Shown here: positions 1 through 39,586 of the stretch, in pieces | How the letters are laid out: the number at the start of each line of letters is the position of its first letter | Numbering within the stretch: position 1 is the first letter of the stretch | Virus record (IMG/VR): IMGVR_UViG_3300020325_000030 | Span: 1-39,586 of that record | Length of the DNA stretch: 39,586 nucleotides | Reading direction: 5' to 3' (one strand) | From: a virus | Lineage: Duplodnaviria > Caudoviricetes | The notes under the pieces: generated by a model | Databases searched by the model: none | What the model saw: only the letters and a program-made list of their open reading frames with translations | Told to the model about the DNA's origin: nothing | Made by a program: the position numbers and the translations under genes

Positions 1-1613
1 GCATCAACAGATTTCTGACTCATACCATCAACACCGTCTTTACGGTTTGACTTCTGCCAGTCTTCTTTGATTTTTTCACAACGGTTGTAAGTCTTACCGA
101 AAAGTTTTTGGGTTCCTACTTTCTTGTAACCCTTCCAGCACTTTTTTGCTTCATCAAGTTCATCTGCACATTTCGAAACTGCTTTAGACTGTTTTGCGTG
201 CATTGCAGATGCTTTTTTCAACTGCTTTGCAATTTCTTTCAGTCTATCTTTTTTTGTTACTTCTTCACCAAGCATTCTGCTGCCGATACCATCAGTTGGT
301 TTCAGTGGTTCTGCTTTGATGATATCTACAGATTCAAATTCCATTGCCTGAAAGTCATCTCTCCAGTTAGAGAACTCATAACTTTCATTCTTCTTTGAGT
401 TGCCCCAGTTCTTAGCGCCAACTTTACGACACTTGACTAATGCACCAGATGCATATGCACTTGGCCAAACAGAATAACGTGACTTGACCTTATGATAGCA
501 AGCATCTTTCTTACCTTCATCAACCAGATCACCTTCTGGTTCGTAATGTGCCTTATCTAAAGTAATTCCCTTTTTCTTCAAGTTCTGCTGTCTTAATTTT
601 TCAATTTCCTGAGGAGTTCTACAGATACCGTCAGCACACTTAATTCTATCCATGGGACCTGTTCCCCAAGCATCGCGTTCAGTTACAACTTCACCTTCTG
701 GTTCATAGGATTGTTTATCAAGACCTCTTGCTCCAGCACCAATAGGATTTCCCTTAAGATGAAGTTCGTTTCTTCCACGTTGAAGTGCTTTATCTGCTTT
801 TGGTTTCAAAAACTTTTTAGCAAGATATGGTGCAGCAGCGAGTGCAGCAGCACCAGCAGCAATACCAAGACCCATTCCTTCGTTTAGTTGAAGTTCGTTT
901 CTCCAGTTTGAATAAGATGCTGATACCATTTTTGCCGGTCCTTTTCTATCGGGATTTGAATCTTCTCTACGTTTCTTTTTTGCTCTTCTTTCTCTTTCTT
1001 TCTTGCTCATGTTTGCTCTATCATCAGCATCACGGCAAAATGGTTTAGTTTTTTGTCCTGGTTGTCTAGCACATGGTTTTCCATCGTACTTACCACCTGC
1101 TTGAACCCAACCACCACCCTTAAACCAGTCGCGGAGTGAGTAACCTTTGGACTTAGCAGACTTACCGTCGCGTTTTTCAGCAATGACTTCTTCATCCATT
1201 TTATCTGCGTATCCTGCAGCAGCATCAGTATCATGTGCAGTATCAGTAATCTTTGCTTGCATCCAGGCAGGAATATCCTTTTCCTTTTTACCCAATGCTT
1301 TTCTCAACTTTGAGATGTTTCTTGCTGATTTTTTGAGTTGACTTTGCGCCATTGCAACTTCATGGTCTTTCGATTCTGAAACTCCTCCGCCATTAGAGCC
1401 CCCATTAGACTCCCCATTCCCATTTCCATTGCCATTTGAACCATTTCCGTTGCCATTTTTCTTTTTACCCTCGTTTTCATTCTCATCTTGATGTTCACTA
1501 TCACGCATCAAACGTCCTGTAGAAGACATTACATGCCATCCCTTAGGAATTCGCTTACACTTTTTATCGGTGAAGCAGTAGTAATAACCTTTTTTACAAG
1601 ACTTCTTAGACAT
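1..1613 (-). CDS. Modular protein downstream of gp16 (partial, runs off left edge); putative capsid-internal polyprotein
   Basis: Hand translation from ATG at 1613 (MSKKSCKKGYYYCFTDKKCKRIP...) gives an uninterrupted frame to the window edge (537 codons). It is missing from the ORF track because there is no stop in the window. Modules include DHEVAMAQSQL..IPAWMQAKIT, LRDWFKGGGW..KPCARQ, KDACYHKVKSRYSVWPSAYASGALVKCRK, KCWKGY..NRC and DWQKSNRKDG. Its ATG overlaps the gp16 3' end. Confidence 0.85.
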   Translation of the reverse strand, partial: MSKKSCKKGYYYCFTDKKCKRIPKGWHVMSSTGRLMRDSEHQDENENEGKKKNGNGNGSNGNGNGNGESNGGSNGGGVSESKDHEVAMAQSQLKKSARNISKLRKALGKKEKDIPAWMQAKITDTAHDTDAAAGYADKMDEEVIAEKRDGKSAKSKGYSLRDWFKGGGWVQAGGKYDGKPCARQPGQKTKPFCRDADDRANMSKKERERRAKKKRREDSNPDRKGPAKMVSASYSNWRNELQLNEGMGLGIAAGAAALAAAPYLAKKFLKPKADKALQRGRNELHLKGNPIGAGARGLDKQSYEPEGEVVTERDAWGTGPMDRIKCADGICRTPQEIEKLRQQNLKKKGITLDKAHYEPEGDLVDEGKKDACYHKVKSRYSVWPSAYASGALVKCRKVGAKNWGNSKKNESYEFSNWRDDFQAMEFESVDIIKAEPLKPTDGIGSRMLGEEVTKKDRLKEIAKQLKKASAMHAKQSKAVSKCADELDEAKKCWKGYKKVGTQKLFGKTYNRCEKIKEDWQKSNRKDGVDGMSQKSVD

Positions 1614-2044
1614 TATTTACTAGTCTCATCATTATTATTTAGAAAACCTTGTTTCAACAGTTTAGACAACTCACTTGTAGATCCAACAAACAAAGCATTG
1701 TTTGTGACATTGCTTGGACCTTTTTTGGTTGTGTCTTCTTCTATATCTTTTAGTTTCTTCTGAAGGTCTGCTAACTTATCGGTTGTATCTGCAACTGACT
1801 TAATTAACTGTCCAGCAACTTCATATGCTCTGGGACTTGCACTTTCACCTGCAAGTTCCATAATGCCGTTTATAGCCTCCTGCCCCTTTTCAATTAAAGA
1901 GTATAAATTTGCTCTTGTATACTCATAATCTTTTTTTATATCAGTCTTTTCCTCTTTTGGAGGAACAGGTTTCATCGGTTTTGATTCAACAATGCTACTT
2001 TCAATATCAAGTGCGTTGTCAATAGACTCATAATTATCACTCAT
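1613..2044 (-). CDS. gp16: Terminase small subunit
   Basis: DYEYTRANLYSLIEKGQEAI...SPRAYEVAGQLIK...NNALFVGSTSEL motifs typical of T4-like gp16; follows gp15. Confidence 0.95.
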   Translation of the reverse strand: MSDNYESIDNALDIESSIVESKPMKPVPPKEEKTDIKKDYEYTRANLYSLIEKGQEAINGIMELAGESASPRAYEVAGQLIKSVADTTDKLADLQKKLKDIEEDTTKKGPSNVTNNALFVGSTSELSKLLKQGFLNNNDETSK

Positions 2045-2049
2045 GGTTA

Positions 2050-2895
2050 TTAAATATCAGTTTGTCTAGTTGGACTATAAGATTTGCCGTCTCCTAAGAA
2101 CTGCCATTCTTCATCAAATCCAAAATCATCTCCAGGTTCTAAGAGTAGATGATCTGCAGAATCGATTACAGAATCATCATTTCTATCAATTTTTGATGTT
2201 GGTGTTACGGTGTAACGCATTTCACGCTTAGCAGTCTTACGGTCAGTGCTGCTATACATATCAACCTGAACCTTGCGGATAAGTCCATCACTACTATCAG
2301 CAATGTGACCAAACAGATAAGTTTTTGCTGTAAATCTTAGTGTGTGAATAAGTGCTCTTCTTGTATCAAAATTTCCCTCATAATCATCTTGGAAATTAAT
2401 TGATTCAAGAATAATTGGAATATCTCTCTTTTCTCCAATTGACCCAACCAAGTCAATGGTTAAGTTAAAATGAGGTTGAAAATATGGTAGAATCTGCTCC
2501 AAAATCTGAAGAGAATCATCATTCAATTTGGACAGAATATTTAATTCAAATCCAATATTATATGGAACAGGCATGAATACTTTCTTTACCTTGCTTCCAT
2601 CATCGCAGGTTTTAAAAGTTTGAACTAGACTAGATTTTCTAGTCGAATCATAATCAATAGAAGTCATTTCAAATGACATTCTAGGTAATGTAATTTGAAT
2701 AGGTTTATTTAAATCTGCTTGTTGGGTAATTCTTGCTAAGAATTTTTGACTTGGACCATAAGCAAGTGGAACTTTTAAGTCGCCAGCAGCATTTCCTGCT
2801 TGATCAGTATGACGAACATGAATATCATTGAATAAAGTTCCAAACGCAATGATCGTCTTTCTAATTATTTCGTGATAATAATAATTTCCTAGCAT
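2050..2895 (-). CDS. gp15: Tail sheath stabilizer / tail terminator
   Basis: YYYHEIIRKTIIAFGTLFNDI, VPLAYGPSQKFL, LPRMSFE and QILPYFQP motifs; gp13-14-15-16 synteny. Confidence 0.95.
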   Translation of the reverse strand: MLGNYYYHEIIRKTIIAFGTLFNDIHVRHTDQAGNAAGDLKVPLAYGPSQKFLARITQQADLNKPIQITLPRMSFEMTSIDYDSTRKSSLVQTFKTCDDGSKVKKVFMPVPYNIGFELNILSKLNDDSLQILEQILPYFQPHFNLTIDLVGSIGEKRDIPIILESINFQDDYEGNFDTRRALIHTLRFTAKTYLFGHIADSSDGLIRKVQVDMYSSTDRKTAKREMRYTVTPTSKIDRNDDSVIDSADHLLLEPGDDFGFDEEWQFLGDGKSYSPTRQTDI

Positions 2896-4355
2896 TAAAA
2901 TGTCCCAAATGGATTGGTTTCAGTGAAATCTAAAAGATTTTCTCCTTCAGATTCAAACTCATCATTCTCGGTATATTTATCATATGTATCATCATGTGTA
3001 TAAACCTGAACCATCCAAGAAGCACCAGAGTCTTGTCCGACGATTCTTTCACCTGGGTAGAATCCAATTGGTACAGTCGATCCGATAGAAACATTGCTAA
3101 CTGTTAAGAGAGCATCATCTCTATCCCATGATTTAACTCTACCTTCAGCTCTAGAATCTTCACCTCTAATAACTTCATTAAATATGAAGTCTCCTTGTGC
3201 AGAAATGACTGGTGGATCGGAAATTGTAACTGTTGGTCTTGTACTATATCCTCTACCTGGATGCTTAACGTAAATTGCTTTTACAACATCATTGCCGACA
3301 GTAAATTCGTTGTTACCAATTCTACCAATAGAAGCAATACCAACAGCAACTGTTGAAATTCCACTTGGAGTTGGTTCTTGAATTGTAATAGTAGGTGCTG
3401 TACTATAACCAACTCCACCATCAGTGATTGTGAATTTCATAACACCCAAACCACTGGTTATGATAGACGCTGTTGCTGCAGCACCTACTCCACCGCCACC
3501 ACTAATACTTATTGTTGGTGGAACCGTATATCCTGCTCCAGCATTGATTAGAAGAATTTCATCAATAGAAGTTACACCACCTTTAGTTGTCAAGAAACCA
3601 ACTGCTTGAGCATTATCACCAACCTGTCCTGTTGGTGAAGGTGTAATATTAATTGATGGTGTAGATGTAAATCCAGAACCATCATTGTTCAAAAAGATTT
3701 TATCAATATATCCACTAACAACTGTTCCCTGAATTTGTGAAATAGCAGTCGCAGTTCTTCCAGCACCTACTAAGTTAAGTGTGGTAATAAATCCTTCATC
3801 CTGAACTTGAGTATCAATTTCCTGTATACTTGTATCAATAACTTCATCTTCATATTCAAAGAGTTCGCATTTGAGTTGAAAAACGTAATTTTTACCTAAT
3901 TGGTAGAAAGGATCTTCATGCTCTACAAACTTAACTTCAAATAGTCTCTGTCCAAGAGGAAAATAAACTAAATCACCTTCTCTTGGTCTAGTCGGTGTTG
4001 GCATTTCGGATGTATCGGTTCCATCATCCTGTCCCGCCATGAATGGTGCAATAAAATCCTCAAATCTCTCTTTAGAGATAGTAAGCATTAATTCGTCTCT
4101 TACGCTTACGCCAAACTTTGTAAGAATATCCCCTGCACCAGAATATCCATCAAAATTATTTACATATGCTTCAATTGCAAAGTTATCATCAAACTGTGAG
4201 GTTTGAACTTCTTCGATAATTGTTTTTCTATTTACATATTTTCTTGGTATGTAAGTTACCTCAACACCATGAAACTGTAAATGTTCGTTAACTAGATCTT
4301 GGACTAATCTCTGCTCAGAGGCAGTCCCTTGTAGAAAGAACGGATTAAGTGCCAT
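2895..4355 (-). CDS. gp14: Neck protein gp14 with inserted GxGY repeat region
   Basis: MALNPFF..EQRLVQDL, PREGDLVYFPL, FVEHEDPFYQLGK and C-terminal DFTETNPFG; central NDGSGF/NAGAGY/DGGVGY/HPGRGY repeats. Confidence 0.95.
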   Translation of the reverse strand: MALNPFFLQGTASEQRLVQDLVNEHLQFHGVEVTYIPRKYVNRKTIIEEVQTSQFDDNFAIEAYVNNFDGYSGAGDILTKFGVSVRDELMLTISKERFEDFIAPFMAGQDDGTDTSEMPTPTRPREGDLVYFPLGQRLFEVKFVEHEDPFYQLGKNYVFQLKCELFEYEDEVIDTSIQEIDTQVQDEGFITTLNLVGAGRTATAISQIQGTVVSGYIDKIFLNNDGSGFTSTPSINITPSPTGQVGDNAQAVGFLTTKGGVTSIDEILLINAGAGYTVPPTISISGGGGVGAAATASIITSGLGVMKFTITDGGVGYSTAPTITIQEPTPSGISTVAVGIASIGRIGNNEFTVGNDVVKAIYVKHPGRGYSTRPTVTISDPPVISAQGDFIFNEVIRGEDSRAEGRVKSWDRDDALLTVSNVSIGSTVPIGFYPGERIVGQDSGASWMVQVYTHDDTYDKYTENDEFESEGENLLDFTETNPFGTF

Positions 4356-5194
4356 TATCCAATAAAGTCGAGGGGTGGTAATTCAAACTCAGACATCATT
4401 CTTGATCTGATGTCTGCAATTTCTGATTCTGCTTGTTGAAGAATCTCTCCACCATTCAGTTCAATACCACCTGGAAGTTTGACTCCTCTAAATTTGCTGA
4501 GGTTTCTTCCCCACTGTCTCTTAATGAGAGCAGTAAGGTATAACTTCATAAAACTATCATTGTAAATCTGAGTAAATGATGCGGGATCGAGTGCTCTATA
4601 GCATTCAATGATGATAAATTCATCTTTTGCCTGAGAACCCCAATCAATATCTAGATATAATCTATCTTGTCTCTTATTAAATCTAATTTGTTTGTCGGTA
4701 GTCAATAAATGATCAATATCTTCAAGATATGATTTGACCATCGAATATTGCAATAACTCAACTGAGTTGAAATAGTATAAGTCGTTTAAGAATAGTTGAT
4801 ATTTGATACTGAACATTCCACCAGAAATGGAACTAGTATCAAACTTAAATATTTTTTCGATTCCAATTACAGAATCTGGAACTTGAATATAATTGGATGT
4901 CTCATAAAAACTGAAAGTAGTTGCTGTTCCAACTATTGTAGAAGTTCCAGTTGTGGTTACAATTCCTACACCATCAGTTCCTTTTGCTCTACCTCTGTTT
5001 ACATCATCTTCGGTGATTTTGTATTTGAGGTACATTTTTTCAACACCGTCATAGTGACGTTCGTTGAAATATTGAATAGCATCATCAACTAAGTCATCGA
5101 TCTGGTCGTCATCCACGTTGATTTCCAACACTGGAGCACCAAGTTGACGTAAACAGTAATCAATCAGTCCTTGCCTAGTTGATGGTTTTGCCAT
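4355..5194 (-). CDS. gp13: Neck protein gp13
   Basis: LIDYCLRQLGAPVLEINVDDDQIDD, KRQWGRNLSKF.GV.LPGG and C-terminal PPLDFIG. Confidence 0.95.
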   Translation of the reverse strand: MAKPSTRQGLIDYCLRQLGAPVLEINVDDDQIDDLVDDAIQYFNERHYDGVEKMYLKYKITEDDVNRGRAKGTDGVGIVTTTGTSTIVGTATTFSFYETSNYIQVPDSVIGIEKIFKFDTSSISGGMFSIKYQLFLNDLYYFNSVELLQYSMVKSYLEDIDHLLTTDKQIRFNKRQDRLYLDIDWGSQAKDEFIIIECYRALDPASFTQIYNDSFMKLYLTALIKRQWGRNLSKFRGVKLPGGIELNGGEILQQAESEIADIRSRMMSEFELPPLDFIG

Positions 5195-5195
5195 A

Positions 5196-5381
5196 TTATT
5201 TCTCTAATTGTGCCTTAAGATCGGCGTTTTCTTCTAGCAAAGCATCAACTTGTTCCTTATAATCTTGAGACAGAGTTGCTAACTTTGCCTCAAGGAGAAC
5301 GTTTTGATTTGATACTGCTGCTAATTTAGAATTATAAATTTTAATCAGGACATTCACGTCCACTTCAGATTGGTTTTCCAT
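5196..5381 (-). CDS. Small coiled-coil hypothetical protein
   Basis: 61-aa heptad-rich ORF tightly packed between the fibre gene and gp13. Confidence 0.75.
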   Translation of the reverse strand: MENQSEVDVNVLIKIYNSKLAAVSNQNVLLEAKLATLSQDYKEQVDALLEENADLKAQLEK

Positions 5382-5387
5382 TTAATG

Positions 5388-7013
5388 TCAGAAAGTACCC
5401 CCGTCTAGAGTTGAAGTCCAATGGGGTTTGTTAGTATATATGTCGGTAATTGTACTAGGAACTGAAGCGAGATTTGTAATAAATCCGTTCTGTCCTTCTC
5501 TTCTCAGGTTATTTGCAGTATTAAATGCACCTTCGATTCCGATTAAACTTACAGTTGTTGAACCAGAAACTCCACTTTCTACAACACCAAAAGCACCGGT
5601 GCTGTCTTGTCTAATAATATCACCAGCAGAAGCAGTAATTGCTACCGACAGTACAAAGTCTTTCTTTGTAATAGCAGTTAAGACTTGCTTAGATGTTGAA
5701 ACTGGTGCAGCAGGAGCATTAGTTGATCTCTGAAGACCAGTGTCGTCAAAATAAACAACACCACCAGTAGCATAATCACCAGTCTGGTAGTAAATACCTT
5801 TGATATCAAGGAATCCCTTTGTTCCTGTGACGACACTATTAGCAATAGAAGCATCAGGAACATAGGTCCATCTTCTGCTATCGTCTGCGTGAGTTCCGTG
5901 GTTATCAGCATCAACCGCGCTGTTGGCGATGGAACTATCGTCCATACCAAAGAATCCAGTTTCATTATCAGCAACACCACTTCCACTGTTATATGCGAAA
6001 GAAATACCTCTATCAGTATTGCTATCGTATCCGTGAGTGATAGTTACTTGTGCTGTTGTAGAAATACCAGCAGTTGTGGCGTTATTAAACGTAATTGTTT
6101 TAGCGCCAGTATTGTAGGAACTGATTACAGTTGCAGCAGCAATACCGGTACCAGACAGAGCGTCACCAGTATTGATACCAACGACAGAATCCAGAGTCAA
6201 CGATGTAGCACCAGAACTGGCTTCAGCCATTACGGTTCTGGTACTTGTAACGTCACCAATATGGAAGATTGGATCGTTTAAAGTCTTAGAAGTTGAGTTG
6301 ACGGTAGTAGTTGTACCATCAACCTGAAGATTACCTTTAACAATTACAGTACCTTCATTACTTAAACCATCTGGATATGGATCCAGATACATGATATCAC
6401 CCGAACCAGATACGGTAGAGATGATATTGTCTTCAATTCTAATATCACCAAATTGAGATTCTTGAGTTACTTGAATCCCTGTATTCCAAGTCCATGGAGC
6501 GCCAGTTACTTGAACACGATCCGTTCCATTTTCGTCATATTCAATTCTGGCGTCGTCATCATTACCAAAAGTGAAGAAAGTATCATCAGGAATGACTACT
6601 TCACCACTTCCATGTGGATCAAGAATAATATCCCCATCGGTATCTGTTGAGGAGATAGTATTAAGATCGATTCTTAAGTTATCTACGTTCCACTGATCTA
6701 CTTTCAGTGACTCTGCACCACCCAAACCAGAGTTGGTTGCAGGTGCCATGATAGCGACAACACCCCTGTCTTGGTTTCTGGTGTTATGTGATGCTGCTGG
6801 AATAGTTCCAGGAGCGTGCTCCATCATAGAGGTATAATAGTGACCTCCTATTGGATGGGTGTTAGTACCGTCATCTCCGAGGAAAACTCTATCTTTATAT
6901 TGATTAGTTCCACCAAAACTACCAATACCAGTTACATACCCGAGTTCACCCCATTGTAGTGTTGCTGGTTTGTTAGTACCAGAGGACCTTTTGATCCTAA
7001 TAATACTTGCCAT
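5388..7013 (-). CDS. Fibre-like virion structural protein
   Basis: N-terminal IRIKRSSG..P..L..GELGY, GNLQVDGTTTTVNS repeat and C-terminal LDGGTF, all typical of phage fibre proteins; lies upstream of the neck genes. Confidence 0.75.
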   Translation of the reverse strand: MASIIRIKRSSGTNKPATLQWGELGYVTGIGSFGGTNQYKDRVFLGDDGTNTHPIGGHYYTSMMEHAPGTIPAASHNTRNQDRGVVAIMAPATNSGLGGAESLKVDQWNVDNLRIDLNTISSTDTDGDIILDPHGSGEVVIPDDTFFTFGNDDDARIEYDENGTDRVQVTGAPWTWNTGIQVTQESQFGDIRIEDNIISTVSGSGDIMYLDPYPDGLSNEGTVIVKGNLQVDGTTTTVNSTSKTLNDPIFHIGDVTSTRTVMAEASSGATSLTLDSVVGINTGDALSGTGIAAATVISSYNTGAKTITFNNATTAGISTTAQVTITHGYDSNTDRGISFAYNSGSGVADNETGFFGMDDSSIANSAVDADNHGTHADDSRRWTYVPDASIANSVVTGTKGFLDIKGIYYQTGDYATGGVVYFDDTGLQRSTNAPAAPVSTSKQVLTAITKKDFVLSVAITASAGDIIRQDSTGAFGVVESGVSGSTTVSLIGIEGAFNTANNLRREGQNGFITNLASVPSTITDIYTNKPHWTSTLDGGTF

Positions 7014-7241
7014 TTAGAAGTTTCCCCCGTTGATGTCTAAATTCTGAGCTGCACCTGGTGTAAGTTCCAACGTTGCTTCCCACTTTTGGATGGCACTGTT
7101 ATAAACCAGAACCATTCCATTCTGCAAATTACTTGCACTAACATCACTAAGTTCAGCCAAAGAAAGTCCTTGGGCACCAGCAAGCGAAGATATTACTTTT
7201 ACTGCAGGTTGTTGACCTACCCTGACTTTAATATCAGCCAT
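7014..7241 (-). CDS. Small virion-associated protein
   Basis: 75 aa; LSDV..NGMVLVYN...KWEA fibre-type motif, C-terminal INGGNF; directly downstream of a late promoter. Confidence 0.75.
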   Translation of the reverse strand: MADIKVRVGQQPAVKVISSLAGAQGLSLAELSDVSASNLQNGMVLVYNSAIQKWEATLELTPGAAQNLDINGGNF

Positions 7242-7269
7242 TTACGATGATTATCAGGAATCTAGGAAT

Positions 7270-7277
7270 TATTTATA
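7270..7277 (-). promoter_or_regulatory. T4-type late promoter TATAAATA
   Basis: Exact gp55-type consensus on the minus strand, about 30 nt upstream of ORF 7014-7241. Confidence 0.8.
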
Positions 7278-7452
7278 TTCCTTCAAGTCCCAAAGTGCCT
7301 ACAACCTCTTGTTGTTTGAGGTAAAGTTTTGCATATGACTTAGCAATATCCTTCAACATACTTACAGAATCGCATTCGTCAATTTCATTTGCAAGTTTTT
7401 GATATGCAAATTGCTTAGAGAGTGCTCCAAGTTTGATGTCATCTGGGTCCAT
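7273..7452 (-). CDS. 59-aa two-helix protein, NblA-like candidate
   Basis: Hand translation: MDPDDIKLGALSKQFAYQKLANEIDECDSVSMLKDIAKSYAKLYLKQQEVVGTLGLEGI. It fills the gap between neighbours, has a GGAG upstream and is below the ORF-track cut-off. The NblA resemblance is by pattern only. Confidence 0.7.
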   Translation of the reverse strand: MDPDDIKLGALSKQFAYQKLANEIDECDSVSMLKDIAKSYAKLYLKQQEVVGTLGLEGI

Positions 7453-7654
7453 TAGTAATCTCCTTTAGTAAAGATTTGATTTCTTCAATATCTCTCTTCA
7501 GTATATCAAGTTCTTCTCTTTCTGTCTGCCTTCTTTGCTTCAGTTTTTTATATTGGGCATAACCAGAACTATCGGTATTAACAATAGCTCCTGTATTTTT
7601 ATCTCTAAAAAGGTTGCTATGCCCCTCAACAGGAATTAAATCTTCTTGGTTCAT
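7439..7654 (-). CDS. Hypothetical protein (VEGHSNLFRD..TGAIVN motif, C-terminal coiled coil)
   Basis: The ORF track gives 7439-7669; the ATG at 7654 abuts the stop of the upstream gene and is the more likely start. Confidence 0.8.
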   Translation of the reverse strand: MNQEDLIPVEGHSNLFRDKNTGAIVNTDSSGYAQYKKLKQRRQTEREELDILKRDIEEIKSLLKEITNGPR

Positions 7655-7655
7655 A

Positions 7656-10600
7656 TCAAGCAAGTGCAATCGCTCTAAAGTCTTTCAGTTTAACTGGAGT
7701 TGACTCATTTGTCGAGGAGAGGACAATTTTGATTGCAAAGGCAGTAAATTGATCAACATTATCAACAGAGAATTGATATTCTGAATACGCATTCTTATCA
7801 TTCAAATTTGGTGGAACAAAAGCATCTGCTCTTCCGCTATTTTTATTGGGATCAATTACTTGGTCGCCAAATCCATCACCATCAGTATCAATTAAATTAT
7901 CATATCCAGGGAATGGAATGAATTTTTGCTCAACACCACTAGAATCTGCTTTAAACAGTTGATAGAAGACTCTAAAATCAGCATCTTCTTGTCTATTAGC
8001 AGCAATGATAACCTTCAAACTAGTTGCTGGTTGTGCGAGAGAAATACCTTTAGTAACAAAAACTGCACCATGAGGATCACCTTCTACATCATTGCTTCTA
8101 GAGTCATTTACATAATCGTCGATAGGTTGATTAGATTTATTTCTACCAAGAACAAATGTTGCATTCTGAGTATCCATCATAGGTGATAGATTTTCATTTT
8201 CAGTTCTAAAGTCAACTCTAAGAGTAAGTGACTTATTAGCTGGAAGTTCAGTAAGTCTCTCAGTTTCATTGATTTCTGAAGCAACCATTCTAGGAGTTTG
8301 GAATGTAATTACTTTGTTGAGGGTAACTGGTTCATAACCCTTATCAATGAATGATGTTTCATTTCCACCAGCACTAGTTCCACTAATAGTTCTTACATTA
8401 CATCTTGCCTTTGTTCCTTTACCTGGAGTGATAATGTTAAACAATGGTTCCAATGAACTAAACTGATAGTTCTGAGAAATACCAACAGTTTTTCCACCAA
8501 AACCTTTCTCTGATGTAAAGTTAACCATACCTCCGCCACTAGATCTGTCAGTTGGCGCTAACAGTGTTCTATCAAATTCAAGATGATAAGTATCAATATT
8601 AGAATTTTGGGACTTATAGTATGTGGAAGGAATATCATGCGTTGTATTAATTCTAGCTAGAGATACACCATTAACTTCATATGGTTGAATTGTAGAATTA
8701 ATTGCATGTGTAATCTTAGAAGATCCACCAATTGATCTACCATTAATTGTTAATGTTCCTGCAGGAGCAGTAGTCTCATTAATACCATTATAAGAGATAA
8801 TTTCACTACCCAGAAGTGCATATCCTCTGGAAGTAGTAATCCCTTCGAAAGATGAGAAAATAGTTGTATTAGCAACTGAAACCTGAGTTGAATTATCGGT
8901 TAATTCAGATGTGGTTTGAGTTGTTGAAGTATCTGGTGCAATATCAACAATTTGTATCTTGTTGTTTCCACCATGGTGTGCATGATTTTGTTGCTTAACT
9001 CTGAATACATTTCCAGAATACTCATTAGCAACTAATGATGAATCTGCAGAAGCATCTGCACCAGAATTTACTCTTGTAGATAAGTTTGTTGGATCTGTAA
9101 GGTAGAAGATATCACTTGTGTTAGTGAAGTGCTCTCCTTGAACATCGGTAAGATATAGAGTATCTGTTGATGCACTGATATTGCTAATAGTAAACTTAGC
9201 ACCAGTTCCAACTCTAGTTGCAGCAGTAGCACCAATAGTTGAGGTCACAATCCCAACCATTTCACCGTTAACATATCCAGAACCATTCGTGGTTAGAGTT
9301 GCACTAGTTACTTTACCATCAGCATCAGTGTCGATGCTTACGATACCACCAGTTCCTTTTCCACTAATTGAATAAAGTTGTGCTCCAGTAATACCAGTTT
9401 GACTTGCTTTATATCCAGTACCACCTGCATCAACTTCAATTCCTGAAGCAGCAGCACCAAAGTTTTCAACAAAACCATTAACATTTGATCCTGTAGCACC
9501 TTGAATGACTCTAGTTCCAAGATTAACGGAACCACTAAGTGTTCCTGCAATAGGTAACTTAAGTTTTCTTGGAAGACCTTCAACTGGATTTTCATTTAAT
9601 ACTGCACTATTAGTTCCCTTAGGAGTAATATCACTATTATACCAAGTTACAGTACCAGAGTTAACAAACTTTGCTTTATAAAGTTTGAAAGTGAGATCTT
9701 GGAATTGACTTGCAGTCCAAATTGTACCGTTTTGAGACTTAAACAGAGAACCACCAATATATTGCTTAGTAACAACAACATTTTGAACATCTGGAAGAGT
9801 TGATGTTCTAACGGTCTTTTGACCCATGGTTGCAGTCCACATTTCATATCCATCAGATGCAGGTGAAAGAATAACGATGGCGTACTCTTTTTCTGCTTCA
9901 AGATATACTGGAGATGGGAAACGAACTCTTGTTGGAACTGGTTCAAATGGATTATTTACATTAATATTAATATCATCAGGATTCAATGCAACCTGAGTAT
10001 AATCCTGAACTAAGAAGGAAGTTGGTGTTCCAAGTTCCATAGTTCTAAGTTCAACAAAAACCTTAGCACCAGGATCTTTAGTTGCAAAGTAAAGATCAAA
10101 CGAAGTTAAGAATGCACCTACACCATCAACCGTGAATGACTGTGCAAGAGGGTCTCTGTGTGGAGCTTTAACTTCGACATTAATTTCAGTTGCTTTTCTA
10201 GCAGGTTTGGGTGGATTTCTAACAGAAACTCTACTAGTTTCTTGTGTAAGAACCGTTCCAGAACCACTATATGTTCCGAGTGCTTCGGATGCAAATACAG
10301 TTGAACCAGGGAGAACAACAGTATTAGGTGGAACAGCAGTGACTTTAACAGTCTTAGTACCACTCTTGACTCTAGTAGCAGGTTTTGGTTTGCTATTTGG
10401 ATCTCTAAAGAAGAAATTAGCAACGATATCACCCCAATTATCAGAAATCAACTCTGCTCTGGTAATCTTCGCTACTGCACCAGAAGTTGTTCCTACAATC
10501 TTAAATCCTTTCTCAATATATCCAAAATATTTTTGTTGTGTGGAAAGAACCCTAGTACCAAAATTTATCAGTTTAGAAGTTGGAGAGTAACCATCACCAG

Positions 10601-13600
10601 GTGCAGGTCTATTTCTATCATATGGGTCAACAGTGTATTTTTCAACCAAAACTGCAGGTGAACCTAATCCGGCACCAATATCTGGTCTAGATGTATCACC
10701 AAACTTATGATTTGGTTTTTGAATTCTAATAAATCCAACCTTATTATCATTAGCATCTAAGATATTTGCATCTTCAAAAACAGTAAATGTACCAGAAATC
10801 ATATTGATTTCACATAACTTGGGTACAATATCAACCTGCTGACTATCAAGATACAGATAATGTTTAGAATATGGTCTTAGACCATTTGCATTGAAATAAA
10901 CGTTTCTAGAACGCATCCAAGGATCTGCTTCACCGGATACCTTTACATCTTCAACATAGTCAAACTCTCTAGAAGGTCCTGTGAGTTTTGGTTTATATTT
11001 TGTTTCAGTTGTAATGGTCGTAGTGGTATATGCTCTAGTACCTCTTTCACCTCTACCACCACCTTTCTTGTAGGTAACATACTCTGTTTTCTTATCTACA
11101 TCTCTAGTTACACTTGCCTCTTGCTTCCACTTAGCACCAGTAGATTCTGTTCTATGATCATCAATATAGATAGTTCTCACCCAGTTATCGGATGCAGGAT
11201 CAAGAGCAACAGCACCCTGGAAAACAATTACGTTAAATGGGTTAACATTTTCTACATTAGTTGCATGAGGTTGATCTAACCAATCAACTTCAGTGTATGC
11301 TAAGGTAAGCATATCACCAGTCTTTTGGATGCTTGGATCTGCAAGTTTAAGATTCTGACTTAAATCTGCAGAAGATATATCAATATTAGGATCTAATGCT
11401 AACTGAGCATCCATTGACCAAAAATCAATTGGTGCTATACCAGTTGCACCTTCCTTACTAATATCGATAGTAGTATAGCGAGGATCTGCAAGAGACTTAT
11501 CTCTAAAATCTGAAACGATAAATCCACTCTTAAATCTATCTAAACCATTAGCATCAGTAACAGAGAGTGTCTTAGCATTGAGTTCCAGCATAGTAAGACT
11601 GGTAACTTCTTCCAAGTTCTCAATTCTATCCTCAAGTTTACCAATGTCTCTCATGGTAAATCTTCTATTATCTCTAAGAAGGATTCTTGGATCCTTAGCA
11701 GTGTTATAGAGATATGCGGGAAGGGAAATTTGTGCAATTTCCATAGCATCATCAGCAAGAACAGGTGCCTGAGGAATATCTGCAGGTTCACCTTTCAGAA
11801 CTTCTACTTGACCCAGACGATTAATGCTAACAAGGTCAATTCTTGGAAGATAGTAACTATATCCAAAGAAGGAAGTTTCATCTGGAGTTATTACATATCT
11901 AAAAGTAGATTCATACTGTCTTGTGCTAAATCCAAATGGAGATGCGTTAGTAGACAGATCAAATGGTTTGACTCTTGGTCTAAAATCAACTAAATCGGTA
12001 GCACGAATACCATTTGGAAGAGATGGGATATCACTCTTGTATCTGCTAGCACCATATGAGTTGCAAGTAAATACATCTCCACTATTACCAGAAGCAACTT
12101 CATACTTATCAAAGATGATAAGGAGTTTCTTATCTGGAGTTGGAGCACCAGGTCTCTTAATAATTCTAGAATAATCACAGAATTCATGTCTGTGACCATC
12201 ATCCAGTTTATAATTTGCTGTTATATCAACATAGCTTCCTTTAGTTGCCTGTTGAATAACAATATCTAAAGCAGAATCTCCAAACTTAACATTTTCACCA
12301 ACAATAAAGTTGTTTGTATTTCTAGGTACATAGAAAACTTCAGTTGCTGTTGCACTAACAACTTGACCAATTGCTCTACCATCTTTACCAGTAATTTTTT
12401 CACCAATAATTACATTTTGGTCGAGAGATAATCCTGTTGCAAAAGTCAGTTTATCGAGGATTGGTGTATTACCATCGGTTGATTCGTAAATTGCACGGAC
12501 ATCTACAACATCAGGAACATTCAAAGATATTTCTTTATCTTCAATTCTAGTTCCAAAATACTTACTATTAGTAAGATTATTGAGAGTTTTAGTTTTCTGA
12601 GTTCTTGTAACTTCTAATTGCTGACTTCTAATAAAATCTTTTGATTTGTCTGTAACAGTTCTCTTAGAAAGAGTTGCAATAACTGTTACATTGGAATCGG
12701 TTGATTTACTAAGACCATCAAATGTAACACTTGCTCCACCGCTACCCAACGTAGCCATACCAGAAGTTAATTTTTCTGTGGTTCCGTCAGAATAGTGGAT
12801 TGAATATCTCTCTGCATCAAATGACTCATAAAATACGCTGGTAATTCCTGCCGAAGTATCAATTGCATCTGCAACAGTAATTTCCATACTGTTACCAGAA
12901 ACTGACTTACCAGTAATCTGCTTAGTAATCGTCAACTGTGCTCCAGACAGATCAACTGATGCAATATTTGCAACAGGTAATGGAGAATATAGACCCGTAG
13001 AACCAAAATTAATGATTCTAGGAACCATCATCGAGAATGTATAATTTCCATTCGTGTGAACATTTCTAAAAACACCAGTAACTGCTTGTGCCGGTGTTGT
13101 TAGACTAATATTAGTTCCATCTGCAGAGATTGCAGTAATATCAGCGTAAATTGGATCGGCATTACCGTTCTGATACTTTATAGTTCTTCCTTTTTTTATT
13201 CCAGTTACACCATTGAAAAATCTTCCACCAACTTTAGCAGTTCTAGTTGTGGTAGATCCGCTGATATTCATCAAATCAGTCTTAGCAAAGTTGGGGAGAC
13301 CAACTTCATGAAGAACTGTATTTGCAAGGAAGTTTTGCTGAATATTGCTATTCAAAGCATCAGCATCTTGGAATACTGCTTTGATATCTTCTGTTGTATA
13401 TACAGTAATATCTTGAATACCTGTCTGTAATGTAATTTCTTCGTTGATAATTATCTGCTCACCAACAAGAAATTCTCCAGAAGTTTGATTTAATTTGTAA
13501 ATATTACCAGATGACTCTGCAAGATATCCAGTTGCACCACTAGAAAGACCTCTAAACATAGAAGTCAGTGGAGCTTCAGTCTGGTTGTAAGTGTTACTAA

Positions 13601-15089
13601 GAGTCAGTTCTGTAAATGTCTGAACATCATAAAGGAATAAATCCCACTCAGTGGCATTTCCTTTGTAACTATCATCAGTTACACCAAACCAATAAACTCT
13701 TGCCTCACCAATTTTGGTTGTAAGACCAGCAGTTGCCTGATCAGTGATATTGTTGCTACCATTATGATTTCTTCTTTCTTTGTAAAGTTCAATAATATTA
13801 CTATCAGTAGTATTCGCTCCAGAAGTATCTCCAATATTGATGTATGGTACACCAGAGACATTATTAACTCTCAAAAGACTTCCCATGGTAAATGGGATTT
13901 GAGAAGTAGGAATTGTTTTTGTAGTTCTTGGTTTTTCAACATCAACTACTGTTGAACCTACCAAATCAATATCATATCCTCTAACATATGCAGTTCCAGC
14001 AGAAACTTTAACCGCCATCAAATCTTCTGTGGGTGTATTACCCTCATCAGTTACTTCATCAGATCTAAAGAGACCACCATTTCCAGTCTCATTATTCAAA
14101 GATTCTGATGCTTCAACAATGAAACTATCTACAGCATAATCACCAGATTCTTCAAATGTTCTCTTAGCAAAGTAATCTCTGATTAAATTGTAATCTGACT
14201 TATTTTGTAACTTCTTAATTACACCTTCGTCAATTTTAACAAGTTCAACGAAGTTAGTATCTTCATTATCAGTGAGTTCTTTTTTTGCTAACTTAAGACT
14301 AATTTTTAATCTATCTGCACCTGGTGCAGCATAGTTTGTAAATCCTTTTGCGTTATCATTAAGAGAAGGATCTTCATCAGAATTGATAATTTCTTCAACA
14401 ATATCAAAACCAACTCTGTATGATGGAGTATTGCTATATGGATCGAGGACAATTTGTGAATCTTGAACGTCTACAAACGTTCCTCTAATAAAGTAAACAC
14501 CCTGTGCAACGCCTACAGCATACCCTGTAGCAGGCGAATTAACAGTTGTAAGACTGAATACAGTATCTCCTTCTACGAGTGTTGTATTGCCGTATGTGAC
14601 GTTCTCAAGAAGTTGGATTACTTCTCCATTTAAGAATTCTACAGATTCTCCATCATTAGCGCCATCAAGATACTTAACAAATAATGTAATTTCTTCTATA
14701 TCCTGATCTGGTACATTAGGATTTCCTGTTGGAAGAATATAACCTTTGATTGTGCCAACAACTTCAGACGTTACACCTTTAACTTTAGTACCTTTGCCGC
14801 TAACAATAGCATCTAAGTAGACAGTAATATCAATACCTAGATGATCTGGATTTACTTTGATAGTAGTAAAGGCATTATCACATGTAATTCCTCCAGGAAT
14901 TACCATAGAACCTTCTTTGAACATGTGACTGCCAAAAGATTCTATCTGGTTCTGTAAAATCGACTGAAGACCAGTTAATTCTCTAGCCTGAACAGGATGT
15001 CCAGGTTTGAATAGAACCTTATAAAAATTATCGTCCTTATCAAAGTCATCATAATATGGACTTACGTTGAGGTTAGTCTTCTGTGGCAT
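7656..15089 (-). CDS. Large virion structural protein (DUF4815 / VrlC-like)
   Basis: N-terminal TNLNVSPYYDDFD..FYKVLFKPG.PVQARELT.LQSILQNQ, plus YAAPGADRLKI, NRRFTMRDIGKLE.RI, DPLAQSF and GSLFKSQNG motifs; follows gp8 as in T4-like cyanophages. Confidence 0.85.
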   Translation of the reverse strand: MPQKTNLNVSPYYDDFDKDDNFYKVLFKPGHPVQARELTGLQSILQNQIESFGSHMFKEGSMVIPGGITCDNAFTTIKVNPDHLGIDITVYLDAIVSGKGTKVKGVTSEVVGTIKGYILPTGNPNVPDQDIEEITLFVKYLDGANDGESVEFLNGEVIQLLENVTYGNTTLVEGDTVFSLTTVNSPATGYAVGVAQGVYFIRGTFVDVQDSQIVLDPYSNTPSYRVGFDIVEEIINSDEDPSLNDNAKGFTNYAAPGADRLKISLKLAKKELTDNEDTNFVELVKIDEGVIKKLQNKSDYNLIRDYFAKRTFEESGDYAVDSFIVEASESLNNETGNGGLFRSDEVTDEGNTPTEDLMAVKVSAGTAYVRGYDIDLVGSTVVDVEKPRTTKTIPTSQIPFTMGSLLRVNNVSGVPYINIGDTSGANTTDSNIIELYKERRNHNGSNNITDQATAGLTTKIGEARVYWFGVTDDSYKGNATEWDLFLYDVQTFTELTLSNTYNQTEAPLTSMFRGLSSGATGYLAESSGNIYKLNQTSGEFLVGEQIIINEEITLQTGIQDITVYTTEDIKAVFQDADALNSNIQQNFLANTVLHEVGLPNFAKTDLMNISGSTTTRTAKVGGRFFNGVTGIKKGRTIKYQNGNADPIYADITAISADGTNISLTTPAQAVTGVFRNVHTNGNYTFSMMVPRIINFGSTGLYSPLPVANIASVDLSGAQLTITKQITGKSVSGNSMEITVADAIDTSAGITSVFYESFDAERYSIHYSDGTTEKLTSGMATLGSGGASVTFDGLSKSTDSNVTVIATLSKRTVTDKSKDFIRSQQLEVTRTQKTKTLNNLTNSKYFGTRIEDKEISLNVPDVVDVRAIYESTDGNTPILDKLTFATGLSLDQNVIIGEKITGKDGRAIGQVVSATATEVFYVPRNTNNFIVGENVKFGDSALDIVIQQATKGSYVDITANYKLDDGHRHEFCDYSRIIKRPGAPTPDKKLLIIFDKYEVASGNSGDVFTCNSYGASRYKSDIPSLPNGIRATDLVDFRPRVKPFDLSTNASPFGFSTRQYESTFRYVITPDETSFFGYSYYLPRIDLVSINRLGQVEVLKGEPADIPQAPVLADDAMEIAQISLPAYLYNTAKDPRILLRDNRRFTMRDIGKLEDRIENLEEVTSLTMLELNAKTLSVTDANGLDRFKSGFIVSDFRDKSLADPRYTTIDISKEGATGIAPIDFWSMDAQLALDPNIDISSADLSQNLKLADPSIQKTGDMLTLAYTEVDWLDQPHATNVENVNPFNVIVFQGAVALDPASDNWVRTIYIDDHRTESTGAKWKQEASVTRDVDKKTEYVTYKKGGGRGERGTRAYTTTTITTETKYKPKLTGPSREFDYVEDVKVSGEADPWMRSRNVYFNANGLRPYSKHYLYLDSQQVDIVPKLCEINMISGTFTVFEDANILDANDNKVGFIRIQKPNHKFGDTSRPDIGAGLGSPAVLVEKYTVDPYDRNRPAPGDGYSPTSKLINFGTRVLSTQQKYFGYIEKGFKIVGTTSGAVAKITRAELISDNWGDIVANFFFRDPNSKPKPATRVKSGTKTVKVTAVPPNTVVLPGSTVFASEALGTYSGSGTVLTQETSRVSVRNPPKPARKATEINVEVKAPHRDPLAQSFTVDGVGAFLTSFDLYFATKDPGAKVFVELRTMELGTPTSFLVQDYTQVALNPDDININVNNPFEPVPTRVRFPSPVYLEAEKEYAIVILSPASDGYEMWTATMGQKTVRTSTLPDVQNVVVTKQYIGGSLFKSQNGTIWTASQFQDLTFKLYKAKFVNSGTVTWYNSDITPKGTNSAVLNENPVEGLPRKLKLPIAGTLSGSVNLGTRVIQGATGSNVNGFVENFGAAASGIEVDAGGTGYKASQTGITGAQLYSISGKGTGGIVSIDTDADGKVTSATLTTNGSGYVNGEMVGIVTSTIGATAATRVGTGAKFTISNISASTDTLYLTDVQGEHFTNTSDIFYLTDPTNLSTRVNSGADASADSSLVANEYSGNVFRVKQQNHAHHGGNNKIQIVDIAPDTSTTQTTSELTDNSTQVSVANTTIFSSFEGITTSRGYALLGSEIISYNGINETTAPAGTLTINGRSIGGSSKITHAINSTIQPYEVNGVSLARINTTHDIPSTYYKSQNSNIDTYHLEFDRTLLAPTDRSSGGGMVNFTSEKGFGGKTVGISQNYQFSSLEPLFNIITPGKGTKARCNVRTISGTSAGGNETSFIDKGYEPVTLNKVITFQTPRMVASEINETERLTELPANKSLTLRVDFRTENENLSPMMDTQNATFVLGRNKSNQPIDDYVNDSRSNDVEGDPHGAVFVTKGISLAQPATSLKVIIAANRQEDADFRVFYQLFKADSSGVEQKFIPFPGYDNLIDTDGDGFGDQVIDPNKNSGRADAFVPPNLNDKNAYSEYQFSVDNVDQFTAFAIKIVLSSTNESTPVKLKDFRAIALA

Positions 15090-15092
15090 TTT

Positions 15093-16652
15093 TTAGAATT
15101 CCAGTACTATCTTTAAGTCTTCTTTTTGGCGTGCGTTTCTAGCAATACTTGCTCGATTATCAAGGAAAATAACATCCCCTGAACCTTTATTTATCTCAGG
15201 AACCGCCATGCCTCCTGTAAAGTTAACACCAAGGTTAATTAACTTTGTTCCTGTTGGATTTGTACTAAATCCAGCAAATCCTGTATCAATCGATCCAGTG
15301 AATGCTGATATATCACCAGAAATCAAAGCGGAAGATGATTCAAAAGGATATGCTCTACCTCTGGTAGAAATACCCGCATAATCTTGGGTATCAAGCGTTG
15401 TCTGATTTAAGAAAAGTGATCTATCTTGGAAATACTTGAGAACTTTTGTTTCTTGGTCAAAAGAAGCGACATACCCAAATGCTCTTCCATTTCCACTATC
15501 AACAACTTGTTCAATTTTTTCTCCAACTTTTGGAGTTCCAACAACAGAAGAAAATTTAAACGAATTTAAATTATTGAAATTTTCTTCATAGAATGTACCA
15601 CTAGTTCCAACAGCAGTTGGATTCTTAATGATAGAAACCTGAGCAAAACTAGTATCAGTTGGGAAATCTCTATCACTACCATCAAAACGAGCATAAACTA
15701 GAACTTTATCAGTTCCTAATTCTGTGTAAATATCATATCCATGACCTTTAGATGGAGGGATAATGGGAACTAAGTGTGCATTGGTTCCTGTTGAATTTGA
15801 GTTAATTGCACCCAAGTCAACCATTGCATAACTGTATCCTTTACCACCGGTGGTAACAACCGCCCTAGTAATTTTTCCACCAACAACGTCAACTCTTACT
15901 TTACCACCAGTTCCATCACCAATGATATCCATCTCTTGACCGAGACCATTAGCATAGTTAGCACCAGATTTTTGAATGAAAACCGTTTTAATTTGATTTT
16001 CATTTACATCTGAGTCTGCTGCTTCTCTAATTGATCTAATTTGAGGATCTGTTGAAGTTCCCCAATCATTAGGTACTGTAATGTATTCAGTAGAATCAAA
16101 CTTTACGATATCACTTGGACTTACTGTGAACAGATACTTCCAAATATATCCATCTCCACTATCACCAGCTCTTGATGGTTCTAAATCGGTAAATTTTGGT
16201 TGATCCTGAGATACATTACCTTTTATGTTATCTCCCGTAGAACCATTTTCAATACAGACATATACTCTGAAATCCTCATTCATCACATAATAATTTGCAT
16301 CATATAATCTTGATGCATTAGTCAGAGGTGCTGGATATAGAATGCTGTAATCATGGCGATACATTTCATAACGATTACCTTGTACGTAATCAATTCTTCG
16401 GATCAATCTCCTGACGTTGGAAGAAGTTACTTGTCTCCCAAACATAACAACATCACCTGAATGTGAATTATAATCCAGGTTATCGATGGGTGCGGGAGGG
16501 TTAGTATTCCAAGTATTGCTCCTACCATATCCAACAACAGTTGGATTAGGTAGACCTACAGTAATGTAATATGAATTTCTATCGTCGGAAAACGATTCAA
16601 CAAAATTACTGGCATTCAGGATTCTAAATTGATCAGTAACAAGTGCGGACAT
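15093..16652 (-). CDS. gp8: Baseplate wedge subunit gp8
   Basis: YEMYRHDY, YYVMNEDFRVYVCIENG, DGYIWKYLF, PPSKGHG and C-terminal QKEDLKIVLEF. Confidence 0.92.
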   Translation of the reverse strand: MSALVTDQFRILNASNFVESFSDDRNSYYITVGLPNPTVVGYGRSNTWNTNPPAPIDNLDYNSHSGDVVMFGRQVTSSNVRRLIRRIDYVQGNRYEMYRHDYSILYPAPLTNASRLYDANYYVMNEDFRVYVCIENGSTGDNIKGNVSQDQPKFTDLEPSRAGDSGDGYIWKYLFTVSPSDIVKFDSTEYITVPNDWGTSTDPQIRSIREAADSDVNENQIKTVFIQKSGANYANGLGQEMDIIGDGTGGKVRVDVVGGKITRAVVTTGGKGYSYAMVDLGAINSNSTGTNAHLVPIIPPSKGHGYDIYTELGTDKVLVYARFDGSDRDFPTDTSFAQVSIIKNPTAVGTSGTFYEENFNNLNSFKFSSVVGTPKVGEKIEQVVDSGNGRAFGYVASFDQETKVLKYFQDRSLFLNQTTLDTQDYAGISTRGRAYPFESSSALISGDISAFTGSIDTGFAGFSTNPTGTKLINLGVNFTGGMAVPEINKGSGDVIFLDNRASIARNARQKEDLKIVLEF

Positions 16653-16669
16653 TGTTATCTTTTTTTATA

Positions 16670-16677
16670 TATTTATA
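16670..16677 (-). promoter_or_regulatory. T4-type late promoter TATAAATA
   Basis: Exact consensus about 18 nt upstream of the gp8 ATG. Confidence 0.8.
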
Positions 16678-16685
16678 GGAGATTA

Positions 16686-19600
16686 TCAGGAGTAGAAGTT
16701 GAGGTCGTTATCGAGAATTAAATTCTGATTAGCAACTGGTTTTCTGGAACGGACTGCTCCAGTTTTGCCTTGACCAAAGTTTCCTCTCCTTTGAATGGTT
16801 GGGAATGTTGAAAGACCCGAATCAACAGTTAGTCCAGTAACACCAATTGAAATTGGAGATCCTTTTCTTTCTGAATAATTGTATATTCTTCCCCAGGATA
16901 ATGTTCCAAGAGAAGTAGTCAATCCTGCAAGATTTTCGTCAAAATTACCAGTTGAAGTAATTCCAGTTAAATCTGAAGTACTCTTTACATTACAAATAAT
17001 TTCACCATTTGATGCAAGACTTGAGATAGAATCTACGATGTAGATATTATCTAGGAATGTAGTTCCAACACCAACAACAGCATCGTCGGAATCGTATACC
17101 GAAACTGCTCCTTGTCCAACTGTGGTGTTGTAAATCATCACTGGATATCCAGCAACAAGATCTAATACATCAGATGCAACTTGAGATTCGCCATTTACAC
17201 CATAATCTTGCAATCCAACAAAGTTGAATTTAATTGCCTTTTGCCCACCAGTTCCAGTAGTTTCTGAAATACCAGTAATAATTCCACTAAATCCTTGAAC
17301 ATTAGCAACTTCTGAAATTCGCTCAAATTTAGCAGTAGGAATTTCCACAATAGTTTGTGGAAGATTTGTGGTTGTATATCCAAATCCAATATTAGTTAGG
17401 GAAACATTGGAAATGGAACCATCTGAAGCAATAGTTGCAGTAGCAGATGCTGTCGTACCAACTCCTACACCGATTGATTTTGGAGCAGAGAACTTAACAT
17501 CAATGGAAGAACCTGTATATCCAGCACCAGCATTTGCGATAGAGATGGAAGATATTGTTCCTCCTGCACCAACAGTTACGGAGAATTCTGGAGATACTGG
17601 TTCGGAGTGATCAATTAAGAATGCATCGAATTCAAAAGTATTTACATTCAAATCATAAACTATTTCATCATAGTCAAAGAATTGTGCATTATCGACGAAT
17701 ATTTCTGTTGAATCAGAATTTACATCACCAATAACTTTTGCTGTTGGGAAGATTCTTGGTTCAAGTTGATCTCTTGTCTTGTAGACAATATCACCTTTGA
17801 TAAATTTGTCCTTCTTCTGTTTTGTCCAACTAAATGGTTTGAAATCGTTTTGATTTACACCAGGACCAGTATAAATTGGAGTTTCAACTTTATCAGAACC
17901 AGCAATTTCTGAAATGGTTCTTGATAAAATTTGATCAACAGTTTCTTGGAACAATGGATGTTTTTGGACAAATAAATCATCACCAACCTTCAAGGTCTCC
18001 CTTACAGTTGTAATACCAACATCAACACCTTGTTGACCAACATAGAAGAAAACATCTACCTTATCATTAATTCTTGGTGCTTCTGTAAAGATGAATGATG
18101 TACCGCCAGTAAACTGATAAGCATATCCTGGAGTTTGAAGAACTCCATTGATAAAGATAAGAAGAACAGAATCGAGATCAATTGCACTGGAAAGTGCTTC
18201 ATTATCATCAATTTCAAAACTGAGAAGTTCGCCATTATAGAATAATGGGAATCTCTTTCTATTACCATCTTGATATCCTTTAATACTATCAATATAATCC
18301 ATTTCTCCAAAGGACCAAGAAGAGAAGAAATCATTAAATGTTTCTGTAATTTCAATCTGGAATGGTTCTATAGGATCTGTATAATCTTTGGCAGTTACCA
18401 GACCAACAACTTCAACAATATCACCAATCTTGAATGCATACCCATTTCTAGCAATTTTGAATGAATCAACAAGGAATAATGTTGTTCCAATTCCAACATT
18501 ACTTGTTGTTGCAGCACCAATAGTTAGATTCAACAGAAGATTCTTACCAGTTTCTTCTGTTGGACCAACACCAAGTCTGGAGACACCCTTAACAGGCATA
18601 TTTTCATAGATAGGTTCTGGAATTTCAATAGAAGGATTGATGTAACCAGAACCACCATTTACAATATTGAATGCAAGAGTTCCGCCAACTCCAACTGTTG
18701 CTGTAATCTCTGCACCAGTTCCTGCACCACCACCAGGACCAACATTTACATCAATCGTGTTATCGGTAACAGAAGTAATTGTGAGAGAAGAACCAGATGC
18801 TGGATCAGTCGATCTTGGATATGATTGCTCAGTAAAGAAATCATCATCAGAACATCTGAAGATCAAAGAGTCATTTGCGATAGTAATAGTATTACTTGCA
18901 GTAAGACCATGATTTACTATAGTCAATTGCAGTTCACCTGTATGTGAAGTATATTTTGCTGCAGTTGGTGTAAACTGAGCACCAGTATTTGCTGTAATTG
19001 CATTAGTTACTGCTCTTTCAAATCTGTGGATATATGCAAGATCAGTTACGGCAATTGAAACTGGTCCTCTATATCCAGAACCATGATTCAGAGAGAAATG
19101 TTCATATACTTCACCACTGTGATTGTAGTGGTGTGTAATTGAACTTGTACCAACATTTACGGTAAGTTCAGTAGCACTAATAATGTCATGAATATCGAAT
19201 GAACGATCATGATCTGGGAAGATAGTGGTCGTAATTCCACTATATGCTGGAGTACAAGTGAAGTGTAAACCAACTAACTTGACTCTATCACCAGTTTTGA
19301 GATTGTGAGAATCATCCGTCTCAATTTCAAGTATACCAGAGAACTTATTATAAGAAGCAGTATTAATGGAAACTGGATTGGTCCAAGTATTGATTCCAAC
19401 AATCTCAGTTAAAGTTCCACTGGAATTCTTCTTCGCCTTAACCTTTGCACCAACAAGTGGTGCATATCCAAGACCAGGAGTAGAACCTAAAGAAACAATC
19501 AGACCACCTCTTGGAATCTGGTTTTGGTTAATATCAAATTCAGATTCAATATAAGAACCATCAGTTGAAGTAATACCTGTGAATACTACGCTAGAGATTC

Positions 19601-22600
19601 CTGCAGCATTATCTTGCTCAAACAGATAGTTATTTCCTGCATTATTTTCTGTAGAGGGAGTCTGGAATACTCCATTGATAAACAGAATACCATTTCCTGG
19701 GGAAATACCAGAAGTATTGATTCCTTCAATGGTTGTAGTGTAAGTTTTACCGATTCCACTGAAACTATCAGAAATATCATCAAACAGCATATTTTCAGTA
19801 TAATCAGATCTCAAGAATGTTCTTCCAGAGAACTCTGCCTTCACATAAGGTAGATTAGATTCATTTCTTCTTGCTCTAGTATTACCTTTTGGTGGATCAA
19901 CAAAGAACACTTCGTTCTTAACAATATTGATTGAACCGCGATAAATTTGAACATTTGCTCCATCACTGTGAGCAGAAGATGCACTTCCAACAACACCTCT
20001 TATAACGGAAACTGTTGGATGTGTTGCAATACCACCAGAAGCAATAATACCGTTAATAGGTCCAAGGAGTTGACCATTAGCATTAGTACTAAGACCAACT
20101 TCAACAACCTTCATGTATTCATCATCAATTTTGAGAAGATCTCTTGGTTGAATCGAAGAAATACCACTGAGGTTGAATGTAGCAATACCTGCAGTAATTC
20201 CACCACTGTTAAAATCAAGACTATGATTAACTGGTGTAAATGAAATTGGTTGCTGAACAATACCATCAAGAGCAATAACAGTTTTACTAAGTTTTTTAGT
20301 AAATTCTAATTCATGTGCATTTCCAAGACCAGCATCGGTAAATGTTACAAAAATGCCTGCTCTAGCATATTCTTCCTTTGTTGCAAGTTTAAAACTATCT
20401 GGAGTGATAGCAATAGGATAAACTTTTTCTGGAAGTCTATCAGTTACAACACCAAGATAGTTTGCTGTTTGACCAATACCCATTGCGGATTGACCAATTC
20501 CAGTGAATGTTGATTTTGGTGCATAAATCAGTTCTTCTCCAGTGTTGAAGAAGTGATCGGGATATGTAAACAAACCAGTCTCATAGTCTAACTTAACTGT
20601 ATCAGTTGGATCAAATGACTTGGTATAAATTGGAGCACCTTGGTGTGTAAGTTTGAAATTAGTCCTATTTGCTCTAAGACCATTCAAACCATCAAATGCA
20701 GAAAGTAAAACTAACTGATTAGAAGGACCAAATTGTAATGGATTTGGTTGATTATCAAAATCACTGAATCTGTAAAGAACTTCGTTGAAGGATTGTGCTT
20801 CAACATCATATCCAGCATCTGGATAGAAATTCAGGTAGAATTCATTTCCACTAATTTCTCCACCGAATGTTCCGAGACCAGTTGTGTTATTAACTGGTGC
20901 AAATGGTCCAGGAGTAACATAAGTCTGCATATCCATATCATTGGACATGATTGTGACCTGGTGAATAGCAGAAGTTTCACCAGCAGAAACACGAACTACA
21001 GACGATGATGCGGAAATATCATTAATGTCAAATGTCCCCAATCTTATAGAATTAGTTCCATGACCAAATGTGGACTCAAGTCTCGCACTCTTTTCAGTTC
21101 CTGCTGGTTGATTATTGAGAAGGAATCGAGTAGTTCCAATACCTGCTGTAGTTGTACCAAATCCTACAACATTAGCACGAATATCGTAAACAATAGTAGA
21201 AGATATACCACTATTTGTAGCAGTTAGAGAAACAATTCCAGCATTTGCATCGTAAATTGCACTAAGGATACCAGTTTGAACAGCACTGTAAGAAAGATTT
21301 GTAGCATCAAAATAGTATTCACTCAAATAAGTATTATCACCATCAAAATCAAGAGTTGCTTCAACATAGTTCACGTCAGCACTGAATCTATCTGTGATTT
21401 CAATATTTGCAAATGCACCATTGAAATCATTTACATTAAATTCTGCAATTGTTTTGGTACTTGTAGCAGTACCAACACTACCAATACCAGAAACAAATGA
21501 ACCAGTGAGATCTATACTACCAAGAGACTCTGTACCAATTCCAGTAGAACCAGCAGGGAGTGCTTGATACAAATAATTCTTTCTGAGTATTTTGATATCA
21601 TGATCTGTATCATATGGGTCAGTTGGATCAAATATTAGAGTTTTTCTTCCATCCTCAAGACTTGCACGGAAAGTTCCGAGTAGACGATTGCTGAAAGTAG
21701 AATACTTTGTGAACAGATATGTATTAAGAGTAGATGACTGTAATACCAGTTCTGAAAGTTGAATATCTCCAGTATCTGGATCAGTAACTTGTATCAAATA
21801 TCTTACATGATTATCGGCAAATCCAATTTCTTCGAGTTCAGTAAATGAATCTTGGAAACCTCTACTTGAGAACTTGTTGCTGATATCATCATGAATTAGA
21901 ACTCTATTGGTTCTACACTCAGTGAAGTCTGTAAGTTTTCTATTTTGAATCTGTAAAGAGTTTGATTGTAAGAAACTACCAATTCCACTCTGTCTAGGAT
22001 CGTCGTCAATAGCATTATCAAACATATTGATAGTATCAACTCTCTTCTCAGAGAGAACATCCAAAACAACAATCGATGTTGTAGACCCTGCTAAACCTGC
22101 TGTTGCAGTTCCAACAGATGTAATACCAACATCAGCAAAATTCTTAAGACCTGCTGGGTGAATTATGCTATTAACTGGAGATGAAAATTCACTCCAAGTA
22201 ATTGGACTCTTAATAGAATATGAAAGATTTTGATAATAATCATTATCTGGAATAACCTGATAATCTTCACTAATCTTGCCAATATCATTCTTCCATCCAA
22301 TATCAAGGTTAGAAGCATAATTGATATTGAATTTTGCTCTCTTTCTATCTACATCAGTTACATCTGCAATAGTACCGCTAACAATCCCCTTAATTTTTGA
22401 ACCTTCAACTAAGTTAAAATCACCCTTAATTTTAATAAAATCATCTCTAACCAAGGCAACTGAAAGATCTGTTTGTACAAAACCACCACCAGCATCTACA
22501 TACAATGGTTCATTGATTGTGAATTTAGATCTTTCTTGTAATACTTTGATTTCTGGATAATCATTTTTATTAACGATGGTTGCGTATCCAGATTGATAAG

Positions 22601-25600
22601 TCTTAGCAATACCTGGATTAGTGGTAAGACCAACTCCATCTTCACCAACGACTTGGAATGTTAATTGTGCAGGACTTGTATCGTTATAAGAGATTACTTT
22701 GAAGAATTTGTAATCATAGTCAGCAGAGTTATATCCATCACCAGAATCCGACATTTCGATTCCTTCAACAAAAATCAAGTCACCTGCACCAAATAAGGTT
22801 GTTGTGAATCCAAGAATTGGAGTTGTCAGTGTGCAAGTAGCAATACCAAAGTTGCTGGTAGTCATCGAAACAATACCAACACCGTTAGAATTATTAATTG
22901 AAACAATTCTATGTGGTTCGGAATCAAGTCCAAATAGAGGAGCTAATTGTTCGATTTCGGAAATTGAACCGTTAGGTGCATGACCAACCAAAGATGTTGT
23001 ATCAACAATCTCATTTGTTGTCTCATTCCAAACAATAAGATCTGGATCAGTAAGATATCTTCTACCAGGATTGATAACATCAAATCCAGTGATTGTATCC
23101 AGATTATCAATTCTAACAATCGGTGGTACAATTGCTTCAGGTCTTAAAGTTTTATCTGATGGATAATCATATCCAATATCTTTAAATCTTACCTTTTTAA
23201 TTCTTCCAATGGAAGTTGAAATTGCAGCAATGTTTGCATTATTTCCATTCAAAGTACTAACATCAATGAATTCGGGGAGTTTTTCATAGTTAAATCCTCT
23301 AGAAATAACTTCAACTTTTCCTATAGAACCATTAAGTGCATTAGAAGACTTAGTTGTATATTCAAGAGTATCACATTGTTCTGGAAGATAATCCAATACT
23401 AATGGTAATTTTGTTGGTGAAATATTGAATGCTGTTGTACCTACGCCAAATACGTTATATGTTCCAATATATTCACTATTAACATAGTTAATCTCTGAGA
23501 AATTAATTACATCTTTATCGGCAGTGCTGATGTATCCACCCTTTTCTAAAGTATAATAAAGTTTAGTTGGTACATTTTCAGAATATTTAATAGTAAGTGA
23601 TGAGTTGCTTGCGGTACCAATACCAACTGAACCAACACCAACTACATTAAAGTCTCTACTATCATAAGAAGACACATATTCATTAATGAAAGAATTCTCT
23701 CTATAAATTTTTAATTCATATCCGTTGAGAGAAGTATCTTGTAAGTTAATTTGAAGATCGCTATTTCTAGTAACATTAATCTGAGGATTAACTAATGAGA
23801 ATGTGTGTACAGTATCTCCTGTTCCAACAATATTGATAGACTTCTCAGTAAGAGGATTGCTCTCATAAAGAGTCTCAGCGAGTCTAAATTTACTAGAACT
23901 ATCTCTAATTACATAATATGATTCATCCGCAACAAGTCCTTCTGCCGCTTCTATGGATTCATAGAACAGTTTATCGCCAGTCTTATATCCATGATCAGGA
24001 ATTGTAATAGTATTATTGGCGCTACTGATTCCAGTGGAATTGATTCCAGTTGGATTGATTAGTAAAATTTGTTTATCTGCATTAAATGCTGCTCTACATG
24101 CTGCAGTTGTTCCAAGACCAACAATCGTATTTGGTACAACACTCAATTTAATGGTATCACCATTTTCTAATCCATGAGTAGCACCACAACCAATTCTAGT
24201 AGTAATCTTGCTAAGATCACCAGTTAATTCATTAAAAGTAGAAGTTAACTTATATTCAGAATTATCACTACCATTACTATAGAAGAACAGACCATTTCCA
24301 GCAGTAGTAAGACCAACTTGTGTTGTGAGACCGATATAATTTCTTCCCTTATCAATTACATAAAGTTCTGAAACTGACTGTGGGATAAAGAAAGTATTTG
24401 TATTAGTTTCATCGTTACCTACAATGATTTGATTTACTGCAGGATTTGATGATTTCTCAAAAGATACTTTTTGACCAGTTTTAAATGGATGATTCGGTAT
24501 ACGAATCTGTCTTACTGGAAGATTGACGGTTGTCTCAGTAGTTCCAATATCGAAAGTTTTGTTAATTGCAGATCCTGGAGTTTGACCAACACCAACAGAT
24601 TGATCAGCATTAAAATATACTACATGATTTCTCTTAGAATCAAACTCCTTGGTTTTTAAAGGAAGAATTATACGATCACTGAGAAGTTCAAGTCTGCTAC
24701 TGTAACTATGTGCAACACCTGCTGTACCATGCCTCTTAACTCTCAAAACACCATTATCAAAGTCATTGAGGACAGTTACATTCTCTATTGTTTGTTGCAG
24801 TCCATCATGGGATACAATTCTCAGAGTATTTCCAATTGATACATTATTAAATCTTCTAGAAAGGAAAATATCTTCATATCTACCATACGGTGTAGAATTA
24901 TATTGAGTCATTGTTCCTGCAAGAGAAACAACTTCTGTACCAAATCCAACTTTAGTAGAACCCGCTAAAGCAATTACTGAAGTTGATAATCCACTAATCA
25001 GAACAGTATCATTATTAAATATTTCAAATCCATTTCTATTGTAAGCAGTTACTTGCTTATCATTATCCCACTCAAATACAACACCCTCATATTTTTCAAG
25101 AGTTGTATTGATTGAGGTAATTGCTGCTCCAACTATTTCAGATACAGTTGCTCTCAGACCAGCACCATTTGTTCCTTCACTTTCAAAATTAACTCTATCT
25201 CCAATTTTATAACCAACACCACCATCAATAACATCAATAGTATCTGTAGAACCTTGAGTTACAGATTTTACGACAGTTACTTGATCAGCACTTTCATATC
25301 CCTCATTGATAAAGTCATAATCCGCTTTAGCACGATTTACATTATATGGGAAAGTATTTCTAGAAAGATTGGAATTATTGAAATCAAATGTATGATCTAA
25401 CTTGAAATTATCCTCAATGATTTCAGAACGATAAGTATTTCCAATAAAATATGGATACTGTGGTTCAAATGCTGCAGGAAATGATGAAGTAATATTTGTA
25501 GTTACACCAACAAAGTAAGCATAAATTCCATTTGGATATTCTGGAGTTTTACCAAAACGACCATTATGCTTATCTAAATCTCCACTTCCAGTGTATTTGT

Positions 25601-28600
25601 AATCATCAACAAAGAATCCATTAGCAAAGTCTGGTCTATCTTCAACTGAAGTCGGAACTACATCATAACTTGATTTAATAATTCTTACACCAGACTGAAT
25701 GTTTTGTGGGTCATCGTATGCAAAGGGACCATAGATTGGATTTCCATCATATGCCCATCCAATAATTGGTGAGTGATTACCATCAAGTGGTTCAAGATTT
25801 TCTGCCAAATCTTCAGAATATCCAAAGATTCCATACACCAAAGAATCTTCCTTTTCATTTTTGTAGAGATTTGAGAATATCTTATCAGACTGATTCTTAG
25901 CAAATCCTGCAAATCGTTCTGCATCATTAATATCAAGATATCTAACTCTAGAATCGAACTTTGCTCCTGACCCCCTAGACTTAATATAAATGGATGTTGC
26001 TTCGGTACTATATCCGATACCTTCATTAATTACAATAACATCTGTAATTTTTCCATTTTGCAATACTGGTCTAAGAATAGCACCAGTGCCCGCAGGACTA
26101 GATCCATCCTCAATAATTAATTCTGGAATTGAGATGTAACCACTTCCACCATTCAATACTTGAACTTCAACAATTCTTCCATTAGTAACAATTGGTGCAA
26201 ATTGTGCATTAATACCTTCAGTAATACTAATGGTTGGTTTTTTATGTAAATTTATGGTTGTAGAACCATAACCAACACCAGGTTCATAGAGATATGCATC
26301 AACAATGCTTCCCGTAATTAAAGGAGTAATAGTGAATGTTCCAGTTGTACCACCAAATGAGACATTGGTTTTTACTTCAATTGGAGGATATTGGAATACG
26401 TGGAATCCACTACCAGAATCTATGAAGTCAACATGCTTATTTCGTACACTATCTGTAGTGTCGGTTCCACCAATACCAACATTAATTACTCTAAATGTAT
26501 CAGAGTCTAACTTTTCAATCTGATATTGATCTGTTGTATTAAGACCAGCAATCTCATTTTCAGTACTGGAATATAAAACAGTCTCACCTGTCTCAAATCC
26601 ATGATTTTTATAAGAAACTGTATTATAAACTGTCGAAATACCAGAGGTCTTTACTCTCAGTTTTCTATGCGTATATCCAGATCCAGGAGTTAATACTTTA
26701 ATCTCCCTAAGATTGTTTCTAGGAAGAGTTCTAAACTTATGAATACCACTAGCAGATGTTGCAGTAGAAAGACCAATAGTATTGATACCTACACCTTCAA
26801 AAAGGGCATCTGCTTCATTAATATGAAGTTTGATCGTTTTACTATTAACAACTTTAACGACGTATTGATCACCACTGACTAAAGTTCCAGTAATTGAATT
26901 ATTAACATCATATGCGTTTCCAATAGAAATTGGTTTATTGTTATTATGATTATAAATTACAGTCTGACCATTACTAAAACTGTGATTTTCGAAGAATGTA
27001 ATAGTTTCCTCTTCGATATCAACACCACCACCAAGAGTGCGAGCACGACTATCAAACGATACTTCTCTAAATCTTCTACCAACAACAGGTTCTAAAGTAC
27101 AACCACTACCATTTCCTCCAGTTAAAGTAACTGATAAAACATTATCAACGTCAAAATTTTGTGGATCAACAAGAACTTCTTTTACACTACCTGTAATAAT
27201 TGGTTCTACTAGGGCAGTAACCAAACCTACAGTTCTTGCCATTCCAACGCTAATAGCAATTTGTGGTGGATTAATTACATCATAGTCCTTACCACCATTC
27301 AATACTTCAAATCTTTCCAGAGGACCAAAGTAAACCCTATCCCTAGATTCTGGACTACTGATTTCTACACCGTCAATAAGAACACCAACATTTCCAATAT
27401 TTCTTGTAACTTCACCTTGTTGTGCAAGTGTCTGTTTTAATGGGAATTTTCTAAGAATATTATTTGAAGATAATTGCTTATCTTCGTGTCTATCGAGAGT
27501 AAAGGTATGTGTTCCACCTAATGCATTAGGAATAAATCTCACTGGTTGATCACCAGTAGGATACTTTGAAGTATTTTCTACCTTTAATGATGACTTAGAA
27601 GAATATAATTGAATCTCATTAGATTTTATTACCTTAACATAATAATATTCTCCAGATACTAATCCAGAAAGTTGATTATCTGCAAGATACTTTACTCTAT
27701 CACCAGTTACAAATCTTACTGTTGATGGAAACTTGATTGATTTCCAGGTCTTAAGTCCAGAATCATAATTACCCAGATTAGATTCAAGACCATCTGGTAT
27801 GGAAGATTCGACTATTTCATCAGAAATATTGTACCCAGGTAAAGAATGTGATGCAACATAACCAAACTCTTCCTTATCATCTGTATAAACGTTTAGTACG
27901 TTTGCAACATAAACATCATTTCCTTCTTTGATTGGAGTTGCTAAACTTTGACCCTTGATTAGATTTCTTCTAATACTGTAGGTTTGAGTCGATACTGGAG
28001 TAAATCCAGGAATATTTCCAAGACTTACTTCTTTACCACTGATAGAATTGACTGTTGCACCAGAACCATTTGGTGCTACTACATTACTACTTCCAATCAG
28101 AATATCTACAGTATCACCAACCCTAAGAGTTGCTTTATCAATATCTTCAAATAAGAAGAATGATCCTCCTTGAATATCTTGAACATCAAATCTTGACTTA
28201 GTATTGTATATCCAAGAATTTGCAAATACTTCTTTATATGTTCTATCTTCTACTGGATTTCTAATTATTTCACCAATATTTCTTACAGCAATTTCTTCAC
28301 CGACTTCCATCAAAGGAATGTCTTCAAGTGCTTCAAAATCAGACAGAACTCCTGTAATACGAAGTTCACATTTCTTTTCTATATCACCATTTTCATATCC
28401 AAAGATAGTTTCATCTGCTCTAATTGGATCGGTTACATTAATTGCATCAGTAATTCCAGTACAACCAAAGAACTGGTTAATACTCTTTGAAGTATATTCA
28501 ATTTTATTGCTACCACTAACAATAGAACCAGTCTGACCAAAACCTATTGTAGAGTCTACAGTGATTACAGAAGCACCAGGTGAGACAGATTCTAAGACTC

Positions 28601-29552
28601 TTGAGAATCCAGGAACAACAAAAGTGCCTTCGACAAGATCCCTATCATTATATCCAACAAACAAACCAAGTTTATAGAAAGCCTTTGTATCTCTAGTAAA
28701 GATTTCTACCTCAGATACAGAAGCATTTGTACTCAGGTCATTAGATCTAAAGATAGTTTGACCTTCTAAACCAAACGGGTCTCCAGAAAGACTCTCAGCG
28801 ACCACTACCTCCCTTCTGATGTAGTCTGCAGATGAAGGTTTAATCAATCTACCCTCAAGGTCAATAACCTTCGCTGTGACGCCATACAGGACCTTGAAGA
28901 GAATAATTACAGACTCTTCAATACCCTTAGACTGATAGAAGTTTCTAGCGTGTTTGATGAAGTTAGAAACATTCAGATCTGATACAAAAGTCTCTTCTTC
29001 AAATCCAGGTGTAAATGTCTTCTTTAATTTTTTATAAAATTCCTGTAAGAAAAGCGCACTAAGATTTTGAATAGATGCATTTGCACTATGAGAAGCAGCA
29101 GCAGTATCCTCAAAAACAACACTTTGGCGGTTTGTGTTTACAAAATGTGCCTTTGTGCTATCATCAAACCCAGTAACGCCACTAAAACCACGAATACATC
29201 CAGTAAACGTAGTATCAGTCTTACCAGTGTAAGTGATAATCTCGTCGCCAATTTTTAACAGACCATAATCATCTGGATATCCCTTCGTTGAAGAGACTGT
29301 GATTGTAGTATCTGTTTCACTAATATCAGAAGACAGAGTTGCCTTACCAATAACAACTTCTGGAATCAGATTATCTAACTTGATATAAAGATCAAGATTA
29401 TCTACCAGGTCAATGTTACCACCCTGTGCTTCTTGGGAGATATAATATTGTCTGAAAAAATCTACTGCCTTTGGAAAATCGGCAACTAAGAATTCGGGAA
29501 GTTGGCTCTCAATAATTTTATTGAGTTGCACTTTCTTCTCAAAATGCGACAT
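16686..29552 (-). CDS. gp7: Baseplate wedge initiator gp7-like giant structural protein (4288 aa)
   Basis: Lies between gp6 and gp8; IIESQLPEF, IKHARNFYQSKG.EES..ILFKVLYG and DNDYYQNLSYSIKS..HPAG motifs; repeated GxGY modules; YHYH-like insert. Confidence 0.85.
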   Translation of the reverse strand: MSHFEKKVQLNKIIESQLPEFLVADFPKAVDFFRQYYISQEAQGGNIDLVDNLDLYIKLDNLIPEVVIGKATLSSDISETDTTITVSSTKGYPDDYGLLKIGDEIITYTGKTDTTFTGCIRGFSGVTGFDDSTKAHFVNTNRQSVVFEDTAAASHSANASIQNLSALFLQEFYKKLKKTFTPGFEEETFVSDLNVSNFIKHARNFYQSKGIEESVIILFKVLYGVTAKVIDLEGRLIKPSSADYIRREVVVAESLSGDPFGLEGQTIFRSNDLSTNASVSEVEIFTRDTKAFYKLGLFVGYNDRDLVEGTFVVPGFSRVLESVSPGASVITVDSTIGFGQTGSIVSGSNKIEYTSKSINQFFGCTGITDAINVTDPIRADETIFGYENGDIEKKCELRITGVLSDFEALEDIPLMEVGEEIAVRNIGEIIRNPVEDRTYKEVFANSWIYNTKSRFDVQDIQGGSFFLFEDIDKATLRVGDTVDILIGSSNVVAPNGSGATVNSISGKEVSLGNIPGFTPVSTQTYSIRRNLIKGQSLATPIKEGNDVYVANVLNVYTDDKEEFGYVASHSLPGYNISDEIVESSIPDGLESNLGNYDSGLKTWKSIKFPSTVRFVTGDRVKYLADNQLSGLVSGEYYYVKVIKSNEIQLYSSKSSLKVENTSKYPTGDQPVRFIPNALGGTHTFTLDRHEDKQLSSNNILRKFPLKQTLAQQGEVTRNIGNVGVLIDGVEISSPESRDRVYFGPLERFEVLNGGKDYDVINPPQIAISVGMARTVGLVTALVEPIITGSVKEVLVDPQNFDVDNVLSVTLTGGNGSGCTLEPVVGRRFREVSFDSRARTLGGGVDIEEETITFFENHSFSNGQTVIYNHNNNKPISIGNAYDVNNSITGTLVSGDQYVVKVVNSKTIKLHINEADALFEGVGINTIGLSTATSASGIHKFRTLPRNNLREIKVLTPGSGYTHRKLRVKTSGISTVYNTVSYKNHGFETGETVLYSSTENEIAGLNTTDQYQIEKLDSDTFRVINVGIGGTDTTDSVRNKHVDFIDSGSGFHVFQYPPIEVKTNVSFGGTTGTFTITPLITGSIVDAYLYEPGVGYGSTTINLHKKPTISITEGINAQFAPIVTNGRIVEVQVLNGGSGYISIPELIIEDGSSPAGTGAILRPVLQNGKITDVIVINEGIGYSTEATSIYIKSRGSGAKFDSRVRYLDINDAERFAGFAKNQSDKIFSNLYKNEKEDSLVYGIFGYSEDLAENLEPLDGNHSPIIGWAYDGNPIYGPFAYDDPQNIQSGVRIIKSSYDVVPTSVEDRPDFANGFFVDDYKYTGSGDLDKHNGRFGKTPEYPNGIYAYFVGVTTNITSSFPAAFEPQYPYFIGNTYRSEIIEDNFKLDHTFDFNNSNLSRNTFPYNVNRAKADYDFINEGYESADQVTVVKSVTQGSTDTIDVIDGGVGYKIGDRVNFESEGTNGAGLRATVSEIVGAAITSINTTLEKYEGVVFEWDNDKQVTAYNRNGFEIFNNDTVLISGLSTSVIALAGSTKVGFGTEVVSLAGTMTQYNSTPYGRYEDIFLSRRFNNVSIGNTLRIVSHDGLQQTIENVTVLNDFDNGVLRVKRHGTAGVAHSYSSRLELLSDRIILPLKTKEFDSKRNHVVYFNADQSVGVGQTPGSAINKTFDIGTTETTVNLPVRQIRIPNHPFKTGQKVSFEKSSNPAVNQIIVGNDETNTNTFFIPQSVSELYVIDKGRNYIGLTTQVGLTTAGNGLFFYSNGSDNSEYKLTSTFNELTGDLSKITTRIGCGATHGLENGDTIKLSVVPNTIVGLGTTAACRAAFNADKQILLINPTGINSTGISSANNTITIPDHGYKTGDKLFYESIEAAEGLVADESYYVIRDSSSKFRLAETLYESNPLTEKSINIVGTGDTVHTFSLVNPQINVTRNSDLQINLQDTSLNGYELKIYRENSFINEYVSSYDSRDFNVVGVGSVGIGTASNSSLTIKYSENVPTKLYYTLEKGGYISTADKDVINFSEINYVNSEYIGTYNVFGVGTTAFNISPTKLPLVLDYLPEQCDTLEYTTKSSNALNGSIGKVEVISRGFNYEKLPEFIDVSTLNGNNANIAAISTSIGRIKKVRFKDIGYDYPSDKTLRPEAIVPPIVRIDNLDTITGFDVINPGRRYLTDPDLIVWNETTNEIVDTTSLVGHAPNGSISEIEQLAPLFGLDSEPHRIVSINNSNGVGIVSMTTSNFGIATCTLTTPILGFTTTLFGAGDLIFVEGIEMSDSGDGYNSADYDYKFFKVISYNDTSPAQLTFQVVGEDGVGLTTNPGIAKTYQSGYATIVNKNDYPEIKVLQERSKFTINEPLYVDAGGGFVQTDLSVALVRDDFIKIKGDFNLVEGSKIKGIVSGTIADVTDVDRKRAKFNINYASNLDIGWKNDIGKISEDYQVIPDNDYYQNLSYSIKSPITWSEFSSPVNSIIHPAGLKNFADVGITSVGTATAGLAGSTTSIVVLDVLSEKRVDTINMFDNAIDDDPRQSGIGSFLQSNSLQIQNRKLTDFTECRTNRVLIHDDISNKFSSRGFQDSFTELEEIGFADNHVRYLIQVTDPDTGDIQLSELVLQSSTLNTYLFTKYSTFSNRLLGTFRASLEDGRKTLIFDPTDPYDTDHDIKILRKNYLYQALPAGSTGIGTESLGSIDLTGSFVSGIGSVGTATSTKTIAEFNVNDFNGAFANIEITDRFSADVNYVEATLDFDGDNTYLSEYYFDATNLSYSAVQTGILSAIYDANAGIVSLTATNSGISSTIVYDIRANVVGFGTTTAGIGTTRFLLNNQPAGTEKSARLESTFGHGTNSIRLGTFDINDISASSSVVRVSAGETSAIHQVTIMSNDMDMQTYVTPGPFAPVNNTTGLGTFGGEISGNEFYLNFYPDAGYDVEAQSFNEVLYRFSDFDNQPNPLQFGPSNQLVLLSAFDGLNGLRANRTNFKLTHQGAPIYTKSFDPTDTVKLDYETGLFTYPDHFFNTGEELIYAPKSTFTGIGQSAMGIGQTANYLGVVTDRLPEKVYPIAITPDSFKLATKEEYARAGIFVTFTDAGLGNAHELEFTKKLSKTVIALDGIVQQPISFTPVNHSLDFNSGGITAGIATFNLSGISSIQPRDLLKIDDEYMKVVEVGLSTNANGQLLGPINGIIASGGIATHPTVSVIRGVVGSASSAHSDGANVQIYRGSINIVKNEVFFVDPPKGNTRARRNESNLPYVKAEFSGRTFLRSDYTENMLFDDISDSFSGIGKTYTTTIEGINTSGISPGNGILFINGVFQTPSTENNAGNNYLFEQDNAAGISSVVFTGITSTDGSYIESEFDINQNQIPRGGLIVSLGSTPGLGYAPLVGAKVKAKKNSSGTLTEIVGINTWTNPVSINTASYNKFSGILEIETDDSHNLKTGDRVKLVGLHFTCTPAYSGITTTIFPDHDRSFDIHDIISATELTVNVGTSSITHHYNHSGEVYEHFSLNHGSGYRGPVSIAVTDLAYIHRFERAVTNAITANTGAQFTPTAAKYTSHTGELQLTIVNHGLTASNTITIANDSLIFRCSDDDFFTEQSYPRSTDPASGSSLTITSVTDNTIDVNVGPGGGAGTGAEITATVGVGGTLAFNIVNGGSGYINPSIEIPEPIYENMPVKGVSRLGVGPTEETGKNLLLNLTIGAATTSNVGIGTTLFLVDSFKIARNGYAFKIGDIVEVVGLVTAKDYTDPIEPFQIEITETFNDFFSSWSFGEMDYIDSIKGYQDGNRKRFPLFYNGELLSFEIDDNEALSSAIDLDSVLLIFINGVLQTPGYAYQFTGGTSFIFTEAPRINDKVDVFFYVGQQGVDVGITTVRETLKVGDDLFVQKHPLFQETVDQILSRTISEIAGSDKVETPIYTGPGVNQNDFKPFSWTKQKKDKFIKGDIVYKTRDQLEPRIFPTAKVIGDVNSDSTEIFVDNAQFFDYDEIVYDLNVNTFEFDAFLIDHSEPVSPEFSVTVGAGGTISSISIANAGAGYTGSSIDVKFSAPKSIGVGVGTTASATATIASDGSISNVSLTNIGFGYTTTNLPQTIVEIPTAKFERISEVANVQGFSGIITGISETTGTGGQKAIKFNFVGLQDYGVNGESQVASDVLDLVAGYPVMIYNTTVGQGAVSVYDSDDAVVGVGTTFLDNIYIVDSISSLASNGEIICNVKSTSDLTGITSTGNFDENLAGLTTSLGTLSWGRIYNYSERKGSPISIGVTGLTVDSGLSTFPTIQRRGNFGQGKTGAVRSRKPVANQNLILDNDLNFYS

Positions 29553-29555
29553 ATC

Positions 29556-31457
29556 TTATTTCCTCTGTAATGCTCCGTTTGAATAACTTGAAGTGTAGTA
29601 ATCTCTTGTAAATGAGACGCCTGAAATATCTTCACCAGATGCGATAACATCTTTAACCATATTTATCGCGCTATTGGAGATGTTAAATGATAAGTACAAA
29701 TCTTTAAGACCTACAACATCATTCGATTCTGGGAACGCCTGAATCTCAATAATATCGTTTGGTCTAGATGTTTCGGTAATGTTTACCGTATTCAGAATAA
29801 TTTCTCCCTTCTTATAATCTACTGTTCCTGCTTCTTTAGCAACAACAATCTTATTTCCATCAGCATCGACTTTGATAATAGCAATTGTTCCTTTTTCAGT
29901 ATCAATTGGATTATCTGTTAGGAATACTGTTGAAGATTCTCCAGCAATTTTAAATCCAGTAGACTTAATATTCAATCCACTTGGATTAGCATGGAATCTA
30001 TTACCAAAACAGAGTTCATACTGTGCAAATTGATTCTTGAGTGCCTTCAAGTCTCTTCTAATTCTAACCTTTGTGATGTTAGAGGTGATAGCATCATCAA
30101 CACGGTCAATCAATTGAAGAACTTTACTGTACTTAAATCGACCACCAAAGCGATTCATATCAACATCTTTGGAATATGTCGTCAAAGCACCAATAATATT
30201 GGATCTCAACTCATCAACATTAGAAACTTGATTAGCATTGAAGTAAATTGTTGATTCAAGTTCAACATAAAGTACTTTCAAGTCAACAATCTTTTGATTA
30301 ATACCTGCAATAGAGTATTGCTTGATCTTATTCAGAATATTTTGCTTATCAAAGTCAGAAACATATGTACCATTCTTAGGTTTGATACTAATCTGCACAC
30401 TACCAAACTGTGGTGGTGATAATTCTTCTCCACCAACTACTGCAACAGACTCTGTGTTGGGATATACAGAAGCAATGATTGCTTCATAATCTCTAGCAGT
30501 AACCGCTCTGTACTGCGCTGAATAGAGTCTAGGAGCGAAGTACTTGATAGACGATAAACCCTCTGCCTCACCACCGTTCTGCGCCTTCTGGACGGTTGTA
30601 ACGGGCACTGAGGCGCTAGGAATGACTCTGATTCCACCATCATCGATAAAGTTGCCTTGGAAATCAAAAAATGCAGGTCCATTACCTGCTTCACCGTCAG
30701 TTACGATATAACGAACCGTTATAACAGCGTTATTTTCTAACTTTTTACCAAAATATCCGTCACCAAACAACAATTCAAAGCGTTCTTCCTGTACTTCTTG
30801 AATCAGGAAGATTTCAGAGGTCTTATCAATGTTCAAAATGTTATCAACCATCTTGAATTCACGTCCAAGACCAGTATCATTGATACCTTTTACAAAAACA
30901 GTGATGGTTGAAGTGTCAATATTGGGATTATCAAGGATAAAACGCTGATCTTGTGCCGTATTGACCAAGAATTGTGTAGAGAGTAGCGATCCTTGAAAGA
31001 TTTCTATGGGTTTTGCAGCAGTACCGAACTGTGCTACACCATTATTAACGATAGCACTAATACTTTGAGGTATTGAGAAGCGATAAGAGGTGTTATCTTG
31101 AGCACCAATGCACACTAAACCAGGTTCTAAGGTTATTGCAGTGCTTGATGTGCTTGTTGGTACCGCAAATGTAACGTGCGCCTTAGCAGCAGACTTAGAA
31201 CGGGGGATATAACCAATGTTTCTAGCATGAGAAACCACATTCTCACGAACTGAAGCACCATCCAGGAAGGATTCATTGACTACTAGGTTCGCATTGAATG
31301 CATTAATGTAAGTATTATAAGCAAGCGTATCGATTAAGACAGCAAAATTAGATCCTTCAAAGTCAAAATCCGTGAAATTAGAGTTAGCACGGAGATAATC
31401 TTTGATTTGAACCTTAATCTGGTCAAAATCTAAGTTAGTAAACTGAGTAAAAGGCAT
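29556..31457 (-). CDS. gp6: Baseplate wedge subunit gp6
   Basis: LDFDQIK, FTDFDFEGSNF..LID.LAYNT, FGDG..GKK and QYRAVTARDY motifs. Confidence 0.95.
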   Translation of the reverse strand: MPFTQFTNLDFDQIKVQIKDYLRANSNFTDFDFEGSNFAVLIDTLAYNTYINAFNANLVVNESFLDGASVRENVVSHARNIGYIPRSKSAAKAHVTFAVPTSTSSTAITLEPGLVCIGAQDNTSYRFSIPQSISAIVNNGVAQFGTAAKPIEIFQGSLLSTQFLVNTAQDQRFILDNPNIDTSTITVFVKGINDTGLGREFKMVDNILNIDKTSEIFLIQEVQEERFELLFGDGYFGKKLENNAVITVRYIVTDGEAGNGPAFFDFQGNFIDDGGIRVIPSASVPVTTVQKAQNGGEAEGLSSIKYFAPRLYSAQYRAVTARDYEAIIASVYPNTESVAVVGGEELSPPQFGSVQISIKPKNGTYVSDFDKQNILNKIKQYSIAGINQKIVDLKVLYVELESTIYFNANQVSNVDELRSNIIGALTTYSKDVDMNRFGGRFKYSKVLQLIDRVDDAITSNITKVRIRRDLKALKNQFAQYELCFGNRFHANPSGLNIKSTGFKIAGESSTVFLTDNPIDTEKGTIAIIKVDADGNKIVVAKEAGTVDYKKGEIILNTVNITETSRPNDIIEIQAFPESNDVVGLKDLYLSFNISNSAINMVKDVIASGEDISGVSFTRDYYTSSYSNGALQRK

Positions 31458-31460
31458 TTT

Positions 31461-31862
31461 TTATCGCGTTGCCTCCAGAATAAAGGAGAAGGCTTGTGGT
31501 GGGAAATCTGAACCAACGATATCAAAGAAAACTTTTACATCAAAACTATTATTATCAGGTTGAGGATCGACTTCAACCTTTAAATTTTCAATTCGATCCT
31601 CATAAAATTCAACAGTGTTCTTAATTTGGTCTTGGATTACAGTAGCAGTACCATAATCAATGAATTCGAAGAGGGAACCACGAATATCAGTACCTAATGT
31701 AGAATTAAAGAACCGTTCAGTAGGTATTGTTTCAACCAAATTACGTACTGATCGAATGATAGCACGTTGATTAATCAATACAGGTAGGTCCTTCGTCACT
31801 GGATGTGGGTCAAAGGCAAAACTAATATCTTTAAATGCTCTAGAAACCCTCTGTGAAGACAT
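31461..31862 (-). CDS. gp25: Baseplate wedge subunit gp25
   Basis: FKDISFAF..HPVTKD, AIIRSVRNLV.T...ERFF and LFE motifs; immediately upstream of gp6. Confidence 0.93.
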   Translation of the reverse strand: MSSQRVSRAFKDISFAFDPHPVTKDLPVLINQRAIIRSVRNLVETIPTERFFNSTLGTDIRGSLFEFIDYGTATVIQDQIKNTVEFYEDRIENLKVEVDPQPDNNSFDVKVFFDIVGSDFPPQAFSFILEATR

Positions 31863-31886
31863 CGTGTGGGTAGATTTTTCTAAATT

Positions 31887-31894
31887 TATTTATA
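31887..31894 (-). promoter_or_regulatory. T4-type late promoter TATAAATA
   Basis: Exact consensus about 25 nt upstream of gp25. Confidence 0.8.
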
Positions 31895-31897
31895 CCC

Positions 31898-32056
31898 TCA
31901 CTCTTGATTTTGTTCCTCCTCAGTCAATTCTTCTGGTGTATCATTGGTTTCGTGGGGTTTACACCAGTAGTCAGTAATCAAACTAGTCGTACCCCACATA
32001 CGGTACATGTATTCAGTATCTCTATCGACATGATACTTAGACATCTGTTTCTCCAT
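31898..32056 (-). CDS. Small hypothetical protein (52 aa)
   Basis: Hand translation MEKQMSKYHVDRDTEYMYRMWGTTSLITDYWCKPHETNDTPEELTEEEQNQE; alternative start at 32044 with GGAG upstream; downstream of ATAAATA at 32101-32107. Confidence 0.65.
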   Translation of the reverse strand: MEKQMSKYHVDRDTEYMYRMWGTTSLITDYWCKPHETNDTPEELTEEEQNQE

Positions 32057-32100
32057 CTTGGTTAAACAGAACTTTTATAGGGGTTTCTATCCCTCATCAA

Positions 32101-32107
32101 TATTTAT
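32101..32107 (-). promoter_or_regulatory. Late promoter-like ATAAATA
   Basis: Directly after an intrinsic terminator and upstream of the 52-aa ORF. Confidence 0.6.
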
Positions 32108-32115
32108 TTTAGGAC

Positions 32116-32142
32116 AAAAAAAGAGGTCGCCCTCAGCGACCT
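32116..32142 (-). terminator. Intrinsic terminator
   Basis: AGGTCGC-TGAGG-GCGACCT stem followed by CTTTTTTT on the minus strand; the loop contains the stop codon of the 48-aa ORF. Confidence 0.85.
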
Positions 32143-32279
32143 TGACCACGATAACGTTTCTTTGCACTATTGCGAGAAGAAGCGGCATATTTCGTGTTTT
32201 TTCCGGACCCTTGACGAGTCTTCTTCGGCTTTGTTTCAATAAAGGTTCCGCCAGTCAATCCAATCTTAGCACGAGCCAT
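32133..32279 (-). CDS. Small highly basic protein (48 aa, KKRYRGQGR C-terminus)
   Basis: Hand translation MARAKIGLTGGTFIETKPKKTRQGSGKNTKYAASSRNSAKKRYRGQGR; tightly packed in the operon. Confidence 0.8.
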   Translation of the reverse strand: MARAKIGLTGGTFIETKPKKTRQGSGKNTKYAASSRNSAKKRYRGQGR

Positions 32280-32285
32280 AATAAC

Positions 32286-32453
32286 TTAGTCTTCCTTAGT
32301 GATTGTAGTAATTAATTCCGAGGGGTTCGGAGACCCAGAAGAGTAGAAATCCTCCGCCAGGTCCATTAGTTTATCAAAGTATTCCTCTTGGGTCAAGCCC
32401 TCAGCAAGAACTTGACCATTATGAGAAATTGTATAGAGTTCCCGCGTACTCAT
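32286..32453 (-). CDS. Small acidic hypothetical protein (55 aa)
   Basis: Hand translation MSTRELYTISHNGQVLAEGLTQEEYFDKLMDLAEDFYSSGSPNPSELITTITKED; TGATG coupling to the glycosyltransferase stop. Confidence 0.8.
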   Translation of the reverse strand: MSTRELYTISHNGQVLAEGLTQEEYFDKLMDLAEDFYSSGSPNPSELITTITKED

Positions 32454-33208
32454 CAGATAACGCGAGTCTTTTCGTGACCAACTCTGATACGAGGGTCACA
32501 CCAAATCTCAAATCCTGCTTCCTTCGCATCAAGACAGAAGGATACATCCTCTCCACACATGTCCTGTACTTCACCAGATTCAAAGACCTGCATCTTAGGT
32601 GCAAACCATGGATACTTAATCTCTTCGTGCTCAAAGACACCCTTCTTAATCAGCAACCATCCAAATCCTGCATAGTCAACTGTAAATGGTTTCTTACGCT
32701 TCGCAATGGTCTCCAAGGTCTCATGGTTCATAACACCACCATTACCACGGAAGTCATCTTCATCCATCCAATGAGCAACAGAAGTAGTCTGACCATCTTC
32801 AGTACAATACCATCCAGATGCAATGTCCTTATCCATCAATACCAATTGATAGAAACGCTCTACGTTAAAGACAATATCACTATCAATCCACAACTGATAA
32901 TCATATTCCAACTTACCATCCCATGGAAGTTGATCAGGTCCACGCAATACATTAGCACCCAGACACTTACAACGTGCAAAGTTCACCATAGACGAATAGT
33001 CTTGTGAAATCTGAATACTTGCTCCACTCTGTACAAGGTCAAAACAAAGTTGTACAAAGTTCTTCAAATACGTATATGATACTCCTCTACCAGGTAGACA
33101 GAAGACTACTGTCTTACCTTTAATCATCTCTCGTGCTTTCGCATAATCCCACTCTGGTTCTTTTGTTGCGGTGGGCGCTTTTGCTTTTACTGTAAATCCT
33201 TTTGCCAT
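32453..33208 (-). CDS. GT-A fold (GT2-like) glycosyltransferase
   Basis: VNFARCK, YDYQLWIDSDI (DxD), YAGFGWLLIKKGVFE, GEDVSFC..AKEAGFEIWCDP and VGHEK motifs. Confidence 0.85.
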   Translation of the reverse strand: MAKGFTVKAKAPTATKEPEWDYAKAREMIKGKTVVFCLPGRGVSYTYLKNFVQLCFDLVQSGASIQISQDYSSMVNFARCKCLGANVLRGPDQLPWDGKLEYDYQLWIDSDIVFNVERFYQLVLMDKDIASGWYCTEDGQTTSVAHWMDEDDFRGNGGVMNHETLETIAKRKKPFTVDYAGFGWLLIKKGVFEHEEIKYPWFAPKMQVFESGEVQDMCGEDVSFCLDAKEAGFEIWCDPRIRVGHEKTRVI

Positions 33209-33246
33209 AATTAGGTCAAGTTTGAATGTGAATCGATTCAGTAGTA

Positions 33247-33275
33247 ATTATACTATGAGATAGACCTTATGTCTA
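33247..33275 (-). promoter_or_regulatory. sigma70-like promoter of the glycosyltransferase operon
   Basis: TAGACA-N17-TATAAT; the -35 box overlaps inverted repeat ATAGAC-N5-GTCTAT (33260-33276). Confidence 0.7.
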
Positions 33276-33277
33276 TA

Positions 33278-33445
33278 CTATAGTTCGGTTACTACGATAG
33301 CATCTCCATCTACTTCCATATTAACTTCAGTACCTTCATACCACCCGAATTCACTGATGATCCACTCAGGTACCTTGATAACATATTCCCCTGTTACTGG
33401 ATCAACCTCTACGGTCGAAAAATTTTCTCCGGGATTTTTTTGCAT
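33278..33445 (-). CDS. AbrB/MazE/SpoVT-like swapped-hairpin protein
   Basis: GEYVIKVPEWIISEFGWYEGTEVNMEVDGDAIVV matches the AbrB/MazE pattern (xIP..i...lg...Gd.v.....dg.ivi). Likely start is MQKN at 33445; the ORF track extends to 33490. Confidence 0.75.
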   Translation of the reverse strand: MQKNPGENFSTVEVDPVTGEYVIKVPEWIISEFGWYEGTEVNMEVDGDAIVVTEL

Positions 33446-33629
33446 ATGAGGTATTCCGTTTCGCACTTTTGTTTTATATAGAAGAGTCATGTGTTATACA
33501 AAGACCTCGCAAAAGCAAGACTTTATAGCTTACAGGGACCCATGGATTTTATATACGGGGGGGCACACGGGCACCGCCCGCCACGCGGCGGGGACGGGGG
33601 CACTGCCCTATCACGAACCCACTGCAGGG

Positions 33630-33839
33630 TCAACCGAACACCAGGTCGGCAATCATCTGTCCGATGAGGTCACAGCGCCAGGTCTCCAACTCACCCAGGT
33701 CGATGCGCTCACCACACAGATGGGCATAATCCTGAGCGAACTGCGGCACGAAGTTCAGGTCCTGGTCAGCATCCCAAACGAATTGGACTGCCTCACTCCA
33801 GGAGATGGTGCCGTTAGCGTCAGGGGTTGGAAAGGTCAT
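33630..33839 (-). CDS. Small early hypothetical protein (69 aa)
   Basis: Likely start MTFPTPDANG at 33839, downstream of extended -10 TGgTATGAT (33862-33870) and an A/C-rich leader. The longer ORF-track start lies inside the upstream gene. Confidence 0.7.
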   Translation of the reverse strand: MTFPTPDANGTISWSEAVQFVWDADQDLNFVPQFAQDYAHLCGERIDLGELETWRCDLIGQMIADLVFG

Positions 33840-33879
33840 CGGGTTGTTTGTTGTTGCACGAATCATACCACGGAACGGG

Positions 33880-34632
33880 TCAAAACTCCAGGACCTCCAC
33901 ACCGTCAGCAGTCGCCACCAACCGGTCCACACGGTCCTGCTGCAACTTCAGAACGATTTGAGAATTCCTGTTCGCTTTGCTCAACCCCAGAAATGCCTTC
34001 ACACCGTTGTTGCTGGTGACGCGAATCCGGAGACCACAATCCACGATGTCGTCGCCTTTCACCAGCACAACCTTCCGGGAGGTCATCCCACGACCAGCAA
34101 CCAACACGGCAGAATAACCGTCACGGAGCAGGCGGGAGACTTGCAGAGCGTCATGGTCACACACGAAGCAACGGCGGGCGCTGGTGTCGGTGACCGCCAT
34201 GATCATGCCGTGATTAGCAGTTACGACCTGCTCACGAACCCAAGCGGTCAGCGTGTCGGACGTGATAAAGTCCAGGGCGTCAGAGCAAACCTCATTCAGC
34301 AGGTCGCGGGTCTCCTCTACCATGGCGGTGCGCTGCTCTTTATCCCAACCACGGGCGGCGGAGATAAAAGCACGGAAGTCGTCAAAGCGGGCGGAGTCCA
34401 GCAGGTCGTCGGTTTTGCTGGTGTTCACCCAGTCAAAGGAACCGTTCTTCAGTCCTGCTTTGTGCTTGATGCTGATGGGGGTAGCACCCGCCATGGCGTC
34501 CGCTTTGTGCTTGGTACCGCCCAGGTGGGTGACGGTTTCGGTGAACAGGTTGGAAGCGTTAAGCAGAGCAATGGTGTCGTGCTCGTTAGCAACGCCTTCG
34601 TGATGAACTGAACCGTTGGTTTGGAATCCCAT
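33880..34632 (-). CDS. PD-(D/E)XK nuclease, type II restriction endonuclease-like (MspI/HinP1I-like pattern)
   Basis: EGVANE...HLGGTKHKADA..G.TPISIK fits the E...K(A/T)D...(S/Q)xK catalytic arrangement. Start placed at MGFQ (34632) because a promoter lies within the extra 24 codons of the ORF-track call (34704). Confidence 0.65.
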   Translation of the reverse strand: MGFQTNGSVHHEGVANEHDTIALLNASNLFTETVTHLGGTKHKADAMAGATPISIKHKAGLKNGSFDWVNTSKTDDLLDSARFDDFRAFISAARGWDKEQRTAMVEETRDLLNEVCSDALDFITSDTLTAWVREQVVTANHGMIMAVTDTSARRCFVCDHDALQVSRLLRDGYSAVLVAGRGMTSRKVVLVKGDDIVDCGLRIRVTSNNGVKAFLGLSKANRNSQIVLKLQQDRVDRLVATADGVEVLEF

Positions 34633-34671
34633 GTTTGAAGCGGGTGAGCGCCACCCGTCTGAACTGAAAGT

Positions 34672-34700
34672 AATATAAGCGAAAGCAGGGGTCAGGTCAA
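34672..34700 (-). promoter_or_regulatory. sigma70-like early promoter
   Basis: TTGACC-N17-TATATT; CGGGTG/CACCCG hairpin in the leader (34641-34657). Confidence 0.75.
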
Positions 34701-34707
34701 GCATTCC

Positions 34708-34727
34708 GGACGGTTCCCCTACTGTCC
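34708..34727. promoter_or_regulatory. 20-bp palindromic upstream element
   Basis: GGACGGT-N6-ACTGTCC, 7 bp upstream of the -35 box; related copies at 35375, 35591, 35853, 36102 and 36261. Confidence 0.6.
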
Positions 34728-34804
34728 ACCCTTCCCCCCTTTGGTTTTTTAAGGCGTGCTAGGATGAAGGCAGAGCCTACGGGCAGCCGCCCTGAGTATC
34801 AAAT

Positions 34805-34825
34805 AAGGGGGATTATTTCCCCCTT
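34805..34825 (-). terminator. Hairpin / probable terminator after the ArdA-like gene
   Basis: AAGGGGG-N7-CCCCCTT stem just downstream of the stop, with A/T-rich flanks but only a short U tract. Confidence 0.6.
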
Positions 34826-34833
34826 AAATGTTA

Positions 34834-35310
34834 TCACCAGTTGCTGGCGAAAATGTAACCGTCCTGCTCATCGTAGTCGTAGCAGAGTTGCTGCCAGGTT
34901 GCTTCCCAATCAACACAAACGAAGGCAGGAATGTCCAGGCAATAGCAATCAGTGGTCAACTGTTCTGCAAACTCTGCACCAGACATTTCGCCTTGGTAAG
35001 CATCAGTGAAGGACTCCAGATTCTCCTCTCCGTAGAGTTCAATGAATGCCTTAATTGCGTCGGCATCATAATCCTCAAGGAGTTCAGTCAGGATGTCATT
35101 TTGCTCGGGATAATCACCCAGCATTTCTTCCTTCTCAACTGCGGCGGTAGTGATACCACGCGCCTCCAGAATTGCTTCGTAAAATGCAGTGAAAGCAGGT
35201 TTGCCATTCTCCCGAACATAACCGCAGGTCAGACACTGCGTGGTACGGTCGGCGGATTCCATCTTGCGGATCATGTCCAGGAGAGCGGAACCGGTGAGAG
35301 CGTTGGTCAT
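34834..35310 (-). CDS. ardA: Fusion of a cyanobacterial AbrB-like N-terminal helical domain and an ArdA-like antirestriction domain
   Basis: N-terminus LTGSALLDMIRKM....CGYVRENGK..FTAFYEAILEARG resembles the cyAbrB N-region (LTG..LL.kvk.....CGY....G....F..Al.eA.G). The acidic C-terminus DAYQGEM..AEFAEQL...DIPAFVCVDWEATWQQL.YDY...DGYIF resembles ArdA. Confidence 0.7.
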   Translation of the reverse strand: MTNALTGSALLDMIRKMESADRTTQCLTCGYVRENGKPAFTAFYEAILEARGITTAAVEKEEMLGDYPEQNDILTELLEDYDADAIKAFIELYGEENLESFTDAYQGEMSGAEFAEQLTTDCYCLDIPAFVCVDWEATWQQLCYDYDEQDGYIFASNW

Positions 35311-35335
35311 GTGTTGCTTTGTTTGGTATGTGTGA

Positions 35336-35365
35336 ATTATAAGGGGTGGGAGGGGTCAGTGGCGA
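35336..35365 (-). promoter_or_regulatory. sigma70-like early promoter
   Basis: TCGCCA-N18-TATAAT upstream of the ArdA-like gene. Confidence 0.6.
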
Positions 35366-35547
35366 TCACTGATGTTCCAGATTCCCCACTGTCCACCGTC
35401 GGCGGGTTGGGACTCATTCCACTTGCTGAACCACTCGCGGCGCAGTTCACGCTCACGCTTCTCCTGCTCCATCACCTGAAGCGCAATGGCGGAGAGTTTA
35501 GGATTGCTGGCGTAGATGCCGTTGGAATCGAATTGGATTTTGTTCAT
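35356..35547 (-). CDS. Small early hypothetical protein (63 aa), probably leaderless
   Basis: In the ORF track; ATG is 6 nt downstream of the -10 box. Confidence 0.75.
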   Translation of the reverse strand: MNKIQFDSNGIYASNPKLSAIALQVMEQEKRERELRREWFSKWNESQPADGGQWGIWNISDRH

Positions 35548-35553
35548 GTCCGG

Positions 35554-35582
35554 AAGATAGGATGGATTCAGACGAAAGTCAA
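35554..35582 (-). promoter_or_regulatory. sigma70-like early promoter
   Basis: TTGACT-N17-TATCTT. Confidence 0.75.
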
Positions 35583-35590
35583 TAGGTTGG

Positions 35591-35610
35591 GGACGGTTCC
35601 CCGACCGTCA
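35591..35610. promoter_or_regulatory. 20-bp palindromic upstream element
   Basis: GGACGGT-TCCCCG-ACCGTCA, near-identical to 34708-34727, 8 bp upstream of the -35 box. Confidence 0.6.
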
Positions 35611-35772
35611 CATGCCGTTGAGGAAATCCGCCATTGCTTCCTGATACTCCTCATAAGTCGCGAAGCGATCAGCGAACCGAGCGGGAACCTTGCGGTCGCT
35701 CTTGGTTGCGGTAGGGAGGTCACGACCCTTAGCGAGGATCTGTTGAGCGTAGGGGTTTTGTGTTTTGTTCAT
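35608..35772 (-). CDS. Small early hypothetical protein (54 aa)
   Basis: Likely start MNKTQNPY at 35772, 6 nt after TGcAATAGT; the ORF track extends to 35796. Confidence 0.7.
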   Translation of the reverse strand: MNKTQNPYAQQILAKGRDLPTATKSDRKVPARFADRFATYEEYQEAMADFLNGM

Positions 35773-35905
35773 GCTCTTACTATTGCACAGATCCACGGAT
35801 TTGGTAGTTCACGGTGATACAGAACTGCGGAAGAAAACCTTAAGGTTGCTTGTGCCACTCCACCGACTGGAGCGAAGCGGCTGCCTGAGTTTGTGTTATT
35901 TACTC

Positions 35906-36040
35906 TCAGTAATCTGTGTCTCCGTTGATATATTTTTCCACGTCAAATTTTTCTTCTTTCTCCCACTCTTCTTTGAAATCTATCACGTCAAAGATCTCAC
36001 CAGGAGCATCAGCGATTTCAGACCAAAGTTCATCAAACAT
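35906..36040 (-). CDS. Small acidic early protein (44 aa)
   Basis: MFDELWSEIADAPGEIFDVIDFKEEWEKEEKFDVEKYINGDTDY; AGGA RBS and -10 TATTGT (36066-36071) upstream; the ORF track extends to 36124. Confidence 0.7.
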   Translation of the reverse strand: MFDELWSEIADAPGEIFDVIDFKEEWEKEEKFDVEKYINGDTDY

Positions 36041-36101
36041 CGGAAACTTTCCTGAGGACTTGTTAACAATACACCAAGCCGCCGCTCTGTGTGGCAATAG
36101 T

Positions 36102-36121
36102 GGACACCTAAACAAGTGGCA
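36102..36121. promoter_or_regulatory. Palindromic upstream element between divergent promoters
   Basis: GGACACC-N6-AGTGGCA, with -10 boxes about 31-32 bp away on both sides (36066-36071 minus; 36153-36158 plus). Confidence 0.55.
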
Positions 36122-36164
36122 CACGACCGGTTGTGATGGGGTGGCGGGGTGCTATCCTATAGGA

Positions 36165-36235
36165 AATCAGACGAGGCGGGGGGTACCGCTGTAGACGAAA
36201 ATACATCGCCACTGCTCCTGCCTTCCGGTAATCAT
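36165..36235 (+). ncRNA. Candidate structured small RNA
   Basis: Plus-strand promoter TTGTGA-N16-(TGc)TATCCT; stem AGGCGGGGG/CTCCTGCCT with two G-U pairs that only form on the plus strand; inner TGTA/TACA hairpin; no ORF. Confidence 0.45.
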
Positions 36236-36263
36236 AAAAAAACCACCCCCAGGCGGAGGTGGT
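36236..36263 (-). terminator. Intrinsic terminator
   Basis: ACCACCTCC-GCCT-GGGGGTGGT followed by a T run on the minus strand, after ORF 36288-36440. Confidence 0.8.
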
Positions 36264-36287
36264 CAATTCACGAAGTGGCACATTACA

Positions 36288-36440
36288 TCACCACAACTCA
36301 ACTTCTTTGGTGGTAACATACACATTCTCATCACCTTCTAGACCTAGAATCTCATTCCAATCGTAAGATTCTAAGTCTAAATCATCATAACATTCTATGT
36401 CTAACGTAACACGAACTGTGCGCTTTGTGTGTGTTAACAT
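36288..36440 (-). CDS. Small acidic early protein (50 aa)
   Basis: Hand translation MLTHTKRTVRVTLDIECYDDLDLESYDWNEILGLEGDENVYVTTKEVELW; has its own promoter and terminator. Confidence 0.75.
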   Translation of the reverse strand: MLTHTKRTVRVTLDIECYDDLDLESYDWNEILGLEGDENVYVTTKEVELW

Positions 36441-36466
36441 GGCGTCGAGATGTGTATGTGTACTAC

Positions 36467-36495
36467 ATTATATCATGCATAATGCTTATACGCAA
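36467..36495 (-). promoter_or_regulatory. Strong sigma70-like promoter
   Basis: TTGCGT-N17-(TGa)TATAAT. Confidence 0.8.
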
Positions 36496-36655
36496 GCGCA
36501 TCATAATCTTGCGCGTCACGTGCATATTCCTCGTCGAGATCTTCATCTAGTTGTGATGCGTTCGCGAACGATTGCACCCATGCATCATATGTCTCGTCGA
36601 GATCATGTGCATAATCATGCGTGTATGTATAGTCGAGATCGTAATCGTCGTACAT
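36473..36655 (-). CDS. Asp/Tyr-rich small protein (60 aa)
   Basis: In the ORF track; GAGGA RBS and own promoter; its DLD(E) words are encoded by the DNA repeat. Confidence 0.65.
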   Translation of the reverse strand: MYDDYDLDYTYTHDYAHDLDETYDAWVQSFANASQLDEDLDEEYARDAQDYDALAYKHYA

Positions 36656-36678
36656 AATCCTCGTCGAGATTCTTGTGT

Positions 36679-36707
36679 ATTGTAGCAGATATATCGTCGA
36701 GATGCAA
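36679..36707 (-). promoter_or_regulatory. sigma70-like promoter containing a repeat copy
   Basis: TTGCAT-N17-(TGc)TACAAT; ATCTCGACGA overlaps the -35 box and spacer. Confidence 0.75.
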
Positions 36708-36764
36708 GTCTAGTCGAGATTGTATTCTCGTCTAGCTATAAGTCTCGTCGAGATTCATAACGTT

Positions 36765-36772
36765 TATTTATA
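36765..36772 (-). promoter_or_regulatory. T4-type late promoter TATAAATA within the repeat array
   Basis: Exact consensus flanked by two repeat copies. Confidence 0.55.
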
Positions 36773-36824
36773 AAACTCGTCGAGAAAATGTGTGGGTTCT
36801 CTGATTTTTCGCCGTCCCCGGGGG

Positions 36825-36853
36825 TTGACGAACTGCGCGTCTTATGATACGCT
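36825..36853 (+). promoter_or_regulatory. Plus-strand sigma70-like promoter firing into non-coding DNA
   Basis: TTGACG-N17-(TGa)TACGCT; no credible plus-strand gene downstream. Confidence 0.55.
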
Positions 36854-36985
36854 CGCTAAACTCACAACACCCAGGAGGTTTCTACACATAATAACCACGA
36901 AGTTACTCTGTAGATACTCCCCAGCAACTCCCCAGTTACTTTAACAATAAAAAAGCAGTTTTATATTTATTTGTATATTAAAAAC

Positions 36986-37180
36986 CTATTTTTTAATCTC
37001 TTTTGTATCAACGGATACACATTCTACTGGATTCCAATGCCTAACCACCCCAGACACAATGAAGGAGTTAGTAATCATATAACCCAACAAAATAAGGGTA
37101 CGAATAACAGCAACTGCATCTGCTTCTCTGTTACTCTTACCCTCTTTTGTACCTAATGCTTTACACCAAATCTTCCACAT
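36986..37180 (-). CDS. Small membrane protein
   Basis: MWKIWCKALG.K.G..N.EAD.VA.IRT followed by a hydrophobic helix. Confidence 0.75.
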   Translation of the reverse strand: MWKIWCKALGTKEGKSNREADAVAVIRTLILLGYMITNSFIVSGVVRHWNPVECVSVDTKEIKK

Positions 37181-37183
37181 TCA

Positions 37184-37834
37184 CTATGCCAATCCTTTCT
37201 TACTCTTCAATATATCTAATGGTTTCTTTGGTTTAGGATCTTGCAACTGTTTGTACTGGTAGAGTAACTTAGCATCCTTATGCTTATTCTCTTCCCTTAT
37301 AGGTCTCTCTGCAATCCCTTCTTTGTTTCTACCATAATCTAAAATATCCTTCTCAGTTTGTTGTGTCTTTCTATTCTTCTTTGCTTTCCCTACCTTCTTC
37401 ATTAAATCAGCAACTCTTGCTTTCTCACTATCAGACAATCCTGTCTCCCTATTAGTAATCGCTAAGGTATTACCTTTTCTCAATGAATCAATAACTTGGT
37501 TCGCTGCTCTCTCTAACCTAGGGTCAACCTTTTCCCTATCAGGTTTCTTAGCAGTAGGAACATTCTCTGTATTTGGTTTACTTACAGGAGTGTTTTCCCG
37601 TGCTCTACGTTGTGCCTCTGCTCTTCTATCTTCACGCGCTTGTCTTCTCTGTGCTTCTCCTGGTGTTAATCTTCCTCCCCTTTGTCTTGCCTTGAATCTA
37701 TCACTAGCATCAGACTTCATCATCCCCTTCAGGATATTAGCGCCCGCACCTAAAGCAGGTATTACATATGGCGCTGCTTTTAATGCAGGCAATGCTAACA
37801 CCGCTGCTTCATTGAACTTCTTATATGTCTTCAT
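37184..37834 (-). CDS. Basic late protein with T4 capsid-targeting-like N-terminus (putative internal head protein)
   Basis: Starts MKTYKKFNEA (compare T4 IPII/IPIII MKTYQEFIAE); K/R-rich; late-like CTAAATA at 37881-37887. Confidence 0.7.
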   Translation of the reverse strand: MKTYKKFNEAAVLALPALKAAPYVIPALGAGANILKGMMKSDASDRFKARQRGGRLTPGEAQRRQAREDRRAEAQRRARENTPVSKPNTENVPTAKKPDREKVDPRLERAANQVIDSLRKGNTLAITNRETGLSDSEKARVADLMKKVGKAKKNRKTQQTEKDILDYGRNKEGIAERPIREENKHKDAKLLYQYKQLQDPKPKKPLDILKSKKGLA

Positions 37835-37890
37835 AGGTGGAAAATTAGGGCGCTACCCAACTCGTAAGAAACCTCGGAAGTATTTAGAAA

Positions 37891-38250
37891 TTACTGAGGA
37901 TCTGAGTATCTACCTTCTTGAGACTTGTAAGAGTCAATGTCTACTGGATCTCTCCTATTCTTGATGTATTGGAGTTCTTCCCAATACTGAGGATAACAAA
38001 CAACTAAACAATGAATCTTCTTGTGCTTTTCATTCTTTGTGTACTCACACTTGGGTTTATCCTTTACAGAAACTTCAATCGTGATGTAATGCTCACTGTA
38101 GAAATAAACCCACCCTTCTGTAACTCTTCCTAGTGAATCAACCCACCTTACATAATCATCAACTCTAGGTGAATAAGAGTTGTTCAAGGGGGTTGAAGTT
38201 GAGTTGCATTGCTGTGTAGGGGGTGGTGTTACTGAAGTCAACTGGATCAC
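37891..38250 (-). CDS. Hypothetical protein
   Basis: In the ORF track; the real start may be the TTG at 38187, which shortens the overlap with the upstream gene. Confidence 0.75.
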   Translation of the reverse strand: MIQLTSVTPPPTQQCNSTSTPLNNSYSPRVDDYVRWVDSLGRVTEGWVYFYSEHYITIEVSVKDKPKCEYTKNEKHKKIHCLVVCYPQYWEELQYIKNRRDPVDIDSYKSQEGRYSDPQ

Positions 38251-38494
38251 CTACTTTGTTTGAATTGATTGGGGCGTAGTATTGTTGTTTCTTTGGATTG
38301 TAGAATCCCCAGATACAACGAACATCATTACCATCATTGTAAACAAACCCAGGGTTGCATACAGTCCAAATTGCAAGAATAGAAGCGTTCTTGCGAACGA
38401 CCTCGTATCTGTATCCTTTTGGTGCATCATGGTTGAACTCAATTTCTTTCAGGGACGGCACGGAGTCTGCTTGGATTCTTTTCATCATGATCAA
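38165..38494 (-). CDS. Hypothetical protein
   Basis: In the ORF track; F.H.APKGY.YE...IWGFY...YYAPIN...G...TTPYTAM; start uncertain. Confidence 0.8.
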   Translation of the reverse strand: MIMMKRIQADSVPSLKEIEFNHDAPKGYRYEVVRKNASILAIWTVCNPGFVYNDGNDVRCIWGFYNPKKQQYYAPINSNKVGDPVDFSNTTPYTAMQLNFNPLEQLLFT

Positions 38495-38612
38495 TCAACC
38501 ATTGTAGAGTTTCTTTTGTTTTCTCTTTATCCATTCCTTGGAAACGTTCATCAACCAATGTCCATCCACTGGTGCATAACTCTTCAATTCGATAAGTGCG
38601 TTCGTCAGTCAT
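38439..38612 (-). CDS. Small hypothetical protein (57 aa)
   Basis: Hand translation MTDERTYRIEELCTSGWTLVDERFQGMDKEKTKETLQWLIDHDEKNPSRLRAVPERN; ATGA coupling to the upstream stop. Confidence 0.75.
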   Translation of the reverse strand: MTDERTYRIEELCTSGWTLVDERFQGMDKEKTKETLQWLIDHDEKNPSRLRAVPERN

Positions 38613-38812
38613 TCTTCCACTACCTTGATTTTACATGGATTGTAATGTGGTGCTCCGTCAATACCACCGTGACTAATTAAATACTCTCTTCGTTCTTGTG
38701 CTGCTTGTTCATTTAATCCAGTTTCAACATCTGTCCAACGTGGGTCAGTTACATTAGGAACTCCATCATTGCAGTTCACATTGTTAGGTAAACTGATAAT
38801 TTTGTACGGCAT
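38609..38812 (-). CDS. Small hypothetical protein
   Basis: In the ORF track; AGGAG RBS. Confidence 0.75.
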   Translation of the reverse strand: MPYKIISLPNNVNCNDGVPNVTDPRWTDVETGLNEQAAQERREYLISHGGIDGAPHYNPCKIKVVEE

Positions 38813-38822
38813 TTAATTCTCC

Positions 38823-39056
38823 TTAAGTTGTAAAAGCGTCGATAATAGCAGACTCATACTCATCTACCAAAGCAAACTTTTGAGCCTTTAGTATATTAGG
38901 CATGATACGATCTTCATACCCAGGGTGATTTAATCCTTCTTCTTCAGCACACAATTCAAATGCTTCAGCGTCAGATCCAGCAATCAAGTTTACAACTCCA
39001 CCATATTCAGATTGTGGAAACGGCACCCAGTAATCAACAATGTAAAGTGTTTTCAT
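38823..39056 (-). CDS. Hypothetical protein (YIVDYWVPFP.SEYGG motif)
   Basis: In the ORF track; ATGA coupling. Confidence 0.8.
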   Translation of the reverse strand: MKTLYIVDYWVPFPQSEYGGVVNLIAGSDAEAFELCAEEEGLNHPGYEDRIMPNILKAQKFALVDEYESAIIDAFTT

Positions 39057-39238
39057 TCCTCTGTTTGAGTTGGTTTAATTTTATCAGCGATTGTGAGATT
39101 AGTCAACTGTCGCTCAAGTTCATAAAACACTGGGTTCAGGTGCATAAACATGTACTGTCTATACTCATTGTCTTTAATCAACTCAATGATGTTTTCAACT
39201 TGATACTTTGCTAGGATTAACTTTGTGATGTCATCCAT
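39053..39238 (-). CDS. Small hypothetical protein
   Basis: In the ORF track; tightly packed; C-terminal YELERQLTN. Confidence 0.75.
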   Translation of the reverse strand: MDDITKLILAKYQVENIIELIKDNEYRQYMFMHLNPVFYELERQLTNLTIADKIKPTQTEE

Positions 39239-39392
39239 GACGCAATCGGTCCTCGTACATTTTTATCTTATCCATCAATTTATAATGGTTGACGCTTGGG
39301 GCAATAGATTCGCGACCTTGAGCAATAGTATAAGAACTGGTAGAACGTAAAACATGATTCAAATACTTCAATTCTTCAGCATCAAAATTCAT
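39231..39392 (-). CDS. Small hypothetical protein (53 aa)
   Basis: Hand translation MNFDAEELKYLNHVLRSTSSYTIAQGRESIAPSVNHYKLMDKIKMYEDRLRHG; ATGA coupling; fills the gap. Confidence 0.7.
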   Translation of the reverse strand: MNFDAEELKYLNHVLRSTSSYTIAQGRESIAPSVNHYKLMDKIKMYEDRLRHG

Positions 39393-39574
39393 TGCACAAA
39401 CTCCTCCAAATAATAATCAACAGTCACTTCAAGTTCTGCTGCTTTACGCTCATAGAACTCATCCTTATATCTCTCCGCTTCTTTCCACTTTTGATGCGAA
39501 TCAATCTCCGTCTCTGCATGTTGCATGAAATCATCAAATGCTTTGATGAATTGCTCAATGTCTTGGTCGTTCAT
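39389..39574 (-). CDS. Small acidic hypothetical protein (AAELEVTVDYY motif)
   Basis: In the ORF track. Confidence 0.75.
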   Translation of the reverse strand: MNDQDIEQFIKAFDDFMQHAETEIDSHQKWKEAERYKDEFYERKAAELEVTVDYYLEEFVQ

Positions 39575-39586
39575 GTAAAGTTCAGA

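Follow-up and report, generated by a model that had tools for sequence, protein, structure and literature searches.

ArdA inhibits type I restriction, its acidic ridges mimicking the DNA backbone. In the antirestriction protein ArdA, domains 2 and 3 bind the methyltransferase core, domain 3 carries a VF/IF motif, and domain 1 is dispensable (PMC2731889); a C-type sArdA of 114 residues is active (PMC12548430). The net charge quoted for ArdA proteins is −22 to −29, monomeric ArdA retains antirestriction activity, and terminally extended ArdA proteins have been described (PMC3906837). ArdA-like proteins also have targets beyond restriction, namely, the repressor AllR (PMC13300388) and, for the ArdA-like gp119, EndoV (PMC13091555), and ArdA has been reported to act on H-NS silencing (PMC10746416). 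A further paper, by its title, assigns the anti-H-NS effect to the N-terminal domain of ArdA, the slot that is filled by a cyAbrB domain in the protein described here. Truncated N-terminal domains of silencers act as dominant negatives and are used by mobile elements as antagonists (PMC7074111). In cyanobacteria, cyAbrB proteins are regulators that organize the genome. cyAbrB2 coats long AT-rich tracts and has been proposed to be H-NS-like; its oligomerization is presented in that report as expected rather than demonstrated biochemically (PMC11368403), so that an oligomerizing role of the N-terminal domain can itself be put only conditionally. cyAbrB1 and cyAbrB2 interact (PMC13421787) and control hydrogenase, carbon, nitrogen, and chlorophyll genes, and cyAbrB1 is essential in Synechocystis (PMC13421787, PMC13249358).

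Here, we describe a phage gene that joins the N-terminal domain of cyAbrB (N-domain) to the C-terminal half of ArdA. The fusion is real, selected, and recurrent; the cyAbrB partner appears to be new, while extended ArdA proteins and C-terminal ArdA halves were already known. Literature searches on cyAbrB or AbrB and phage, on cyanophage antirestriction, and on counter-silencing returned nothing on the fusion, on phage cyAbrB fragments, or on an ArdA with a cyAbrB-domain partner, although supplementary tables of cyanophage genome papers may mention the fusion.

The gene and its surroundings

The window, i.e., the whole 39.6-kb stretch of DNA analyzed, is a virus record that is about 18% complete. 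Large genes of structural type (2,477 and 4,288 residues among them), some of which we take to be baseplate-like, are followed by a same-strand run of small genes; the GC content is 54% at positions 33600 to 35800 versus 35% in the presumed large baseplate gene of 4,288 residues. Close relatives of the fusion gene match T4-like cyanophage records and contexts, which on sequence grounds marks the window as a fragment of a marine T4-like cyanomyophage. The fusion gene (Table 1) lies among small genes of the early-region kind, and this setting suggests that it is likely expressed early in infection. The promoter match upstream of it scored 10/12 and is weak alone, since the region held six such sites versus 3.3 expected; many myovirus orthologues are preceded by a similar −10 box, as read by eye. 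In metatranscriptome contigs of relatives, which cannot show transcription, the gene was partly covered in three of four runs.

Table 1. Coordinates of the fusion locus in the window and of stand-alone N-domain genes in other records
Feature	Position	Strand	Basis or remark
Fusion gene P0001, cyAbrB N-domain plus ArdA C-terminal half	34834..35310	−	158 aa; PHROG, model, profile-profile
Residues 1-53, cyAbrB N-terminal domain	35152..35310	−	Profiles, model
Residues 54-75, variable acidic helical linker	35086..35151	−	Helices at 55-66 and 68-80 in the model
Residues 76-158, end of ArdA domain 2 and all of domain 3	34837..35085	−	PHROG, 2w82
Sigma-70-like promoter match, TATAAT at 35341-35336	35336..35365	−	26 nt 5' of start codon
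Terminator-like hairpin, inverted repeat I8	34808..34823	−	11 nt past stop codon; consensus match only
Stand-alone 52-aa N-domain gene, annotated hypothetical	L276:4004-4162 = P-TIM68 KM359505.1 55868-56026		
Stand-alone 52-aa N-domain gene	L278:6001-6159		Stop at same place as P-TIM68 copy

The gene at 33278-33490 (−), kept downstream of the fusion in relatives, encodes a small acidic protein with a weak match to MazE/AbrB swapped hairpins (PF04014, E = 0.0085; phrog_661) and no match to the cyAbrB hairpin profile; it could be a second decoy beside the fusion protein (see below) or an unrelated regulator. A 250-residue gene at 33880-34632 (−), found in only some relatives (L007 and L016), has no Pfam, PHROG, or NCBIfam family; by eye, it displays what we take to be a PD-(D/E)XK nuclease-like order of motifs and is putative in this respect. 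At 36518-36785, about ten short repeats of the type TCGTCGAGA, irregularly spaced, run into a tiny acidic gene.

The two halves of the fusion protein

Residues ~1 to 52 had been assigned in the original prediction to the N-terminal region of cyAbrB, and this assignment was borne out for residues 1 to 53. A profile built from 16 fusion N-domains alone, with zero AbrB rows, matched a 62-row cyAbrB alignment over 53 columns with a profile-profile probability of 99.7% (E = 2.6e-25) and found all 80 of 80 picocyanobacterial cyAbrB loci; the reverse cyAbrB profile recovers the fusions. Direct sequence matches of residues 1 to 53 are weak, being to plasmid AbrB genes with E values of 0.4 and 5 (38% over 53 residues), and the phage domain is about 40% identical to that of the host. 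In a search of 1.84 billion representatives, 578 proteins matched the N-domain profile at E ≤ 0.001, and the best 150 of these carried an AbrB hairpin (35), an ArdA C-terminal half (21), or neither (94, many of them fragments). Residues G7, L10, G30, and A50 are invariant in 34/34 fusions and 27/27 cyAbrBs, Y31 in all but one; the CGY motif is kept at residues 29 to 31, and the core residues are invariant in both myovirus and podovirus forms. The cysteine of this motif might, as a guess, correspond to the redox-modified C34 of cyAbrB2.

The N-domain model features helices at residues 7 to 16 and 22 to 28, a short hairpin, and a helix at residues 40 to 50. The same helices and hairpin form a separate, confident domain in the host cyAbrB model, where they precede a disordered linker and then an AbrB/SpoVT-type hairpin. 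With six D/E and six K/R in residues 1 to 53, the phage domain is charge neutral, as is that of the host. Models of both gave weak matches to generic helix-turn-helix bundles (Z 3 to 4). It had also been proposed that the swapped-hairpin DNA-binding domain of cyAbrB is replaced in this protein, and this held: PF14250 was not matched, and of the 105 close homologues none was matched by the hairpin profile, which had no match in the window either. The fusion protein alone has no Pfam match to either ArdA or PF14250, a family whose model covers no more of the N-domain than its last helix. Sequence searches of the PDB returned no solved relative of the fusion or of cyAbrB, and the ESM Atlas contained no usable match for the N-domain or for the tail of the DUF7222 type (see below). 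A zinc finger (NCBIfam, E = 0.006 to 0.05, far below the cut-off) was rejected because relatives often have A instead of C at position 29 and V instead of C at position 26. The short hairpin loop (7 to 8 residues versus 12 in the closer host paralogue) was likewise dismissed as a phage signature, since a second conserved host paralogue has a short loop, too; the lysine pair in the hairpin of the closer paralogue is absent from the phage domain. A tree of the N-domain (54 columns) resolves too poorly to name a donor or count origins.

The proposed acidic ArdA-like region was recovered at residues 76 to 158 by PHROG and by structural comparison. PHROG 36653 (anti-restriction protein) matches residues 79 to 157 with an E value of 2.2e-14, and the top VIA match of the fusion model (pLDDT 88.7) is ArdA 2w82, with model residues 76 to 158 placed on residues 75 to 165 of the chain (Z 6.5; rmsd 2.9 over 82 residues; next match Z 4.3). 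A Z value below 8 can reflect a common arrangement; PHROG, BFVD, and Pfam in relatives agree with ArdA. Specifically, the best BFVD matches of the model are antirestriction proteins, and PF07275 matches 10/38 family members at E ≤ 0.01; Foldseek against the PDB returned nothing at E ≤ 0.001. Residues 54 to 158 contain 27 D/E and 2 K/R (residues 76 to 158, 21 and 1), and the whole protein contains 33 D/E and 8 K/R, i.e., a net charge of −25, within the range quoted for ArdA. The IF motif corresponds to I153-F154, with F154 invariant in 38/38 rows, and D134 and W135 are conserved. The position of the interface tyrosine of the Y-I-D motif, mapped from Tn916 by motif, is occupied by C, E, V, or A, and the unfused ArdA forms of P-TIM68 and S-TIM5 lack this tyrosine as well.

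ArdA matches start at residues 74 to 79 of the fusion, and the α/β domain 1 is missing, with the cyAbrB domain in residues 1 to 53. By the limits given in PMC2731889, sequence and model place the ArdA part as the end of domain 2 plus all of domain 3, and the cyAbrB domain occupies the slot of domain 1; the linker probably replaces the start of domain 2. Since domain 1 of ArdA is dispensable, the fusion is to be regarded as sArdC-like rather than as a canonical ArdA, and its ArdA half is predicted to act as a DNA mimic.

Distribution and selection

The ArdA half is present in 98 of the 105 close homologues, and the other seven look truncated or misassembled. Among 50,697 phage records, seven carry the fusion and four more carry other forms of the N-domain; most cultured phages are without it. 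T7-like Synechococcus phages with the fusion are S-CBP1, S-B28, WH11-B, 7B11-B, and DSL-LC07, and in the two T7-like phages inspected the gene lies upstream of RNA polymerase in the small-gene region, where T7 keeps Ocr. ArdA-only forms occur in P-TIM68, S-TIM5, and L103 to L106; in S-TIM5, the ArdA half is present and the N-domain absent. The best 80 of 419 viral N-domain loci comprise 28 fusions and 52 loci without ArdA, read as whole cyAbrB, and a further search listed 77 open reading frames of the latter kind, which makes whole cyAbrB genes a frequent find in contigs of viruses. Fusion of neighboring genes was not supported, an ArdA-like open reading frame being found within flanks of ≤3 kb at 0 of these 52 loci. 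In phage contigs of about 40 kb, whole cyAbrB genes (L201:4998-5315, L202:5001-5315, L252:5001-5327, and similar ones) sit, by eye, between terminase- and portal-like genes, and their carriers are possibly temperate cyanophages with a silencer of their own. A complete 44-kb phage (G010:C1) encodes the fusion together with a longer cyAbrB-like match elsewhere (7054-7206 and 28148-28495).

In metagenomic proteins, the N-domain also precedes a complete three-domain ArdA (P0144 and P0219), DUF7222, and two further acidic domains; viral loci for the fusions to full ArdA, DUF7222, or the acidic "SVPV" domain were not recovered in the searches. One family (P0141, P0143, P0153, P0162, P0169, P0170, P0175, P0198, and P0201) joins the N-domain to an acidic domain of about 85 residues that has no Pfam or PHROG match. 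Of 17 other partner tails, picked by eye, 16 carry 0.09 to 0.24 net acid per residue, while 2/19 and 4/18 background early open reading frames reach 0.15; the tails are not counted as evidence, since they were picked by eye and one, from phage B23, is basic. In this Synechococcus phage (gp246, L277:3977-4405) and in B3, the N-domain is joined to a basic tail.

Both halves of the fusion are, to judge from the aligned genes, under purifying selection. In 16 myovirus orthologues (120 nonindependent pairs), the N-domain has a dN/dS of 0.17 and the ArdA half one of 0.12, and the linker (residues 54 to 75) is the least constrained part (0.42). These values bear on the view that the N-domain is left over from recombination with a cyAbrB gene carried by a phage and persists only because it makes a well-expressed leader. 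Donors would have been plentiful, given the whole cyAbrB genes in viral contigs, but the N-domain (mean identity, 81%) is constrained like the ArdA half, its core is invariant across myovirus and podovirus forms, and its predicted fold is confident, which largely refutes this view and leaves it very improbable. In an ArdA tree of 35 rows, from which five truncated or frameshifted rows had been excluded, fused and unfused halves interleave, and the test rejects a tree that unites all 29 fused rows in a single clade (p-AU 2.8e-6); the N-domain has therefore been gained or lost repeatedly, in a direction that the tree does not show.

The comparison of fused with separate genes raised by the original prediction yielded a split state: P-TIM68 and L278 each have a 52-residue N-domain gene and an ArdA-only gene in the same region. 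In the Prochlorococcus phage P-TIM68, the bare gene has its own stop and lies 3.3 kb downstream of the ArdA-only gene, and its product was also the BFVD match of rank 12; in L278, the distance is 5.5 kb. The two copies are 83% identical with an excess of silent changes (pN 0.11 versus pS 0.41), and because the genomes are related, they count as one case. Phages thus keep the N-domain without cargo and without a DNA-binding part. The existence of such genes implies that the domain does something on its own, and the split state favors an independent role for it.

Candidate targets and known systems

On the host side, the N-domain occurs in 36/36 sampled genomes of the genus Synechococcus, with two to seven matches each, whereas type I HsdS (PF01420) was found in 6/36 Synechococcus and 13/81 Prochlorococcus genomes, of which drafts can miss islands. 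Besides cyAbrB, hosts join the N-domain to repeat and HNH proteins and, by eye, to long proteins with membrane-like or BRCT-like parts (L282:1-2190, −; L283:936-2132, +). The conserved short-loop paralogue of cyAbrB lies behind cytochrome oxidase-like genes at L279:1521-1928 (+).

We tentatively favor, at somewhat less than an even chance, that the N-domain docks on and poisons host cyAbrB, much as truncated antagonists do with H-NS, and that the acidic half serves as a mimic of DNA. This decoy reading is preferred because the N-domain is universal in the sampled hosts and type I HsdS rare, and because of the literature on silencer antagonists and on ArdA and H-NS; the bare domain, having no cargo to dimerize, also counts for it, as do the purifying selection on both halves, the repeated gain or loss of the N-domain, its occurrence ahead of complete ArdA, and its separate, confident fold in the host model. 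The N-domain would be the second oligomerization surface of cyAbrB, through which the phage copy would enter host cyAbrB oligomers as a dominant negative, by analogy to H-NST with H-NS. Once tethered, the ArdA half would compete for the hairpin by which the bound cyAbrB contacts DNA; in hosts with type I restriction enzymes, a minority, it would still inhibit these. The expected gain would be that AT-rich phage DNA escapes silencing or that the carbon, nitrogen, and photosynthesis genes under cyAbrB control are reprogrammed. Against the decoy reading we count that phage and host domains share only about 40% identity, that the bare form occurs in two related genomes only and the N-domain is patchy among phages, and that the gene region, at 54% GC, is not AT-rich.

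Alternatively, the protein could be a plain sArdC-like inhibitor of type I restriction, with an N-domain that does no more than dimerize it or, in place of ArdA domain 1, extend the mimic; cyAbrB would then not be a target. Such a protein would need neither domain 1, given that domains 2 and 3 bind the methyltransferase core (PMC2731889), nor great length, the 114-residue sArdA being active (PMC12548430), and its charge would be that of ArdA (PMC3906837). The location ahead of RNA polymerase in T7-like phages and the replaced interface tyrosine, as mapped by motif, are further points in its favor. However, the tyrosine is missing from the unfused P-TIM68 and S-TIM5 forms too, a dimer tag is not needed since monomeric ArdA is still active (PMC3906837), bare N-domain genes exist, and type I systems were found in only about one-sixth of the sampled hosts. 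We regard this explanation as rather unlikely, albeit not negligible.

The helix-turn-helix-like fold of the N-domain (Z 3 to 4) and its attachment to unrelated host proteins count against the decoy reading as well, the former since the domain could bind DNA or another protein, the latter since it suits a generic tag. Both fit a third explanation, in which the N-domain binds another host partner (RNA polymerase, a regulator, or DNA) and delivers the mimic to it, damping transcription or a DNA-binding enzyme; ArdA-like proteins with other targets are known in gp119 with EndoV (PMC13091555) and in the case of AllR (PMC13300388). Yet such Z values are at the level of a common arrangement, and the neutral charge of the domain and the lack of the hairpin lysine pair in the phage copy argue against DNA binding. 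We consider this explanation unlikely.

Returning to the preferred reading of the fusion as a decoy for cyAbrB, its broadest form would be that at least two unrelated marine cyanophage families repeatedly took the N-domain, by itself or fused to ArdA or other acidic domains, as a homing tag to disable cyAbrB, the counterpart of H-NS, which appears possible though doubtful. If so, cyAbrB would be an unrecognized antiphage silencer and the fusion a mimic guided by a fragment of the protein that it attacks. A decoy of this kind, jamming cyAbrB and perhaps restriction enzymes, would be the first phage countermeasure against cyAbrB. ArdA-like genes persist in these phages, most of whose hosts seem to be without type I restriction, and the decoy would account for this as well; early host-takeover genes annotated as hypothetical or simply as antirestriction would thereby gain a function. 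The cultured phages P-TIM68, S-CBP1, S-B28, and WH11-B make the role of the N-domain and the silencing of foreign DNA by cyAbrB testable, and the phage protein might lend itself to inhibiting cyAbrB, of which the paralogue cyAbrB1 is essential in Synechocystis.

Among known systems, T4 Arn and T7 Ocr are, like the fusion, early acidic phage mimics, for which relief of H-NS repression is reported. The fold of T4 Arn differs from that of the fusion. T7 Ocr is also of a different fold (PMC3906837). Neither mimic is known to carry a host-derived docking domain. ArdA (Tn916 Orf18, 2w82; PF07275) and sArdC share with the fusion the fold from late domain 2 through domain 3, the IF motif, strong acidity, and likely early expression, whereas the fusion has an unrelated, neutral host-regulator domain in place of domain 1 and, as mapped by motif, seems not to keep the interface tyrosine. 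With cyAbrB1 and cyAbrB2 (PF14250), it shares homologous N-terminal 53 residues with the same predicted helices and hairpin but, unlike these, is phage encoded, carries an acidic tail, and is devoid of the swapped-hairpin DNA-binding domain. The logic of H-NST and truncated CgpS, in which a mobile element retains from a nucleoid protein the part that does not bind DNA (PMC7074111), is fitted best by the 52-residue gene of P-TIM68, a likeness of logic for which no homology is claimed; the H-NS domain is a proven oligomerization domain, that of cyAbrB a putative one, and H-NST carries no counterpart of the DNA mimic predicted in the phage fusion.
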